A stretch of DNA of 64,000 nt. Source: Dehalococcoidia bacterium. Lineage in GTDB: Bacteria > Chloroflexota > Dehalococcoidia > UBA2979. Positions 1 to 64,000 of the stretch are shown in pieces. The stretch covers positions 1,024,001 to 1,088,000 of the forward strand of contig OZ244720.1 in NCBI GenBank assembly GCA_965219085.1. Direction: 5' to 3'. Both the position numbers and the translations under genes were made by a program. Numbering within the stretch: position 1 is the first letter of the stretch; each line of letters begins with the position of its first letter. The notes under the pieces were generated by a model. That model saw only the letters and a program-made list of their open reading frames with translations. It was not told the DNA's origin and made no database searches.

Positions 1-708
1 GACGTTGAGGTAGTACGCCTTGTGCACGCCGTCGGTCTGGTAGCGCTCAAGCGTGAAAGCCGCGTCCTCGGCCGTAAAGGGGCGGCCGTTGAGCGGAGCG
101 ACGTTCTGCCACGTGACGCCCGGAGTGATCTGGAAGGTGAACGTCAGCCCGTCCGGCGAGCGCTCCCACGACTCGGCCAGTTCCGGCACGATTTCCGGCT
201 GGAACACGTCCGCGGCCGGTCCGCGGCGGAACCCGAGCATGCGGTTGTAGACCATGTTCGGGATCGTGACCGTCCCGCCGGCCGCCGAGTCGATCGGGTC
301 GATCGACTGGAAGTTCCAGGTCGCGGCCACCTTCATGACGCCGCCGGGGACCGGGGTCTTGTTCGGCTCCGGGAAGTTGTACGGGTACGGCAGGCGCTCG
401 TCGCGGACCAGCTGACCGACGACCGCGGGCTGATCCTCGGCGGTGTCGTCGGCTTCGGCGGCGTCGGCGGCGTCGTCGCTCGAGGTTGCGGTGGTGCCGC
501 TCGAACTTGCCGTTGTGCCGGTGCCCGACGTGGTCGTCTGGGTCGTGGCGGCGTCGTCATCATCATCGTCGTCATCGTCGCCGCCGCAGCCGATGAGTGC
601 CGCGGCCGCGAGGCCCGCTCCGCCGAGCAGGCCCCCGCGCAGCAGGGTCCGCCTGCCTACCGAGTGCGTCCACCAGCCGGACACACGCCCTTCCTGGTCT
701 ATGGCCAT
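1..708 (-). CDS. ABC transporter substrate-binding protein, family 5 (Tat lipoprotein); partial, runs off the window start
   Basis: ATG at 708 reads MAIDQEGRVSGWWTHSVGRRTLLRG..LIGC. Near-identical to the N-terminal part of 907..2784, with a twin-Arg motif and lipobox Cys. Confidence 0.85.
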   Translation of the reverse strand, partial: MAIDQEGRVSGWWTHSVGRRTLLRGGLLGGAGLAAAALIGCGGDDDDDDDDDAATTQTTTSGTGTTASSSGTTATSSDDAADAAEADDTAEDQPAVVGQLVRDERLPYPYNFPEPNKTPVPGGVMKVAATWNFQSIDPIDSAAGGTVTIPNMVYNRMLGFRRGPAADVFQPEIVPELAESWERSPDGLTFTFQITPGVTWQNVAPLNGRPFTAEDAAFTLERYQTDGVHKAYYLNV

Positions 709-857
709 GGCGGAACCTCCGTTGTTGATGCTTTCGCGCTTGCCTGGGATTCGGGCAGCCTACCGGAACCCGCGAGGCATTGTCACACAACGCGCGTTGT
801 AGCTGGCGCCGCGAGGCAGCCGGGAGCGCTCGCAGCCGGGATCCCGGACACGCAAGA

Positions 858-879
858 GGGGCGGCCGAATGGCCGCCCC
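858..879 (-). terminator. GC-rich hairpin, probable terminator or RNA-stabilising stem between the two SBP genes
   Basis: ggggcggcc-gaat-ggccgcccc perfect 9-bp stem about 30 nt downstream of the 907 stop. The U-tract is weak. Confidence 0.5.
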
Positions 880-906
880 CCAGGTTCGTCACGCCGTCGA
901 AGGCTG

Positions 907-2784
907 CTAGCTGCGGCCCTCGATGTCCGGGTCTATCCAGGCCGTCTGCACCTGGTCGCCCCACGTGTAGTAGGAGTTGTTGTCGCCGGGCGCGGAGCCG
1001 GTGAAGCGGATCCCGCGCATCCACGGCTGGTAGACCTCCAGGGTGAAGCCCCACGGCAGCGTCGGGCGGTATGCCTGGTCCAGGTCCCTGTCCCAGATCT
1101 TCCGCCACAACTCGGAGCGGGCCGCCGGGTCGAGCTCGATCTGCTGGGCCTCGGCCCAGCCGTCGATCTCGGCGTCGCTCATCCGCCAGCGGTTGCCCGG
1201 GGACTTCGAGTGGACCTGGCCGTGGAACCAGTTGTCGGCGTCGTAGCCGCTGGTGCTCCAGGCCGAGGTGGAGAAGTCCGGCAACTTCGAGGGGACCCAC
1301 TGCGAGTTGAACTCGGTGTAGTCCACCTTGCCGCCGCCCAGGGTGATGCCGACACGCGCGAGCTGAGCCTGCGTGATCTCCGTCATTTGCTCGAGGCCGC
1401 TCGTGTAGGCGTAGTAGCTGTTTTCCATCTCGAAGTTCTCGGCGCCGGCGGCCTTGAGCAGCTTCACCGCCTCATCGGGGTTGTACTGCAGGTACGGGCC
1501 CACTTCGGGGGAGCCGACGCTCACTTCCGCATCGAACAGGAACGGCCACGGGACGATGTTCTGCGCCTTGCCCAGCCCGTCGAAGACGATGTCGACCATC
1601 TCCTGGCGGTCGATCGCCATCGCGAGGGCGCGGCGAACGCGCACGTCCTGGTACTTCGCCAGCGTGTGGTTCATGCCCATGCTGATCGAGTTGTAGACAA
1701 CCGGGAGGAAGTTGACCTGGACGTCGGGATTCGTCTCCAGCACCTCGTTGAGGTCACGCACCGTCGAGACCAGCCCGTAGGCATAGTCGAGGTTGCCGAC
1801 GCGGAACTGCGCGATGCGGGCGACGTGGTCCGGCATGATCAGGAACTCGAACCCGTCCAGGAGGACCTCGTTCTCCCAGTAGTCCGGGTTCTTCTCGAAC
1901 TGGACGTTCTGGCCCAGTTCGAGGTCGGTCAGGATCATCGGGCCGGTCCCCACTCCGGAGGTCGTGATGCTCCCATCGTCGACGATCTCGCGCGGGAAGA
2001 TGGTCTGCTTGTTGCTGGCGAGCGGGTTCAGGAAGTCCGCCGTCGCCTGCGCCATGTTGATCTTGAGCGTCAGGTCGTCGGGCGCCTCGAAGCCTGCCAC
2101 GTTGGCGTAGTAGGACTTGTGGACACCTTCGGTCGCGTAGCGGTTGAGGGCGTACCGCGCGTCCTCGGCCGTGAACTTGCGGCCGTTCAGCGGCGCGACG
2201 TTCTGCCACGTGACGTTCGGCCGGATCTGGAACGTGAAGGTCAGGCCGTCCGGGGAGCGCTCCCAGGAGGCCGCGAGCTCGGGCTCGATCTCCGGCTGGA
2301 ACACGTCCGCGGCCGGACCGCGCACGAAGCCGATCAGGCGGTTGTAGACCATGTTCGGCACGGTCACCGTGCCGCCGGCGGCCGAGTCGATCGGGTCGAG
2401 CGACTGGAAGTTCCAGGTCGCCGCCACCTTCATGACGCCGCCGGGAACCGGGGTCTTGTTCGGCTCCGGGAAGTTGTACGGGTACGGCAGCGCCGGATCC
2501 TGAACGAGCTTGCCGAGCGTCTCCTCCTCGGCGGTGTCGGCCGCGGTGTCGTCCTCGTCGTCGTCCGGCGCAGGGGTCGAGGTAGCCGCTACCGCTGCGG
2601 GCGCCGCGGGCGTCGCCGCGGTGGAGGCCGCTTCGTCATCGTCGTCGTCGTCATCGCCGCCGCAGCCGATGAGTGCCGCGGCCGCGAGGCCGACGCCTCC
2701 GAGCAGGCCGCCGCGCAGCAGGGTCCGCCTGCCTACCGAGTGCGTCCACCAGCCGGACACACGCTCTTCCTGTTCTATGGCCAT
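907..2784 (-). CDS. ABC transporter substrate-binding protein, family 5 (DppA/OppA-like), Tat lipoprotein
   Basis: RRTLLRG Tat motif, LIGC lipobox, ELAASWERSPDGLTFTF, GTGPM and DVRVRRALAMAIDR family motifs. Confidence 0.9.
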   Translation of the reverse strand: MAIEQEERVSGWWTHSVGRRTLLRGGLLGGVGLAAAALIGCGGDDDDDDDEAASTAATPAAPAAVAATSTPAPDDDEDDTAADTAEEETLGKLVQDPALPYPYNFPEPNKTPVPGGVMKVAATWNFQSLDPIDSAAGGTVTVPNMVYNRLIGFVRGPAADVFQPEIEPELAASWERSPDGLTFTFQIRPNVTWQNVAPLNGRKFTAEDARYALNRYATEGVHKSYYANVAGFEAPDDLTLKINMAQATADFLNPLASNKQTIFPREIVDDGSITTSGVGTGPMILTDLELGQNVQFEKNPDYWENEVLLDGFEFLIMPDHVARIAQFRVGNLDYAYGLVSTVRDLNEVLETNPDVQVNFLPVVYNSISMGMNHTLAKYQDVRVRRALAMAIDRQEMVDIVFDGLGKAQNIVPWPFLFDAEVSVGSPEVGPYLQYNPDEAVKLLKAAGAENFEMENSYYAYTSGLEQMTEITQAQLARVGITLGGGKVDYTEFNSQWVPSKLPDFSTSAWSTSGYDADNWFHGQVHSKSPGNRWRMSDAEIDGWAEAQQIELDPAARSELWRKIWDRDLDQAYRPTLPWGFTLEVYQPWMRGIRFTGSAPGDNNSYYTWGDQVQTAWIDPDIEGRS

Positions 2785-3032
2785 GGCGGAACCTCCTTGT
2801 TGATTGTTTCTCGCCAGCCTCGGAAGGACGGAGGATACGGGAACCTTCGCTCCCGTTCCAGCGCGAAAGCCTCATTTCCGCGCATAGACCCGACGCTCCT
2901 CAGCAGCACCCCTCGTCACGGCGCCCGCGCGGTGTCTCGAACGCACCCCGATGCTAGGATCGGACCGGCCCGGTGCGGCCCTTCCGCACCCCCCGGCACA
3001 CGAGGGGCCGCCATGCGCGCCGTGCTCGTCCC

Positions 3033-4679
3033 ATGACCACCTCGCCGCTCGCGCCCGTCGACGCCGTCGTGATCGGCGGCGGTCCCGGCGGCAGCAGCGC
3101 CGCCACCATGCTCGCCCGCAAGGGCCTGCGCGTCGTCCTGCTGGAGCGCGACCACTTCCCCCGCGAACACGTCGGCGAGTCACTGCTGCCGGCCAGCGTG
3201 CCGATGCTCGAGTCGATGGGCGTGCTGCCCGCCGTCGAGGCGGCCGGGTTCGTGCGCAAGCGCGGAGCGACGATGGTGTGGGGCTCCGACCTCGAGCCGT
3301 GGAGCTGGTACTTCAACGAGGTCAGCGACGCCTACCCGACCTCCTTCCAGGTGGTCCGCTCGGAGTTCGACCGCATCCTCCTCGACCACGCGCGCGCCTC
3401 CGGCGTCGACGTGCGCGAGGGCCACCAGGCGATCGAGGTGCCGTTCGTCGACGGCCGCGCCACCGGTGTGTCGTTCCGCACCGACGAGGGCGCCGAGGGC
3501 TTCGTGCATGCGTCGTGGGTCGTCGACGCGAGCGGGCAGTCGGCTCTGCTCGGGCACGCGCTCGAGCTGCGCCAGTGGGACGAGTTCTTCCGCAATCTCG
3601 CCATCTACGGCTACTTCGAGGGCGCCGCGCGGCTGCCGGAGCCCGACGACACCAACATCTTCATCGAGTCCTACGAGCACGGCTGGTGCTGGGCGATCCC
3701 GCTGCACACCGGTGTCTCCAGCGTCGGCGCGGTGCTCGACAGCGAGGAGGGGCAGCGCGCGATCCGCGAGGACGGCGTGGAGGCGACCTTCCAGGCGCAA
3801 CTCGACGCCGCACCGCGCACCTCGGAGCTGCTCAACGGAGCCAGGCTCGTCAGCGGGCCGCACGTCGTCCGCGACTGGTCGTACCTGTCGAGCCGGATGG
3901 TCGGTCCTGGCTACATCCTCGTCGGCGACGCGGCGTGCTTCATCGACCCGCTGTTCTCGTCCGGCGTGCACCTCGCGCTGACGAGCGGGCTCGTCGCCGC
4001 GGCGTACGTGAGCTCCGTGCTGCGCGACCCGACGCTCGAGGGGCCGGCCGCCGAGGCGTACCGCGACCTCTACCTGGGCCAGTACCACAGCTTCCACCGG
4101 CTGGCGCAGCTCTTCTACGCGAGCAACCGCAGCGCGGAGTCCTACTTCTGGGAGGCGCGCCGCATCTCCGAGGAGGACGCGTTCACGCCTCGCCACGCCT
4201 TCGTGCGCATGGTCGCCGGGCAGCCGCCGATCAGCTACGAGCGCGCCGTGCTCGACCGCGGTGACGCGCCCTCGACGTTCGTGAGCAGCGTCCGCGCCGT
4301 CGAGGCCGAGCGCGCACGCCGGCGCGCGCAGCTGCAGGCGTCGTCGCCGCTGGGGATCGCCGCCTCCGTCCCCATCCTCGACGCGGAGGAGCGGATCGAG
4401 CGTAAGCCGACCCTGGAGCGCGACTCGTTCGAGTGGGGGTTCGTGCTGACCTCGGAGGGGCGGCCCGAGGGGGCGCCGGTGAGCCTGCCGGTCGCGCGCC
4501 TGCTGCGCGGCGCCGACGGGCGCTCGACCATCGGCCAGATCGTCGACCAGATGGCGACCGAGGCGCGGCTCGATCGCAGCTCGCGTCAGCAACTGCTGGA
4601 GCAGATGGCCGTGGCCGTTGGCATCCTCTACATCGACGGCGCCGTCGACGAGCTGCGCGGCCTCGCCGAGAACGGCTAG
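3033..4679 (+). CDS. Flavin-dependent halogenase (PltA/PrnC-like) with C-terminal extension
   Basis: GGGPGG FAD motif, FPREHVGESL, putative catalytic Lys in GFVRKRG, WCWAIP (WxWxIP) and FIDPLFSSG motifs. Confidence 0.8.
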   Translation: MTTSPLAPVDAVVIGGGPGGSSAATMLARKGLRVVLLERDHFPREHVGESLLPASVPMLESMGVLPAVEAAGFVRKRGATMVWGSDLEPWSWYFNEVSDAYPTSFQVVRSEFDRILLDHARASGVDVREGHQAIEVPFVDGRATGVSFRTDEGAEGFVHASWVVDASGQSALLGHALELRQWDEFFRNLAIYGYFEGAARLPEPDDTNIFIESYEHGWCWAIPLHTGVSSVGAVLDSEEGQRAIREDGVEATFQAQLDAAPRTSELLNGARLVSGPHVVRDWSYLSSRMVGPGYILVGDAACFIDPLFSSGVHLALTSGLVAAAYVSSVLRDPTLEGPAAEAYRDLYLGQYHSFHRLAQLFYASNRSAESYFWEARRISEEDAFTPRHAFVRMVAGQPPISYERAVLDRGDAPSTFVSSVRAVEAERARRRAQLQASSPLGIAASVPILDAEERIERKPTLERDSFEWGFVLTSEGRPEGAPVSLPVARLLRGADGRSTIGQIVDQMATEARLDRSSRQQLLEQMAVAVGILYIDGAVDELRGLAENG

Positions 4680-4695
4680 GGCCGCACCGCCCTCG

Positions 4696-5778
4696 TTACT
4701 CGCCGGCCGAGCCGCCTCCGCTGCTCGCGCCGCCGCCGGAGCCGCGACCACGCCGGCGGCGACCGCCGCGCCGGCCGCGCCGCCGCCGCTTCGGGCGTTC
4801 CTCGCCGCCCTCCTGCCCGGGCTGCTCCGACGCCTCGCCGGGCGGCCGCTGCCGCTCACCGCTGGGCGTGGCGACCGGTTCGAGGGTCGCGACGAGGTTG
4901 TCGCGCCGGTCGCGGTCCTGGCGTCGCACACCCTCCTCGACCGTGGCGTCGAACTCCTCGGGCCGGACGGCGGTGCCGTACTGCGCCGCGAACTCCTCGG
5001 CGGACATTTCGATGACCTCGTTGGTCTCGTCCATGCGCATGCGCACGGTCTGCTTGAGTGTGCCGACTGAGATCACGCGCGCGCGGCCGACGGGCGTGGT
5101 GAGCCGCTTGCCGACCTTCGGGAGCGTGCCGCGCAGCTCGCGGTACTCCTCCACCTCGAACGAGAGGCAGCAGAGCAGGCGGCCACAGACGCCCGATATC
5201 TTCGTGGGGTTCGGCGGCAAGTCCTGCTCGCGCGCGAGCCGCATCGAGACGTTCGGGAACGTCGTCTGCCAGCTCTTGCAACACAGCGCGAGCCCGCACA
5301 CACCGACGTCACCGAGCGAGCGAGCGCGCTCGCGGTCACCGACCTGCTCGACGGTGACCTGGGCGTCGAACAGCTCGGCGCACTCGTCGCGCAGCCAACG
5401 GTGCTCGACGCGCTCGGACGCCGAGAACGTCACGTGCGCCCGGGTGCCCGCGAGGTTGTAGACGACATTCGCGACCCGCACTCGCGGGTCCTCACGGGCC
5501 GCGATCGCCTGCGCGCGGCTGATGTCCTCCCGCGCGCGCTCGCGTGCTTCGCGCCAGCCCGTCACGTCGTCTTCGGTGGCGAGCCGTTCGATCACGCGCC
5601 GTGGGCCCTCGGGCTCCTCGGCGAGCAATTGGTCGGGCGCGAGCACGACCCATCCGAGCTGATCCCCTCGATCGGTGCGCACGACGACGTAGTCGCCGAC
5701 GCCGAGATCGAGGTCGCCCGGACTGCACCAGGTGAGTGGGGCGGCTTCGTGGAAGCGAACCCCGACCGTGCCATCCAT
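4696..5778 (-). CDS. ricT: PSP1-domain protein (RicT/YaaT family)
   Basis: GVCGLALCC and KISGVCGRLLCCLSFE Cys motifs. Lies downstream of holB, a conserved arrangement. Confidence 0.85.
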   Translation of the reverse strand: MDGTVGVRFHEAAPLTWCSPGDLDLGVGDYVVVRTDRGDQLGWVVLAPDQLLAEEPEGPRRVIERLATEDDVTGWREARERAREDISRAQAIAAREDPRVRVANVVYNLAGTRAHVTFSASERVEHRWLRDECAELFDAQVTVEQVGDRERARSLGDVGVCGLALCCKSWQTTFPNVSMRLAREQDLPPNPTKISGVCGRLLCCLSFEVEEYRELRGTLPKVGKRLTTPVGRARVISVGTLKQTVRMRMDETNEVIEMSAEEFAAQYGTAVRPEEFDATVEEGVRRQDRDRRDNLVATLEPVATPSGERQRPPGEASEQPGQEGGEERPKRRRRGRRGGRRRRGRGSGGGASSGGGSAGE

Positions 5779-5819
5779 GGGTGTTCCCGCGAGCGCTGCC
5801 CGCGACCCCGAGCGCGTGC

Positions 5820-6935
5820 TCAGGGCGCGAGTGCCGCGGCCGCGCGGGCCTCCTCTCCGTTATCCCCACCCGCGGCCGCGACCTCTGGGAGGTCCAGCAT
5901 GAGGACCTCGATCGCGAGCTGCGGGTTGGTGTTCTCGATCAGTCGTTGGCGCGTCCGCTGCGTCGCGCGCAGCGCCTCGACGGCAGCGGCCACCGGCACC
6001 GCCGGCAATGGTGCCACCGCGTCGGGCTCCTCGGCATCGACGCCTGCAGCGCGCGCCAGCGCGTCGTGCCAGCGCCAGCGCCACACGTCGAGCGTGCCGA
6101 GCACGCTTGCGCGCTCACGCCGCCACCGCCCAGCGAGGCGCGCGGCGTAGTCGAAGCGCTCGTTGCGCCCGGCGGCGACGAGCCGCGCGAGGTCCTCGGC
6201 GGCCGTGTGCCGCAGCTGGATCAGCGAGGGGTCCTCGTGCAGCCGCACCGCGAGCCCGTAGCGCCCGCGCGCGAGCGCGGCGAGGCGCGCGGCCTCCGCT
6301 TCGTCCACGCCGAGGCTGTCCGTCAGCGCAGTCGCACAGTCGGCGTGCGGCATCGGCCGCAGCTCGATCTCGCGGCAGCGCGAGCGGATCGTCGGCAGCA
6401 GTTCGTCGGGGTCGGTCGCCAGCAGGATCAGCAGCGACGACGCGGGCGGCTCCTCGATGGTCTTGAGCAGCGCGTGCCCGGCCTCGGTCTGCAGGTCGTC
6501 GGCGGTGTCGAGGACGAAGACGCGGCGCGGTGCGCGGTGCGGCGGGGCGTGGAACGGCGCGAGGCTCGACAGCCGCGTGAGCCGCCGGGCCTGGCAGATG
6601 CGGATGCGCGTCGAGTTGTCGGCGGCGTGGTCGCGGTGACTCTCCTCGTCGCACGGGCCGCCGATCGCGACCACCTCGAAGTCCGGCGCACCGCCGTCCT
6701 CGACGCGGCGGCAGGCCGCGCAGGTGAGACAGGGATCGACGCCGTCCGCTGGCACCTCGCAGTGGATCGCCTGCGCGAGGCGCCGCGCGAGCGTGGCCTT
6801 GCCGACGCCCTCGGGGCCGGTCAGCAGGTAGGCGTGCGCGAGGCGGTCGGCAGCGAGGTCCGTGCGCAGCTGCGCGGTGGCCAGCGGCTGGCCGTGCATG
6901 CCCCACGCGGCCGCCATGGCGGTCCCGGCCGTCAT
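5820..6935 (-). CDS. holB: DNA polymerase III subunit delta'
   Basis: HAYLLTGPEGVGKATLA, CxxCxxC zinc motif, ALLKTIEEPP and LLPTIRSRC. Confidence 0.9.
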   Translation of the reverse strand: MTAGTAMAAAWGMHGQPLATAQLRTDLAADRLAHAYLLTGPEGVGKATLARRLAQAIHCEVPADGVDPCLTCAACRRVEDGGAPDFEVVAIGGPCDEESHRDHAADNSTRIRICQARRLTRLSSLAPFHAPPHRAPRRVFVLDTADDLQTEAGHALLKTIEEPPASSLLILLATDPDELLPTIRSRCREIELRPMPHADCATALTDSLGVDEAEAARLAALARGRYGLAVRLHEDPSLIQLRHTAAEDLARLVAAGRNERFDYAARLAGRWRRERASVLGTLDVWRWRWHDALARAAGVDAEEPDAVAPLPAVPVAAAVEALRATQRTRQRLIENTNPQLAIEVLMLDLPEVAAAGGDNGEEARAAAALAP

Positions 6936-8275
6936 GCGTCGAGGTCCACGTCGAGCGCCATCAGGTCCTCGGGCGTCTCGCGGCGGCGCAGGGTGCGCAC
7001 ACGACCGTCGTCGAGGAGCAGGCAGGCGGGCTTCATCGCGAGGTTGTAGTTGGACGCCATCGAGAGGTGGTACGCGCCGGCAGCCGGCATCGCGACGATC
7101 TCGCCGGCGCGGAGGCGCGGCACCTCGGCGTCGCGCGCGAGCACGTCGCCGGACTCGCAGTACTTGCCGGCGACGGTGACCGTCTCCTCGGCGGCGTCGA
7201 GCGGGCGCTCGACGGCGACGACCTCATACGGCGAGTCGTACATCGCGGGGCGCACGTTGTCGGCCATGCCGCCGTCGACCGAGACGTAGGTGCGGATGCC
7301 CGGCACCTCCTTGCGCGCGCCGACGGTGTAGAGCGCGATGCCCGCGCGCGCGACGAGTGAGCGGCCGGGCTCGATCGTGAGCCGCGGCAGCGGCAGCCCG
7401 CGCGCGTCGGCCTCGCGTCGGAGCGCGCCTGCGATGGCGCCGGCGTAGGCAGCGGGCTCGGGCGGTTCCTGCTCGCCGCGGTAGGCGACGGCGAAGCCGC
7501 CGCCGATCGAGAGCTCGGGCACGTCGAGGCCGAGCCGGTCGCGCACGACGTCGGCCCAGAACTCGGCGACCACCTCGATCGCCAGCACGTAGGGGTCGAG
7601 GCGGAAGATCGGGCTGCCGAGGTGGACGTGGAGGCCGCGGAAGTCGATGTGTTCGGACTCGGCCACCGCCTGCAGGGCGCGCTCCGCCGCGCCCGTCGCG
7701 ATCGGGATCCCGAACTTCGTGTCGAGGATGCCGGTCGTGGTCTTCTCGTGGGTGTACGCGTCGACGCCCGGCGAGAGCCGCACGAGCACCGGCTGGGTCA
7801 CGCCCGCCTCGGCGGCGGCGGCCTCGAGCATCGCGATCTCGTCGATGTTGTCGATCACGACGTGGCCAACGCCGGCCTCGACGGCGAGGCGCAGCTCGTC
7901 CAGCCCCTTGTTGTTGCCGTGGAAAGAGACGGTCGACATGTCCACGCCGGCCGCGCGCAGGACGGCGATCTCGCCGCCGGAGACCGCGTCGAAGCCGTAG
8001 CCCTCGGCGGCGATGAGCTGCGCGAAGGGGCGGTTCAGGAACGCCTTGGCCGCGTACACCGCGTCCGTCTCCGGATACTCGGCGCGGAACGCGTCGAGGA
8101 AGCCTCGGCACTGCGCGCGCAGCGTCGCGTGGTCGTACGCGTAGAGGGGAGTGCCGTGCTCGCGGGCGAGCGCGGCGAGGTCGCACCCGCCGACGGCGAG
8201 CGTGCCCTCGTCGGTGAGGGTGGCGCTGACGGGGAGCACGTGGGCGAGCGGCAGTGCCGCCTGCGTCAAAGTCAC
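6932..8275 (-). CDS. lysA: Diaminopimelate decarboxylase
   Basis: YAAKAF PLP lysine, HGNNK, HVHLGS, EPGRSLV, GKYCESGD, GAYHLSMASNYN. Start uncertain (GTG 8275 or TTG 8269). Confidence 0.93.
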   Translation of the reverse strand: MTLTQAALPLAHVLPVSATLTDEGTLAVGGCDLAALAREHGTPLYAYDHATLRAQCRGFLDAFRAEYPETDAVYAAKAFLNRPFAQLIAAEGYGFDAVSGGEIAVLRAAGVDMSTVSFHGNNKGLDELRLAVEAGVGHVVIDNIDEIAMLEAAAAEAGVTQPVLVRLSPGVDAYTHEKTTTGILDTKFGIPIATGAAERALQAVAESEHIDFRGLHVHLGSPIFRLDPYVLAIEVVAEFWADVVRDRLGLDVPELSIGGGFAVAYRGEQEPPEPAAYAGAIAGALRREADARGLPLPRLTIEPGRSLVARAGIALYTVGARKEVPGIRTYVSVDGGMADNVRPAMYDSPYEVVAVERPLDAAEETVTVAGKYCESGDVLARDAEVPRLRAGEIVAMPAAGAYHLSMASNYNLAMKPACLLLDDGRVRTLRRRETPEDLMALDVDLDA

Positions 8276-8452
8276 CAGGGTTCCGCATTCCTGCGGTGTC
8301 CGTCTTGCGCACTCTCGCGCAGCGCCGGGGAGCCGGGCGCGCGGCGCGCTGACAGTCACACATCGAGCGTTCGTGATGATTATTGCACGCGGCGCGGCCC
8401 GGCGGCGAAGGACGGGCGTGGAGGTGACGCGGGAGCGGCGCGGGGTGGCTCC

Positions 8453-9433
8453 TCAGTAGTCCCCCCGCTCGAGGATCGTGCTCACCGCCTGCGGGCCTCG
8501 GTCGCGAAGCGCCGTGAGGAACTCCGGCAGAGGCGTCAGGTCCTCAGACAGCGAGAAGTGCATATCAAGTTCGGCGCCGCCGAAGGCTCGCGCGAAGTTG
8601 CGGACCCGTAGGGCGAAGACGCGATCGAAGAGCTTCTCGCGGAGCAACCTGTCCGCGCGCCTGGCGGAGAGCATGTACCAGTCCGCCTTGCGGATTTCGT
8701 CGATCGTGCTCGTGACTACAGCCGCATTCGATCGGACTAGATACTCGACCGCGGCGTCCTCGATCGCCCGGATCGAAGGCTTCCGCGGCACGCGCCCAAG
8801 AAACGATACGGCCTCGGTAACGTCCCGAGGAATGTGGTCCCCGACGGCGGCCGCGGTAAGGTCCGCGACGCCTACGATGGCGAAGAAGTACGGCAGGTGC
8901 TCCTCGTCCTGCTTCTTCATAGCACTGTCGATTTTGTAGGTTGCCAGCGCGAAGCAGTCCTCCGGCTTGAGACCGACGAGCTCGGCCGCTCGCCGGAACC
9001 GTGCACCATGGAACTTGATGTTGATCCGATAAACGGGACGACCCTGACCGTTGTACATTCGGTAGTCCGTATCTGTCCGCCCCTCGCGGAGGTCCACCAA
9101 GTCGAACTCAGTGTCGGGCATCTCGCGCCGATATAGCTCTTCGAAGACCAGCTCAGCAGCGCGCCCGAGTACGAGATTGCCGAGGATGGGCGCGCGGTCG
9201 TTCACGACGACTGAACTAGGCGGCAGTGACTCGCCGAGGATGTCGGCGAAGGGATCTGCTGCATCGCGAGCGCGGCGAAGGCGTGCCGCAGTAGTCCCCA
9301 CCTCCCGCGCGGCGGCGTCCAGTTCCTCTCCCGCACGGATCAACTCGAGGCCCTGGAGCACGTGGAGGGGCTTCGGCCAAGCTCCAGAGCCGACGATCCG
9401 TCCCACGGTTCGCATGAAGTCTGCTGACCTCAT
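8453..9433 (-). CDS. Putative restriction endonuclease (N-terminal HTH-like region plus PD-(D/E)xK-like core)
   Basis: Overlaps the MTase stop by ATGA. TDTDY...INIK resembles a variant PD-(D/E)xK motif. GC is lower than in flanking genes. Confidence 0.5.
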   Translation of the reverse strand: MRSADFMRTVGRIVGSGAWPKPLHVLQGLELIRAGEELDAAAREVGTTAARLRRARDAADPFADILGESLPPSSVVVNDRAPILGNLVLGRAAELVFEELYRREMPDTEFDLVDLREGRTDTDYRMYNGQGRPVYRINIKFHGARFRRAAELVGLKPEDCFALATYKIDSAMKKQDEEHLPYFFAIVGVADLTAAAVGDHIPRDVTEAVSFLGRVPRKPSIRAIEDAAVEYLVRSNAAVVTSTIDEIRKADWYMLSARRADRLLREKLFDRVFALRVRNFARAFGGAELDMHFSLSEDLTPLPEFLTALRDRGPQAVSTILERGDY

Positions 9434-10380
9434 TCTTCGAAGAGATCGATTCCAAAGCGGAGCGCTGACGCGCGGACGTAGTCATTGACCAGTTCGAAGG
9501 CTAGCCACCTTCGATCGAACGACTCAGCAGCGTGTCCTGTGGTGTTGCTCCCCGCGAACGGGTCGAGGACCAGGTCGTCAGTCCGCGTCAGAAGCTTCAC
9601 GAAGAACTCCGGGATCACTGCGGGGAACCTCGCTGGGTGCTGTATGCCGTGCTCCTTCGATGCGCGCATGAACTCGGAGTTGCTGTCGTTGTTGCCTCTA
9701 GCGATGAGGTTGGACGGAATCGCGCCTTTGTTCCGCCGACCGAACTTGGGCGTGATGTTGTGCCCACTCGGCCGCTGTGTTGGCTCGAACCCACGCTCAA
9801 TGATGCGCTCCATGTCCTTGCTGTAAGGAACAAGCACTTCACGGTTGTCAGCAGCGGGCCATGCGCTGGGCGAGAGCCACCATAGGTATTCGACGGAGTC
9901 CTTCACGCGGATGCGTCGCACATTGACCCACTCCGCGGGTGCTGGAAGCTTCGCGGGGTTGTACCAGAACAGCTCCTGCGCGAGCTTGAAGCCGACAGAG
10001 TCGCACAGCTCGATGAGTAGCCGCAGGTGGTACAGAGAGCGCGTCGGCTCTCCCGCGTTATAGCTGCCGCCGATATTCAGGACCAGACTACCGTCCTCGG
10101 CGAGGACCCTGTACATCTCCCGGCCGAAGGGCAAGAACCAGTCGACGTAGTCGTGTTTCGCGACGTTGCCGTATTCCTTTTGGAAGTGCAGCGCATACGG
10201 CGGGGAGGTCACGATGAGCTGGACCGAGCCTGCCGGGAGCCCCTTCATGAGCTCCAGTGAGTCGCCCGAGAACGCAGCGCCAAATTCGGTTTCGTACATG
10301 GGCTGGGCGTCACCCACAAGCATACTCGGGTGAGGCAGAGTCTCTCCTGCGCTCGCCAGTCGCCCTTGCCGGATGGCCAC
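9430..10380 (-). CDS. Site-specific DNA methyltransferase, N4-cytosine/N6-adenine beta class (M.PvuII-like)
   Basis: TSPPY catalytic motif precedes HPARFP and the VLDPFAGSNTTG SAM-binding motif. Confidence 0.9.
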   Translation of the reverse strand: MAIRQGRLASAGETLPHPSMLVGDAQPMYETEFGAAFSGDSLELMKGLPAGSVQLIVTSPPYALHFQKEYGNVAKHDYVDWFLPFGREMYRVLAEDGSLVLNIGGSYNAGEPTRSLYHLRLLIELCDSVGFKLAQELFWYNPAKLPAPAEWVNVRRIRVKDSVEYLWWLSPSAWPAADNREVLVPYSKDMERIIERGFEPTQRPSGHNITPKFGRRNKGAIPSNLIARGNNDSNSEFMRASKEHGIQHPARFPAVIPEFFVKLLTRTDDLVLDPFAGSNTTGHAAESFDRRWLAFELVNDYVRASALRFGIDLFEE

Positions 10381-10724
10381 GGCGGAACCTCTCAGGGGGG
10401 AGCAGACCGAGCCCCACTGTAGGGGACCAGCCTCGCCGCCACTATACCGTCGAGTTTGGTCGCGATCGCCAGTCGGGCAGCGGGTCGAGGTGGCTCACGG
10501 ACCGCCAGAGCGCCAACTCGCCGCCAGACGCCTCGAACTGGTCCCCTGGTTCGACGGTGAGCGTCTGATCATCCATGACTGCAACCTGGCTCCGCGACCG
10601 CCATGCGACGCAATGGCCATTGTGCCAGAGTGTGCTCGTAGTAGCACGTCTGTTCACCTCAGGCGCTAAACTCTCGCCGTCCACACGCCAAGACGCTCAC
10701 GCACGTGAGCAGTATGGTGGCCCC

Positions 10725-11681
10725 ATGACCGACCTCGAACCGACGCTCGGCGCGACTCTGGGCCCCAGGGGACTCGCCGAGGTCCGCTCGCTGCTCCTCG
10801 ACTGGTACGACCGTGAGTCGGAGAGCTTCCCGTGGCGCGAAGCCCGCAACCCGTACTGGGCGCTCGTCGCCGGCGTGTGCTCGCAGCAGACGCAGATGTC
10901 GCGCGCGCGGCCGCTCTGGGAGCGCTGGGTCCAGGCCTTCCCGACCGTCGAGGCTGTCGCGGCGGCGTCACCCGCCCGGGTCCTGCGCGTGTGGGGCAAC
11001 AGCGGCTACCCGCGTCGCGCCGTACACCTGCACGAGGCGTGCCGGCGCTGCGTGACGGTCCACGGCGGGCAGGTGCCGCGCGACGAGGAGGCGCTGCTCG
11101 CGCTGCCCGGCGTCGGGCCGTTCACCGCCGCGATCGTGCGCTGCTTCGGGTACGGCGAGGACACCACGGCCATCGACACGAACGTCGTGCGGCTGCTCGG
11201 GCGGCTCGTGCACGGCGACCTGCAGCCGGCGAGAGAGACGCCGCCGGCCGAGATCGCCGAGACGGCGCGGTGGCTCACCCCGTCGGGCTTCGCGAGCCAC
11301 TGGAACCCCGCGCTCATGGACTACGGGGGCCATGTCTGCACGCCTCGCCCGCGCTGTGAGGCGTGCGTCGTCGCGCGCTTCTGCGCCGCGCGCCCCCGCT
11401 TCGAGCGCGGCGAGGAGGCAGAGCCCGTACGCGCGCAGGCGCCGTTCGAGGGCTCCGACCGCCAGCTGCGCGGCCGCATCATGGCCGTGCTGCGCGAGTC
11501 GGGCGGCCCCGTCCGGACCGCGCTGCTCGCGCGCGACCTCGCGACGGACGCCGAGGGTCGCTCACGCGTACGGCAGCTCCTCGCCGCGCTCTGCGACGAG
11601 GGCCTGGCGTGGCAGCGCGAGGGCTCCTGCGGGCTCGACACACGCACCCGCGAACCCCTCGCGAGCGAGCAGCCCGCGTAG
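10725..11681 (+). CDS. mutY: A/G-specific adenine glycosylase, MutY-like HhH-GPD protein
   Basis: FPWR..NPY, SQQTQ, LPGVGPFTA HhH motif, IDTNVVR and Cx6Cx2Cx5C Fe-S motif. Confidence 0.8.
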   Translation: MTDLEPTLGATLGPRGLAEVRSLLLDWYDRESESFPWREARNPYWALVAGVCSQQTQMSRARPLWERWVQAFPTVEAVAAASPARVLRVWGNSGYPRRAVHLHEACRRCVTVHGGQVPRDEEALLALPGVGPFTAAIVRCFGYGEDTTAIDTNVVRLLGRLVHGDLQPARETPPAEIAETARWLTPSGFASHWNPALMDYGGHVCTPRPRCEACVVARFCAARPRFERGEEAEPVRAQAPFEGSDRQLRGRIMAVLRESGGPVRTALLARDLATDAEGRSRVRQLLAALCDEGLAWQREGSCGLDTRTREPLASEQPA

Positions 11682-11751
11682 CGCGGCCCCGTTCGACGGG
11701 CCGCGTTTGATAGGCTGCACGGGCACGCCACGAACCGAAGGGGGAGCCCGC

Positions 11752-12399
11752 ATGCCCGAGGTGTACGCCGACGACCAGGTGACCGTGGAGATGCTGACCG
11801 ATGTCGGGCCGTACGGGAACAACTCGTACATCGTGCGGCCGCGCGACGAGAACGCCCCGGCGACGGTGATCGACATCCCGACAGGCTTCGAGGTGGTCGC
11901 CGAGGCGCTCGGCGGCCGCGCGGCGGAGCGCGTGGTCGTGACGCACTCGCACATGGACCACGTCGGCGGCTGGGACGTGATGCAGGCAACGATCGACGTC
12001 CCCGTGCTGTTCGGCGCGGAGGAGACGGACATCGATGAGGCCCGCACCTTCGACCGCCTCGATGATGGCGCCGAGATCGCCATCGGCGGCGCGACGATGC
12101 AAGTGATCCACACGCCCGGCCACACGCCCGGCTCGATCTGCCTGCTGCTGGGAGGCGTGCTGTTCAGCGGCGACACGCTGTTCCCCGGCGGCCCCGGCGC
12201 GTCGCGCAACAACGAGGTGCTGCAGGAGGAGATCGCCTCGATCACCTCGCGCCTCTACTCGCTGCCGCCGGAGACGATGGTGCTGCCGGGTCACGGCCCC
12301 GGCACGACCATCGGCGAGTCGATCGCGGAGTACGAGGTGTTCGCGGGCAAGGAGCACGACCCGGACCTGCACGGCGACGTGCTCTGGCTGGAGTCGTAG
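11752..12399 (+). CDS. MBL-fold metallo-hydrolase (glyoxalase II-like)
   Basis: THSHMDHVGG, HTPGHTPGS, FSGDTLF and PGHG motifs. Confidence 0.9.
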   Translation: MPEVYADDQVTVEMLTDVGPYGNNSYIVRPRDENAPATVIDIPTGFEVVAEALGGRAAERVVVTHSHMDHVGGWDVMQATIDVPVLFGAEETDIDEARTFDRLDDGAEIAIGGATMQVIHTPGHTPGSICLLLGGVLFSGDTLFPGGPGASRNNEVLQEEIASITSRLYSLPPETMVLPGHGPGTTIGESIAEYEVFAGKEHDPDLHGDVLWLES

Positions 12400-12490
12400 T
12401 CATCGAGGCCACGCGCATTGACCGTCGGGGGCGTGCTGCTACCATCGCGGCTCCGCTGGATCCCCCGTGCTCGATGATCGGCAGCAATAA

Positions 12491-13804
12491 GTGGCTGAAC
12501 GTGCCTCGGTGAGTGTCGGCGACGACGAGCCGGTACCGGAGATCGTGACCCTCGACAGCGGGCTGCGCGTCCTCGCTTGCCCGATGCCGCACGCGCGGTC
12601 GGTCGCGATCTCGATCTACTTCAACGCCGGAGCGCGCTACGAGGCCACCGACGCCGACGCCGGCCTCTCGCACTTCCTCGAGCACCTCTGCTTCAAGGGC
12701 ACGCCGCGGCGGCCCACGCCGCGCGACGTGGCGATCGAGATCGACGCGCTCGGCGGGCTCTTCAACGCCGCCACCGACCGCGAGTTGACCGTCTACTACG
12801 GCAAGGTCGCCGCCGCAGACACCGCGCAGGCGCTCGACCTGCTGGCTGACGCCGTGCAGCACTCGCTGCTGCGCGACGAGGAGATCGAGCGCGAGCGCCG
12901 CGTCATCCTCGAGGAGCTCGCCTCGGTCGAGGACGCGCCGGATGAGCAGGCCTCGCTCGCCCTCGACGGGCTGCTCTGGCCCGACCAGCCGATCGGGCGC
13001 GACGTGGCAGGCACCCCGGCGTCTGTCACCGGCATCGACCCCGACCGCCTGCGCGCCTACTACCGCGAGCAGTACGTGGCGAACACCGCGGTGGTCGCCG
13101 TCGCCGGCGCCATCGAGCCGTCGCACTTGCGCCAACTGGTGGAGTCCTCGGCCGACGGATGGACGCCGGGCACGCCTGCCGCGTGGGTACGCGCGCGGCG
13201 CGAGCCGCGCGGCGAGCGGGTGCGGCTGGTGACGAAGGAGACCGAGCAAGCCTACGTGAGCCTCGGCGTGCGCGGGCTCGACGCGCGCGACGACGATCGC
13301 TACGCGCTCGGCCTGCTGTCGGTCCTGCTGGGCGAGGGCATGTCGTCGCGGCTCTTCCTGCGTCTGCGTGAGGAGCTCGGGCTCTGCTACGACGTGCATA
13401 CCTCGACCTCCTTCCTGCAGGACGCGGGCGCGTTCACCGTGCACGCAGGGGTGGACCCCACCAACGCCGAGGCCACCGTCGGGGAGATCACGCGCGAGCT
13501 GACGCGCGCGCGCGCCTCCATCGATGCGGCCGAGCTGGCGCGCGCGAAGCAGCAGGTGCGGTCGCGCATCCAACTGCAGCTCGAGGAGTCGCGCTCGGTC
13601 TCGGCGTGGTACGGCACGCGCGCCGCGCTCGGCATGCCGCTGATCAGCCCCGACGAGGCGATCACCGCCTTCGGCGCCGTCACGCTCGACGACATCGGAC
13701 GCGTGGCGCAGCGCCTGATCGTCGAGGACGAACTGCACCTCGCGGTCGTCGGGCCGATCTCGGACGCCGGGCCGCTGGAGGCGCAGCTGCGCCTGCGCGA
13801 TTGA
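12491..13804 (+). CDS. M16 (pitrilysin) family zinc peptidase
   Basis: HFLEH inverted zinc motif and GMSSRLFLRLREELGLCY. Confidence 0.9.
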   Translation: MAERASVSVGDDEPVPEIVTLDSGLRVLACPMPHARSVAISIYFNAGARYEATDADAGLSHFLEHLCFKGTPRRPTPRDVAIEIDALGGLFNAATDRELTVYYGKVAAADTAQALDLLADAVQHSLLRDEEIERERRVILEELASVEDAPDEQASLALDGLLWPDQPIGRDVAGTPASVTGIDPDRLRAYYREQYVANTAVVAVAGAIEPSHLRQLVESSADGWTPGTPAAWVRARREPRGERVRLVTKETEQAYVSLGVRGLDARDDDRYALGLLSVLLGEGMSSRLFLRLREELGLCYDVHTSTSFLQDAGAFTVHAGVDPTNAEATVGEITRELTRARASIDAAELARAKQQVRSRIQLQLEESRSVSAWYGTRAALGMPLISPDEAITAFGAVTLDDIGRVAQRLIVEDELHLAVVGPISDAGPLEAQLRLRD

Positions 13805-13811
13805 GGGCCTC

Positions 13812-14282
13812 GTGACCACCGGCGCCACGTCCGCCGGCGAGGCCACGGATCAGCGCGATCCGGAGCGCCTGGCCCTCGTCGTCCGGCTCGACGGCGCCAC
13901 CGACGCCGCGACCGCGCGGTTCGTGCTGGTGCGCGAGGGCGAAGACGGCCCACTCCAACTCCTCGACGTGGCGGCGTCCACCTCGGGGGCGCCCGTCGGG
14001 GAGGTGGTGGCGGACGTGCTGCGGACGCGACTCGGCATCGAGCCTGTTGGAGAGGCGCTGCCCTGCCCTGACCGTCGGCCTCGTCGTACGGCCCGGTGGC
14101 GCGAGGGGCACGTCGGAACCGGCTGGGTGCGCGCCGTCGCGGTCACCGTGGCCGATGGACTGGACCCCACGCCGCCGCTCACGGGCGCCGAGGCGCTACC
14201 CCTCGGCGAGGCTGAGGCCGCGCTCTCCACGTCGCTCGAGCGCGAACTGCTGCGCGACGGAGCCGCATTGCTGGGCGAGTGA
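13812..14282 (+). CDS. Hypothetical protein, possibly a degenerate NUDIX-like fold
   Basis: Co-oriented ORF 7 nt after the peptidase, with typical codon bias. No Nudix box recognisable. Confidence 0.5.
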   Translation: MTTGATSAGEATDQRDPERLALVVRLDGATDAATARFVLVREGEDGPLQLLDVAASTSGAPVGEVVADVLRTRLGIEPVGEALPCPDRRPRRTARWREGHVGTGWVRAVAVTVADGLDPTPPLTGAEALPLGEAEAALSTSLERELLRDGAALLGE

Positions 14283-14292
14283 GCGTCGCTCG

Positions 14293-15312
<1,020 letters not shown>

Positions 15313-15367
15313 GCGGCTAGGGTATCGCGCGGTCCCGAGACCGTATCGGGTGGAGGTGGCGCGAGCC

Positions 15368-15589
15368 TCACAGCAACTCGAAGTACCGTTCGACCGACAT
15401 CCCGGCAGTCCGAAGGTTGTTCCGCATGACTGGGACCTTCACCTGTCGGTGTCGTGGGATGACAAGCGGCCGGGCCACGCCGCTCTTCACCATCACGATG
15501 TGCGATCCGCTTGTGCGATCCACCTCGAACCCATCTTGTTCGAACACCCGCACCAGGGCTCGCCAGCTAACCGGCGACAGGCGTGGCAC
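15368..15589 (-). CDS. hicA: HicA-family toxin
   Basis: 73 aa from GTG 15589. GFEVDRTSGSHIVM..LVIPRH dsRBD-like HicA signature. Confidence 0.8.
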   Translation of the reverse strand: MPRLSPVSWRALVRVFEQDGFEVDRTSGSHIVMVKSGVARPLVIPRHRQVKVPVMRNNLRTAGMSVERYFELL

Positions 15590-15878
15590 CGGACACCATG
15601 GGCAGACGGACCGACACCGGCTCTGTGAACTCGGCGGTGAACTGGGGCTCGCCGGCGACGGCGAATCCCAACTCCTTGAGTGACCGGTCCAGCGTGCCGC
15701 GCTTGTAGCACGACTCAAGGAACAGATGGACCGCCTCGACGAGGTTCTCGCGGGCCTCGTCCAGGGTGTCGCCCTGGCTCATAACGTCGAACGAAGGGCT
15801 GTAAGCCACGTAGCCGCCGGTCTCCGCGTCGGCGGCCAACTCGGCATCGAACGTCACCGCGAACTCGATCACGCTCAT
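15567..15878 (-). CDS. hicB: HicB-family antitoxin (no obvious C-terminal DNA-binding domain)
   Basis: GGYVAYSP..VMSQGDTLDEARENLVEAVHLFLE. Overlaps hicA. Confidence 0.8.
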   Translation of the reverse strand: MSVIEFAVTFDAELAADAETGGYVAYSPSFDVMSQGDTLDEARENLVEAVHLFLESCYKRGTLDRSLKELGFAVAGEPQFTAEFTEPVSVRLPMVSGATPVAG

Positions 15879-15948
15879 TGGCTGGCTCCCCTCCAGTCGA
15901 GTGTAGCCCATGCGCCGAACTGCTCCCGCCCATGCGGGAGGTGGCCGT

Positions 15949-17925
15949 TCACGGCGCGGGCTCGAAGCTCAGGACGCCGAAGCCGGTGAGCACGTAGAGC
16001 ACGTCGCCGCCCGGCCCGAGGGCGATACCACGCAGGTCCGTGAAGTCGGGGTGGGTGTACTGGCGCAGAAACGCGCCGCCCGGAGCACCGATGACGATGC
16101 GCCTCCCGCCGCGATCGGCGATGTAGATCGCGTCGCGGTCCGCGGCGAGGCCCACCGGCGCGTTGAGCACGCGATCGATGCCCTGCAGTTGGGCGACACC
16201 CTCGCGGCTGCCCTCGAAGCGCCTGAGGCCGTCTCCGTCGAGCACGAAGACGTCGGCGGCGACGTGCAGCGCGCGGGCGCCCGCGAGCGAGGCCGCGCCG
16301 AGGAGGCCAGAGCGCTCGGAGTCGAACCCGCTGCCGGTCGGCAGGTATCGCCACACCTCGCCGCCACCCGCATCGAGCACGTACAGGCTCCCTGCATGGG
16401 CGGCGATGGCGTCGGCGCTCCCGAGTTCGTCGGCGTCGCGGAGCCGTAGCTCGACCGGCTCATCATCGAGCGTGACCGAGAACAGCGAGCGCTCCTCGTC
16501 GAGCACGAGCAGCCTCCCGCCAATCGCGTCCCAGGTGATGCCGACCGGGGTCGCAGCCGCGCGATCCCCGTAGCGCTGGCCGGCGCGGAAGACCTCTTCG
16601 ACGCCGAACATCCCCGTCGGGTCGACAGCAAGCACGCGGCCGAGCGCGGTGTCCATCACCCACAGCCGGTTGGCGCCGAAGGCCAACGCATCCGGCGTGA
16701 GCGGCCGGGTGACGACGCCCTCGAAGCGAACGACGGTCTCGATCTGGTCGACAGCGATCACGCCGTTGACCGCGTCGAGGCGCTCCTGGATGACGCGCTG
16801 CAGCGAGGCGATCCGGGGGTCTGCCGCGTCCACCGAGCGGGCTTCCTCGAGTTGCCGGAGCGCGGTGTTGAGCTGGTCGCGCTGCTCCCCAATGTCCGAG
16901 GCCTCACCCGCGCTCGTGAGCAAGTCGCTCGCCTCGGCGAGCCGCGCGTCGAGTCGTGCGCCCGCGTCCTCCTCGAGGAGGGGCGGCACGAAGATGACGG
17001 CGGCGACGACCGCGACGAGCGCGAGCAAGCCCGCAGCGAGCCAGCGCCAGGGCAGGGGCGGGGAGGCGCCGGCCACTCGTTCCCGCCGGAGCGCCGGCAT
17101 GCGACGCCGTCGCGACGACGCCGCTTCGCGGTCGACGGTCGGCACCACGGTGACGCGCACCGGCGACTCATCGGCGACGGGGAAGGGCGGTGCGGATCGG
17201 GGCGCCTCTTCCGCGGGGAACGGCGGGGCGGCGCTCGTAGCCTCGTTGGTCTCGTCGTCGGGGGGCTCCGCGAACGCCTCGTCTGCCGGGGCATCGGTGA
17301 TGAACACGGCATGGACGTTCGGGACGTTGCGGACCTGCACGAACAGGTCGGCGAGCAGGCGCCCAGGGTGCGAGGCGAAGACGCGGCCGATGGCGGACGG
17401 TCCCGCCTCCGTCTCGGCGAAACTGCTGATCAGCAGGATGTTGGTGTCGGCGGTCTGGGCGGCGACGAACTGCGGGGTGATTTCGCCCTCGCTGCCCAAC
17501 GGGTTGGCCGCGGGCTCCCCGGCGGTGGTGACACGTCGCGTCCCATCCTCGCTCATGAGGTACACGAGGCCCGGCCCGGCCTGCGCGATGGTGGCCTCGC
17601 CGTTGCGCAGCACGACGCACGTCACGCCGACGGCGACGCGGTGCTCCCGCAAGGAGCGGCGGTTCCACTCCGCCAGGTTCGCGTGTGCGCGGCGGATGGC
17701 GCGGACGAGCCCGCCGGTCAGTGACAACTCCTCGGAGACGAAGAGGTCGGCAACCGCCCCGGCCACGTCCTCGCAGAACTCGGCAGAACGCTCGTCGACA
17801 GGTTCGACCAGGACAATGAGCTGCACGACGCGGGGATCGCCGTCGCGGGTCTGTTCGATCAGCCAGGGGCCACGCTCACGCGCGTCGCCCTCGACGATGG
17901 CGAATCTGCCGACGCTGATGCCCAT
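15949..17925 (-). CDS. Membrane protein: degenerate PP2C-like N-domain, TM helix, NHL/beta-propeller C-domain
   Basis: TM segment WLAAGLLALVAVVAAVIFVPP and repeated LYVLD/IYIADRGGRRI blades. The N-terminal alpha/beta region resembles PP2C by eye. Confidence 0.55.
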   Translation of the reverse strand: MGISVGRFAIVEGDARERGPWLIEQTRDGDPRVVQLIVLVEPVDERSAEFCEDVAGAVADLFVSEELSLTGGLVRAIRRAHANLAEWNRRSLREHRVAVGVTCVVLRNGEATIAQAGPGLVYLMSEDGTRRVTTAGEPAANPLGSEGEITPQFVAAQTADTNILLISSFAETEAGPSAIGRVFASHPGRLLADLFVQVRNVPNVHAVFITDAPADEAFAEPPDDETNEATSAAPPFPAEEAPRSAPPFPVADESPVRVTVVPTVDREAASSRRRRMPALRRERVAGASPPLPWRWLAAGLLALVAVVAAVIFVPPLLEEDAGARLDARLAEASDLLTSAGEASDIGEQRDQLNTALRQLEEARSVDAADPRIASLQRVIQERLDAVNGVIAVDQIETVVRFEGVVTRPLTPDALAFGANRLWVMDTALGRVLAVDPTGMFGVEEVFRAGQRYGDRAAATPVGITWDAIGGRLLVLDEERSLFSVTLDDEPVELRLRDADELGSADAIAAHAGSLYVLDAGGGEVWRYLPTGSGFDSERSGLLGAASLAGARALHVAADVFVLDGDGLRRFEGSREGVAQLQGIDRVLNAPVGLAADRDAIYIADRGGRRIVIGAPGGAFLRQYTHPDFTDLRGIALGPGGDVLYVLTGFGVLSFEPAP

Positions 17926-18128
17926 GTGCGGTACTTGCGGCCTCAGGGAGTGGTTCGAGGATCATATGCAGGCCGTCACCGGCCCGCGAACCCTTGAGGA
18001 CGGACGCCAAGGGTTGAATCATGATACGAGTGGCAGGCGGGGCGGTCGATTCGCAAACCCCTCGCGAACGCCGCTCCAAGCGCGCGTGACACATCGAGGG
18101 CGCCCAGGCCCCGGACGGGAGTGCTGAC

Positions 18129-18518
18129 ATGGTCTCGGAGAACGATCAGCTGCGACACCGCGCGCACGCGGACGCCATCATCGAGCGGGCAGGCGGGCAG
18201 TTGCGCGAGCTCCTGCGGGAGCTCGCCACCAGCATCGACCCCTTCCCGGAGTTCCCGGGTTCGTTCTTCTCGTATGGGATCGAGGTCGACCCGCTGCCCG
18301 GCGACAGGGAGCGAGGCTGCGTGGTGCTCGGCGAGGATGGCGCACTGTACGAGCTACAGGTCGGCAGCGAAGTCGACCAACTCGACACCGACGACCCGGC
18401 GACCGGCCGCTCCGAGGTACGCCTGCCCCTCGAGGACCTCGAGCCTGCCGCGTACCTCCACTACGCGTACCGCGCCGTCGAGGCGGCGCTCGCGCACATG
18501 GAGGGCCAGGGGGCGTAG
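18129..18518 (+). CDS. Hypothetical protein
   Basis: 129-aa ORF with GGGAG RBS and strong GC3 bias. Confidence 0.65.
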   Translation: MVSENDQLRHRAHADAIIERAGGQLRELLRELATSIDPFPEFPGSFFSYGIEVDPLPGDRERGCVVLGEDGALYELQVGSEVDQLDTDDPATGRSEVRLPLEDLEPAAYLHYAYRAVEAALAHMEGQGA

Positions 18519-18537
18519 GAGCGCGGGCTCTACGGAA

Positions 18538-18894
18538 TCAGATAGCGCGCCTGTCCGCGCCGGTAACCGATCGCACCACCCGCTCGCGCGCCCGCCAGTC
18601 GAAATAGGCTCGCGTGGCGAAGTACGCAACTCCGACCAACGACGCCGCAAGCAGCGCGACGAACGCGGCGTTCGTCCGCGTGTCGAGCGTGGCTGTCATC
18701 AGCGCGATCGCGAACGCGACCGCAGCTCCACCTGACACGCCAAAGAACGTCATGTGCAGCGAGACGCCGAGCGCCGCCAACTCGTGCAACTCGGCGGTTG
18801 TGAGGTAGTGAACGTCCAACGTTCGCGGCCGGAACCTCAGGGTAACCTCTGGGCCCGGGCCAGGTAATCGTTCGCCGGGCTCCTCAAGGGTCAT
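18538..18894 (-). CDS. Hypothetical two-TM membrane protein
   Basis: Two hydrophobic segments. ATGA overlap with the upstream ORF. Confidence 0.55.
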   Translation of the reverse strand: MTLEEPGERLPGPGPEVTLRFRPRTLDVHYLTTAELHELAALGVSLHMTFFGVSGGAAVAFAIALMTATLDTRTNAAFVALLAASLVGVAYFATRAYFDWRARERVVRSVTGADRRAI

Positions 18895-19181
18895 CCGACG
18901 CGCGACTCGGTTGGGGAGTACCGCTCGACTATATGGCCCAGCCCGAGGATCAAGGCGTTGAGCAGCTCGGTCTTACCGCAATGCAGACAGGTCGCTGCGA
19001 TGCACGGCAGCGTCGAACCACCCAGCTGGAGGGATTGAAGGTTTTCCTGCAGCCTCAGCGCCACGAACCCGTCCTCGCTGACGCTGAAGGTGTCCGCTCG
19101 CCCGCACACCGAGCACGGCTGTGTTTGCACTCGCCTCACGGCGGCGCGGACCTCTTGGATTTCCGACGGGGTGAAGGCCAT
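18891..19181 (-). CDS. Small zinc-ribbon protein (CxxC...CxxC)
   Basis: CSVCG and CLHCG motifs, GGAG RBS and lower GC. Confidence 0.6.
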   Translation of the reverse strand: MAFTPSEIQEVRAAVRRVQTQPCSVCGRADTFSVSEDGFVALRLQENLQSLQLGGSTLPCIAATCLHCGKTELLNALILGLGHIVERYSPTESRVG

Positions 19182-19194
19182 GAGTCACTCCGAA

Positions 19195-19704
19195 CTACTC
19201 CGAAGTATAGTCGCCAGAGCGTCCGCCCGACTTCGCGACGAGCCGCACCGCCTCGATGCGCATCCCGCGCTCCGCGGACTTGCACATGTCGTAGACCGTC
19301 AGCGCCGCGACGCTGACGGCCGTCAGCGCCTCCATCTCGACGCCCGTGCGGGCGGTCGTGCGCACCACCGCCTCGATCTCGACCGCCGGGCCGGCGCCGT
19401 CGGCGCTCGGCGTGAGGTGCACCTCGACGCCGCTGATGGGGAGCGGGTGGCAGAGCGGGATCAGGTCGTGGGTGCGCTTCGCGGCCATGATGCCCGCGAG
19501 TCGTGCCGTGGCCAGCACGTCGCCCTTCGAGACACGGCCCTCGGTGATGCGCGCGAGCGTCTCCGCGCTCATCTCGACGCGCCCCCGCGCCGTCGCCTCG
19601 CGGTGCGACTCCGGCTTGTCCGACACGTCGACCATGCGCGCGTTGCCGCGGTCGTCGAGGTGCGAGAGCGTGGGCTGGCCGTCAGTGGGTGTCGAGGTGG
19701 TCAC
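19195..19704 (-). CDS. moaC: Cyclic pyranopterin monophosphate synthase MoaC
   Basis: [30 protein letters not shown] and YDMCK. GTG start with GGAGG RBS. Confidence 0.95.
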
Positions 19705-19919
19705 GGGGCGCCTCCATGAGTTCTGCGCTATCGATTCTAGCGAGGCGTCCCCGGGCACGGGGTGGAGCGAAGGCCTCCGCGAGCCAGCCAACGGGATCAG
19801 GCCCCGACCCGGCTCCACGCGGAGGCCTGCACGCTGCTGGAACGTGCGCACCCTGGTCGGGTGATGAAAGTCGGGGTATTCGTGCCCTACGATGATTCCA
19901 TGGAGCGCAATCGCCGCGG

Positions 19920-22361
19920 ATGACCGCGTTCGCGATGGTTGCGTCCGGCGGGAAGCAGGCGTCCGTGCGCAGGCTCTTCATTGCACTCGTAGCCACCGCG
20001 ATCGGCGTCGGCGCGCTCGGCGCGGCGCAGCCGTACGGCGACCCCACGACGACCATCGAGCTGCGCGTCTGGCAGGGCATCGAGGACCGCACCGACATCG
20101 CGGTTGGCGCGCGTGCGACGGACGGCACATGGGGCGCGCTGCGGATGGTCCCGCTCCCCCTCGACGACGGCTTCAGCCCCAACGGTGACTACCGCTACGG
20201 GCAGACGACTCTCGAGGTTCCGCTGACCAGTGCCGCGCCGGTCGGCGTCGAAGTGCGCGTGTGGCAAGCCGTGCGGATCCCCAGCCTGATCTACGTGAGC
20301 GCTCGAGGCGCGGGCGGCTTGTGGGCTCTCCTCGGGACGGTCCGCCTCCTACTCGACGACGGGATCCGCTCAGACCTCGGGTTTCGCTACGGCGACATGC
20401 GTATCGAGGTGGAGCTGCCCGAGCAGCACGTGGTCACGCTCGCCGGTCGCGCGATGCAGTGGGGCTACGTCGATGGCGTGGGGGCCGATGCGCGCTTTGG
20501 GAGATCGCCACTGCCTCTGTACATGGGTCTGGACGTCGACGCCGATGGCAATGTCATCGTTGCCAACTTCTTCAACCCCGCGATCCGCCAGATCGCTCCC
20601 GACGGTACGGTCACCACGATCGCCGGGGGCACCTGGGGACTGCGCGACGGCGCTGGGGCAGATGCCTGGTTCCGCGGGCCGAACGATGTCGCGGTCGCGC
20701 CCGACGGGGGCATCTACGTTGCCGAGCTCTCCAACCGACGCATTCGCAAGGTGGCGCCGGACGGCACGGTGACGACCATCGCGGGGACTGGTCCGCCGGA
20801 CCACGAGGTGAGCCCGAACCCGACCCGCGATGGCCCGGCGGACCGGGCCCAGTTCGGCGTGATCGAACACATTGCGCTCGCTCCGGACGGTGACCTCTTC
20901 ATCCAGGACGGCCCGGTCATCAGACGCCTTTCGCTGTCCGGGTGGGTCTCGACGTTTGCCGGAAGCGTGCGCGGGTTCGCCGACGGGAGCCGCGAGCGCG
21001 CCCGGTTCGGGCACGTGAAGGACATGGACGTGGACGCCTCCGGCAACCTGTACGTCCTCGAGGTCAACTGGCACGTCCCCGGTGAGGTGGGTGGTGTCGC
21101 GACGGTTCGGAAGATCAGTCCCGGCGGGGTCGTGCGGACCATCTACAGGGACCGCCCGGCGCACCGCGGGGGACTGCTCGCCCACCCCCGCGGGATCGCC
21201 GTGTCGACCGACGGCGAGATCTACATCTCCAACACCGGGCGAGACCAGGTGGTGCAACTCATGCCCGACGGCGATCTGCGCGCGATCGCCGCAAGCGGCG
21301 CGGCCGGGCGCCTCGACGGTGCAGCGTTCAACTTCCCCGCCGCGCTCGCCATTGCGCCGAGCGGCGCGTTGGTCGTGGCCGACCAGGCGTCCAGCACTGT
21401 GCGGGCGATCCTTCCCGACGATGACGGGCGGTTCGCCACCGTGCCGCTGGTCGAGATCGAGGAGGTCGCGGTCCTCGAGGGGGTGAGTGTCAGTGTCTAC
21501 GCGGGGCGTGTGGGCCAGTCCGGGTTGTCAGGCGACGGTGGACCCGCGCGCTCGGCGCGCTTCTCCAGGCCGAACTGGATGGCTCTCGACGCGGCCGGGA
21601 ACGTCATCCTCAGCGACACGTGGAATCACGCGATCCGCCGCATCTCAGCCGACGGTACGGTCACTACGCTCGCCGGGGGTAACGGGGAGGGCATGCTCGA
21701 CGGTCCAGCCGATCGGGCCCGCTTCGAGTTGCCGACATACGTCGCGCTGGACGGAAGCGGTGCGATCTTCGTGGTTGAGAGTGGGGCGGGCCGTATTCGC
21801 AGGATCGCGCCCGACGGCGCCGTATCGACCGTGGACGAAGGCGCCATGAACAGCGTCCACGCCATTGAACCGGGGCCCGACGGCAGCCTCCTCATATCAA
21901 CGCAGGGCGAGATCTGGAAGCGGGATCCAGGAGGAACCACGACCCTGCTCGGAGATGGCTACGGCACCGTCTGGGGCCTCGGAACAGACCACGAGGGCTC
22001 CATCTTCTTCATCAATTCCGGAGCGACGAACTTCAGTGTGAGGCGCCTGCACGATACGGGAGATGTCTCGACCGTGTTCGAGGATCAGCGAGGCAGATAC
22101 GGTGGTCTGTTCGGACCCGTCGTCCATCGCCTCGCTATCGCCCCGGACGGCAACCTCTTCGTGGCCGACCCGGACTACAGGCAGGTGGTCCGCATCGCTC
22201 CGGATGGAACGACCGCGCTCGTCGCGGACCATGAAGCCTTCGGTTCAGCGAGCTTCAAGCCCGGGGACATCCTCGTCACTCCCGAGGGCGATCTGCTCGT
22301 CTCGGACGCGTGGCAGCACGTCATCTGGAAGATCACGATCGACGAGGACGCGGGGCGCTAG
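19920..22361 (+). CDS. Secreted NHL-repeat (beta-propeller) protein with duplicated N-terminal domain
   Basis: Signal peptide-like N-terminus and many DG.GA.ARF..P..vAvdpdG.iyvaD..n..IR.I..DG.V.T.AG repeats. Confidence 0.85.
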
Positions 22362-23416
22362 CCGCCGATGTACGACATCTCGATGCGCGGGCCCAGCGAG
22401 GCGACGTCGGGGGTGGCGGCGGAGCGCAGCTCCGAGTAGCGGTCGTCGCGGACGCGCCAGATGCCGCGCAGGAGTTCGAGGACTTCCTCGTCGCTCGCGC
22501 CCTCCCGCAGCGGCCCGCGCAGGTCCGTGCCGATCACGGCGAACAGGCACGTGTACAGCGAGCCGTCGGCGGACAGCCGGGAACGCGTGCAGTCGCCGCA
22601 GAACGGGGCGGACACCGAGGTGATGAACCCCACCTCGCCGTCGCCGTCGAGGTAGCGCCAGCGCCGGGCCACCTCGCCGCGGTACGACGGCTCCACCGGC
22701 TCGATCGGCAGCTCCGCGTTCACGCGCTCGGCGAGCTCGGCCGCGGGCACGACGTCGTCGAGCACCCAGCCGTTCGTCGCGCCAACGTCCATGTACTCGA
22801 TGAAGCGCAGGATGTGGCCGCTGCCCTTGAAGTAGCGCGCGAGGTCGATGGCGGTGTGGTCGTTCACGCCGCGCTTGATCACGGCGTTGACCTTGATCGG
22901 GCGCAGCCCGGCCGCGGCGGCCGCGTCGATGCCGTCGAGGACGGTCGAAACGGGGATTTCGACGTCGTTCATGTCGCGGAAGATCGCGTCGTCGAGCGTG
23001 TCGAGGGAGACCGTGACGCGGTCGAGGCCGGCGTCCGCCAGCGGCTGCGCGAGCTTCGTCAGCAGCGAGCCGTTGGTGGTAAGCGCGATATCCATGTCCG
23101 GCGCGGCCTCGCGGAGTTGGGCGACGAGCGACGGCAGGTCGGCGCGCAGCGTCGGCTCGCCGCCGGTCAGCCGCAGCTTGCGCACGCCGAGCCCCGCGAA
23201 CAGGCCGGCGAGGCGGGCGATCTCCTCGAACGTCAGGATCTGGTCGCGGGGCAGGAACTCGAAGTCCGGGCCGAACACCTCGCGCGGCATGCAGTAGCGG
23301 CAGCGGAAGTTGCAGCGGTCGGTGACCGAGATGCGGAGGTCGCGCAGCGGCCGCCCGAAGACATCGAGCACCTCGCCGGTGTCGAGCGGTGGGGTCGACG
23401 GTGCGCGGCCGGTCAT
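22358..23416 (-). CDS. moaA: GTP 3',8-cyclase MoaA
   Basis: LRISVTDRCNFRCRYCM radical-SAM motif, FCGDCTR..CLF and C-terminal MSYIGG. Confidence 0.96.
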   Translation of the reverse strand: MTGRAPSTPPLDTGEVLDVFGRPLRDLRISVTDRCNFRCRYCMPREVFGPDFEFLPRDQILTFEEIARLAGLFAGLGVRKLRLTGGEPTLRADLPSLVAQLREAAPDMDIALTTNGSLLTKLAQPLADAGLDRVTVSLDTLDDAIFRDMNDVEIPVSTVLDGIDAAAAAGLRPIKVNAVIKRGVNDHTAIDLARYFKGSGHILRFIEYMDVGATNGWVLDDVVPAAELAERVNAELPIEPVEPSYRGEVARRWRYLDGDGEVGFITSVSAPFCGDCTRSRLSADGSLYTCLFAVIGTDLRGPLREGASDEEVLELLRGIWRVRDDRYSELRSAATPDVASLGPRIEMSYIGG

Positions 23417-24015
23417 ACGAGCTCCTTCAGCACCTCGATTATCTCACGTGCGGCGAGTCCGCGATGGCTGATGGCGTGCTTGTCCTCGCCGAGCTCGGCC
23501 ATCGAGCGCCCATCGGGCAGCTCGAAGATGGGATCGTAGCCGAATCCCTCGGCGCCGCGTGGCCCCGCGGCGATGCGGCCCTCGACGGTCGCCTCGCGCA
23601 CGTAGGTCTCGCCCTGGGGGATGGCGAGGGCGAGCACGGCGCGGAAGCGCGCGCCGCGTCGCGCTGGCGGGACGCCGTCGAGTTCGGCGAGGAGGCGGGC
23701 ATTGCGGGCGCCTGGCGTCGCCGCCTGCGGCCCCCCGTAGCGCGCCGAGATCACCCCCGGCCGCCCGTCGAGCGCATCGACCTCGAGGCCCGAGTCGTCG
23801 GCGAGCGAGGGCAGGCCGGACGCCTCGGCGTGGCGCACGGCCTTCGTGACCGCGTTCTCGAGGTACGAGCGCGACGTCTCGATCACCTCGACGCGCGGAA
23901 GGCCGATGTCGGCCGGCGCCACCACGTCCCACCCGCAGCCGTCGAGGAGCGTGCGGAACTCGGCGACCTTGCCGGGGTTGCCGGTGGCGATCAGCAGGCG
24001 CGGCGATGCAGTCAT
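23413..24015 (-). CDS. rdgB: Non-canonical purine NTP pyrophosphatase (RdgB/HAM1)
   Basis: ATGNPGK, ADDSGLEVDALDGRPG, GFGYDPIF and SHRG motifs. Confidence 0.95.
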   Translation of the reverse strand: MTASPRLLIATGNPGKVAEFRTLLDGCGWDVVAPADIGLPRVEVIETSRSYLENAVTKAVRHAEASGLPSLADDSGLEVDALDGRPGVISARYGGPQAATPGARNARLLAELDGVPPARRGARFRAVLALAIPQGETYVREATVEGRIAAGPRGAEGFGYDPIFELPDGRSMAELGEDKHAISHRGLAAREIIEVLKELV

Positions 24016-24142
24016 GACGTGTCTCCGACGCGGTACGGCCGGGCTTCACCCCAAGGCGGCGCCGTCGGCTCGGCGGTCGAGTGCCCCTCGGTGCAGCTAC
24101 GGTATCAGGGGTGGCCGTTGGTGAGCACTGCGCGGTGGGCGG

Positions 24143-26209
24143 TCACTGGAGGTCGGGCGGCACCCTGGCGCCAGGTGGGGTGGCGCCCCAGCACACCACG
24201 TCGCCGGTCTCCCGTAACGCGCAGCTGTGCTGCCAGCCCGCGCTTACGGCGGTGTAGCGCCCCGGAGGGGCGAGCGTCTGGCCGTAGTCGTCGTACCCTG
24301 TGCCTCCCCAGCAGTCGATGCGCCCGGTCTCGTGCAACGCACACGAATGGAACGAGGACGAGCTCACCGACTGGTACGTTCCTGAGGGTGGGTTCAGAAG
24401 GTCGTCGTCGCTCCCGCCCCAGCAGGCGAGATCGCCCGACTCCTGCACCGCGCAGACATGCTCGAAGCCCACGCTCACCGCAAGATACCTACCGGACCTA
24501 CCGGACGGCGTGCTTCTCGCCGGGTTCGTGAAGCTGTCCCAGCAATCGATCTCCCCTGACGCGCGCAGAGCGCAGTAACCCCCGTAGCCCAGGCTGATCG
24601 ACTCGTAGGCTCGTGTCGTGAAGTATCTCTGGGGCTCGTGCTCCTTTCCCAGGTAGGCCGATCCCCAGCAATCGAAACCACCGGACTCCAGAACCGCGCA
24701 GAAGCCGTGATCCGAGGCGGGGCTCAGCGACCGGTAGGGTCCCGACAGAGCGCTCTGCTCGCCGGAGAAGGCGCCGCGCCCCCAACAGACGGCGGCCCCC
24801 CGCTCATCCAGGGCGCAGCTTGACTGCCCGCCCCCTGCCGCCACGGCACGGAACGTTCCCGCGGGCGCATCGGTCCGGCCATCCCAATTGGCCCCCCAAC
24901 CCGTCAGATGACCGGACTCCCCGATCGCGCACGAGTGCAGGTCACCCGCGCTCACCGAGCTGTAGCGTCCCGGCGGCGCGTTCGCTTGCCCGAAATCCAG
25001 GGAATCCCAGCAGACCACGCCACCTGACTGACGAACCGCGCAGCTGTGGTCCCAACCGACGCTCACAGACAGGTAGCGCCCAGAGGGCGGCGGCGCCGTT
25101 CCACCCCAGCATGCCACCTCACCGGAGTAACGAACGCCGCATCCGTGGTCGGAACCGACGCTTATCGATTGGAAGGTTCCCGTGGGCGCGACCACGTCTT
25201 CGAGCCAAATCTTGCCCCAGCAGGCGACCCTCCCTGACTGTCGGACTGCGCAGGTGTGGTATAGGCCCGCGCTCACCGAGCGGTAGCGACCCGGAGGAGC
25301 ATCGCTCTGGCCCGCATGCGGGGAGGGGCGGCTCTCGAAGTGGGCGTATCCGGGCAAGATCGGGGCGGATGCGTTCAGGCTCAGGACCAGTGGCGCGTGA
25401 GCCGCGCCGGGGTCTCGGCCGCCCTGTCCAGGCCCCCCTGCTCCCCAGCACGCGACTTCGCCCGACTCACGCACGCCGCACGAGTGGTAGCTCCCGGCGC
25501 TCACGGAGCTGAAGGCTCCATCCGGAGCCTCGGTCCGCCCGAATCCGCCATCTCCCCAGCAGGTCGCTGCGCCCGAGTCGCGCACTGCGCACGAGTGGTC
25601 ATCTCCCGCACTCACGGACCGGAAGGCCCCGACAGGCGCGTCGGCTTGACCGTCGTCATTGCGTCCCCAGCACGCGACTTCGCCCGACTCACGCAGTCCG
25701 CACGAGTGGCCACTTCCGACGCTCACGGAGCGGAAGGTCCCGCGAGGCGGACTTGCCTCGCCGTATCGATTGGCCCCCCAGCAGACCAGCTCTCCAGACC
25801 CGCGGATGGCGCACGTGTTCCAGGGGCCCGCGCTCAGCGAGACGTCGTCCGGTACAGCGACGAGTGTTCCCTCGTCCTCGCGGGCGAACACCAGGACGAG
25901 CACGAGTCCGAGGGCGATGATGACCGCAGCCTGTCCCATCCACGCGAGCGGCTTCAGGAACGGTCCCGCCCACCAGCGGCCCCCAACCCCCTCTTCCTCC
26001 GGACGCCACGCGGCGAGTGCTCGGCGGTTCGGCAGGTCCAGCTTCGAGAGCATGCGAGCGACGTGGGTCTTGACGGTCTCGGGACTCAGGCCGAGTCGTG
26101 CAGCGATCTCGGCGTTCGTACCGCCTTTACGCAGCTCCTCGAGCACACGCAGTTCGCCGGGCGTCAGAACCCCGGGATGTCGCGGTCGCCCTCGTCCTCT
26201 GCCTTGCAT
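24143..26209 (-). CDS. LuxR-type HTH, TM helix and RCC1-like repeat protein
   Basis: LTPGELRVL..GGTNAEIAARLGLSPETVKTHV HTH, one TM helix, then many ~37-aa SVSAGxxHSCxVRxSGxVxCWG repeats. Confidence 0.85.
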   Translation of the reverse strand: MQGRGRGRPRHPGVLTPGELRVLEELRKGGTNAEIAARLGLSPETVKTHVARMLSKLDLPNRRALAAWRPEEEGVGGRWWAGPFLKPLAWMGQAAVIIALGLVLVLVFAREDEGTLVAVPDDVSLSAGPWNTCAIRGSGELVCWGANRYGEASPPRGTFRSVSVGSGHSCGLRESGEVACWGRNDDGQADAPVGAFRSVSAGDDHSCAVRDSGAATCWGDGGFGRTEAPDGAFSSVSAGSYHSCGVRESGEVACWGAGGPGQGGRDPGAAHAPLVLSLNASAPILPGYAHFESRPSPHAGQSDAPPGRYRSVSAGLYHTCAVRQSGRVACWGKIWLEDVVAPTGTFQSISVGSDHGCGVRYSGEVACWGGTAPPPSGRYLSVSVGWDHSCAVRQSGGVVCWDSLDFGQANAPPGRYSSVSAGDLHSCAIGESGHLTGWGANWDGRTDAPAGTFRAVAAGGGQSSCALDERGAAVCWGRGAFSGEQSALSGPYRSLSPASDHGFCAVLESGGFDCWGSAYLGKEHEPQRYFTTRAYESISLGYGGYCALRASGEIDCWDSFTNPARSTPSGRSGRYLAVSVGFEHVCAVQESGDLACWGGSDDDLLNPPSGTYQSVSSSSFHSCALHETGRIDCWGGTGYDDYGQTLAPPGRYTAVSAGWQHSCALRETGDVVCWGATPPGARVPPDLQ

Positions 26210-26332
26210 CGGGTCACGCTAGCATCACCGGGCACGAATTTCGTCACCCGTCGACGTCCCACGCTGGCAAGAGCATCTTCGCCGCCGCACCATCCACGGC
26301 AGCAGGCACGTCTGGCGGCCGCGAGCAGGCCT

Positions 26333-26602
26333 TCAGCGCAGGCAATGGCAGGCGGTGCTGAGTTCGCCGTCCACGTCGCGCCCGGACCAGTCGATCAACT
26401 CCTGGCGGTCGAGCGAGCAGATCTTGATGTACTCGCCGGTGGTGTAGCGCTGTCCCCGCGTGGAGATCAGCTCGCAGGCCGCCACGTGGAGCACGATCGC
26501 CGTCGAAGGGGCCGGGCGGCGTCCGACGTTGAGCACGTAGCCCTCCGGATGCCACTGCGTCCAAGCCAGGTAGGCCTCGTCGGCGTCGACGAACATCTGC
26601 AT
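26333..26602 (-). CDS. Hypothetical small protein with Cys/His motifs
   Basis: 89-aa ORF containing LHVAAC...KICS...CHC. Confidence 0.55.
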   Translation of the reverse strand: MQMFVDADEAYLAWTQWHPEGYVLNVGRRPAPSTAIVLHVAACELISTRGQRYTTGEYIKICSLDRQELIDWSGRDVDGELSTACHCLR

Positions 26603-26636
26603 CGAGCGACGCCGCGTAGGGCTCCCCCGCTCGCGA

Positions 26637-27731
26637 CTACATGGCCTCCCAGCGGTCGCTCAGCTTGGCGGCCACGGCCGGCATCGTCGTGTACTCCATC
26701 TCGTCGAGGGGCAGACGGTGCGGCTCGAACGGGCCGTGCTTGCGCAGGTAGTCGCTGATGTTGTTCGCCTCGGTGCGTGCGTTGTCGTACGAGGGGTCGT
26801 CGAACAGGTCGCGCGGGCCGATCAGCTTGCCTTCGGCGAGCTGGAAGCCGAGCGCGACGACGCGCGGCGGGCCGTCGAAGCGGGCCGGGTGCGCCTGCTC
26901 GACCGAGACCGGCATCCATGGGCCGTAGTGCGAGCCGCGCATGAAGCCCTCGACGGTCCACGCGGTCGTGAACGGCTCGATCACCTCGCCGACGGCGGGG
27001 AAGTTGCCCTGGCAGCGCACGATCGCCGTCGGGTCGTCCTTGCCGACGTAGCGGCCGGCGATGAGCGAGAGCTTGTCGGTGGAGGAGACGGCCGCGACCT
27101 CGCCGGTACTGCGGCTGCGCACGCGCTTCACGGCGTAGCGCGCCGGCGACCCGATGAAGACGAGCAGGTCGTACATCTCGTCCGGGCAGGAGAGCATGAT
27201 GCGCTTGCTCTCCTTGACGTCGTGGACCTCGAACTCGAAGCCCATGTGCAGCGACTCGGCGATGATCAGGCCGGCGGTGTTGAAGGGGTCGCCGAACATC
27301 TTGAAGAACGGCAGGTTGAACGACCCGGCCGAGGTCTTGTCGCCCATGAACACGATCACCGGCTCCGAGGGGCGCTCCTCGAGCTCCACCTCCGCCGAGC
27401 CGGGGCCGGCGCCGCGGATGTTGCCGGAGAAGGCGTCGACGAGGATGTCCTGGCCCGCGCCGTAGAGGTGCAGCTTCATCGCCACGTCGGTACCGATCTG
27501 GAACGTGTCCCAGGCGAGGCGGTGAATCGCCTCGTCGTCCTCGCCGCGGTCGTGCGACATGATCAGGAACAGGTCGTCGCCGCAGGAGTGGGCCTGCGCG
27601 TCGATCAGCAGCCCCGACTGCACGGCCTGCGCCAGCGACTCGCGCCCGGCGTCGAGGAGCTCGGGGTGCATGGCCGAGTGGCCGACAAAGCCGCCGACAT
27701 CCGCCTTGATCACGCTCAGGGTCTGGGGCAT
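26637..27731 (-). CDS. fbp: Bifunctional fructose-1,6-bisphosphate aldolase/phosphatase (FBPase class V)
   Basis: SVIKADVGGFVGH, HLYGAGQD, GRYVGKDDP, MRGSH and HGPFEPHRLP..MEYTT motifs. Confidence 0.93.
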   Translation of the reverse strand: MPQTLSVIKADVGGFVGHSAMHPELLDAGRESLAQAVQSGLLIDAQAHSCGDDLFLIMSHDRGEDDEAIHRLAWDTFQIGTDVAMKLHLYGAGQDILVDAFSGNIRGAGPGSAEVELEERPSEPVIVFMGDKTSAGSFNLPFFKMFGDPFNTAGLIIAESLHMGFEFEVHDVKESKRIMLSCPDEMYDLLVFIGSPARYAVKRVRSRSTGEVAAVSSTDKLSLIAGRYVGKDDPTAIVRCQGNFPAVGEVIEPFTTAWTVEGFMRGSHYGPWMPVSVEQAHPARFDGPPRVVALGFQLAEGKLIGPRDLFDDPSYDNARTEANNISDYLRKHGPFEPHRLPLDEMEYTTMPAVAAKLSDRWEAM

Positions 27732-27922
27732 CGCGTCCTCCGTCGTCGTGCCTCCGCCTCGCCGGGCGGCGGGCAACCTTGTGCGGTCTGGCCTCCTGGG
27801 AATGGGTACCCGTGGGCGACTCCGATACTACACGAGGGTCACGAACCGCCGAAGCGCCTACCTCCGCCATGGGTCGCACTACCCAATCACCTACGCCGCG
27901 CGCTCGATGCGACTGGGGTCCG

Positions 27923-28824
27923 TCAGACAGGCTGGCTCCCGAGATCCGGTATCAGATGAGAAGTAACAGAATCTACCGCATCAACGCAGGAATACAGCGT
28001 CTTCCTGACCGAACGCATAGTAGGGCCGTATCTCTCGATCGCCGCGATCTGCTCACTGCGCTTGGTGGAAAACACTTCGTCGCGAACGGATTCATTGGCC
28101 TCTGGATCGACGAAGTGGGCTTCCAAACGGAACTGCACGTTATCCTGGATATCAGCGCTTGGATCACCAAACGGAACTGCACGTTATCCTGGATATCAGC
28201 GCTTGGATCATCCACTGCTAACAGTAGCTCGCCTTTGTTCAGAAGCCACGTGCTTACTGTTACCATCGAATCCGGCTTGAGCGAGCTGACATCTCCAATC
28301 ATCGGTCCACCTGAATATCCAGCGGCCATGAGGAGATGTCTGTGCCTATCATGAATACTCATGATGTGAAGCAGCCACAGATCAAGCCCGTGCTGTGAAG
28401 GGCGCCACGGCTGGTATTGTAGGATTGCTTCCTGCGCTTCGAAGCTTACCCCTTTCAGAGCCCGGCCTTTGGCAATATCAAAGGCTGCTTGATCCCGGCA
28501 TATTGGATACGCATTGCCGCGATCGGGCTCTTGCCCATTGGCAATAACGAGTTGCCAGACTGTGTGATCCAGAGCGGATCTAAGATTGTATAGTACATCG
28601 CCTATATGTATCGCGTAGTCAATCGGGACAAATTCGTTGTCTCCTTCAACCAACCATATCTGTCGGGTAGACTCCACGTGGTGCACGATACGCTCGCGCT
28701 GCTTCTCGGCAAATCTTGTCAGCTCTGGATGCAATAGTCTCAGTTGCTCCCGCGCTCGCCTTATGCGACGTCGTATTCCTGTACTATCGTATGCGGCTCT
28801 ATCGTAAGACACGTATCGCCTCAT
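27923..28824 (-). pseudogene. Low-GC hypothetical gene frameshifted by a 44-bp tandem duplication
   Basis: ORF 27973..28824 changes frame at the duplication. Removing one copy joins it to ORF 27923..28138 (..NVQFRLEAHFVDPE..SQPV*). The GDVLYNLRSALDH motif is seen in many accessory hypotheticals. Confidence 0.6.
28123..28210. repeat. Perfect 44-bp tandem duplication
   Basis: ccaaacggaactgcacgttatcctggatatcagcgcttggatca at 28123-28166 and 28167-28210. Confidence 0.95.
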
Positions 28825-28876
28825 TTCCGTCGACCGGCCGGTTCTTGCGCGGCCGTCGGTTCTACCCGCTCCACAG

Positions 28877-29578
28877 CTACGAACCGCCGAAGCGCCCCCG
28901 CAGCTCCCCCAGCACCGATTCGGCGAGCGGGAACGTCACCTCGCGCAGGTCGGCCGCGAGCCCTCCCCGATCGGCGAGGAAGGCGTCGAGGGCCTCGGCC
29001 GCCTCGAGGCCGCGCGTGCGGGCGTGCTCGTCGTCGAGGGCGCGGAAGCCCTGCAGCTTGCGCGGGCCTTCGCGCCCGCCCTCGGAGATGTACCAGTCGC
29101 GGAACGCGACCCCGCAGCCCACATCGAACAGCAGCGCGCCGAGCGGCGTCGCCACCGGCGGCACGCGTGCCGCCAATGCGCGCGCGGTGAGCGCGCGGGC
29201 AGCCGAGTCGTACTCGGCCATGAGGTGCCCGCCCGGCGGCACGACGCTTGCGAGGCGCTCGAACAGCGCGCGCTCCAGCTCCGGGGTGACGTCGAACGTT
29301 CCCCCGCTGTCGAGCGGGAGCGAGGTGAAGGAGTCGAGCACCTCGACCCAGTTGAAGCCGGGGTACGGCCCCGAGTTCTGTAGCCCGAACACCACCGGCG
29401 CCGTCGAGCGTCCGTCCGGCGTCACGAGGTAGCAGCGGAAGTACGTCGAGCCCACCGCGCTGCGCGGCCCGAGGCGCACGTCGAGCGTGACGCCGCCGCC
29501 GAGGTCCGCGCCGTCGAGCGGCGCGAGCGCGTGCCCGGGCGCGTCCGAGGCCTGCCGCCAGCGGTCGTCGGTCGTCAT
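28877..29578 (-). CDS. DUF1122-family protein
   Basis: NWVEV, GGHLMAEYD, PPVATPLG and FRDWYISEGGREGPRKLQG motifs. ATG at 29578. Confidence 0.75.
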   Translation of the reverse strand: MTTDDRWRQASDAPGHALAPLDGADLGGGVTLDVRLGPRSAVGSTYFRCYLVTPDGRSTAPVVFGLQNSGPYPGFNWVEVLDSFTSLPLDSGGTFDVTPELERALFERLASVVPPGGHLMAEYDSAARALTARALAARVPPVATPLGALLFDVGCGVAFRDWYISEGGREGPRKLQGFRALDDEHARTRGLEAAEALDAFLADRGGLAADLREVTFPLAESVLGELRGRFGGS

Positions 29579-29583
29579 CGCGT

Positions 29584-30348
29584 TTACGCGGTCCTCGTGC
29601 GCAGTGCCCACAGCGCGAGCGTGGTGGTGATGGCTCCCAGTCCGAGCACCGATGCGAACGCGCCGGCGAGGTTGTCCCACTCCCAGCCATCGAGCGCGAG
29701 CGTGCGCATGCCTTCGAGCAGGTAGGTCACCGGGTTGATCGAGGCGAGGAACTCCATCCACGGGTCGAAGAACTCCTTCGGTGCGAACGCGGGCGAGAGG
29801 AACAGCAGCGGGAAGAAGATCAGGAACCCCGCCTGTGCGGCCTGCGCGTTCCCCGTGCGCAACCCGATCGCCACGCCGATCCCCGAATACGCCACACCGA
29901 ACAGCCCTGCCAGCGCGACGATCACGACGTAGCCGAGCGGTCCCGCCTCCAACCCGCCGCTGAAGATGGCGAGCACGGCGATGATGATCGACGTGAACGT
30001 CGCCGACCGGACGCCGTCCGCGATGAGCCGCCCGAGCACGATCGCCAGCCGTGGCATCGGCGTCAGCAGCAGCTTGTCGAAGTAGCCGCTCTCGATGTCC
30101 TTCACGATCGCCACGCCGGAGATGGCGGCAGCGCCCGCCACGCCCTGCGTGACCGCGACGGGGAGCTGGAACGCCTCGTAGTTCTCGATGCCGAACGCGG
30201 GGGCCGCGATGTTGCTGATCGCGCCGACGGTGACGAAGAAGAAGAACAGCGGGATGAAGAGGTTGCCCGCCTCGACGCCCGGTTGGCGGATCGTCTCCCG
30301 CACCGCCCGCCACGTCAGCTGGTACGTGCCCACCACGAGCGTGGTCAT
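29584..30348 (-). CDS. ABC-2 type transporter permease
   Basis: Six hydrophobic segments, DIESGYFDKLLLTP and INPVTYLLEGMR. Confidence 0.9.
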   Translation of the reverse strand: MTTLVVGTYQLTWRAVRETIRQPGVEAGNLFIPLFFFFVTVGAISNIAAPAFGIENYEAFQLPVAVTQGVAGAAAISGVAIVKDIESGYFDKLLLTPMPRLAIVLGRLIADGVRSATFTSIIIAVLAIFSGGLEAGPLGYVVIVALAGLFGVAYSGIGVAIGLRTGNAQAAQAGFLIFFPLLFLSPAFAPKEFFDPWMEFLASINPVTYLLEGMRTLALDGWEWDNLAGAFASVLGLGAITTTLALWALRTRTA

Positions 30349-31409
30349 GATGCCTCCTCCTCCCCGGCGTCGGGCGCCGGCACATCTTCCATTACGCGGG
30401 GATACCCCGCGGGCCCCACTGCGCCGGGATACCCCGCGGGTGCGTCGACTTCGAGGTGGCGGCCCGTCGCGCGCAAGAAGACGTCGTCGAGCGTCGGCTG
30501 CGCGAGCGTCACCTCGCGCACGTCAAGGCCGGCCTCCTGCACGACCGTGACGAGGCGGGCGATTGCCCGGCTGCCGTCGGCGATGTAGACGACGATCGCG
30601 TCGTCGAGCGTGCGCACCTCCTCGAGGCCCGGCAGCTCCTCAATGCGCAGCACGGCGCGGGCGACCGCGGTGCCGCCGTCATCCGCGTCGACGTGCATGG
30701 TGACCACGTCGGCGCCGATCGTCGCCTTCAGGCTCGCGGGCGATCCCTGCGCGACGATGCGACCGGCGTCGATGATCGCGACCTCGTCGGCGAGGCGGTC
30801 CGCCTCCTCCAGGTACTGCGTGGTGAGGAAGAACGTCACGCCCTCCCCGCGGTTGAGTTGCTCGACGTAGCGCCACAGCGCGTCACGGCTGATCGGGTCG
30901 AGCCCGCTCGTCGGCTCGTCGAGGAACACGATGCCCGGCCCGTGCACGAGCGCCGAGGCCAGGTCGAGCCGCCGCTGCATCCCGCCCGAGTACGTCCCGA
31001 TGCGCCGGTCCGCCGCGTCCTCGAGGTCGACGATAGCGAGCAACTCGGCCACGCGGGCCGCGATCTGCGAGCGCGGAACGCCGTGCAGGCGGCCCTGCAA
31101 CGTGAGCAGCTCGCGCCCGGTCTGGAGGTCGTCGAGGCCGGCCTCCTGCAGCGCGACGCCGATGCGCCGCCGCACCTCGGTGGGCTCGCGTTGCACGTCG
31201 AGGCCGTCGACGTAGGCGCGCCCGGCGGTGGGACGCAGCAGCGTGGTCAGCATGCGGATCGTCGTGGTCTTGCCGGAGCCGTTCGCGCCGAGGAAGCCGA
31301 ACACCTGCCCGCGCTCGACCGCGAGGTCGATGCCGTCGACGGCGCGGACGGCGGGGAAGCTCCGCACGAGTCCCTCGGCGCCGATCGCCGCGTCCGCAGC
31401 AGCCGTCAT
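30345..31409 (-). CDS. ABC transporter ATP-binding protein (DrrA-like)
   Basis: GANGSGKTT, YSGGMQRRLDLA, FLDEPTSGLD and PTLDDVFLRATG. Confidence 0.93.
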   Translation of the reverse strand: MTAAADAAIGAEGLVRSFPAVRAVDGIDLAVERGQVFGFLGANGSGKTTTIRMLTTLLRPTAGRAYVDGLDVQREPTEVRRRIGVALQEAGLDDLQTGRELLTLQGRLHGVPRSQIAARVAELLAIVDLEDAADRRIGTYSGGMQRRLDLASALVHGPGIVFLDEPTSGLDPISRDALWRYVEQLNRGEGVTFFLTTQYLEEADRLADEVAIIDAGRIVAQGSPASLKATIGADVVTMHVDADDGGTAVARAVLRIEELPGLEEVRTLDDAIVVYIADGSRAIARLVTVVQEAGLDVREVTLAQPTLDDVFLRATGRHLEVDAPAGYPGAVGPAGYPRVMEDVPAPDAGEEEAS

Positions 31410-31858
31410 GTTCTGCCCTTCCACTCGAACCGGCACCCGCGCGCGGAGCGGGACGCACCCGTGCATCGTACGGCGGGGTGCGCGGTAGATATGAGCCGGG
31501 TGGGAACGGCTGCGAACGGACGCGAGGAACTCTACATGCTCATCGCAACCTGCGCGTCACCAACGTGGCCGCCTGAACGTCCAGCCCAACGCAGGTTCGG
31601 GGCGCGCGGGACCAGCCGGCTCGCCTCGATGATCGCCATCGGTGATCGCCTGTCCGACTTCGAGTACTCAGCCTGGCGCCCAGCGACGCATATTGGAGGG
31701 TGCTGCGTCGCCACCAGCCGTATACTGAGCGTTGTGCGCGGGAGGGGGTCAACCTCCGCCTGGCGATTCGGACCAAGGTGGACCAGAACCCGCATCCGCG
31801 GATGCGGGAAGGAGGCAAGTCTGAGCAGATAGCCCATGCACGGGAAAAGGGGGATTCC

Positions 31859-32416
31859 ATGCGAATCTTGACAGCGGCTCTCATGGCCGCAACAGCAATG
31901 CTTGCGCTAGCGTGCACCGACAACTCGGAGGAGATCGACGAACTGTCGGGGCAGATCTCGGCACTGTCGGCGCAGGTGTCGGCGCTGGAGACTGAGGTCC
32001 AGGGGATGAGCGGGCCATCCGGTCCCGGGCTCATCGACGTCCAGCTCCAGGAGTGGGGAGTCATTCCCCTCAACATCGAGAAGAAGGACGGCGAGTTCAC
32101 CGTCGCGGCGGGCACGTACGTGGTCAATGCGGAGAACATCGGCCCGATCGACCCACACGAGTTGGTCATCATCCGCACCGACCTCGACGAGTCGGAGCTA
32201 CTGCAGGACGACACCGGTTTCGTCCTCGAGGATGGCGAGGGCATCCTCAAGTTCCTCGGCGAGATCGAGGAGTTTGACCCGGGTACTTCAATGGCCGGCG
32301 TTTTCAAGCTCACGCCGGGCCGCTACATCATCTTCTGCAACATCGTCGAGCTCGAGGAAGGTGAGTGGGAGAGCCACTTCAACGAGGGCATGCGCACCGT
32401 CCTCATCGTCGAGTAG
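31859..32416 (+). CDS. Lipoprotein with cupredoxin (blue-copper, sulfocyanin/auracyanin-like) domain
   Basis: LALAC lipobox, short coiled coil, PHEL and PGRYIIFCNI...HFNEGM (His/Cys/His/Met type-1 Cu ligands). Confidence 0.75.
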   Translation: MRILTAALMAATAMLALACTDNSEEIDELSGQISALSAQVSALETEVQGMSGPSGPGLIDVQLQEWGVIPLNIEKKDGEFTVAAGTYVVNAENIGPIDPHELVIIRTDLDESELLQDDTGFVLEDGEGILKFLGEIEEFDPGTSMAGVFKLTPGRYIIFCNIVELEEGEWESHFNEGMRTVLIVE

Positions 32417-32645
32417 ACCGTCCCTCATCGTCGATGAGTAGCGCTTGCGGCGGGGCATCTCTGCCCCGCCGCTGCATTACGGCTCGGTGACGAGCGTCCC
32501 TCCGAACCTCACGCACCCCCAACCCTACCGATCGCGGCTCGTACCCCCGCCCACGCGGCGCCGCACGCACCAATGCCTCGTACGGCGGGGTGCGCGATAG
32601 CATGCGCCGGGTGGGAACGGCTGAGAACGGACGCGAGGGCTGTAC

Positions 32646-33827
32646 ATGCTGATCCGCAATCTGCGCCTCATCGACGGGGCCGGCGACATCCGCGACGGCG
32701 TCGACGTGCGCATCCACGACGGGCGCTTCGCCGAGATCGGGCCCGGCCTCGACAGCGACGGCGAGGAGCTCGACGCGGGCGGGGCGACGGCGATCCCCGG
32801 GCTCATCGACGCGCACACCCACCTCACGCTCGACGCGACGCCCGAGGCGCTCGACAACGCGCTCGACCTGCCACACGTCGAGCAGGCCGGGGGCGCGGCT
32901 CAGCGCGCAGCGGCGCTGCTCGGGCACGGCGTCACGACGGCGCGCGAGGTCGGCGGGGTGGGCCCGCTCAGCGTCGACATGCGCGACTCGATTGCCTCGG
33001 GCTCCGCGCCGGGCCCGCGCATCTTCACGGCCGGCGCGTGGATGACCGGGCCGGACGGCCACGGCTGGCACGTCGGCCTGCACGCCGAGGGCCCCGACGG
33101 GGTGCGGCAGGCCGCCCGCGCGCAGCTCGACGACGGCGCCGACCTGCTCAAGATGATGGTCTCCGGCGGGGTGATCGGCACCGGTCACGGGCCGGGCGCC
33201 GAGCAGTACAGCGAGGACGAGGTGGCGATCGTCACCTCGATGGCGCACGCCGAGGGCAAGCGCGTCGCCGCCCACGCCCACGGCGAGCCGAGCATCCGCA
33301 ACGCCGTCCGCGGCGGCGTCGACACCGTCGAACACGCCTCGTTCGTCACCGCGGAGCTGATCGAGGAGATGCTGGAGCGCGGCACGTTCATCGTGCCGAC
33401 GTTGGCGGTGATCCACTTCGTGATCGAGAGCGGCTCGGAGGCGCTGGGCGAGGAGACGCTGCAGCGAGCGCGCGAGGTCTCGGCGGTGCACCGCGAGAAC
33501 ATCACCGCTGCATGGCGCGCGGGCGTGCCGATCGTCGCCGGCACGGACCTGGGCAGCCCCTTCACCGGCCCCGACGCCATCCACCAGGAGATCGCGCTGC
33601 TCACCGGCATCGGCATGTCGAACCACGAGGCAATCCAGGCCGCGACGCTGCAGGGCGCGCGCGCCATCGGCGTCGAGGACGACCTCGGCCCGGTGCGCCC
33701 GGGCCGCCGCGCGGACCTGCTCGTCCTCGACGGCGACCCGCTGACCGACATCACGGCGACGCGGCGCATCCGCCACCTCGTGCAGGACGGCGAGTTCCGC
33801 ATCCGCGACGGCGTCGAGGTCGCCTGA
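32646..33827 (+). CDS. Amidohydrolase family protein (Xaa-Pro dipeptidase-like)
   Basis: PGLIDAHTH, AHAHG, VEHAS, AGTD and ADLLVLDGDPL motifs. Confidence 0.9.
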   Translation: MLIRNLRLIDGAGDIRDGVDVRIHDGRFAEIGPGLDSDGEELDAGGATAIPGLIDAHTHLTLDATPEALDNALDLPHVEQAGGAAQRAAALLGHGVTTAREVGGVGPLSVDMRDSIASGSAPGPRIFTAGAWMTGPDGHGWHVGLHAEGPDGVRQAARAQLDDGADLLKMMVSGGVIGTGHGPGAEQYSEDEVAIVTSMAHAEGKRVAAHAHGEPSIRNAVRGGVDTVEHASFVTAELIEEMLERGTFIVPTLAVIHFVIESGSEALGEETLQRAREVSAVHRENITAAWRAGVPIVAGTDLGSPFTGPDAIHQEIALLTGIGMSNHEAIQAATLQGARAIGVEDDLGPVRPGRRADLLVLDGDPLTDITATRRIRHLVQDGEFRIRDGVEVA

Positions 33828-33843
33828 GCGCCAGGGACGCCAC

Positions 33844-35034
33844 ATGACAGGCGACGCACTGTGGCGGCTCGCAAGCACGCGCGGCCTGAGCCGTCGGCGC
33901 TTCCTCGGGCTCCTCGCCGCCGGCGGCGCGGCTGCGGTGCTCGCGGCGTGCTTCGGCGAGCAGGACGGCGAGCCGTCCGGGCTGTTCAAGGATCCGGGCC
34001 CATTCATCGAGCACGGCGAGGCCGGCCTCGAATCCCGCCTCCAGCTCATGGAGGGGGTGATCACGCCCAACTGGCTGTTCTTCGTGCGCAACAACTCGCC
34101 CGCCAGCGTCGAGGTCGACGCGGGCGCGTGGCGGCTCACCGTCGAGGGCGACGCCGTCGAGCAGCCGTTGGAGCTGTCGTACGACGAGCTTCGCCGCCTG
34201 CCCGCGCGCACGCTCGTTTCGTACCTCGAGTGCGCCGGGAACCATCGAGTCATGTTCGACCGCGTGCAGGGGCGGGCGGCGAAGGGCACGCAGTGGGGGA
34301 CGGGCACCGTCGGCAACGGCGTGTGGCTCGGCGTCGCGCTGGCCGACGTGCTCACGCTCGCCGGTATCGCCGACGACGCCGCGAGCGTACTCCTCGTCGG
34401 CCTCGACGAGGACGCGCCCGAGGGCGGGTTCCGCCGCGTGGTCAGCGCGCAGAAGGCGATGCACCCCGACACGCTGCTCGCGTACGGCCTCAACGGTGAA
34501 CTGCTGCCACGGGACCACGGCTTCCCACTGCGCGCGCTCGTGCCGGGCTGGGTCGGCAGCACGAGCATCAAGTGGCTCGGCCGCATCGTCGTGACGCGCG
34601 AGCAGCTGTGGACACGCAACAACACCACCTCGTACGTGCTCATCGGCGACGACTACCCGCCCGAGCGCGAGGCGGGCGGGCAGGCAGTGACCGTGCAGTC
34701 GATCAAGAGCGCGCTCGGCCTGCCGTGGCCGGCGGAGCTGCCGAGCGGGATCCAGCGCCTGCACGGCTTCGCCCACTCGCCGCACGGCGCGATCACGAGC
34801 GTCGAGTGGAGCGCCGACGACGGCGCGAGCTGGCGACCCGCGCGCCTCGTCGAGCCGCAGGTGCAGTACTCGTGGGCGCGGTTCGAGTTCGACTGGCCCG
34901 CGCGGCCGGGCGACCGCACACTGCTGACGCGCGCGACCGACGTCGCCGGCAACACGCAGCCGGATGCGGTGCCCTTCAACGAGAAGGGCTACCTCTTCAA
35001 CCAGCCACTCCCCCACCCGATCCGGGTAACCTAG
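33844..35034 (+). CDS. Sulfite oxidase-family molybdoenzyme, Tat lipoprotein
   Basis: SRRRFL Tat motif, FFVRN, LECAGN Moco Cys, DHGFPLR..PGW.G..SIKWL. Confidence 0.9.
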   Translation: MTGDALWRLASTRGLSRRRFLGLLAAGGAAAVLAACFGEQDGEPSGLFKDPGPFIEHGEAGLESRLQLMEGVITPNWLFFVRNNSPASVEVDAGAWRLTVEGDAVEQPLELSYDELRRLPARTLVSYLECAGNHRVMFDRVQGRAAKGTQWGTGTVGNGVWLGVALADVLTLAGIADDAASVLLVGLDEDAPEGGFRRVVSAQKAMHPDTLLAYGLNGELLPRDHGFPLRALVPGWVGSTSIKWLGRIVVTREQLWTRNNTTSYVLIGDDYPPEREAGGQAVTVQSIKSALGLPWPAELPSGIQRLHGFAHSPHGAITSVEWSADDGASWRPARLVEPQVQYSWARFEFDWPARPGDRTLLTRATDVAGNTQPDAVPFNEKGYLFNQPLPHPIRVT

Positions 35035-35075
35035 CCGCGAGCCAACCTGGGCGATCTCTGGCGAAGGACGAGGAC

Positions 35076-35309
35076 ATGCAGAAGGTGCTCCATCAGAAGG
35101 TGACGGTGTTGCCAGGAGGCAAGGTGGAGTTCGCCAGCCCTGAGTTGGAGGCGGGGCAGACGGTGGACGTGGTGGTGCTGCACGAATCCAGGGGGGAGGG
35201 CCGGGCCGTCATGGAGATCCTCAACAGCGGGCCCGAGCACCGCCTGTTCCAGACGCCCGAAGAGGTGCGCGAGTACCTGGCGAACGAGAAGGCGTCGTGG
35301 GATCTCTGA
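35076..35309 (+). CDS. Putative antitoxin
   Basis: 77-aa ORF from ATG 35076 that overlaps the PIN gene. Ends EEVREYLANEKASWD. Confidence 0.65.
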   Translation: MQKVLHQKVTVLPGGKVEFASPELEAGQTVDVVVLHESRGEGRAVMEILNSGPEHRLFQTPEEVREYLANEKASWDL

Positions 35310-35752
35310 CCCTGCCGCCGGGCGGTCTGGTTTGTATCGATGCCAGCAGTCTCATCTACAGCGTTGAACGAGTGGAGCCGTACCGCTCGCTGCTGGAGCC
35401 GATGTGGCAGGACGCCCAGAACGGGAACCTGACCCTTGTGAGCAGTCCCATCCTGGTACTCGAGGCCCTGGTGAAGCCGTTGCGAGACGGCAACACAGCG
35501 ATCGAGATGCAGTATCGCGAGCTATTCGACGCACATGCTGTACGACTCCTGGATGCCTCATATCAAGTGTTCGAAGATGCCGCTCGTCTGCGGGCCGCAT
35601 CAGGATTGAAAACGCCCGACGCTATCCATGCTGCGACAGCGCTTCGCGCCGCCTGCGCGCTCTTCGTCACCAACGATAGTGACTTCCGCCGCGTGCCGGA
35701 TCTCGCTGTCGTCGTCCTCGACGATGTGCTCGCAGAGGATGCTCCGGGGTAG
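35297..35752 (+). CDS. vapC: PIN-domain (VapC) toxin
   Basis: IDASSLIY, LEALVKP and LKTPDAIHAATA..FVTND motifs. Confidence 0.85.
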   Translation: MGSLTLPPGGLVCIDASSLIYSVERVEPYRSLLEPMWQDAQNGNLTLVSSPILVLEALVKPLRDGNTAIEMQYRELFDAHAVRLLDASYQVFEDAARLRAASGLKTPDAIHAATALRAACALFVTNDSDFRRVPDLAVVVLDDVLAEDAPG

Positions 35753-35781
35753 GTCGGGATGAGACACGGGAACTACCCCGA

Positions 35782-36673
35782 ATGACCTCGACGGGAGGGG
35801 GCTCGCGCCCCGCGTGGGTGTCGGACGCGATGTACCCGTTCGAGAGCCGCTTCTTCGCCACGCCCGACGGGCACCGCATGCACTACGTCGACGAGGGCGA
35901 GGGCTCACCCATCGTCTTCGTGCACGGCAATCCCGCGTGGTCGTTCGAGTTCCGCCACCTCGTCGCCGGGCTGCGCGACGAGTTCCGCTGCATCGCCCCC
36001 GACCACATCGGCTTCGGCCTCTCCGCACGCAGCGACCGTCGCGAGGACCACCATCCGATGGCGCACGCAGAGCGGTTCGCCGCGCTGCTCGAAGACCTCG
36101 ACGTGCGGGACGCGACGCTGTTCCTGACGGACTGGGGCGGGCCGATCGGCCTCGACTTCGCGCGCCGGCGCCCGGAGCGCGTGTCGCGGCTGGTGATCGC
36201 GAACACGTGGTGCTGGCCGGTCTCCGACGACCGGCACTTCCGGATGTTCAGCTTCATGATGCGCAGCCCGGTGGGGCAGTTCCTTATCAAGCGGTTCAAC
36301 TTCTTCGTGACCCAGGTGATGCCTCGGGCTGTCGGCGACAAGGGCGTGCTGACGCCCGGGGTGATGCATCACTACCGCAACGCGCAGCCGAGGGGGCGAG
36401 CGCGCGGCGTGCGCCGCCCTCCCCGGCCACATCATCGGCGCGAGCGACTGGCTCGCCTCGATCTGGGCGGACCGCGAGGCGTTCGCGGACAAGCGGGCGC
36501 TGCTCCTGTGGGGCCTGCGCGACATCGCGTTCCGCCGCGAGGAGCTCGATGTCTGGCAGTGGGCGCTGACCGACACCGAGGTGCATGAGTTCGAGGACTG
36601 CGGGCACTTTCTCGCCGAGGAGGCGCCGGAGCGGATCCTGCCCCTGCTCCGCGACTTCATGCGTCGCGCGTAG
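35782..36673 (+). pseudogene. Alpha/beta hydrolase (haloalkane dehalogenase-like), frameshifted at a G run near 36392-36396
   Basis: HGNPAWS and DWGGPIG nucleophile motifs. Removing one G restores ..GERAACAALPGHII..CGHFLAEEAPE..RRA*. May be a sequencing error. Confidence 0.75.
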
Positions 36674-37448
36674 CTGCTCCGGCCTCGGCGATCCCCGCTG
36701 CGTCGAGGCGGTCGTGCAGCCGGCGCAGTTCGGCGAGCACCTCCTCGATCGGCTCGGTGGCGCGGTCATGGGACTGATCCTGCGCGGTCTCGACGAAGTA
36801 CGCCGCGACATTCGCCGTGAGCACGCCGAAGAGCCCGATGCCGATCAGCATCAGGAACGTCGCCACGCCACGGCCAATCAGCGTGACCGGATACGTGTCG
36901 CCGTAGCCGACGGTGGTGACGGTCGTGAAGGCCCACCACACCGCCGTGCCCAGCCCGTCGATCGACCCGCCCGAGCCTCGCTCGGCGAAGGTGATCACGA
37001 CCGCCGAAGCGATGAGCGCGCCCAGCGCGAACAGCAGCACGCCTTGCACACCTCGCCGGCCCATGATCGCTACCGTCGTGTGCGACGCCCGCACCAGGTA
37101 GACGAGCACGCGGACGACTCGCAACGCTTGCAGCGCACGCGCGGAGCGGAGGATGCGCAGCGGACGCAGGAAGGGCAGCACCACGATCAGCACGTCGAAC
37201 CAGTGCCGCCGCAGGTACCGCAGCCGGCGAGGCGCGAGGTAGGTGCGGATCGCCAGCTCGGCTGCGAAGGCCCCCCAGATGATCCAGTCGAGCGCGAGCA
37301 CGGCGCGCTCCACCCGCGCCGAGAGATCGAATGCGACTGGTGCGACCAGCAGCGGGATCATGATCAGCGCGAGCACGAGCAACGGGAGTTCCGTCATGTG
37401 CTCGAATCGATCGAGTCGCTCGGAGCGTCGTTCTTGCGTCGTCGTCAC
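36657..37448 (-). CDS. Voltage-gated-type potassium channel, copy 1
   Basis: TTVGYGD selectivity filter and Arg-rich S4 segment (LRPLRILRSARALQALR). Confidence 0.9.
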   Translation of the reverse strand: MTTTQERRSERLDRFEHMTELPLLVLALIMIPLLVAPVAFDLSARVERAVLALDWIIWGAFAAELAIRTYLAPRRLRYLRRHWFDVLIVVLPFLRPLRILRSARALQALRVVRVLVYLVRASHTTVAIMGRRGVQGVLLFALGALIASAVVITFAERGSGGSIDGLGTAVWWAFTTVTTVGYGDTYPVTLIGRGVATFLMLIGIGLFGVLTANVAAYFVETAQDQSHDRATEPIEEVLAELRRLHDRLDAAGIAEAGAATRDA

Positions 37449-37722
37449 CTCGTCCTCCTCGCCTGCGATCACCCTCGGCCTTGGACGAGCCTACGTCGCG
37501 CGCGTCGCACTCGGCCCGCTGCGCGCTGCTGCGCGGCAGAACCGCGCGACGTTCCCGGACAAGCGGGCGCTGATCTTGTGGGGACTGCGCGACATCGCGT
37601 TCCGGCGGCAGGAGCTCGAACACTGGCAGTCGGCGCTCACGGTCGTCGAGGTGCACGAGAGGACTGCGGGCACTTCCTCGCCGAGGAGGCGCCGGAGCGG
37701 ATCCTGCCCCTGCTCCGCGCGT

Positions 37723-38514
37723 TCATGCGTCGCGCGTAGCTGCTCCACCTTCCACGATCCCCGCAGCGTCGAGGCGCTCATGCAGCCGACGCAGTTCACC
37801 GAGCACTTCCCCGATCGGGTCGGGAGCGGGGTCATCGGACTGATCCTGCGCGGTCTCGACGAAGTACGCGGCGACGTTCGCCGTGAGCACGCCGAAGAGC
37901 CCGATGCCGATCAGCATGAGGAACGTCGCCACGCCACGGCCAATGAGCGTGACCGGATACGTGTCGCCATAGCCGACGGTGGTGACCGTCGTGAAGGCCC
38001 ACCACACCCCCGTGTCGAACCCGTCGATGGAACCGCCTGAGCCTCGCTCAGCGAAGGTGATCACGACCGCTGAGGCGATGAGTGCGCCGAGCGCGAACAG
38101 CAACGAGCCCTGCACGCCTCGCCGCGCCATGATTGCGCGCGCTGTGTCCGTGGCCCTGAACAAGTAGGCGAGCAAGCGCGCGCCTCGCAGGAGTCGCAGC
38201 GCGCGCGCCGACCGGAACACGCGCAGCGGCCGCAGAAATGGCAACGCGACGAGCAGGACATCGAACCAGTGCTCCCACAGGTACCGCAGCCTGCCCGGTG
38301 CAAGGTACGTCCGAACGGACAGCTCCACTGCGAAGACGCCCCAAATCATCCAGTCGAGTGCGAACAGCGCCCGTTCCGCGCGCGCTGAGAGATCGAACAC
38401 GACCGGTCCGAGCAGCAGCGGAATCATGAGCAGCGCGAGCACCAACAACGGGAGCTCCGTGACGTGCTCGAATCGATCGAGTCGCTCGGAGCGCCGTTCC
38501 TGCGTCGTCGTCAC
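37723..38514 (-). CDS. Voltage-gated-type potassium channel, copy 2
   Basis: TTVGYGD filter. Paralog of 36657..37448, diverged mainly in the S1-S4 region. Confidence 0.9.
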   Translation of the reverse strand: MTTTQERRSERLDRFEHVTELPLLVLALLMIPLLLGPVVFDLSARAERALFALDWMIWGVFAVELSVRTYLAPGRLRYLWEHWFDVLLVALPFLRPLRVFRSARALRLLRGARLLAYLFRATDTARAIMARRGVQGSLLFALGALIASAVVITFAERGSGGSIDGFDTGVWWAFTTVTTVGYGDTYPVTLIGRGVATFLMLIGIGLFGVLTANVAAYFVETAQDQSDDPAPDPIGEVLGELRRLHERLDAAGIVEGGAATRDA

Positions 38515-38618
38515 CTCGTCCTCCTCGCGCGCGATCACCCTCGGCCTTTGACGAGCCTACGTCGCGCGCGTCACACTCGGCCCGCCGCGCGCCGCTGCGC
38601 GGCAGAACGGACGGAGCA

Positions 38619-38957
38619 GTGACACCGCCAGACGACGCCGCGGACGCTGCCCCGACCCCCGAGGAGGCCCGAGCCGCCTCGGAGATCGGGCCGCACGAGA
38701 ACGTTCGCTACTACTTCGACGAGGACCTCGCCGGCCGCCGCTGCATCTGCGAGGGCGGCGAGGCGGTCGAGGGCACGCAGCTCGGCGGCCGCTCGACCTA
38801 CACGGGGGTGCTGACCGGCCGCCGCTTCGACCACGGCGACCCGCCCTGGCGCTGGATGGAGATGATCGGCCGCAGCGACGAGGATCCCGCCGCCGCCACC
38901 AACGCACTTGTATGGTGCGAGGAGAGCTTCGTCTTCCTCGAGGGCGAAGACTACTAG
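38619..38957 (+). CDS. Hypothetical protein
   Basis: 112-aa ORF with strong GC3 bias and GGAG RBS. Confidence 0.6.
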   Translation: MTPPDDAADAAPTPEEARAASEIGPHENVRYYFDEDLAGRRCICEGGEAVEGTQLGGRSTYTGVLTGRRFDHGDPPWRWMEMIGRSDEDPAAATNALVWCEESFVFLEGEDY

Positions 38958-38994
38958 CGCCCACCCACCACACGGCGCCTTGGAGGAGGACCGC

Positions 38995-39786
38995 ATGCAC
39001 ATTGTGATCTGCGCGAAACAGGTCATCGACCCGGACGGCGTGAACAGCTACGCGCTGTGGGGCCAGCTCGAGGTCGACGACTCGGGGCGGGCGTTCAGCA
39101 CGCAGCTCCCGCTGATCATCAACGCCTACGACGACCAGGCCATCGAGGCCGCGCTGCGCCTGCGCGACGACGGCCACGACGTCACGATCACCGCCCTCTC
39201 GGCGGGCGGCGAGGACGTCAACCAGCTCCTGCGCCACTGCAAGGCGATGGGCTGCGATGAGATCGTGCGCGTCGACGATCCAGACGGCCCACCGGACGCC
39301 TTCCGCACGGCCCGCCTGCTCGCCGCCGCGATCCGCGACCTCGGCGACGTGGACCTCGTGCTGTGCGGGCGGCAGTCCTCGGACTACGACCAGGGCACGA
39401 CGCCCGCCGCACTCGCCGAGATGCTCGGCTTCGCCTACGTGACGATCGCCTTCGACGTGCGCGTCGAAGGTGAACGGTTCCGCATCAAGCGCGCGACGCC
39501 GCTGGGCGAGGAGCAGGTGCTGGCCTCGATGCCGACGGTCGTGACCATCAGCAACGAGCTCGGCATCCCCCGCTACCCGACCGGTCGCGGCATGATCGCC
39601 GCTCGCCGCCATCCCGCGACCGTGCGCACGCCGGCCGAACTCGGCGTCGAGGAGGGCGCGGGCGCGGAGCTGCTCGAGCTCGACATCTACGAGGTCGCCG
39701 GCGAGTGCGAGTTCATCGAGGGCGATGACCCCGCGGCGCAGGCGGCAGCACTGCTGAGCAAGCTGGAAGCGGAGGGCGTGCTGTGA
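38995..39786 (+). CDS. etfB: Electron transfer flavoprotein beta subunit
   Basis: MHIVICAKQVIDP, INAYDDQAIEAAL, LCGRQSSD and PRYP. GGAGG RBS. Confidence 0.92.
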   Translation: MHIVICAKQVIDPDGVNSYALWGQLEVDDSGRAFSTQLPLIINAYDDQAIEAALRLRDDGHDVTITALSAGGEDVNQLLRHCKAMGCDEIVRVDDPDGPPDAFRTARLLAAAIRDLGDVDLVLCGRQSSDYDQGTTPAALAEMLGFAYVTIAFDVRVEGERFRIKRATPLGEEQVLASMPTVVTISNELGIPRYPTGRGMIAARRHPATVRTPAELGVEEGAGAELLELDIYEVAGECEFIEGDDPAAQAAALLSKLEAEGVL

Positions 39787-40763
39787 GCGGCATCATCGCC
39801 ATCATCACCCAACCCCCGGCCGAGGGTCTGACCGGCGGCGACCTCGAAGCTCTCGGCGGCGCCGGCGCGCTCGCCGCGGACACCGGCGAGCCGTTCCTGT
39901 GCGCCGTGATCGGCCACAACGCCGGCGCCGCGGTCGCCGAGGCGGGCGAGCGCGGCGCGGCGCGGGTCTTCGTCGCCGACGCCGAGCACCTCGCAACGTT
40001 CTCCGGCGATGCGGCCGTCGACGCGGCCGCGGCCGCCGTCGCGGCATCCGAGGCGAGCACGGTCATCGTCGGGCGTGGCTCGAACACGCTGGAGCTCGCG
40101 CCCCGGCTCGGCGCGCGCCTCGGCGGAGGCTGCGTGATGGGCGTGACGGAGATACGGCCCGACGACGCGGCGGGCTTCGTCGTGATCGCATCGGTCTACG
40201 GTGGGTCGGCGCGCGCCGCCTACCGGCTGGCAGCGACACCGCGCGTGATCGGGCTCTCGCCCGGCCTCGCCCCCGCTCCGGAACGCGAGGCGGGCCGCAG
40301 CGCGGAGGTCGTCGCCGTCGACGCCCCCGCGCCGGCCGAGCAGCGTGTCGTCGTCGACCAGCCCGCGGAGGCCACCGGCCCTCGCCTCGAGGAGGCCAAC
40401 GTCGTCGTCTCCGGCGGTCGCGGGCTGCAGAGCGGCGACAACTTCGCGCTCATCCGCGAGCTCGCGGCGAACCTCGGCGGCATGCCGGGCGCCTCGCGCG
40501 CGATCGTCGACGAGGGCTGGGCGCCGTCCGAGGAGCAGGTGGGCCTGACCGGCAAGATCGTCAGCCCGGACCTGTACCTGGCGGCCGGCATCTCGGGCGC
40601 GAGCCAGCACATGATGGGGTGCTCGACCGCGCGCGTGCTGGTCGGGATCAACACCGACCGCGACGCACCGATCTTCCGCTACGCCCGCTACGGCATCAAC
40701 GGCGACGCGCTCGCGGTGCTGCCCGAGCTGATCCGCCTCACCCGCGAACGCGCGGGCGGCTAG
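39783..40763 (+). CDS. etfA: Electron transfer flavoprotein alpha subunit
   Basis: VVSGGRG, GASRAIVD and QVGLTGKIVSPDLYLAAGISGASQH. Confidence 0.93.
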   Translation: MSGIIAIITQPPAEGLTGGDLEALGGAGALAADTGEPFLCAVIGHNAGAAVAEAGERGAARVFVADAEHLATFSGDAAVDAAAAAVAASEASTVIVGRGSNTLELAPRLGARLGGGCVMGVTEIRPDDAAGFVVIASVYGGSARAAYRLAATPRVIGLSPGLAPAPEREAGRSAEVVAVDAPAPAEQRVVVDQPAEATGPRLEEANVVVSGGRGLQSGDNFALIRELAANLGGMPGASRAIVDEGWAPSEEQVGLTGKIVSPDLYLAAGISGASQHMMGCSTARVLVGINTDRDAPIFRYARYGINGDALAVLPELIRLTRERAGG

Positions 40764-40775
40764 GGCGGAGGCGGG

Positions 40776-41522
40776 TTGCCCCCAGGCACATCGAGGGACG
40801 GCGCGGCCGCGCCCGGCTCCGAACTCGGCGACATCGCCGAGGCTCGGCTGCCGGGCGGCGCCGTGGTCGACCTGCACTGTCACAGCTCGGACCGCTCGCT
40901 CGACAGCGGCGTGCGGGCGGGTGCGCTCGCGGCACAGGCCGCGGCGCGCGGCCTCGACGGCGTGTGCCTGACCGAACACAACTCGATATGGCCAGAGGCC
41001 GACGTGCGCGAGCTCGGCGAGCGTCACGGCGTCGCCGTGATCCGCGGCATGGAGGTCAACACCCAGGTCGGCCACGTGCTGGTGTTCGGCCTCGACCGCT
41101 ATCGCCCCGCGCTGTCCGACATTCACCGCCTGCGCGATATCGTCGTGTCCGAGGGCGGCGCGATGGTGTGGGCGCACCCGATGCGGCAGGGCGACTGGTC
41201 GCCGCCGGCGTGGAGCAACGTGCCGAACCTCTTCGAGGCGATCGAGGTCGTCAACGGCGACCACTCGGATCAGGTCGACGGCTACTGGGCGACGCTGGCC
41301 GAGGAGCTGGGCGTGGGCCGCACGGCGGGCTCCGACGTGCACTCGATCCCGGCGGTCGGGCGGGTGGGGACGGGCTTCCCGGAGCCCGTCCCGGACGTCG
41401 AGACGATGGTGCGGCTGTTGAAGGCGCACCGCCACGCCCCCCTCGATTTCCGCCCGGGCGGCGCGCACGGGTTGCCGCACCTGGCGGAGCCGCCGCGGTA
41501 CACGCCGCGGGAGCGACACTAG
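40776..41522 (+). CDS. PHP-domain metallo-hydrolase
   Basis: DLHCHS, LTEHN, WAHP and AGSDVH motifs. Confidence 0.85.
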   Translation: MPPGTSRDGAAAPGSELGDIAEARLPGGAVVDLHCHSSDRSLDSGVRAGALAAQAAARGLDGVCLTEHNSIWPEADVRELGERHGVAVIRGMEVNTQVGHVLVFGLDRYRPALSDIHRLRDIVVSEGGAMVWAHPMRQGDWSPPAWSNVPNLFEAIEVVNGDHSDQVDGYWATLAEELGVGRTAGSDVHSIPAVGRVGTGFPEPVPDVETMVRLLKAHRHAPLDFRPGGAHGLPHLAEPPRYTPRERH

Positions 41523-41656
41523 GCTTGGGCTCCCGAATGGCGCGAACGGCTAGCGTCCGGCATAGAACTGTTACGAACTACGTGTCGACCGCTCCTTAAC
41601 TTGCAGTAGTTTCCTGGCGTCTGATACGGTACTAGCTGCGGTATAGGTGCGAAGTC

Positions 41657-42886
41657 ATGGCAAACGAGGCGATTGAACAGGCTGAGGCGCTGCGGATCCG
41701 AGTCCAACTCGCAGACGCCTTCAATCCCGGCGGACCAGTGAGCAACGTTGATCTGCTGGTAGGGCGTCGTCAACAGATCCAGGAGGTGATGTCAGCGGTC
41801 CGGCAGGACGGACTCAGCGTCCTGCTCTTCGGGGACCGCGGTGTCGGGAAGACATCTCTGGCGAGCCTCATCCACGAACTGTGGACCGACGCGTTCAAGG
41901 ACTCCGACAGCGTGTTCGCACTCCGCACGAACTGCACCCCGTCCAGCACATTCGAATCGATCTGGGGCAATGTCCTCGAGCTCATGCAAGACGCGTACGA
42001 GAAGCGTAGGGAGCCATTCCCAGCGGGCGACTCATGGATCGAGATCTTCACCGAGATTCGCAACGAGGCCGCCACCCCGCATAACGTCCGGCGACTTCTC
42101 ACCCTTGCAGACAAGCGCTTCATCATCGTCATCGATGAGTTCGACCAGATCGAGGACTCGGACTGCACGCAGCTGTTCGCGAGCACCATCAAGGAGATCT
42201 CTGACTACCTTGTCGACGCGACTATCATCCTGGTCGGCGTCGCCGATACCGTCGATGATCTCATTGCCGATCACGCCTCGATCGATCGCGCGGCAGTGCA
42301 GGTCCTCATGCCAAGGATGCCCGAAGCGGAATTGCGAGACATCATCAGTGGTGGCTATCAGCATATCGGACTCAAGACCAGCCCGGAGATGCTGACGCGG
42401 ATGGCGCGCCTCGCCCAGGGCCTGCCTCACTACGCTCACCGGCTTGGCCAGGAGGCCGGATACGCGGCTGTGGAGCGTGAGAGCTTCGTAGTGGAGCAGC
42501 AGGATCTGGACTATGCGATCGAGCGAGCCATCAGCCTCACGCAGGAAAGCATCAAGGCCGGCCATCGTGCAGCGACGACGAGTCCGCGTCGAGAGAACCT
42601 CTATGGCAAGGTGTTGTTGGCTTGTGCGCGCACTCCAGCCGACGATTTGGGTTACTTCGCTGCTGGGGATGTCCGCGATCCGCTGGAGGCGGTCTCCGGA
42701 CGGCGCTACGACATCCCACAGTTCGTGCGCCACCTCAAGGCATTCTGCGAACCCGCGAGGGGTTCAGTCCTGGAAACGGCAGGCGAGGCTTGGCGGCGCC
42801 GCTACCGATTCGCCAACCCTCTCCTCCGCCCGTACGTCGTGTTACGCGGCATCCAGGACAAGGTCATCATGGCGCCAGATCCGTAA
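41657..42886 (+). CDS. AAA+/P-loop ATPase (Cdc6/STAND-like), accessory
   Basis: Walker A GDRGVGKTS, Walker B IIVIDEFD, GLPHY and possible C-terminal wHTH. Lower GC. Confidence 0.8.
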   Translation: MANEAIEQAEALRIRVQLADAFNPGGPVSNVDLLVGRRQQIQEVMSAVRQDGLSVLLFGDRGVGKTSLASLIHELWTDAFKDSDSVFALRTNCTPSSTFESIWGNVLELMQDAYEKRREPFPAGDSWIEIFTEIRNEAATPHNVRRLLTLADKRFIIVIDEFDQIEDSDCTQLFASTIKEISDYLVDATIILVGVADTVDDLIADHASIDRAAVQVLMPRMPEAELRDIISGGYQHIGLKTSPEMLTRMARLAQGLPHYAHRLGQEAGYAAVERESFVVEQQDLDYAIERAISLTQESIKAGHRAATTSPRRENLYGKVLLACARTPADDLGYFAAGDVRDPLEAVSGRRYDIPQFVRHLKAFCEPARGSVLETAGEAWRRRYRFANPLLRPYVVLRGIQDKVIMAPDP

Positions 42887-43085
42887 CTCGGGCGACGCGC
42901 GGCAGCCGTCGAAAGTGGCGCTGTCTTGGGAGTGACCGTGAGCGCCGGATCGCACACTAGCAGTCAGTAAGAGGCGTCAGACCTTAAACTAGCAGTTGAG
43001 GAGTGGCGACGGGTAAGCGATCGACCTCCATCCTGACGCACCACCACTTCCGCGGCACACGTGGATTGAGCGCCGCGGCGCGCCG

Positions 43086-43376
43086 GTGGTATCGTCCAGC
43101 GAGTCGCGAGTGCCGAGCCCCCGGAGCCCCACACTGGACCGTAGCTATCGCAAGGCGCTCTTCAAGCTCGTGCGCGAGGTCTCCGACGTCGACGACCTGA
43201 ACGCGCGCTTCGACGCGTTCATCGAGGACGTGCGTCAGGGACCTCCTGATATCCGCCCGTATCCCGACCAGGTCCTCGACACGCTGCGCGGCCTGAGCCT
43301 CCGGCGCGATCTGGCGCTACAGCTCCAGCGGCGCTACGAGGACGCACGAGTCGGCGTCACCCGCGAGCCCGCGTAA
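43086..43376 (+). CDS. Hypothetical protein
   Basis: About 96-aa ORF with coding-like bias. Start uncertain. Confidence 0.4.
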   Translation: MVSSSESRVPSPRSPTLDRSYRKALFKLVREVSDVDDLNARFDAFIEDVRQGPPDIRPYPDQVLDTLRGLSLRRDLALQLQRRYEDARVGVTREPA

Positions 43377-43520
43377 GCCTCGACCCCTATACGAAACGCA
43401 CTCCCCCGGCTCGCGGCAGCGCCGCGCGCTGCTATGATTCCCCCCGGTCCGGGACCAGCAGCCGAGCCAGCTCCCCCGGTGCAAGCGGGCGGGTCGTGGC
43501 CGCGAATGAAGGCGAGCAGC

Positions 43521-44312
43521 ATGACGACGACCGAGACGCACAGCGTCGAGACGACCGAGGTGGCCGGCGGTAGCGTGCAGTACCTGCACGGCGGCAGCGG
43601 CTCGCGCGTGCTCGTGCTGCACCACTCGATCGGCTCCACTGGCTGGACACCCTTCTATGAGGCCCTTGCCCAGTCGTTCGAGGTGTTCGCGCCGGACCTC
43701 CCCGGCTACGGGCAGTCCGACCGGCCCGAGTGGGCCAAGCACCCCCGCGACCTTGCGATCCTCTTCCACCAGCTCCTCCACAAGCAGGGTGGTGACGCGC
43801 CGATAGCCGTCGTCGGCCTGGGCCTCGGCGGCTGGATCGCCGCCGAGATGGCGACGATGAACCAGTCGCGCATCTCCTCGCTCGTGCTCGTCGGCGCGCC
43901 CGGCATCCAGCCCGAGGAGGGCGAGATCCTCGACCAGATGCTCGTCGACTACCACGAGTACGTGCGGGCGGGCTTCCGCGACGAGACGCGCTACGAGGAG
44001 GAGTTCGGCACGGAAGTGTCGCCGGAGCTGAAGGAGCTGTGGGACTTCAGCCGCGAGATGACGGCGCGCCTCTCCTGGAAACCGTACATGTACAGCCGAG
44101 AGCTCCCGCACCTCCTCCGGGAGGTGCAGACGCCGACGCTCGTCGCCTGGGGCGACGACGACCGCATCGTGCCGATCAGCTCGGCGCAGACGTACGAGCG
44201 CTCGATGCCGAACGCGCGCCTCGTCACCATCGAGGAGTGCGGCCACTTCGCTGACTTCGAGCAGCCGGCCGCGCTGGCGGCACTCGTCGCGGAGCACATC
44301 GGCGCAGGTTAG
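43521..44312 (+). CDS. Alpha/beta fold hydrolase-like protein (GxSxG serine replaced)
   Basis: APDLPGYGQS, VGLGLGG in place of the nucleophile elbow, WGDDD and CGH. Confidence 0.85.
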   Translation: MTTTETHSVETTEVAGGSVQYLHGGSGSRVLVLHHSIGSTGWTPFYEALAQSFEVFAPDLPGYGQSDRPEWAKHPRDLAILFHQLLHKQGGDAPIAVVGLGLGGWIAAEMATMNQSRISSLVLVGAPGIQPEEGEILDQMLVDYHEYVRAGFRDETRYEEEFGTEVSPELKELWDFSREMTARLSWKPYMYSRELPHLLREVQTPTLVAWGDDDRIVPISSAQTYERSMPNARLVTIEECGHFADFEQPAALAALVAEHIGAG

Positions 44313-44334
44313 GGTCCGGCCGCCGGCTCCCCGG

Positions 44335-44706
44335 TCAGGCCTCAGACCCGCTGACCGGGCGCTCCATGTATTCGGCCAGAGCAGTCACGACGAGGTAGTT
44401 GAGCGAGACTCCCTCGATCTTTGCTCGAGTGGCGGCGCGGGCGTGGAGCGACCGCGGCATGCGCACGCGCAGGTCGCCCGATCGCTCCCCCCCACCCCAC
44501 GGTCCCGGGATGGCGTTCTCGTGTGCGAGTTCGTGTTCGATCCAGAGGCCCATTGCCACGTTCAGGTTCCGGGCTGCTTCTTCGGCGGTCTCTCCTTCAC
44601 TGAACACCCCATCAAGTTCCAACACATGGGCGGACCACAGACCGCTCTCGTCGGGCTGGATGACGCGATGGTACGGAAGTTCCAGGTATTCGGCGGCCGT
44701 GTGCAT
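44335..44706 (-). CDS. hicB: HicB-family antitoxin with C-terminal RHH domain
   Basis: ELDGVFSEGETAEEA and SGDLRVRMPRSLHA...EGVSLN. Confidence 0.85.
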   Translation of the reverse strand: MHTAAEYLELPYHRVIQPDESGLWSAHVLELDGVFSEGETAEEAARNLNVAMGLWIEHELAHENAIPGPWGGGERSGDLRVRMPRSLHARAATRAKIEGVSLNYLVVTALAEYMERPVSGSEA

Positions 44707-44708
44707 GT

Positions 44709-44942
44709 TTAGTCCTCCAAATCTCGTATCAGCCGGTTGATGATGCCCCGCGCCGTGTTCGCCGTGCGAGGCCGGTCAGGGATGACGATGGGCCTCGCGG
44801 AACCCTCGCTCGAGTAGATGTGATGACCACCGCTGGTGCGCACCGACTGGTATCCTTGCTCCTCAACGAGCGCCACGAGATCGCGAGCGCGCAGGTTCCC
44901 GGCCCGACGCCGGAGCGCCCGCAACTCCTCGATCGTCCTCAT
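44709..44942 (-). CDS. hicA: HicA-family toxin
   Basis: 77 aa containing GYQSVRTSGGHHIY..IVIP. Directly upstream of hicB. Confidence 0.75.
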   Translation of the reverse strand: MRTIEELRALRRRAGNLRARDLVALVEEQGYQSVRTSGGHHIYSSEGSARPIVIPDRPRTANTARGIINRLIRDLED

Positions 44943-45053
44943 GGTCCGTAGCCTACTTGACACCGTGTGTGGTGCCAACACCACTCCGCAGGCACACCCC
45001 CGAGACCGTCGCGCTATAGTGCGGCCGAGCCACGCAGGTCGAGGAGGGCGCCG

Positions 45054-46097
45054 ATGGATCATGAGTTCAACGAGGTCCAGGAACTGCTCGCCCAGACCGC
45101 GCGCGACTTCTTCGCGCGCGCCTTTCCCATGGACCGCATTCGTGACGCGCACCGCTCGGACGACGGCTTCGACGCCGGGCTGTGGCCCGCCCTGCAGGAA
45201 CTCGGCTGGAGCAACGCCCCCTTCCCCGAGTCGATGGGCGGCAGCGGCGGCGGCCTGCTCGACATCGCACTGGTGATCGAGGAGATGGGCAAGGGCTGCG
45301 CGGCCAGCCCGTTCGTGCATTCGACGGTGGCTGCGGGCCTCGCGCTCGTTGATGCCGACCCCGAGCTCGCCGGACAGGTGGCTTCGGGAGAGGCCACAGT
45401 CATCCCCGCACTCACCGGCCACGCGGAGGACCAACCGCAGGTGGCGGACGGCACGCTCTCAGGCCGCGCGATCGCGGTCCCATGGGCCAACCTCGCCACG
45501 CACTTCCTGGTCGCGATTGGGGACGACGACCGCATGGCCGTGGTCGCGGCCGACGCGAACGGCGTCGCGGCTCAGCCGATGCCGGCAGCCGATGGCGATC
45601 CGCTCTTCGACATCCGGTTCCGGGATGCCGCGTTCGAGATCGTCGCGGCGCAGGGGCTCGCGACGAACGTATTGGCGCTCGGCGCGGCCGCCGAGGCGCT
45701 GCTGATGCTCGGGCTCTGCCAGCGCTCGCTGGAGCTCGCCTCGGAGTACTCGAAGGGGCGGATCGCGTTCGGGCAGCCGATCGGGAGCTTCCAGGCGATC
45801 TCGCACAAGTGCGCCAACATGGCCGTCGACATCGAGGTCGGGCGCTACCTCTGCTACAAGGCCGCCTGGCTACAGGGCATCGGCGAGCCGCACGAGATGG
45901 CCGCGCGCTACGCGAAGGCGTTCATGGGCGAGGCCACGCAGCGGATCACCCGCGACGCGATCCAGGTGCACGGCGGCGTCGGCTACATCGACGACCACTT
46001 CGTGCTCTTCCCGTACCGCCTTGGCACGGCGGCCGCGGGGATGTACGGCACCGCCCACGAGCATCGCCGCGCCGTCGCCGACGCGGTCCTGGCATAG
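45054..46097 (+). CDS. Acyl-CoA dehydrogenase family protein (short partner subunit)
   Basis: RIAFGQPIGSFQAISHK and AIQVHGGVG. GGAGG RBS. Confidence 0.9.
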   Translation: MDHEFNEVQELLAQTARDFFARAFPMDRIRDAHRSDDGFDAGLWPALQELGWSNAPFPESMGGSGGGLLDIALVIEEMGKGCAASPFVHSTVAAGLALVDADPELAGQVASGEATVIPALTGHAEDQPQVADGTLSGRAIAVPWANLATHFLVAIGDDDRMAVVAADANGVAAQPMPAADGDPLFDIRFRDAAFEIVAAQGLATNVLALGAAAEALLMLGLCQRSLELASEYSKGRIAFGQPIGSFQAISHKCANMAVDIEVGRYLCYKAAWLQGIGEPHEMAARYAKAFMGEATQRITRDAIQVHGGVGYIDDHFVLFPYRLGTAAAGMYGTAHEHRRAVADAVLA

Positions 46098-46110
46098 CGG
46101 AGCGATCACC

Positions 46111-47268
<1,158 letters not shown>

Positions 47269-47340
47269 GCGCCGCCGACAAGGGCGAGGTGGCACGCGAG
47301 GCATCTTGACATCACGATGACCAGGCATCACGATGCCTGT

Positions 47341-47619
47341 ATGCGCACCACCCTCACCCTCGACGATGATCTCGCACGCGCTCTCAAGCAGCGCGCAAGG
47401 CTGCTCGACCAGTCCTTCAAGCAGGTCGTGAACGACACACTGCGCCGCGGCCTGTCGCCCACGTCCGGTGAGAGGCCACGACGCCCATTCCGGATCCGCA
47501 CGTTCAGCAGCGCGTACGCGCCCGGTGTTGACCGGTTGAGGCTGAAGGAACTTGCGGACGATATGGAAGTCGAGCACTTCCTGGAGGTTCAGCGGCGAGG
47601 CTCCGACGAGAGCGCGTGA
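47341..47619 (+). CDS. vapB: VapB-type antitoxin (RHH)
   Basis: MRTTLTLDDDL...SFKQVVNDTLRRGL. Confidence 0.85.
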   Translation: MRTTLTLDDDLARALKQRARLLDQSFKQVVNDTLRRGLSPTSGERPRRPFRIRTFSSAYAPGVDRLRLKELADDMEVEHFLEVQRRGSDESA

Positions 47620-48053
47620 TAGTTCCAGACACCAACCTGCTCATCTACGCCTACAACGAGCAGGATCCGGATCATGCCGCCGCTCGCCGTTGGTGGGAGG
47701 CGCTGCTCGGCGGCAGCGAGCTTATCGGCATCCCCTGGGTAGTCTCGACCGGGTACATCCGCATCATCACCCATCGAGGGGTGGCCGATCCGCCCGTCGA
47801 CCTTGCCCGGGCAGTCGACGACGTGGGGCGGTGGTTCGAGCTACCGCACGTCGTCGCGATCGACGCTGGCCCCGACCATCTGACTCACTTTCGTCGAAAC
47901 CTCGTCGCCGCAGGCGTCGGCGGGAACCTCATCACCGACGCCCATATCGCCGCGCTCGCGATGGAGTACGAGGCCGAGGTCCACTCCCACGACTCCGACT
48001 TCGGCCGCTTCCCCGGTCTGCGTTGGCGCGATCCACTCCGCGCTCCGCGCTGA
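47616..48053 (+). CDS. vapC: VapC PIN-domain toxin
   Basis: MIVPDTNLLIYA and GNLITDAHIAALAMEY..DSDFGRF. Confidence 0.9.
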   Translation: MIVPDTNLLIYAYNEQDPDHAAARRWWEALLGGSELIGIPWVVSTGYIRIITHRGVADPPVDLARAVDDVGRWFELPHVVAIDAGPDHLTHFRRNLVAAGVGGNLITDAHIAALAMEYEAEVHSHDSDFGRFPGLRWRDPLRAPR

Positions 48054-48056
48054 TCC

Positions 48057-49139
48057 ATGAGCGACCAATCGTCGCCCCTCGTTGTCCCGCACCGGGGTAC
48101 GATCGAGGCGCGCAAGCATGCCCACACGCATCCGGAGGTACTCGTGCCGCGCCCGCTCTCGTCGCGCTCGCTGGTCGCGTTCGTCACCGTGGCGCTCGTC
48201 ACGATCTGCCTCGCCGCCTGCGGTGGCGGCGAGGACGGCGCGCCGGCCGAGGTCGACTTCTCCGCGCAGGCGGTCGGCGAGGCGTTCAACCCCGACGTGC
48301 AGCCGCAGGTCATCAACTCCGCGCTCGCGCTCGGCGCCAACCGCGTCATCGTCGCGCTCTTCACCGCCGACGTCGACCTCGTGCACGACGCCGAGGGCGT
48401 CCTGCGCCTCTACCGTCTCGACGAGGCGGGCATGGGCACGTTCCAGAGCGAGCACCTGCTGCGCCGCGCCACCATCGCCGGGGAGTCCACGCACGAGCAC
48501 GCCGACGGCAGCGACCACGTCCACGAAGATCCGCTCGCCACGGTCTACCTCGCCCACGTCGACTTCCCCGAGACGGGGAAGTGGGGCGTCGCGCTCTCCA
48601 TCAAGGTCGAGGATGAGCGCTACGACCAGCTCCTCGCCTCGCCGGTCGTCGTGCTCGACCGCACTCCCGAGCCGGGCATCGGCGATGCGATGCCGGCGAG
48701 CACGCACCTCACGCTGCGCGATGTCGCCGACGTGTCGGAGATCAACAGCTCCCAGGAGCCGATCGCGGCGATGAACGAGCTGACCATCGCCGAGGCGCTC
48801 CAGACCGGCAAGCCGGTGCTCGTCGCCATCGCCACGCCCGCGTTCTGCCAGTCGCGCTTCTGCGGGCCGATGATGGACGGCGTCGTGCACCCGCTCTACG
48901 AGGAGTTCTCGGGCCGAGTGCAGTTCGTACACGTCGAGCCGTTCCTGCTGGACGAGGCGCGCGACAACCAGCGCCTGGCGCCGGCGCCGATCATGGCCGA
49001 GTGGCGCCTGCAGACCGAGCCCTGGATCTTCGTCGCCGACGCCGATGGCGCCGTCGTCGCCAAGTTCGAGGGCATCACCACCGTCGAGGAGGTGCGCGAG
49101 ACGCTGGCGGCGCTGCTTGCCTCCGACTCCGGCGGCTAA
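48057..49139 (+). CDS. Lipoprotein with C-terminal thioredoxin-like domain
   Basis: LAAC lipobox, His-rich patch, TPAFCQSRFCGP and TEPWIF. The start may be GTG at about 48144. Confidence 0.7.
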   Translation: MSDQSSPLVVPHRGTIEARKHAHTHPEVLVPRPLSSRSLVAFVTVALVTICLAACGGGEDGAPAEVDFSAQAVGEAFNPDVQPQVINSALALGANRVIVALFTADVDLVHDAEGVLRLYRLDEAGMGTFQSEHLLRRATIAGESTHEHADGSDHVHEDPLATVYLAHVDFPETGKWGVALSIKVEDERYDQLLASPVVVLDRTPEPGIGDAMPASTHLTLRDVADVSEINSSQEPIAAMNELTIAEALQTGKPVLVAIATPAFCQSRFCGPMMDGVVHPLYEEFSGRVQFVHVEPFLLDEARDNQRLAPAPIMAEWRLQTEPWIFVADADGAVVAKFEGITTVEEVRETLAALLASDSGG

Positions 49140-49162
49140 GCGAGCAGCGAGGCGACCAGGCC

Positions 49163-49894
49163 GTGCAGCCCGACTACACCACCCTCGAGTTCCCCGAGCC
49201 GCCGGACGACCGGCCGTACGTCATCGCCGACATGATCGCCTCGGCGGACGGCAAGACGGTGATCGAGGGCAACGAGGCCGGGCTCGGCTCGCGCACCGAC
49301 CGGCGCCTGCTCCACGAACTGCGGCTGCACGCCGATGTCGTGCTCAGCGGCGCGGGCACGCTGCGCGCCACGGGCGCCTCACCCCGCCTGCACGAGGACG
49401 ACCTGGAAGCGCTGCGACGCGAGCGCGGCAAGTCACGCACGCCCATCGGCGCGATCATCACGGCTTCGGGCGAGGTGCCGCTCGACGCGGGCTTCTTCAC
49501 ATCCGACGAGTTCGAGGCGTACATCTACCTCGCCGACAGCGCCCCACCCGGGCGCCGCACAGCCATCGAGGCGACTGGCCGCCCCGTCGTCGAGGTGCCG
49601 GCAGACGACGCCGTGACGGCGATGCTGCGCCACATGCGCTCGGAGCTCGGCGCGCGGCTGGTCATGCTCGAGGGCGGCCCGACGCTGAACGGCGAGTGCT
49701 TCCGCGCCGGCGTCGTCGACGAGCTGTTCCTGACCCTCGGCGGCGTCGTGGTCGGCGGTCACGGCCTGCCGACGGCCGTCGAGATGCCCGGCGTCGAGGT
49801 CACGCGCGAGACGGTGACGCGGCTCGAGCTGCTCACGGCCGCGCCGAACCCCGAGACCGACGAGGTCTACCTGCGCTACCGCGTCCGACGCTAG
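49163..49894 (+). CDS. RibD C-terminal (dihydrofolate reductase-like) family protein
   Basis: RPYVIADMIASADGK, GAGTLR and EGGPTLN..VDELFLT. Confidence 0.85.
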   Translation: MQPDYTTLEFPEPPDDRPYVIADMIASADGKTVIEGNEAGLGSRTDRRLLHELRLHADVVLSGAGTLRATGASPRLHEDDLEALRRERGKSRTPIGAIITASGEVPLDAGFFTSDEFEAYIYLADSAPPGRRTAIEATGRPVVEVPADDAVTAMLRHMRSELGARLVMLEGGPTLNGECFRAGVVDELFLTLGGVVVGGHGLPTAVEMPGVEVTRETVTRLELLTAAPNPETDEVYLRYRVRR

Positions 49895-49933
49895 GGTTCC
49901 GCCCTGTGGGCGCGCGAAGCCAGCGATGGTAGT

Positions 49934-51343
49934 ATGAACGGAATGAACGAGAATCTCATTGATGTCCCTGGTCAACCGTTTTCTTACGAGCGGTCGCTTG
50001 ACACGCATCTCACTCACCTAGATGAACGGGTTCGCTCCTTACGCTCATCTGGCCGACTCGATCACGCTGTTCTGGGCAAGATCAGCTCATTCTTCCGGGT
50101 TCGTAGTATCTTCAATTCGAACGCCATCGAAGGGAACGAGCTCAGTGAGGGTGAGACACGACTGGTCGTCGAGCAAGGAATAACCATCTCAGGTAGGTCC
50201 CTGAAGGACCACCTCGAAGCTCAGAGCCTTGCCCATGCACTTGACTTCTTTGAAAGCCTCGCGAGTGATAGCGATCCAATCACTGAAACTGATGTCAGAC
50301 AAGTGCACCAACTCATACTGAAGGGAATCAGTGACTCCGATGCGGGCCGGTACCGGACAGCCGACGTGATGATCACGGGATCGGCGTTCGCTCCTACGGA
50401 GCCTCACGATGTACCTAGAGAGATGCGTGACCTAGGAGAGTGGGTGCAGAAGGCGACCGTCGGCGGATTCGACTGCTCTCCCGTGATATTGGCTGCAGCC
50501 GCTCATGCACGATTCGCGCAGATTCATCCGTTCATAGACGGAAACGGGCGGACTGCCAGGATTCTCATGAACCTTCTCCTGATGCGAAACGGCTACCCTA
50601 TCGCCGTCATCACTCGAGACGAGCGTCAACGGTACTACGAGTCCCTCGAGGAGAGCCAGACTTCGAACCTTACACCCTTCCTATCGCTGGTGATCGATGA
50701 CGTGTCCGAAGCGCTCGACACATGGGAGGAAGCGGCGGAAGAAAGGGAGGAGGAGGTACAATCCTACGAAGGCCTCGCCGAACGCTTCAGGCGTCCTTCA
50801 GACGATCGTGAGGTGCGGGAATTTGAGGTGTTCCGGGCAGCCATGGAACTGCTTCGATCACAGTTCGCTCAAGCCGCAACTGATATGCGCGATGCTGGTG
50901 CCCTAGTATACTTCACAGATTTTGATTCGATCACTTCTGACAAATATATCCAAATTAAGAGGACGGGGCGGGCAAAGCGTACCTGGTTCTTCCGTGTTGA
51001 CTTTCGTTACGGCCCTAGACGCGTCCGGTACCTGTTTTGGTTTGTGAGGACACATTATCTTATGCGCACTTCTGTTCGTACGGTCTCGCCATTGTCAGTG
51101 ATTATCTCTAAGGAGGATCCGAGCGATTCTTTCTTCTACTCGACTCTGGACGATATTCGTCAGTCTGGACGCGAAGATGTTCCCGACTTGCGCGAGATAA
51201 CATTTGACCCGGACAGCGAGAGCTTCCTAAGTCGATACGCTGGAGGAATCACTAAATCAGAGCAGATATCGGACTTAGTTCGATCGTTCGTCGCCCAAGT
51301 CGTGCAGCGAAACTTCAGCAATCTCGAGAACGTTTCTCAGTGA
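49934..51343 (+). CDS. Fic-domain protein with C-terminal domain of unknown function
   Basis: HPFIDGNGRTAR Fic motif and SNAIEGN autoinhibitory motif. Markedly lower GC. Confidence 0.9.
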   Translation: MNGMNENLIDVPGQPFSYERSLDTHLTHLDERVRSLRSSGRLDHAVLGKISSFFRVRSIFNSNAIEGNELSEGETRLVVEQGITISGRSLKDHLEAQSLAHALDFFESLASDSDPITETDVRQVHQLILKGISDSDAGRYRTADVMITGSAFAPTEPHDVPREMRDLGEWVQKATVGGFDCSPVILAAAAHARFAQIHPFIDGNGRTARILMNLLLMRNGYPIAVITRDERQRYYESLEESQTSNLTPFLSLVIDDVSEALDTWEEAAEEREEEVQSYEGLAERFRRPSDDREVREFEVFRAAMELLRSQFAQAATDMRDAGALVYFTDFDSITSDKYIQIKRTGRAKRTWFFRVDFRYGPRRVRYLFWFVRTHYLMRTSVRTVSPLSVIISKEDPSDSFFYSTLDDIRQSGREDVPDLREITFDPDSESFLSRYAGGITKSEQISDLVRSFVAQVVQRNFSNLENVSQ

Positions 51344-51420
51344 CGCGCCTCGAACTGCTCGCCGCCGCACCGAACCCCGAGACCGACGAGGTCTACCTGC
51401 GCTACCGCGTCCGACGCTAG
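51340..51420 (+). repeat. 81-bp direct repeat of the RibD-like gene 3' end (other copy 49814-49894)
   Basis: 5 mismatches; the last 51 bp are identical. Confidence 0.95.
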
Positions 51421-51896
51421 CCCGACCCGGCCGCCGCGACCGCTGCCTCGCAGGCGTCGACGGCGGACGTGGCGTCCTCGACGCGGTGGATGGGGGCCTC
51501 CTCGCCGTCGCCGTCGCGCAGCTCCCACGTGCCGAGGCCGATCACCGGCCGGCCGCTGATGAGCGCGAAGGCGATCTCGGAGAGCGTGCCGAACTTGCCG
51601 TCGATGGCGATCACCGCCTCGCCCGCACGCGCGACGAGCACGTTGCGCGTGTAGCCGATGCCCGTCGGCAGCGGGATGTCGACGAACTCGTTGACGTCGC
51701 CCAAGTCGTCGCCGGGCAGGATGCCGACGGTGAGGCCGCCCGACTCCTTCGCCCCACGGCACGCCTCGCGCATGACGCCCGTGCGCCCGCCGCAGATGAG
51801 CACGTGCCCGCGCGCTCCAATCTCGCGTCCGACCTCGAACGCCAGCCGCGAAGCCTGTTCGTCCGCTTCCTGCCCGCCGATCACCGAGATGCGCAT
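51417..51896 (-). CDS. TIGR00725/SLOG (LOG-like) family protein
   Basis: LICGGRTGVMREACRGA, TGIGYTRN and GKFGTLSEIAFAL. Confidence 0.85.
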   Translation of the reverse strand: MRISVIGGQEADEQASRLAFEVGREIGARGHVLICGGRTGVMREACRGAKESGGLTVGILPGDDLGDVNEFVDIPLPTGIGYTRNVLVARAGEAVIAIDGKFGTLSEIAFALISGRPVIGLGTWELRDGDGEEAPIHRVEDATSAVDACEAAVAAAGSG

Positions 51897-51997
51897 CGTC
51901 CGCCCTGCCCTTCCTCGTCGGCCCGTTCGCGGGCGAGGGTAGCGGGGGGCGGCGTCGAGCGCCTGCGGCACGAGGGCGATGGCGGCTGTCGGCGGCG

Positions 51998-52957
51998 TCA
52001 GCGCAGGGGCAGGTCGAGCACGGTCACCAGGCCTCGACGCGTGTTCGGGATCACTCGCGCGGCCCGCAGCACCGCCGCGGCCGTGGCGTCGTCGCCGAAC
52101 ACGCCCCCGTCGAATCGAAGCTTGAGGGGTGGCGTGCCGTCCACGACGATCTCGTCGTACTCCTCATCGACCCCTGCGTTCGCCTCGAAGTGCAAGTCGA
52201 CGAAGCGGCCGTCGGACGCCGTTCCCCGGAGCGTCTCGAGTGTGCCCTGCACCGACTCCCGTCCCGCGTCCTGGCACGGAACCATGGCGTGCTGCCAGTC
52301 GGTGAGCGTCCAGCCGAGCGCGGTGGCGAGGAGCCGGGCCGACTCCACGAGCCCGACATGGCCGAAGCCTTCCGCGTCGCGCTTCGCTTCCCACTGCGCC
52401 GGCGACAGTCCCATCCCGACCTTCTGCTGGAAGGGCACGCGCCGCTTCGACGGATCCTGCACACGGCGCACCGAGACCGACTGGATGCTGTGTGAGATCG
52501 AGGCCAGCGAGGCGGGGAGCGCGTCCATCAGGAAGCCGGGATTCACGCCCGTCGCGACGACAGTGCGCTCGGCCTGTTGCGCCAGCCGATCGATTGCAGC
52601 GGCGATCTCCGCGTGCCGTTCGAGGGGGAACGTCAGCTCCTCGCAGGTCGAGACGATGTGCAAGCCCTGTCGCAACCCCTCCTCGATCTGCGGAGCGACC
52701 TTGTCGAGGTACGACCCCGTGCAGTGGATGAGAATGCCGCCGTCCAACCGGGCATCGACCCGGGCCGCTTCGACCGAGGGTTGGACGGTGACGTCCGGCG
52801 CCCCCTCGACGAAGTCCGCGAGCGGCCGTCCCACCATGTCGGGGTTGATCTCCACCGCGCCCACGACCTCGAGGAAGGGGTCGCTCATGGCCGCCTCGGC
52901 GATGCGCATGCCGATGGGCCCCAACCCCTGCACGATGACGGGCAGCGGTCTGTTCAT
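51998..52957 (-). CDS. NAD(P)-dependent dehydrogenase, dihydrodipicolinate reductase-like / 2,4-diaminopentanoate dehydrogenase family
   Basis: QGLGPIG, VSTCEEL, TGVNPGFLMD and GGVFGDDAT. Confidence 0.75.
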   Translation of the reverse strand: MNRPLPVIVQGLGPIGMRIAEAAMSDPFLEVVGAVEINPDMVGRPLADFVEGAPDVTVQPSVEAARVDARLDGGILIHCTGSYLDKVAPQIEEGLRQGLHIVSTCEELTFPLERHAEIAAAIDRLAQQAERTVVATGVNPGFLMDALPASLASISHSIQSVSVRRVQDPSKRRVPFQQKVGMGLSPAQWEAKRDAEGFGHVGLVESARLLATALGWTLTDWQHAMVPCQDAGRESVQGTLETLRGTASDGRFVDLHFEANAGVDEEYDEIVVDGTPPLKLRFDGGVFGDDATAAAVLRAARVIPNTRRGLVTVLDLPLR

Positions 52958-53094
52958 GTGCACCCTCCAGCGGTGGCGGGACGACACTCATAGTCTCCCC
53001 GCCCTCCGCCGAAGGCGCCAACGAGACCTCCTCGCCGGCCCGTTCGCGGGCGAGGGGAGCCGGGGGCGGCGGCGAACGTCTGTACCATGCAGCT

Positions 53095-53514
53095 ATGGTC
53101 GGCTATTCGGGGACACCGCTGCCGCGCAAGCTCGGCATCAAGCCCGGTCACCGGATGGCCCTGCTCCGCGCCCCCGAGGGTTTCGACGCCACGCTCGGCG
53201 AGATGCCGGAGGGCGTCGCGATGCGCCGCTCGGCGCGCGGGCCGCTCGACGTGATCGTGAGCTTCACCGGCAGCGAGCGTGAACTGCGGCGCCGCTTCGC
53301 CACGCTCGCGCGGGCGCTCGACCCGTCGGGCGGGCTGTGGATCGCGTGGCCGAAGCGCGCCTCGGGCGTGCCGACGGACCTCGACGGCAACGTGGTGCGC
53401 GAGGTCGGGCTCGCGCACGGCCTCGTCGACAACAAGGTGTGCGCGATCGACGAGACGTGGTCGGGGCTGCGGTTCGTGGTGCGCGTCGACCCGATGCCGG
53501 GCCGCCAGAACTAG
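53095..53514 (+). CDS. DUF3052-family protein
   Basis: GYSGTPLPRKLGIK, LWIAWPK and GLVDNKVCAIDETWSGLRF. Confidence 0.8.
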   Translation: MVGYSGTPLPRKLGIKPGHRMALLRAPEGFDATLGEMPEGVAMRRSARGPLDVIVSFTGSERELRRRFATLARALDPSGGLWIAWPKRASGVPTDLDGNVVREVGLAHGLVDNKVCAIDETWSGLRFVVRVDPMPGRQN

Positions 53515-54451
53515 TTCTGTCGTCGTCGGCCTTCTCGCTGCACACGCCACCGCAGCCACATCGCATATGCAATCAGGACGATGGGGACCAGCGCGACGGC
53601 CGCGACGACGGTGAACACGGCGGGCGGACTCGAGAGCCCATCCCACGGGCTGCTCTCGTCGCCGTCCCTGCCCGTTCCCCGCAGTGCCGATCCCGTTTCC
53701 GTCACCAGCTCGCTATCAGGCCCTTCAAGCACCAACACGCGAGTCATCAGCCGGCGCCTTCGGGCGACCAGACCAGAGGCCCGAACCCGCGGTCTACGCG
53801 CGATTCTGGCCCGCCCCTCCACATCCACCACGTACAGGTCCGTGCTGCCTGACTCCCCTTCCTCATCCCTCATGAACGCTATCCGCCGGCCGTCGGGTGA
53901 CCACGCCAACCGACTGCGCTGCACGCTCCACCCGGTCGTCCGTTCGGCCACCTGCCTCAGGTTCGAGCCGTCCGTACCAACGACATACAGCACCCCATCC
54001 AGCTCTCCCGGGAAGGCCAACCGCGTCCCGTCCGGCGACCACGCCGGCTCACTCTGCGAGACTCCGCCCTCCGTGAGCTGCTGCCGTGCCCTGTCACCCC
54101 CGCAGAAGAGCAGCCCAAGCCTGCCGTCGAGCTGCGCGGTCACGATGTCGTAGTTCCCCGCCCGCCCGCCGTTGCGCAGCGTGGCGTACGCCACCTGCGT
54201 CCCATCCGGGCGGATCACGTAGATGCTCCCGTCGCGCCCCCGCTGCCCGCCGTTCCACCGGAAGACGATCGCCGGCTCACCGCCAACGTAGCCCCAGGCG
54301 GGCCGTAGTGACCGGCGGCTTCTTCGCGACACGACCCGTAACCCGATTGGCCCCAGGGATCCGCCGGCTCGCCGCCACTAACCGTCGACAGCACCGGAAG
54401 CGCCATCACCGAGGCCGTCACCATCGCAACGATGTACACACTTCCCAGCAT
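53511..54451 (-). pseudogene. Degraded TolB-like (PD40 repeat) secreted protein
   Basis: PAWSPDGTRLAF and LAWSPDGRRIAF repeats. The signal-like start lies in another frame, implying frameshifts or deletions. Confidence 0.55.
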
Positions 54452-54609
54452 CAGGCGCCGCTCCGCTGCGAACCTAGTCCCGCCACGGCCTCGCGCAGCC
54501 CCGCGGCCACGCGGAGCGCGCGCTCGCGGATGCGCAGGTCGGCGGGTTGTTCCAGGCTGATCGTGTGCTCCTCGGCGCGCGCCGATGCTACGCGAAGAGC
54601 CCGCCCACG

Positions 54610-56943
54610 CTAGTCCAGCCGCGCCCGCCGCAGCCGCAGCGAGTTCGCCATCACCGAGACCGAGCTGAGCGCCATCGCGCCCGCCGCCACGATGGGGTTG
54701 AGGAAGCCGTGCTCCCCGAACACCGGGCGCAGCACCGTCGGCGTCGAGGCGCCGTCGAACAGCGCCGCCAGCGCGACGTAGCCGAGCCCGGCGGCGACCG
54801 GGATGAGCAGCGTGTTGTAGCCGAACGCCCACAGCAAGTTCAGGCGCATCGTCCGCATCGTCGCGCGGCTGAGCGCGATCGCCGCCGCGACGCCGCCGAG
54901 GTCGGCGCGCATGAGCGTGACCGGTGCGGCCTCCAACGCAACGTCGGAGCCACCGCCGATCGCGATGCCGACGTCGGCCTGCACGAGCGCGGGGGCGTCG
55001 TTGATGCCGTCGCCCGCCATCGCGACGCGTCGGCCCTCGTCCTGTAGCGCGCGCACCGCCGCCGCCTTCCCGTCGGGCAGCACCTCGGCAATGACGCGCT
55101 CGATGCCGGCTTCGCGCGCGATCGCCTCGGCGGTCTCGCGACGGTCGCCCGTGAGCATCACCGTCTCGATACCGAGTACGCGGAGCCGCGCCACCGCGGC
55201 GCGCGTGGTCGGCCGCAGCCGGTCGGCGACGGTGACGAGGCCCGCCGGTTGGCCGTCGAGCGCGACGAGCAGCGGCGTCTCGCCGCGCGCCGCCGCGTCG
55301 GTGGCCGCCTCGCGGAGCGCGCCGAGGTCGACCCCCTCGGCTTCGAGCAGCGCGACCGTCCCGGATACCACCGCACGCCCCTCGACGGTCGCGACGACGC
55401 CCATGCCGGGCTCGGCGCGGAAGTCGTCCGGCCATGCGAGGTCGAGGCCTCGTCGCTCCGCCTCGCGCGCGAGCGCCGAGGCGATCGGGTGCTCAGAGCC
55501 GCGCTCGGCCGACGCGAGGAGCCGTAACAGCTCTTCCTCGCCCGCGAGCGCGCCGGCCAGCGACTCGACCGTGACGACCTCGGGGCGGCCCTCGGTGAGC
55601 GTGCCGGTCTTGTCGAGCGCGACGGCGTCGACCTCGTGCGCCTGTTCGAGCGCGCGGGCGTCGCGAATGAGCACGCCTGCCTCGGCGCCACGGCCGATGC
55701 CGACGGCGATGGCCGTGGGTGTGGCGAGGCCGAGCGCGCACGGGCAGGCGATGATGAGCACGGTGACGGCGTTGATCAGCGCGAACGTCAGCGCAGGCTC
55801 GGGACCGAGCACCCACCAGCCGGCGAACGTCAGCGCAGCGACGACCAGCACGGCGGGCACGAACACCGCCGCCACCCGGTCCACCAGCGCCTGGATCGGC
55901 GCCTTCGAGGCCTGCGCGAACTCGACGAGCTTGGTGATGCGCGCCAGCGCCGAGTCGGCGCCGACGGCCGTCGCACGGAGTTGCAGCGCGCCCGTTGCGT
56001 TCAGCGTCGCGCCGTAGACCGCGTCGCCCGGCCGCTTCGCGACCGCCATCGACTCGCCGGTCAGCATCGACTCGTCGACGGCCGACGCGCCCTCGACCAC
56101 CTCGCCGTCGACGGGGAGCCGCTCGCCCGGCCGCACGACGACGATGTCGCCGGGCTGCACGGCGGCGATGGGGATCTCGTACTCCTCGCCGTCCTCCAAC
56201 ACCCGCGCGAGCGTCGGGCGCAGCTCGATGAGGCGGCGGACGGCCTCGGACGAGCTCGCCCTGGCGCGCGCCTCGAGCAGCCGGCCGAAGAGCACGAGCG
56301 CGACGATGGCGGCGGCTGTGTCGAAGTAGACGTTGGCGCGCAGCCCTGCCTCGGGTGCGAAGAGGCCGGGGGCGAAGGTCGCGAGCACCGAGTACCAGTA
56401 GGCCGCGGAGGTGCCGATGGCGATGAGCGTGTGCATGTCGGCGGTGCGGTGTCGCGCCATGCGCCACGCGGCGGCGTGGAAGCGCCAGCCCGCCCAGTAC
56501 TGCACCGGCGTGGCGAGGACGAAGAAGAGCGGGTGCCATACCTGGTCCGGCACCGCGTCGAGGCCCGGCAGGCGCGTGTACGCCATCGAGCCGACGAGTA
56601 GCGCGGCGATCACGCCGGCGAAGATGGTGCGGGTGCGCAGCGCGCGGTACTCGGCCCGCCGTTCGGCGTCGAGGCTGTCTCGCGCCTCGTCCTCGTCGGC
56701 GCCCTCGCCGGGCAGCCAGACGTCGTAGCCGGCCCTGGTGACCGCCTCGCGGAGCGCGGCGAGCGGCGTGCCCGAGGTGGCGACCATGGCCTCCTCGGTG
56801 GCGAGGTTCACGCTCGCCGCCTCGACGCCCTCCACGGCGACAAGCGCGCGCTCGACGCGCCGCACGCAGGAGGCGCAGGTCATGCCGCGCACGGGCAGCC
56901 GCAGCTCCTCGAGCGTGGCGGGGGCGGGGTGCTCAGTGGTCAT
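54610..56943 (-). CDS. copA: Copper-translocating P1B-type ATPase
   Basis: GMTCASC HMA domain, [24 protein letters not shown] and MALSS motifs. Confidence 0.93.
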
Positions 56944-56997
56944 GCGAAGATGCTAACGGGTTGACCCATTGCGCGTGCGTCCGGTAGACACAATCTC

Positions 56998-57243
56998 ATG
57001 AGAAAGCGTCTCGAAGTCCTCGTCGATGACGGTGAATACAGTGCGATCCGCGAGGCTTCTTGGAAGCAGCGGCTGACCGTGTCCGAATGGGTGCGTCGCG
57101 CTTTGCGACAGGCGCTGGCCGGCGAAGCTGATGCGGTCGAGACGAAGCTGGCCGCGATCGCCAACGCGTCGCGGCACGGTTTCCCGACGGCGGATATCGA
57201 GGTCATGCTCGACGAGATCGAGCGAGGGCGAGCCCTCCGCTAA
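56998..57243 (+). CDS. Orphan RHH antitoxin (no cognate toxin downstream)
   Basis: MRKRLEVLVDD..TVSEWVRRALR..FPTADIEVMLDEIERG. Confidence 0.65.
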   Translation: MRKRLEVLVDDGEYSAIREASWKQRLTVSEWVRRALRQALAGEADAVETKLAAIANASRHGFPTADIEVMLDEIERGRALR

Positions 57244-57472
57244 GCTAAGCCCGCATCCACCGATCGAAGCTTGACGGGGCGGGATGCCGGGCTACCCGAG
57301 AGTTCGGCGGGCGTGCCGGCGTTCGCCGGGCAGTGCCGGGGGCGGGCCGGAGCGAGGAGCCGTCGCTCAGCGCCGCTCGGGGGCGCTGAGGGCGCGGGCG
57401 CGAGGGTGCGCGAGGCGTGCGCGGGCATGCTGGCGCGAGGCTCGGACCCGGGGCCGGCGCTGTGAGCGGGCG

Positions 57473-57858
57473 TCAGGCCGGGAGCGGTATCGCCCGTAGT
57501 CGCGCGAGCGCGGCTGCCAGCTGCCCGGCCCAGGGCCAGCGCTTCGGGAGGTGCAGGGTCCAGCGCCGGGCGGAGTGGGTGAGCCGTCCGGCGAGAGCGA
57601 AGTAGCGCCGCCTGAGCGTCCTGGTCGTGACGATTCCCTCGCCGAGCCCCAGCCGCGCCGTCCAGCGGGCGAGGTTGTGCGCGATCACCTGCACCGCGAG
57701 CCACGCCGCGTTCGCGGCGAAGCGGCCCGAGGGGAGATGATTGAGCCCGACGCCGTACTTGAGGTCACGGATCGCGTTCTCGATCTCGGCGTGACGGCGA
57801 TGGTCGGCCTCGAGCTCCATCATCTCCCCCGGCGCGGTCGGTGATGGAGGCGTGGTAG
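57473..57858 (-). pseudogene. IS1380 transposase C-terminal fragment
   Basis: Continues ..TYS|YHASITDRAG..EMMELEADHRRHAEIEN after removal of the nested IS, with an extra G near 57826-57830. Confidence 0.85.
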
Positions 57859-57950
57859 ACCGTATGGAGTGACCGGCTCCGAGTTCGCAAACTCGCGGGT
57901 TACAGACGCGAGGCCACAGAGCCGCATACGAAAGGGAGCCGGTCAGGAAC

Positions 57951-58898
57951 ATGACTACCACATACGCAGGGATGGATGCACACGCCGCGACGATCCGGGT
58001 AGCGGTGCTGGCGCCGGGGGCCGAGCGGCCCGAGGAGTGGCAGCTGACGAACGAGCGGCGGTCGGTGAAGCGGCTCGCGCAACGCCTGAAGCGCATGGCG
58101 CCGGGGCCGGTCGTGGCCTGCTACGAGGCGGGGCCGGGGGGCTTCGCGCTACAGCGCCAGCTCGAGGCCGAAGGCATCGAATGCCGGGTGATCGCGCCGG
58201 CGCTGATCCCGATGCGGCCCGGCGACCGCGTCAAGACCGACCGCCGCGACGCCAGGAAGCCGGCGGAGCTGCTGCGCGCGGACCTGCTCACGGCGGTGCA
58301 TCCCCCGACCATCGACCAGGAGGCGGTGCGCGACCTCTGCCGGGCGCGCGAGGACGCCGTGACCGACCGCACGCGGGCGCGCCACCGCCTGGCGAAGCTG
58401 CTGCTGCGGCGCGGCATCGCCTACGACGGGCGGAACTGGACGCTGCGGCACCGCCGCTGGCTGCTGACGCTGCGCTTCGAACACCGGGCCGCGCAGGCCA
58501 CCTTCGACGACTACCTGCGCGCGCTCGAGGGCGTGGAGGAGCGGCTGCGCACGCTGGAGCAGGAACTGGCCGCGTGTGCCGCCAGCGACGACTACCGCGA
58601 GGCGGTGGGGCTGCTGCGCTGCTTCCGCGGGGTCGACACGGTGACGGCGATGACGGTGGGGGCAGCGCTGCGCAAGCGCCGCGAGGGCCAGCCGGGCTGG
58701 GCCGTGGTGCTGGCCGACCGCGCGCAGGCCCGGCTCTATCGCCGCCACCGGCGGCTGGCCGCTCACGGCAAGCCGTCGGTCGTGGCGAACACTGCCGTCG
58801 CCCGTGAACTCGCGGGCTACCTGTGGGCGGTGCTGCGGCGTATCCCCGCATCCGCGGGCGGGCCGAAGGTCGGCGCCCGGGAGCAGGCGGCGGCCTGA
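57951..58898 (+). pseudogene. IS110/IS1111 recombinase with an in-frame internal deletion of the Tnp20 domain
   Basis: GMDAH, CYEAG and KTDRRDA DEDD motifs are present. The sequence jumps from GVDTVTAMTV to GAALRKRREGQP and lacks the catalytic-serine (SSG) segment. Confidence 0.8.
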
Positions 58899-59115
58899 TA
58901 CCACGCGCCCGGTCCGTGGCGAGGGCGGAGACGGCGGTACGCCGTTCCGGAGCAGGAGAGGATGGATGAGCGAGGGCAGGCTCAGGAGGATGCGCGGTAC
59001 AGCTATGCGGCAGCGGCGCCCAGCGCCGTCAACCCGCGACGCTAGACGGCGACCCCTCCCGGCGAAGCACGGTCATGCGGCAAGGCCCGAGGCAACCCGA
59101 CGTTCCTATAGAGAG

Positions 59116-60375
59116 TCAAGGGAGCGATCCGGCAGCCTCCTGCGCGGCGTGAGCGGCGAGGCGATTCGGGACAGAGGGATGCCCCGCTTCCAACCCCGCC
59201 CGCGCTGATCCGGGATCCGTGGATGCCCGTGTTGGCTGCCGTGGGTGCTCGCCGTCCACAGACGCGGGGGGCCCGCCCTCACAGGCGCGGGGGGCGCCGG
59301 GAGTCGAGCCGGGCGACAGCTGCGTGGCGTATCGCGCCAGATCGGCAGTGAGCGTTCGATAGAGCTGGCGAGCGACATAGCGCTTCAGGCAGCGGATGAT
59401 CTCGCGTTTGGACTTACCCTCCGCAGTGCGCTTCGCCACGTAAGCTCTGGTGCGGGCGCAATAGCGCAGGCGGACGAGCACGATCCGGTACAGCGCGCTG
59501 TTGGCCTGCCGGTCGCCGCCCGGGTTCAGGCGATGTCGCTGCGTGCGCCCGGAGGACGCCTCGAGGGGCGCGGCGCCGCAGAGCCGTGCGAAGGCGGCCT
59601 CGCTCGACAGCCGTCCGATGTTCTCGCCGGGGGTGACGAGTAACTGCGCGGCGTTCACGATGCCGACACCGGGCAGTGCGAGGGAGCCGGGTGCGACCCT
59701 CTCCACAAGTGACCGCAGCGCCTGGTCGAGATCGGCGACCTCGCGGTCCAGCTCGGCGACGTGGTGAGCGACGCTGCGCAGCGCGAGCTTCGCGGCCTGT
59801 AGTGGTTGGTCGAGCCGGGCCCTGTCCGGACGGAATCGCGCGCACTGCCGCGCCTTCGCGGGCAGGGTCTGCTGCGGCAGCGCCTCGCGGAGTTCCGCCG
59901 GCGCCGTGGCGATCAGGTCGCGCAGCTGCAGCAGCGCCGCACTGCGGGCCTTGACCGCGGCTGAACGAGCATTTGCGAGGGTGCGGATCGACTCGACGAC
60001 ACCGTTCGTGGCCTTGGGCAGCACCTGCGCCGTACCCGCCAGCACCTGCCTCGCGGCGGCCTCGGCGTCGATCGGGTCTGACTTACCCTGGCGCCGGCGC
60101 GTGTGCCGGTGCGGCTGGCTGACCTCGCGCACATCCAGCCCCTGTGCGAGCAACCAGCGTGTGAGCCCGGCCCCGTAGGACGAGGCGCCCTCCACGGCGA
60201 TCGTCGCGATCGTGCCGAACGCCTCCAGCCACTGGTGCAACTCCCGGTAGCCCCGCGCGGTCGCTGGGAACTCGGCATCCCCGAGTCTCTCTCCTCGATC
60301 GTCGAGTGCGACTGCGTGGTGCGTGCGGGAGTGGGTATCCACCCCTCCGATGACACCGCTCCGCGTTTCCGGCAT
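59116..60375 (-). CDS. IS110-family recombinase (transposase)
   Basis: GGVDTH, VEGASSYG, KSDPIDA, EASSGR (catalytic Ser), HRLNPGGDRQANSAL and CLKRYVAR. Confidence 0.93.
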   Translation of the reverse strand: MPETRSGVIGGVDTHSRTHHAVALDDRGERLGDAEFPATARGYRELHQWLEAFGTIATIAVEGASSYGAGLTRWLLAQGLDVREVSQPHRHTRRRQGKSDPIDAEAAARQVLAGTAQVLPKATNGVVESIRTLANARSAAVKARSAALLQLRDLIATAPAELREALPQQTLPAKARQCARFRPDRARLDQPLQAAKLALRSVAHHVAELDREVADLDQALRSLVERVAPGSLALPGVGIVNAAQLLVTPGENIGRLSSEAAFARLCGAAPLEASSGRTQRHRLNPGGDRQANSALYRIVLVRLRYCARTRAYVAKRTAEGKSKREIIRCLKRYVARQLYRTLTADLARYATQLSPGSTPGAPRACEGGPPASVDGEHPRQPTRASTDPGSARAGLEAGHPSVPNRLAAHAAQEAAGSLP

Positions 60376-60399
60376 GCTCGCCGTACCTTCCTGCGGGGA

Positions 60400-60590
60400 G
60401 GTGTGTGACCGGGTCGTGGTGGGCGGACAGAACAGCGATGAGGCAACTCTGAGCCAGGTTCCTATGAGGTCACGCCACCCGCGGCCCGGTCACTTGGTGG
60501 ATGCGAGGAGGGCGGAGCCGACACGTCGGATTGAGGACACCGCTCGCGGTGGGTCAGCGAATATCTAGGTCAGGCTCCGTCCTTCTCGCT
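60400..60590 (-). ncRNA. Putative bridge RNA of the inner IS110 (target-binding and donor-binding loops)
   Basis: Stems at 60573-60579/60513-60519 and 60485-60493/60405-60413 enclose guide segments that match the target flanks and the element ends. Confidence 0.75.
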
Positions 60591-60724
60591 GTGAGTATCT
60601 TCGCTGCGAATATCAGAGTGACACGTCGTCGAAGCAGCGCCCTCGTTCGTCCATCTCCCCCCGTTCCGGAGCCGGATCGCCACGACCACCGCCGGTGCTG
60701 CTTGACAGCCGGTCACTCCATATC

Positions 60725-61486
60725 AGCTGTACGTCGCGAAGAGCGCGAGCTGTGAGCCGGGCGTCGGCTTCACGCGCCGCACGATGAGCCGCACCGCGCT
60801 GGCGTCCGCCATGTGCTGGAACGGCGTGTACGTCGTCTCGGCGACAGCGGCGCCGCCCGGCAGCCAGTACGGGATCGGCGTCCAGTCCGCTTCCGGTATC
60901 GCCTCGATCAGCGTGCGTACGTTCGGCTGCTGGCGAATCGTGACCGAGAAGCGGACGTCCTGCTTGCGGCAGGCGGCGACGACCCCGTGGTTGTAGAAGC
61001 CGCTGTCGGCTCGCATCGTGAGCTGCCCGCTCGCCCCGGCGTCGCGGACCCGCGCCACCGTCTCACGCAGGAAGTGGGCGGCGCCGCGCCGGGTCCCGCT
61101 CCGGCCGCCCATGCGCGGGCGAGCAATGCGCGGCTGAGGCGGTCGAGCTGGCGGACGTGGCCCCAGCGGAAGCTGCGCAGGAAGGTCCCGAGGGTGGACG
61201 GCGCCTTCACGGTGCAGCCGAGCACGCGCCCGGCGCCGCCGGCGCGCATCGCATCGGCGTCGTCGATGCAGTCGCCGCCGGCGAGCGCCGAGGCGACCAG
61301 GGTCAGCAGCTTGTCGCCGGCGTTCGCCCGCCCCGGCGCGTCACCGAGGTCGAGATAGCGCTCGGCAAGATCGGGGAGACCGAGACGACCGGCGAGCGTG
61401 GCGGGGAGCAGCAGGCCCGCGTGGTCCACGAGGCGGTCGTCGTCGAAGGCGATGTCTATCCGGTCGGGGTCGCTCGTTGGTAGCAT
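60725..61486 (-). pseudogene. IS1380 transposase N-terminal and middle fragments, with internal deletion and frameshift near 61090
   Basis: FDDDRLVDHAGL, APSTLGTFLRSF, then in another frame GAAHFLRE..RADSGFY..RLIVRR. Confidence 0.85.
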
Positions 61487-61627
61487 CGAATGGTTGCTCC
61501 CTGTGGCTCGGACGTGATTCGTACAAAACCATTGTCCCAGCTACAGCGAAGCACCCAACCTCAGCCGCTCGCGCGCCCTCCGCTAAGCTAAGGGACGCCC
61601 CCGGCAGCACGTCGGTAGGAACGTCCT

Positions 61628-62083
61628 CTACGCGTCCTCGATAATCCAGCGGTCCGTGTCGCGCTGCCAGCTCGGCAGCGGCTCATCACCGAAGAACAGC
61701 GCGATCTCGCGCTCCGCGCTCTCCGGCCCGTCCGAGCCATGCACCAGGTTGCGCCCCACATCGAGGCCGAGGTCGCCGCGGATCGTGCCGGGCGCGGCCT
61801 CCGTCGGGCGTGTCGCCCCCATCGTCTGGCGCGCGGCGGCGATCGCATCGGGGCCCTCGAGCACGGCCGCCACCAGCGGGCTCGACGTGATGTAGTCGAC
61901 GAGCCCGGCGAAGAACGGCTTCCCGTCGTGCTCCGCGTAGTGCCGGCGCGCGAGCGCTTCGTCGACGTGCACGAGCCGCAGCCCGACGATGCGCAGGCCG
62001 CGCGCTTCGAGGCGCCCCAGCACCTCTCCGATGAGTCCTCGTTGCACGGCGTCGGGCTTGACCAGGATCAGCGTGCGCTCCAC
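61628..62083 (-). CDS. ndk: Nucleoside diphosphate kinase
   Basis: [26 protein letters not shown] and NLVHGSD. Confidence 0.97.
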
Positions 62084-62153
62084 GGCGCCTTCCCTTCGAT
62101 GCGTCTCGATGCGGTTTCACTTCTTCGTCTGGCTGCTCGCGCGCTCGTGCGGC

Positions 62154-62840
62154 TCAGCGGCGCGCCGACCGCGTGATCGGGGGTGGCCGCAGGTACACCA
62201 CGTCGACAAGCGCGGGGTCGCCGTACGCCTCGTGCAGCCGCGCGAGGCGCACGAGGTCGGCGGCGCGGCGCACATTATCGTCGGGCGGCACGTCGGCGTC
62301 TCCCGTCCGCGCCGCGTCGCGCGCCACGGCCAGCTCGGCCGTCACCTCGCCACACCACAGCGCGCCCGCTGGCGCACCGCGCACGCAGTCCTCGATCGAT
62401 CCGAGCCGCGGCTCGACGAGCGCCGCGGGCACTCCCGCGGTGGCCAGGTACCCGGCCCAGGCCACACGGTTGCCGCCCGCGTCGTGTGCCGCGACGACGG
62501 GGCGAGCGCGGTCGAGGTGCGGGAACGCGGCCAGTTCGAGGCGGGAGACGCCCGCCAGTGGCACGTCGAGCGCGAACGCGAGCCCCTGCGCGGTCGCGAC
62601 GCCACTGCGCAGCCCGCCGTACCCCCCCGGCCCGGCGTCGACCACGATTGCGCCGAGGTCGTCGCGCGCCACGCCGGAGGCGCGCAGCACCGCGTCGATG
62701 CCCGCGAGCAGTTCCCGCGAGTAGTTCGTGTCGACGGTCCAGCGCCGCTCCGCGAGCACCGTGTCGCCATCGACCACACCGAGTACAGCGTCGACCGAGG
62801 CGGTGTCGATGGCGAGTTGGGGCCCGGCCGGGGGTGTCAT
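62154..62840 (-). CDS. tsaB: tRNA threonylcarbamoyladenosine biosynthesis protein TsaB
   Basis: LAIDTAS, GPGGYGGLRSGVATAQGLA and YLR. Downstream of tsaE. Confidence 0.88.
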   Translation of the reverse strand: MTPPAGPQLAIDTASVDAVLGVVDGDTVLAERRWTVDTNYSRELLAGIDAVLRASGVARDDLGAIVVDAGPGGYGGLRSGVATAQGLAFALDVPLAGVSRLELAAFPHLDRARPVVAAHDAGGNRVAWAGYLATAGVPAALVEPRLGSIEDCVRGAPAGALWCGEVTAELAVARDAARTGDADVPPDDNVRRAADLVRLARLHEAYGDPALVDVVYLRPPPITRSARR

Positions 62841-63343
62841 CCGCGCCCGCCGAGGCCGTCGACGATGCGGTGATAGCGCTCGCCGATGGCGACGATGGTG
62901 AACCGCCGCTCGTCGGGCGCCTTCGCGTCGGGCTCGATCACGACGAGCAGGTGCTCCTCGGGCAGTGCCTCGAGGCCGCGCTCGGGCCACTCGATAAGGA
63001 GCGCGCCGTCGGCCGACTGCTCGGCGAGCGCGAGTTCGCGCACCTCCTCGACGTCCGTGAGGCGGTACAGGTCGGCATGGTAGAGGGAGCGCGGGCGCTC
63101 CGGCCGCACGTCCTCCTCGGGCAGATCGTGGCGCGCGAGCAGCACGAAGGTGGGGCTCGCGACGGGCCCCGGCACGCCGAGGCCGCTGCCGACGCCCTGC
63201 ACGAGCGTCGTCTTGCCCGCTCCGAGTGGCCCCTGCAGCAGCACGACATCGCCGCGACGCAGCAGACGTGCGAGCCGCCTGCCGAAGGCGCGCGTGCGTG
63301 CCGCGCCCTTCGTCGTCACGAGCATCCGGTTCGCGGTGTGCAC
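62837..63343 (-). CDS. tsaE: tRNA threonylcarbamoyladenosine biosynthesis ATPase TsaE
   Basis: GPLGAGKTT, SPTFVL, HADLYRL and IEWPE. Start uncertain. Confidence 0.93.
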   Translation of the reverse strand: MHTANRMLVTTKGAARTRAFGRRLARLLRRGDVVLLQGPLGAGKTTLVQGVGSGLGVPGPVASPTFVLLARHDLPEEDVRPERPRSLYHADLYRLTDVEEVRELALAEQSADGALLIEWPERGLEALPEEHLLVVIEPDAKAPDERRFTIVAIGERYHRIVDGLGGRG

Positions 63344-63365
63344 GCTCGCCCTCCGGGGCGTCTCG

Positions 63366-64000
63366 CTAGCCTCGTGCGGTGCGGAGCTGGTCCCAGCCAC
63401 CCGAGGGCTGCGCCAGCGGCCGGCCGTCGCTGCCGAGGACCACGACCTCGCCTGGGTGCGCGGCCACGACGCGGCCGATGGTGGTCAGCGCGGCTTCGGC
63501 GGGCGTCAGCGCGCCGAGCGTAGCAGCGGGCGCGGTGAGCGCCAGTTCGTAGTCTTCGCCCCCGCGCAGCGCGAGTTCCAGCGCGTTCTCGGCGTTCAGC
63601 AGCTCGACGGCTGCGGGGTGGAGCGGCACCGCGTCGGCATCCACCTCGATGCCCACGCGCGACGCGCGCGCAACGTGGCCGAGGTCCTGCAGCAGCCCGT
63701 CCGAGATGTCGATGGCGCAGCGCACGCCGGCTTCGACGGCGGCACGGCCAAGCTCGAGCCGCACTGGCGGCCGGCGGTGCGCCTCCACGAGCGGGGCCGC
63801 ACTCTGCTCGGCGGCTCGTCCTGCCTCGATCAGCGCGAGTCCGGCGGCTGCTGCGCCGGGTGTGCCGGACAAGGCGACAAGGTCGCCGGGACACGCCGCG
63901 TCGCGCCGGAGCAACTGCGGCACGCCATCCATGTCGGTCGTGGCGCTGCCGAAGGCGGTGGTGCTGATGCTCGTCGTGGTAGCGGCGGCGACGTTGCCGC
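63366..64000 (-). CDS. thiL: Thiamine-monophosphate kinase; partial, starts beyond the window
   Basis: AIDISDGLLQDLGH, GGEDYELALT and C-terminal GWDQ. Confidence 0.9.
   Translation of the reverse strand, partial: GNVAAATTTSISTTAFGSATTDMDGVPQLLRRDAACPGDLVALSGTPGAAAAGLALIEAGRAAEQSAAPLVEAHRRPPVRLELGRAAVEAGVRCAIDISDGLLQDLGHVARASRVGIEVDADAVPLHPAAVELLNAENALELALRGGEDYELALTAPAATLGALTPAEAALTTIGRVVAAHPGEVVVLGSDGRPLAQPSGGWDQLRTARG

Follow-up and report, generated by a model that had tools for sequence, protein, structure and literature searches.

How did three insertion sequences come to lie one inside the other at this locus, and was each of them directed into its host element? An earlier note on the window (the whole stretch of 64,000 nucleotides that was analysed) had described a three-level nest at 57232-61592, with junctions that could be reconstructed to the base. 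Profile searches detected all three levels: an IS1380 remnant contains an IS1111-type middle element (MID), which in turn contains an IS110-type inner element (INNER); the nest in the window is referred to as nest1. Four IS1380 and two MID copies are uninterrupted in this genome. Empty-site paralogues fix every junction of the nest to within 1-2 bases, and the bases left ambiguous are AG (2 nt) at the MID insertion and G (1 nt) at that of INNER. The reconstruction proposed earlier is therefore confirmed at this precision, and its span takes in a 17-nt direct repeat on both sides of the nest. The features are the following.

57233..57249, no strand: left 17-nt direct repeat CCCTCCGCTAAGCTAAG, ending in CTAAG, the 5-nt target duplication expected for IS1380
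57250..57858, minus strand: 3' part of the IS1380 remnant, with the terminal inverted repeat CCCGCATCCACCGA and the transposase C-terminus; extra base at about 57832
57859..59099, plus strand: left part of MID: left end (ACCGTATGGAGTGACCGGC), recombinase gene, target-binding module of the putative 3' RNA
57951-58898, plus strand: MID recombinase gene, with a 189-nt in-frame deletion at 58654/58655
58998..59005, plus strand: MID target guide TACAGCTA, reverse complement of the IS1380 site TAG^CTGTA
59100..60606 (+/-1), minus strand: INNER, IS110-type, about 1507 nt, apparently intact
59116-60375, minus strand: INNER recombinase gene, encoding a 419-aa protein
60376-60605, minus strand: upstream non-coding region of INNER, predicted two-loop bridge RNA
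60557..60565, minus strand: left target guide of INNER, GATATTCGC, at positions 41-49 of the element; same sequence as the left target half in MID, top strand
60607..60726, plus strand: right part of MID, in which the donor-binding module is completed (CGAATATCAGAGTGAC...); right end ...GCCGGTCACTCCATATCAG
60727..61579, minus strand: 5' part of the IS1380 remnant, with N-terminal pieces of the transposase; 172-nt deletion at about 61088; terminal inverted repeat gone
61576..61592, no strand: right 17-nt direct repeat, occupying the place of the lost IS1380 inverted repeat

Pieces of the Pfam domain DDE_Tnp_1_4 (PF13701) were found on the minus strand of the window at 60908-61486, 60723-61112 and 57473-58096. 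Alignment with the intact paralogue L140 (454 aa; NF033539 332 bits, cutoff 180) shows that the IS1380 transposase gene is split at 57858/60727, lacks 172 nt at about 61088 and has a single extra base at about 57832, which is a +1 frameshift; the transposase is thus split, deleted and frameshifted as had been stated. The 172-nt loss takes away the DLDST aspartate block and changes the reading frame. At 61579 IS1380 has also lost its 17-nt terminal inverted repeat, a loss absent from the earlier note; CCGCTAAG stands in its place, and the copy keeps one inverted repeat and CTAAG. Both inverted repeats are present in all eight IS1380 paralogues examined, most of which have a clear target duplication of 4-5 bp, with only a shared stretch of 3-4 nt in three; the duplications elsewhere are of the CTWAN type and 4-5 bp long. 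The genome as a whole carries about 10 IS1380 copies, about 16 of an IS5-family element and at least 11 of another IS1111-type family.

The MID recombinase in the window consists of the DEDD domain only. Compared with an intact 390-aa paralogue it has lost 63 aa in frame (residues 248-310), including the SSG serine motif, which is the loss of the catalytic-serine segment that had been reported before. That the MID family has a recombinase with a DEDD and a serine domain was confirmed on the intact paralogue L020 (PF01548 and PF02371; NF033542 256 bits). The ends of MID carry 15-bp subterminal inverted repeats (TATGGAGTGACCGGC and its complement), beyond which 4-6 bp remain at the left end and 2-4 bp at the right end, varying with the assignment of the shared AG. 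For the IS1111 group, PMC11187229 gives a left terminal extension of 7 (or 6) bp and a right one of 3 bp.

The non-coding region 3' of the MID recombinase gene is 326 nt long and carries the complement of the top strand, with TAGAC following 3' of it; TAGAC is the only constant part of the second, bottom-strand guide, which is poorly defined. In the alignment this region may be read as two paralogous internal-loop modules of the form guide-ATGCGGCA-hairpin-CAACCCGCGA-guide, an arrangement proposed here and not taken from the literature. In this fold 95.4% of the cells of the alignment are paired, versus 25-45% when the partners are slid, and the covariation score is 0.177 versus 0.092 in shuffles (reached by 0 of 500). 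The fold of the region from a single copy is not better than that of shuffles (z +1.43); the structure rests on the alignment. No match to Rfam release 15 was obtained for the nest, for an intact MID copy or for INNER, so that no curated family can be cited for the RNAs of the nest. The MID RNA itself is putative; the match between guide and site, and its recurrence, were observed directly.

MID entered IS1380 at GGCGTGGTAG^CTGTACG, and its guide, assigned with the bridge and seek RNA rules of PMC11208160 and PMC11187229, matches this site exactly. The same IS1380 site is occupied in 9 of the 16 other full-length MID loci examined in relatives, namely in all five loci of G004 and in four of the five of G013, which are two sister species, and six sequence-distinct IS1380 flank variants, including that of the window, surround MID at this site. 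Both MID copies of G000, with the guide TACACCTA, are found where an IS5-family element ends, at TAG^GTGTA; all four of G015 have CTCACCC and lie at TAG^GGTGAGG. Over 21 unique element/site pairs, some of them taken from metagenome contigs, 83 of 105 right-flank bases are as the guide predicts, while permuted pairings give 36 +/- 5 and none of 20000 permutations reaches 83. The possibility that MID in IS1380 is an off-target look-alike of the IS5-end site was rejected, because the guide in the window matches IS1380 exactly. Nonetheless, the 8-mer TAGCTGTA occurs 70 times in this genome, so that the guide alone is insufficient to explain why MID is found almost only inside IS1380, and survivorship or the spread of IS1380::MID composites may contribute to this bias.

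INNER appears to be functional, judging from its sequence, and would be the sole such level of the nest. Its 419-aa protein has both IS110 domains (PF01548 1.3e-21 and PF02371 3.2e-15; NF033542 158.2 bits, cutoff 140), in agreement with the apparently intact innermost element described earlier. The non-coding parts of INNER are 230 nt upstream of the recombinase gene and 16 nt downstream of it. The upstream region folds into two domains (z = -4.55, equalled by 0 of 200 shuffles), and contains a 9-mer equal to the left target together with an 8-mer equal to the right end of the element itself. In 5000 shuffles the 9-mer match was reached 4 times and the 8-mer match 17 times, and never both together. 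The left target guide reads GAUAUUCGC as RNA, and the right target guide is the 7-mer CAAUCCG, which pairs with the right target with one G-U; a clean assignment of the core dinucleotide was not obtained. An IS110 relative in G029, 69% identical and with an ambiguous right boundary and target, was compared for covariation and provided a single pair, ATAGGAGC in its loop and right end versus ATAGGAAC in INNER.

The insertion site of INNER in MID is AGGCAACCCG^CGAATATC, with a junction ambiguity of 1 nt only and no target duplication. It lies in the 3' non-coding region of MID, in the inner stem and 3' guide of the conserved donor-binding loop, and the region of the RNA is thereby split, as the earlier note had it. 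In the genomes searched, the same site and orientation are found in 6 of 6 full-length INNER copies (two in G000 and four in G015), a count of copies and not of independent events, given that L013 and L014 share hosts, as do L017 and L018. The hosts come from two species and belong to three or more diverged MID lineages, those of G015 being 70%, 77% and 85% identical to MID. Two truncated INNER copies in G022 have the same right junction. A stretch of 25 nt with the INNER site recurs unchanged in 19 metagenome contigs that are diverged elsewhere, an observation that is partly circular since the contigs were found via this stretch, and both intact MID copies of this genome have a perfect and unoccupied site. 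A scan of the metagenomes with a 22-nt INNER end returned 0 contigs. Left uncounted were the MID-family copies L134 of G004 and L136 of G022, which end a few nt from the INNER site next to sequence that is not INNER, and a 151-nt INNER fragment in G018 that has no adjoining MID sequence. Given that the donor-binding loop must match the conserved ends of MID, no other part of the MID family is less free to change, and INNER would for this reason be able to attack many diverged MID lineages.

With considerable confidence, these sequence comparisons point to a nest that was built by successive site-specific RNA-guided insertions. IS1380 would have inserted first, between a small ORF (RHH ORF) and ndk, as suggested by the CTAAG duplication. 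MID would then have entered the transposase gene, with the guide TACAGCTA placed in the 5' side of its target-binding loop, and INNER would finally have entered MID, guided by its 5' bridge RNA (GAUAUUCGC on the left, CAAUCCG on the right). Each insertion would have disabled its host, MID by splitting the transposase gene of IS1380 and INNER by splitting the RNA gene of MID, and 172 nt and one end of IS1380 together with 189 nt of the MID recombinase gene would have been lost later. Most of the decay of the two outer elements (deletions, frameshift and lost end) is ordinary erosion and not an effect of insertion. The chain of element-on-element targeting, with each insertion disabling its host, which the earlier note had put forward, is supported by the guide/site matches and by the recurrence of the junctions (9 of 16 for MID, 6 of 6 for INNER), and its "safe harbour" proposal is consistent with the data and the literature. 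The brake on IS spread that it also suggested is speculative; in this genome the four IS1380 and two MID copies named above are still uninterrupted.

The alternative that survives best, although it is rather unlikely, is that recombination or gene conversion brought the nest, whole or as a patch, from another nested copy, or that it arrived as an IS1380::MID::INNER composite mobilised by transposase from intact IS1380 copies, in which case the targeting would be real but the locus would not record the events. It draws on a second nest (nest2; genome positions 3172963-3176859), which is a recombinant mosaic and not an independent repeat of nest1. The left MID part of nest2 is about 94% identical to that of nest1, has a different guide (AAGCACTG) and is flanked on the left by sequence that is not IS1380. 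Over 59089-61470 (about 2.4 kb) the two nests differ by 2 nt and have the 172-nt deletion in common, and the IS1380 end lost from nest1 is still present in nest2. A near-identical tract with diverged flanks indicates that tracts were exchanged between the copies, in a direction that is not distinguishable. Nonetheless, the IS1380 halves are in register around MID, and the MID halves around INNER, as in simple insertions. The MID/IS1380 and INNER/MID junctions recur in relatives, and nest2 in this genome does not add an independent case.

It is much less probable that repeat copies were wrongly joined when this genome was assembled from a metagenome, so as to produce all or some of the nest, even though each of the three elements has several copies, a near-identical tract between diverged flanks could also come from collapsed or chimeric repeats, and no single metagenome contig covers the whole 4.3 kb. 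Contigs of other runs span the two outer flank junctions without differences (X15: 56900-57284 and 61541-61797), an independent 1770-nt metagenome contig bridges both INNER junctions (X2: 58938-60731), and one contig reaches across the left MID/IS1380 junction by 30 nt (X2: 57829-58416). Another INNER contig continues into a host of the 70% type, and the genomes of other species show the same architecture.

That three unrelated random insertions were stacked by chance, without targeting, in an IS-crowded genome is the least credible of these readings, because, rich as the genome is in IS copies and single as the observation in the window would be on its own, the same MID/IS1380 junction occurs at 9 other loci in two species, the INNER/MID junction and orientation are constant in all six full-length copies in hosts 70-85% identical to MID, and the guides match their sites with a covariation that the permutations never equalled.

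Within the favoured reading of successive guided insertions, INNER is probably a dedicated RNA-guided hyperparasite of IS1111-type elements, with a durable and broad host range because the host cannot reprogram its donor-binding loop without changing its own ends, and together with the MID variants aimed at IS1380 and at IS5-family elements it would form a natural RNA-guided "food chain" of mobile elements. Programming of IS110-family elements into other mobile elements is known, and we know of no report of one that targets the guide-RNA gene of another element. The new aspect would be that the guide RNA of one element is aimed at the guide-RNA gene of another, at a loop that the victim cannot freely change, which makes for a concrete conflict between RNA-guided elements. 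Also new are the two stacked relations (MID on IS1380 and INNER on MID), both of which recur across species, and the retargeting of MID variants by single guide bases, with TACAGCTA for IS1380 and TACACCTA for the ends of the IS5-family element. For the engineering of bridge recombinases, about 20 natural guide/target pairs become available for one IS1111-type scaffold, and for genome biology the data show how IS can build up in a small genome of the symbiont type, where the damage falls mostly on other IS and not on host genes.

IS4321 and IS5075, like ISEc21, are known examples of insertion sequences with other mobile elements as targets. Known IS1111-type elements with subterminal inverted repeats occupy one fixed position in another transposon, and the MID copies of G000 at the ends of the IS5-family element are alike in this, whereas MID in the window strikes the interior of a transposase gene and its retargeting can be traced to single guide bases. 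The seekRNAs of ISEc11, ISPa11 and ISKpn4 (IS1111 group), as described in PMC11187229, resemble that predicted for MID in lying downstream, in carrying the complement of the top strand 5' of the bottom-strand match and in being naturally reprogrammed between close relatives; what would set the MID RNA apart is its reading as two paralogous internal-loop modules. The bridge RNA system of IS621, described by Durrant et al. (2024, PMC11208160), shares with INNER the long left end, the 5' target-binding and 3' donor-binding domains, left guides equal to the top strand and right guides complementary to it, but IS621 targets REP sequences, while INNER is predicted to target MID. ISEc21 (IS110 group) targets a conserved stretch of the transposase genes of the IS3 family according to Siddiquee et al. 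(2024, PMC11187229). Like INNER, it belongs to the IS110 family and has an upstream RNA that directs it to a conserved and functionally essential part of another IS, and in both the bottom-strand match precedes the top-strand match. The target of ISEc21 lies in protein-coding sequence, at the codons that surround the second D of DDE, whereas that of INNER is the donor-binding loop of a guide-RNA gene, and, unlike for ISEc21, two targeting relations are stacked in this nest.

Three insertion sequences are nested in the window: a remnant of an IS1380 element, an IS1111-type element inside it (MID), and an IS110-type element inside MID (INNER). The host genome (3.31 Mb, single contig, G+C ~72%) contains the window as its bases 1024001-1088000, and most of the public runs containing the stretch bear the label sponge metagenome. 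The IS1380 element occupies an intergenic position between an RHH ORF and ndk, and the features of the region are the following.

Features of the nest and its neighbours (window coordinates)
54610-56943, minus strand: 777-aa ORF, which by eye we take to resemble a heavy-metal P-type ATPase
56998-57243, plus strand: 81-aa ORF with a weak NikA-like/RHH match (E 0.0047, below cutoff)
57473-58096, 60723-61112 and 60908-61486, minus strand: pieces of the IS1380-type transposase (ORF listing and Pfam)
57951-58898, plus strand: IS110-family ORF with the DEDD domain only, the MID recombinase (ORF listing and Pfam)
59116-60375, minus strand: 419-aa IS110-family ORF with both domains, the INNER recombinase (ORF listing and Pfam)
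61628-62083, minus strand: nucleoside diphosphate kinase, ndk (PF00334, 1.8e-53)

The junctions were fixed by uninterrupted paralogues of each element, using a blast of 57100-61750 versus the whole genome. Intact IS1380 copies, such as that at genome 294719-296344 with a 454-aa transposase (NF033539, 332 bits, cutoff 180), read ...GAAGGCGTGGTA|GCTGTACGTC... continuously across the MID site, whereas the window reads GGCGTGGTAG, then the element (ACCGTATGG...CATATCAG), then CTGTACG; MID is therefore placed at 57859-60726. Intact MID copies carry ...GGCAACCCGCGAATATCAG... in the 3' non-coding region, where the window has ...GGCAACCCG, then an insert (ACGTTCC...CTTCGCT), then GCGAATATCAG, which places INNER at 59100-60606. 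The earlier note considered every junction reconstructable to the base. This holds in that all were placed through paralogues, but the two MID junctions have AG in common and the position of INNER has a latitude of one base.

The IS1380 transposase is split, deleted and frameshifted, as had been noted from the sequence: MID divides it at 57858/60727, a loss of 172 nt at ~61088 has removed the DLDST aspartate block and shifted the frame, and one additional base is found at ~57832. Paralogues end in ...GCCCT+TCTTCGGTGGATCAGGG, followed by the duplication; in the window ...GCCCT is followed by CCGCTAAGCTAAG, so the 17-nt terminal inverted repeat has been lost. Because of this replacement, a 17-nt direct repeat, CCCTCCGCTAAGCTAAG, stands on either side of the whole nest (57233-57249 and 61576-61592), and the bounds drawn in the earlier note enclose it. 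The right copy occupies the place of the inverted repeat that is kept by all paralogues and by a second nest elsewhere in this genome (nest2). At this junction the sequence appears to have been joined, through the microhomology CCCT, to another copy of the uninterrupted target.

The MID recombinase has indeed lost its catalytic-serine segment. Compared with the intact copies at genome 756318-757875 and 3084430-3085992, whose 390-aa recombinase has both domains, the window copy is short of residues 248-310 through an in-frame loss, the SSG serine motif among them.

For the landing sites of MID we compiled 16 further full-length copies, drawn from three sister species (G004, G013 and G015) as well as this genome; these are a subset of the matches listed, with G004 giving 5 of 12. 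MID sits at the identical IS1380 position in 5/5 copies of G004 and 4/5 of G013, and the IS1380 flanks hit fall into six sequence-distinct variants, window included. The two copies in this genome are inserted precisely at ends of an IS5-family element of 1.18 kb (CCCTAG^GTGTA), and the four G015 copies at the site TAG^GGTGAGG. When the MID 3' regions are aligned, one short stretch varies with the landing site.

Guide stretches in the MID 3' region and their landing sites
TACAGCTA (58998-59005 in the window): IS1380
TACACCTA: ends of the IS5-family element
CTCACCC: the G015 site

In every case the stretch is exactly reverse-complementary to the bases straddling the insertion point. Searching metagenomes with a conserved 25-nt segment of the MID 3' region retrieved 19 relatives at much greater divergence. 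In 21 unique element/site pairs, 83/105 right-flank bases are as the guide predicts, versus 36 +/- 5 for permuted pairings, which reached 83 in 0/20000; two rows score 1/5 because their guide is one base out of register. The 8-mer TAGCTGTA is present at 70 places in this genome, where base composition predicts ~22, and only 8 of the 70 lie within a longer stretch of IS1380 sequence, GGTAGCTGTAC. A match to the guide may therefore be insufficient to account for the near-confinement of MID to IS1380, and loss of harmful insertions and composite movement are likely contributors.

The IS5-family ends (...CAGACCATCC with a YTAR duplication) serve more than one kind of element as a landing pad. Ends of this element, present as L139 (G000:C1:757800-759150) and ~15 other copies, are directly abutted by two copies of MID and by at least two of IS1380 (genome 294719 and 1938606).

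In this genome four IS1380 copies are uninterrupted, one copy and the nest2 fragment carry MID, and three carry a second IS1111-type family (~1519 bp, 362-aa recombinase, NF033542 232 bits). The latter three (L138, G000:C1:1936600-1938450; genome 1259821-1261392 and 1333210-1334569) share one identical site, GGGCAGAG^TGGGTGAG, equivalent to ~57575 in the window, and the 3' region of the family contains CACCCACT, the complement of that site. Relatives that are ~88% identical use another repeated site, ...CGCTCAAGAG^CTACCGCCC....

The MID 3' alignment contains two paralogous modules, each with an internal loop, conserved closing stems and a variable distal hairpin. In the predicted fold 95.4% of cells are paired, versus 25-45% with slid partners, and the covariation score is 0.177 versus 0.092 in shuffles (0/500); compensatory changes occur in five pairs, all in the first module. 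That module holds the target guide followed by TAGAC, and the second holds ACGGTC and ATATCAGA, both of which match the joined MID ends (...CATATCAG + ACCGT...). We read the two modules as putative loops of a bridge/seek RNA, the first target-binding and the second donor-binding. The bottom-strand (second) guide is weakly defined.

INNER lies in the MID 3' non-coding region with both recombinase domains present, which bears out the earlier description of a MID RNA split by an apparently intact IS110. Close relatives of its recombinase were found only in two Dehalococcoidia bacterium MAG records of the named genome collection. The element ends in ...TATAGGAACGT on one side and AGCGAAGATAC... 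on the other, with 230 nt of non-coding sequence upstream of the gene and 16 nt downstream. The upstream region has a two-domain fold (z = -4.55, 0/200 shuffles as good). On the 5' side of domain 1, GAUAUUCGC (as DNA GATATTCGC) is identical to the top strand across the left half of the target, and CAAUCCG (DNA CAATCCG), on the 3' side, is complementary to CGGGTTG, the right half, apart from one G-U pair. In domain 2, AUAGGAAC equals the element's own right end and CAUCGCU pairs with its left end at 6/7 positions. Of 5000 shuffles of this region, 4 attained the 9-mer match and 17 the 8-mer match, and 0 attained both.

The INNER site coincides with the inner stem and 3' guide of the predicted MID donor-binding module. 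At 90% identity or more, INNER was found in G000 (this genome), G015, G022 and G018 among 61 genomes searched, and all 6/6 full-length copies (two in G000, four in G015) occupy this position of MID, with one and the same relative orientation. The G015 copies occupy three MID-family hosts, 85%, 77% (two copies, at different chromosomal places) and 70% identical to MID. In G022 the right junction is preserved in two truncated copies, which have flanks in common, a third copy is degraded at the junction, and the G018 match is a 151-nt fragment with no MID sequence adjoining. The 14-mer around the site occurs in this genome only in the two intact MID copies, both empty. INNER is 98.3% identical between two species (L013-L016 in G015 versus window 59100-60605) despite hosts only 70-85% identical to the window MID family, which suggests its recent spread or transfer.

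Two MID-family loci, L134 (G004, ~2201) and L136 (G022, ~2145), end 2-4 nt from where INNER inserts, and the sequence that follows is unrelated and is not INNER; in L136 it may be another insertion sequence.

Contigs of public metagenome runs match parts of the nest: 56900-57284 and 61541-61797 in X15, with zero differences, and 58938-60731 (a 1770-nt contig) and 57829-58416 in X2. No single record among the public-run contigs examined spans the whole nest. A contig joint in two other runs omits exactly the 1507 nt between 59098 and 60606, the uninterrupted MID form.

Nest2 (genome 3172963-3176859; L022, G000:C1:3172663-3177100; window-equivalent 57859-61579) comprises MID, INNER and the 5' part of IS1380. 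Over 59089-61470, a 2.4-kb tract, 2 nt separate it from the window nest, and both have the 172-nt IS1380 deletion, so it is not an independent event. Its left MID part is ~94% identical to that of the window and carries a full recombinase gene (intact 380-aa ORF), its guide, AAGCACTG, differs, and its left flank is non-IS1380. This mosaic make-up shows that tract exchange between copies, in one direction or the other, has occurred. As to the nesting order, INNER in MID recurs (6/6) and MID in IS1380 recurs; nest2 is no independent repeat of the whole. An inverted IS1380 3' fragment lies ~7 kb from nest2 (genome 3165430-3165801).

On the sequence evidence, the insertions of MID and INNER both look programmed and each disrupts an essential part of its host, which supports the chain of element-on-element targeting proposed in the earlier note. 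A safe harbour agrees with the data and with what is said of such elements; a brake on IS spread is speculation.

IS4321 and IS5075 are reported to insert into the inverted repeats of Tn21. Transposase genes of the IS3 family are the target of ISEc21 according to PMC11187229, in which the hallmarks of the IS1111 group are subterminal inverted repeats and a long downstream region. MID has both, as 15-bp repeats and a 326-nt region downstream of the gene, and its guide order, with the top-strand complement first, is that reported for IS1111 elements in the same paper. INNER arranges its guides as described for IS621, whose left guides base-pair to the bottom strand and whose right guides base-pair to the top (PMC11208160). 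Full-text searches of the main texts of openly accessible papers, and a term search within one 2026 preprint, gave no report of an IS110-family element targeting another element's guide-RNA gene. Given that landing in other mobile elements is already known, what appears to be new here is the target, the guide-RNA gene of another element.

Follow-up and report, generated by a model that had tools for sequence, protein, structure and literature searches.

The window, that is, the whole stretch of 64,000 nucleotides of Dehalococcoidia DNA that was analysed, contains insertion sequences nested three deep: an IS1380-family element was entered by an IS1111-group element (the outer element), and this in turn by an IS110-group element (the inner element). 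The IS1380-family DDE element lies on the minus strand and is split at GGCGTGGT-AG-CTGTA into a 3' part (57243..57858) and a 5' part (60725..61579). The outer element that splits it (57859..60724, plus strand) shows the core dinucleotide AG at its two junctions (57857-57858, 60725-60726) and has 16-bp subterminal inverted repeats, TATGGAGTGACCGGCT being found 4 nt inside the left end and its complement 2 nt inside the right end. Its recombinase gene is a remnant of 315 aa (57951..58898, plus strand), with a 186-bp deletion relative to its paralogs and without PF02371; an intact DEDD plus Tnp recombinase is thus absent from the window copy, which is defective. The assignment to the IS1111 group stands in spite of this defect, because a paralog in the same genome, copy B, possesses both domains and scores 256.3 bits against NF033542.

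The inner element occupies 59100..60606 on the minus strand and is 1506-1507 bp long, its boundary being ambiguous by 1 nt as a consequence of a single G/C that is common to both junctions. This extent was derived from empty paralogous sites, from a second genomic copy with 99.87% identity and from a joint that skips the element. The original prediction, that excision of 59100-60606 restores the non-coding sequence of the outer element, was borne out: the deletion gives back GGCAACCCGCGAATATCAG, and the same sequence is present in the uninterrupted paralogs B and C of the same genome. The joint 59098->60606, skipping 1507 bases, was found in contigs of all four sequencing runs, although it is no proof of excision, since empty paralogs are present in the same genome. 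The comparison of empty and occupied sites showed that the insertion is scarless, without target-site duplication, and that the junctions share 1 nt (G on the plus strand, C on the element strand) and no 2-nt duplicated core.

The recombinase gene of the inner element is an intact ORF of 419 aa (59116..60375, minus strand). The protein matched PF01548 (1.3e-21, residues 11-155) and PF02371 (3.2e-15), and its score against NF033542, "IS110 family RNA-guided transposase", was 158.2 bits (cutoff 140). Its translation displays GGVDTH, VEGAS and KSDPIDAEA, corresponding to a DEDD motif, followed by G..P....SG; we take D13, E62, D100 and D103 to be the DEDD residues, their roles being assigned from the motifs. 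The matches to the recombinase chains of ISCro4 and IS621 were C-terminal and weak, and within them CGAAPLEASSG, which represents the G..P....SG serine motif described in PMC11187229, aligned with ESGS in the chain from ISCro4. A class-level protein search returned matches in just 5 of 301 genomes, and no close relatives of use.

The bridge RNA of the inner element

The non-coding sequence of the inner element is distributed very unevenly, with 231 nt located 5' of the recombinase gene vs 16 nt located 3' of it. The fold of the 5' region, together with covariation in 26 relatives, defined a bridge RNA that extends approximately over 60401..60595 on the minus strand and presents a target-binding loop and, after it, a donor-binding loop. 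The left target guide, GAUAUUCGC (60557..60565, minus strand), equals the left flank on the element strand plus the shared C, and the same alignment column tracks the left flank in relatives. The right target guide, CAAUCCGAC (60525..60533, minus strand), pairs with GTCGGGTTG, in which the element supplies its final 2 nt, the flank supplies 6 nt and the shared C the remaining one. The original prediction had proposed for this guide a 7-nt segment with a 6/7 match to the flank caacccg; the pairing to that flank stood, and the length had to be corrected to 9 nt (8 Watson-Crick pairs and one G.U). At its 3' end this guide has AC, which pairs with the GT of the donor, in the manner of the handshake guides whose concept is presented in PMC11208158.

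In the second loop, the left donor guide AUAGGAAC (60458..60465, minus strand) equals positions 59102-59109 of the right end and terminates 3 nt before the junction; relatives contain ATAGGAGC (in one locus, L110, CTAGGAGC) in the left donor guide and in the right end alike. The right donor guide UCGCUG (60433..60438, minus strand) pairs with the left end CAGCGA (60601-60606) and covaries with the left end in relatives. The coordinates first given for these segments all proved correct, namely, on the plus strand, gcgaatatc at 60557-60565 and 60606-60614, gttcctat at 59102-59109 and 60458-60465, cggattg inside 60525-60533, and cagcga at 60433-60438, whose complement tcgctg constitutes the element terminus at 60601-60606.

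It could be argued that these guide-like matches are coincidental and that the 5' region encodes no bridge RNA at all. Two observations would fit this explanation: an Rfam scan of both strands of 57000-62000 yielded no match at E<=1, and the minimum-energy fold of the single sequence (-92.1 kcal/mol), in which the guides are found in two internal loops, had a modest z-score of -2.18, with 5 of 200 shuffles folding equally well. However, when the 219-nt interior of the non-coding region was subjected to 20,000 dinucleotide-preserving shuffles, the left-target 9-mer appeared in 2 of them, the left-donor 8-mer in 16, the right-target 9-mer with at most one wobble in 534 and the right-donor 6-mer in 1477, while at least three of the four matches together were found in none. 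(A version of the right-target test with unlimited wobbles, positive in 5181/20000 shuffles, was too permissive and was superseded by that with at most one wobble.) The structure itself covaries: in the 26-sequence alignment of relatives 93.1% of the cells were paired, 15 of 25 pairs exhibited compensatory changes, and the covariation score was 0.428 vs 0.176 for shuffled alignments (0/500 as high), with slid controls not exceeding 0.123. Actinobacterial relatives (46-56% aa identity) possess this RNA as well, its stems and guides covarying.

Furthermore, the guides track the flanks and ends of each element across homologs. Matches of at least 7 nt were found between left guide and left flank in 25/46 self vs 152/2070 non-self comparisons, between right guide and right flank in 10/34 vs 6/1122, and between right donor guide and left end in 22/46 vs 196/2070. 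A relative in genome G029 (~69% nt identity, five copies with ends) also presents covariation between left donor guide and right end (ATAGGAGC); it was excluded from these counts because its target loop is undecodable against the flanks, a 28-nt conserved stretch lying left of the element. Considering the shuffles, the covarying structure and the family-wide agreement of guides and flanks, coincidence can be regarded as refuted at the level of sequence, and the IS621-type layout of target loop and donor loop that had been postulated, including its fold, was supported.

Contigs from RNA libraries of two studies covered 60403-60595 and 60400-60579 and stopped at 60400/60403, where DNA contigs go on. 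This cover might be a sign of the inner RNA, albeit a weak hint, as the contigs reveal neither strand nor ends nor level, and a 65-nt unrelated loose end is attached to one (X16) at 60595. The RNA-library contigs X16 and X18 showed almost no cover over the recombinase gene at 59440-60400, such contig gaps being no sign of differential expression, and the word shares of the RNA runs (0.04-0.09) were small and offer no basis for naming a habitat. A candidate promoter formed across the circle junction (TTGACT in the right end, GAAGAT or GATACT in the left end) was discarded: its spacing of 18-21 nt is poor, and the consensus used in the scan is not one for this phylum.

The target within the outer bridge RNA

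The consensus fold and covariation revealed in the 3' non-coding region of the outer element a bridge RNA of 185 nt, which folds into two homologous modules. As read by covariation alone, apart from published structures, the plan right guide-UGCGG stem-hairpin-CAAC-CCGCG-A-left guide would be present twice. The 5' 140 nt (58960..59099, plus strand) comprise the closing stem, the target module and the right guide of the donor module, ACGGTC (59069-59074), and the 3' 45 nt (60607..60651, plus strand), severed by the inner element, hold the left guide of the donor module, ATATCAG (60610-60616), and the 3' strand of the closing stem. The target module has a right guide, GGTACAGCT (58996-59004, plus strand), and a left guide, CGCTAG (59040-59045, plus strand). 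GGTACAGCT is the reverse complement of AG+CTGTACC, and the right flank agrees over AG+CTGTAC; this top-strand-pairing guide is placed 5' of CGCTAG, the bottom-strand-pairing one.

The guides of module 1 covary with the flanks of the outer elements, and those of module 2 with their ends. Three right-end classes (ATATC-AG, ATACA-AG and ATATG-AG) match three guide classes, and the left-end classes ACCGT, ACAGT and ACCCT pair with the guides ACGGTC, ACTGTC and AGGGTC, respectively. There are two exceptions: the L021-type outer element has the left end ACCCT yet the guide ACGGTC, and L139 has the right end CAACAAG yet the guide TATACAAG. Among metagenome relatives, the module-1 right guide matched the right flank over at least 7 nt in 24/48 self vs 61/2242 non-self comparisons, the guides being scored by a window/longest-common-substring test, as regex parsing caught just 7 loci.

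The two half-sites of the inner insertion fall within the donor module of this RNA. The half-site caacccg (59093..59099) belongs to the module scaffold, and cgaatatcag (60607..60616) is made of the 3' strand of the module-2 stem, the left donor guide ATATC and the core AG. The inner target CAACCCG^CGAATATC thus combines stem and scaffold with the left donor guide of the outer donor module, and CAACCCGCGAATATC is the target sequence expected for the inner element. The target module of the same RNA contains CAACCCGCGA, followed by a guide unlike that of the donor module. The two-module fold, whose guides covary with flanks and ends, upholds the claim that the targeted site is part of the outer guide RNA, and the end and guide classes identify atatcag as its left donor guide, as had been supposed. 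As a result of the insertion, 1.5 kb separates the right donor guide of the outer element from the left one, with the inner element in between.

Recurrent insertion at one site

In 61 related genomes, nine left-end junctions of the inner element were detected (two in G000, four in G015 and three in G022). That independent insertions would fall at the same site had been anticipated, and all nine of these left-end-bearing copies, in 7 distinct host contexts, are joined to CGA(A/G)TATCAG in one orientation; the left junction ggcaacccg| is found in 6/6 full-length copies. The G022 copies adjoin CGAGTATC, which has a 1-nt mismatch to the guide. Empty target sites were also counted: there are 26 in 6/61 related genomes, and 63 metagenome contigs contain the exact empty 23-mer. 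A same-strand IS110-family transposase, mostly with 40-60% aa identity, lies upstream in 59 of the 60 such contigs that extend at least 600 nt in that direction. On the basis of these sequence comparisons, the target was shown to be confined to the 3' bridge-RNA gene of one IS1111-group subfamily. The inner left-end 26-mer had no match in the metagenome collection, which is no measure of its rarity outside that collection; all evidence on the inner element accordingly derives from three related genomes and the sequencing runs.

The four inner copies of G015 are mutually 100% identical, and their hosts share only 70-76% identity in the left 400 nt and 68-71% identity in the right 117 nt, which indicates that these insertions are recent and independent. 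Likewise, in G000 the inner elements of copies E and D show 99.87% identity, compared with 79.5% for the left side of their hosts. Not every copy represents a separate event. Copy D is chimeric, its right side (117 nt, 100%) and its IS1380 flank (99.5%) matching those of copy E, and the composites L021 and L022 of G015 (3067 bp, one difference), whose flanks differ between their two loci and whose host has a third, empty copy, possibly derive from one event; the number of independent insertions must therefore be set at at least 5, not 9.

Such recombination among copies, real in the case of D and E, and the near identity of the L021 and L022 composites are what could be expected if a single ancestral insertion had been followed by vertical descent, homologous recombination or composite transposition, without any RNA-guided choice of site. 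This scenario is strongly disfavoured and appears very improbable, because the inner copies are 98.3-100% identical vs 70-82% for the adjoining left host sequence, host differences are found as near as 10 nt to the junction, and the match between guide and site exceeds by far that obtained by chance in the shuffles. It is somewhat less improbable, though still hard to credit, that the inner element is an inert relic, multiplied only via its hosts or by genome rearrangement. The three G022 copies are all truncated, G018 retains only a 151-bp fragment, and the circle junction was not seen in the contigs examined, which cannot show one; nevertheless, the ORF is intact and carries the catalytic motifs, the bridge RNA is intact as well, and 100%-identical copies are found in three host variants of one genome.

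A different proposal regards the inner element as a dedicated antagonist or hitch-hiker, whose site was chosen for crippling its IS1111-group host in cis, leaving a composite mobilisable in trans; it would spread both by its own insertion and with the host, and a joint change of donor guide and right end would let hosts escape. In its favor, the donor module is split by the insertion, near-identical composites occupy two loci beside a third host copy that is empty, all three ATATCAG-type sites of G022 are occupied and none is empty, and two host relatives in that genome (L139 and L146) have ATACAAG in guide and right end, unmatched by the inner target loop. However, a neutral landing-pad reading fits the same data, L021 and L022 are equally explained as two insertions of a 100%-identical element, and G004 and G013 contain 11 and 6 empty sites, respectively, with the inner element absent from both. 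We consider this proposal unlikely. Slightly more doubtful is its extension to an obligate parasite of one IS1111 subfamily engaged in a guide-RNA arms race, in which the donor module would be destroyed in cis, the composites would be mobilised in trans by intact hosts, and the inner element would select for hosts with donor guide and right end reprogrammed together, such escape being represented by the ATACAAG and ATATGAG lineages. Within this extension RNA-RNA interference between both systems is also conceivable, as the left target guide GAUAUUCGC is complementary to the host bridge RNA segment GCGAAUAUC.

A bridge RNA probably programmed to a bridge-RNA gene

The observations are best integrated by assuming that the inner element is very probably an apparently active IS110-group bridge-recombinase element, RNA-programmed to the donor-module gene of the outer one. 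Briefly, and following the IS621 model, the element would leave as a circle with the junction ...ATAGGAACGT-C-AGCGAAG..., to which the donor loop (AUAGGAAC, UCGCUG) of the 5' bridge RNA would bind. The target loop (GAUAUUCGC, CAAUCCGAC) would bind CAACCCG^CGAATATC, read on the opposite strand, and the recombinase would then exchange strands at the single shared C. The interrupted outer copy would presumably have lost the capacity to produce its bridge RNA and would need one supplied in trans by an intact copy. Damage to the outer element would be a consequence of the insertion, whether a selected function or otherwise, and the most economical reason for selection of the site is its invariance, its presence in multiple copies and its harmlessness to the cell; that it is "aimed" at a competitor, as originally suggested, would further imply an antagonistic purpose.

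Bridge and seek RNAs were first described in 2024 and, to our knowledge, little is known about the biological meaning of their natural targets. At the locus described here, the natural programming of one RNA-guided recombinase system is directed against another such system's guide-RNA gene. The locus offers a natural test case for whether bridge RNAs act in cis or in trans, for the mobilisation of a disabled element by its relatives and for the co-evolution of donor guide and element ends under pressure. It also provides two covariation-supported bridge-RNA architectures with guide positions from high-GC uncultured bacteria, one from an IS110-proper clade, with a single shared nucleotide, and the other from an IS1111 clade with two modules and an invariant 23-mer, each being useful for annotation and for the choice of new orthologues for study.

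In its general organization, the inner element resembles IS621 and other IS110-group bridge-RNA elements as described in PMC11208160 and PMC11208158: it combines a DEDD plus Ser recombinase with a 5' RNA containing target and donor loops, its left guides run in the top-strand sense and its right guides are complementary to that strand, and insertion is scarless. In contrast to IS621 (~326 aa), its recombinase has 419 aa and falls into the long IS110-proper class of 395-455 aa (PMC11187229), the similarity between both proteins being weak (E 5e-4) and limited to the C-terminal part. Moreover, donor and target have one nucleotide in common instead of the CT core of IS621, and the natural target is the guide-RNA gene of another element. 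The outer element, in turn, is similar to IS1111-group elements with a seekRNA or 3' bridge RNA in its 3' non-coding region and its subterminal inverted repeats (PMC11187229, PMC11208160), and the order of its guides, with the top-strand-pairing guide first, is that of ISEc11, ISPa11 and ISKpn4 (PMC11187229).

The targeting of mobile elements by IS110-family elements is already published. For the targeting of a guide-RNA gene, no precedent was found in the portions of PMC11187229 and PMC11208160 available, whose supplementary target tables may hold cases. ISKpn4 and its relatives, which belong to the IS1111 group, occupy fixed positions in other mobile elements (PMC11187229), as do IS4321 and IS5075, and the outer element does likewise in IS1380, at GGCGTGGT-AG-CTGTA; as far as these sources describe them, however, the targets of such elements are protein-recognition or folded recombination sites, not guide-RNA genes. 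A close parallel is ISEc21, an IS110-family element whose targets are the codons surrounding the DDE's second D in IS3-family transposase genes (PMC11187229). Like the inner element, it is RNA-guided and its natural target is a conserved, functionally constrained part of another insertion sequence; the target of ISEc21, however, lies in the protein-coding DNA of a DDE family that is unrelated, while that of the inner element is a non-coding guide-RNA gene from within the same superfamily.

An IS110-group element inside an IS1111-group element

Between 57240 and 61580, the window holds three insertion sequences, each inside the next, in a source genome consisting of one contig of 3.31 Mb with a G+C content of 69.8%. 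On the outside lies a DDE element of the IS1380 family (57243-57858 and 60725-61579, minus strand; PF13701 and a partial NF033539). An IS1111-group element (57859-60724, plus strand), denoted here as the host, splits it at GGCGTGGT-AG-CTGTA. The host carries subterminal inverted repeats of 16 bp and the dinucleotide AG at both junctions, and eight IS1380 paralogs of this genome are unbroken and read ...GGCGTGGTAGCTGTA... The 3′ non-coding region of the host is in turn interrupted by the inner element, an IS110-group element of 1507 bp (59100-60606, minus strand), with a single nucleotide common to both junctions. The empty site that had been predicted is real: it is found unbroken, as GGCAACCCGCGAATATCAGAGTGAC, in the host paralogs B (756326-757875) and C (3084443-3085992), and the joint of 59098 to 60606 was present in contigs of all four sequencing runs examined.

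The bridge RNA of the inner element

The inner ORF (419 aa) contains the PF01548 and PF02371 domains as well as the DEDD and G..P....SG motifs, and scores 158.2 bits against NF033542, 'IS110 family RNA-guided transposase' (cutoff 140). Beyond three related genomes, its nearest relatives, taken from the best 80 among 199 confirmed loci, are actinobacterial elements with 46-56% amino acid identity, and their 5′ regions can be aligned with that of the window element. RNAalifold, applied to a 26-sequence alignment of these regions, predicted 25 pairs, forming a target loop with a long closing stem and a short inner helix, and a donor loop whose closing stem has a hairpin inside. Paired cells amount to 93.1%, and both-sided changes occur in 15 of the 25 pairs. 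The covariation score was 0.428 vs. 0.176 in shuffles, none of 500 reaching the observed value, with the fold taken from the same alignment used for scoring, which favours it; sliding the partners by 1-3 columns gave scores of at most 0.123.

The guide columns of the relatives follow the DNA of each element itself. Briefly, the 5′ side of the first loop corresponds to the left flank together with the element's first base (ACCACTGAC, GCGACTGAC, CTTGATGAC and CCGTAAGAC in relatives, GATATTCGC in the window), and its 3′ side to the complement of the right flank preceded by the element's last three bases. In the second loop, the 5′ side equals the right end (ATAGGAGC; CTAGGAGC at locus L110; ATAGGAAC in the window), and the 3′ side is the complement of the left end (left end/guide CAGAGAT/ATCTCTG, CAGTGAT/ATCACTG and AAACGGTAAT/ATTACCGTTT in relatives, CAGCGA/TCGCTG in the window). 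When matches were scored as longest common substrings of at least 7 nt, the left guide matched the left flank in 25 of 46 self pairs vs. 152 of 2070 non-self pairs, the right guide matched the right flank in 10/34 vs. 6/1122, and the right donor guide matched the left end in 22/46 vs. 196/2070, the non-self counts being inflated because similar targets are common to many relatives. The last two bases of the window right target guide pair with the donor GT, not with the target CG, and in this they resemble the handshake guides of IS621 (PMC11208158).

To evaluate chance, the non-coding interior of the inner element was shuffled 20,000 times with its dinucleotides preserved. The left-target 9-mer appeared in 2 of these sequences and the right-target 9-mer (one wobble or none) in 534; for the left-donor 8-mer the number was 16 and for the right-donor 6-mer 1477, while three or more guide matches never occurred jointly. 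On re-checking, the four guide segments and all coordinates of the original prediction were correct, and the layout that it proposed, a bridge RNA with target and donor loops, is borne out by the covariation of the fold and by guides tracking the flanks and ends of relatives. The inner element is a bridge-RNA element and, mechanistically, an ordinary member of the IS110 family.

A weak hint that this bridge RNA is transcribed comes from metatranscriptome contigs of two libraries from different studies, covering 60403-60595 and 60400-60579 with no more than one difference; they end at 60403 and 60400, positions past which DNA contigs continue, but such contigs carry no strand, ends or level, and these libraries can contain DNA. 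Other contigs of the same libraries correspond to the uninterrupted host region, with 59003-59098 joined to 60606-60674 or 60606-60731. A sharp depth spike with loose ends on both sides was observed at 59366-59439 in every DNA run and also in one RNA run; this stretch is apparently carried also by contigs with other flanks in the same samples, presumably from other IS110-family elements with a common conserved recombinase C-terminal stretch.

The guide RNA of the host and the inserted site

The consensus fold of the host bridge RNA, built on ten uninterrupted host-family non-coding regions, is ~185 nt long and made up of a closing stem and two modules homologous to each other, each ordered as right guide, UGCGG, hairpin, CAAC, CCGCG, A and left guide. 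As in IS1111-group seekRNAs, the guide pairing with the top strand lies 5′ of that pairing with the bottom strand (PMC11187229). The target module is module 1, whose right guide complements AG and the right flank that follows (GGTACAGCT against AG-CTGTAC in the window and in the related genomes G004 and G013; TACACCT against AG-GTGTA in the B and C copies; CTCACCCT against AG-GGTGAG in G015), and whose left guide has the core AG at its end, the bases before it matching the left flank in part. Among 48 distinct metagenome relatives, a right flank match of at least 7 nt, sought inside the expected 80-nt window, was found in 24/48 self vs. 61/2242 non-self comparisons. In module 2, the donor module, the right guide goes with the left end (ACCGT with ACGGTC, ACAGT with ACTGTC, ACCCT with AGGGTC) and the left guide with the right end (CCATATC-AG with ATATCAG, CCATACA-AG with ATACAAG, CCATATG-AG with ATATGAG). 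Exceptions are the L021-type element, which has left end ACCCT yet guide ACGGTC, and L139, with one mismatch in the left guide.

The GGCGTGGT-AG-CTGTA position agrees with the module-1 guides, and the host is itself an IS-targeting IS. Since its target is an IS1380-family IS, the window represents a three-level nest, a neat natural system. The host element occupies this IS1380 position in at least seven loci from four genomes: the window, L136, L149 and L155 (G004), L144 and L150 (G013), and L141 (G012). An IS1111-group relative (~60% amino acid identity) has two tandem bridge-RNA units (2693-2877 and 3074-3258 of L140, in G032; likewise L147 and L153). The target guides of unit 1 agree with the flanks (CCCAG/GTCCCG) and the left donor guide of unit 2, ATATGAG, with the right end; the unit-1 left donor guide CTATCAG and the unit-2 left target guide ATATCAG fit neither. 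These units may constitute a natural 'split' arrangement, with one loop supplied per unit.

The inner target, CAACCCG^CGAATATC, spans CAAC of the loop, CCGCG (the 3′ strand of the stem in module 2, within which the cut falls), the next A and five left donor guide bases. The proposal that the targeted sequence overlaps the donor guide of the host thus holds, as these five bases lie within the module-2 left donor guide, which follows the right end. As a natural target, the donor-binding module in the bridge-RNA gene of a related element is unusual. The CAACCCGCGA scaffold is present also in module 1 (59030-39), followed by another guide, which showed no match to the inner left target guide. After insertion, the right (59069-74) and left (60610-16) donor guides of the host are 1.5 kb apart, and loss of host-copy function would be a candidate consequence of this splitting. 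The window host copy is defective whether or not the inner element inserted: its recombinase gene (57951-58898) has an internal deletion of 186 bp relative to the paralogs, and the PF02371 domain is gone. In a relative of the host at L130 (G022), putative IS3-like OrfA DNA, recognised by eye, follows ...GGTACCCCGCGTA in module 2, starting 3-4 nt from the inner-element position; it would be a second, unrelated interruption of that module.

Independent insertions and known systems

The 61 related genomes contain nine occupied junctions (two in G000, the window's genome, four in G015 and three in G022) and 26 empty 17-mers (G000, 2; G004, 11; G011, 1; G013, 6; G015, 5; G032, 1), and no inner copy with its left end at any other site was found among them. 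The sole other trace is a 151-bp internal fragment of the bridge-RNA region (L028 3001-3151, G018; 93% identity), which lacks both element ends and lies outside any host element. The four G015 inner copies are 100% identical, and their hosts are 70-76% identical over the left 400 nt and 68-71% over the right 117 nt; the G000 pair shares 99.87% identity, with 79.5% between its hosts on the left. Near-identical copies in divergent hosts imply that insertion is much younger than host divergence, with at least three insertions in G015 alone. The expectation of independent insertions at the host guide-RNA site is supported by the nine junctions and by the identical G015 copies.

The G015 composites of host and inner element at L021 and L022 (1098-4164) show 1 difference in 3067 nt, at different loci and with different flanks, and L219 (1998-3557) is a third, empty copy of this host variant; the inner element may have inserted twice, or once with later movement of the whole composite. 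Copy D of the host (G000 3172954-3175985; L124 and L151) is chimeric: the left part represents a variant with 91% amino acid identity, whose module-1 guides misfit the flanks and whose left junction is CG, not AG, and the right 117 nt are identical to the window copy (E), the adjoining IS1380 flank being 99.5% identical, which suggests recombination between copies.

The exact 23-mer CAACCCGCGAATATCAGAGTGAC was found in 63 metagenome contigs. An IS110-family recombinase, mostly only 40-60% identical to that of the window host, lies upstream on the same strand in 59 of the 60 contigs that extend 600 nt or more in that direction, and the right-end motif CC[AG]TATCAG is present in 45 of the 52 that extend 140 nt or more downstream. 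A broad IS1111 subfamily thus has the target as an invariant feature. Five copies of a ~1.33-kb relative of the inner element (~69% nucleotide identity) occur in G029 (L116-L120), four preceded by the same 28-nt GTCTGAGATCTGACAGGGATGATCGGTA; the target loop could not be matched to these flanks.

The finding is real and well-supported. Selection for antagonism and selection for a convenient landing pad are two candidate readings. IS4321/IS5075 reportedly insert in the inverted repeats of Tn21. No case of one IS110-family element targeting another's guide-RNA region was found in print, and the supplementary target tables of the 2024 papers could include one; the accessible text of a 2026 preprint about expanded IS110 loci mentions neither 'nested' nor IS1111. 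Bridge RNAs at the 5′ or 3′ end are described in elements of the IS110 and IS1111 groups (PMC11208160; PMC11187229), and IS110-family elements that target other mobile elements have already been published, such as ISEc21, which inserts into the DDE codons of IS3-family transposase genes, and ISKpn4 and its relatives, whose insertion targets are attC sites (PMC11187229).
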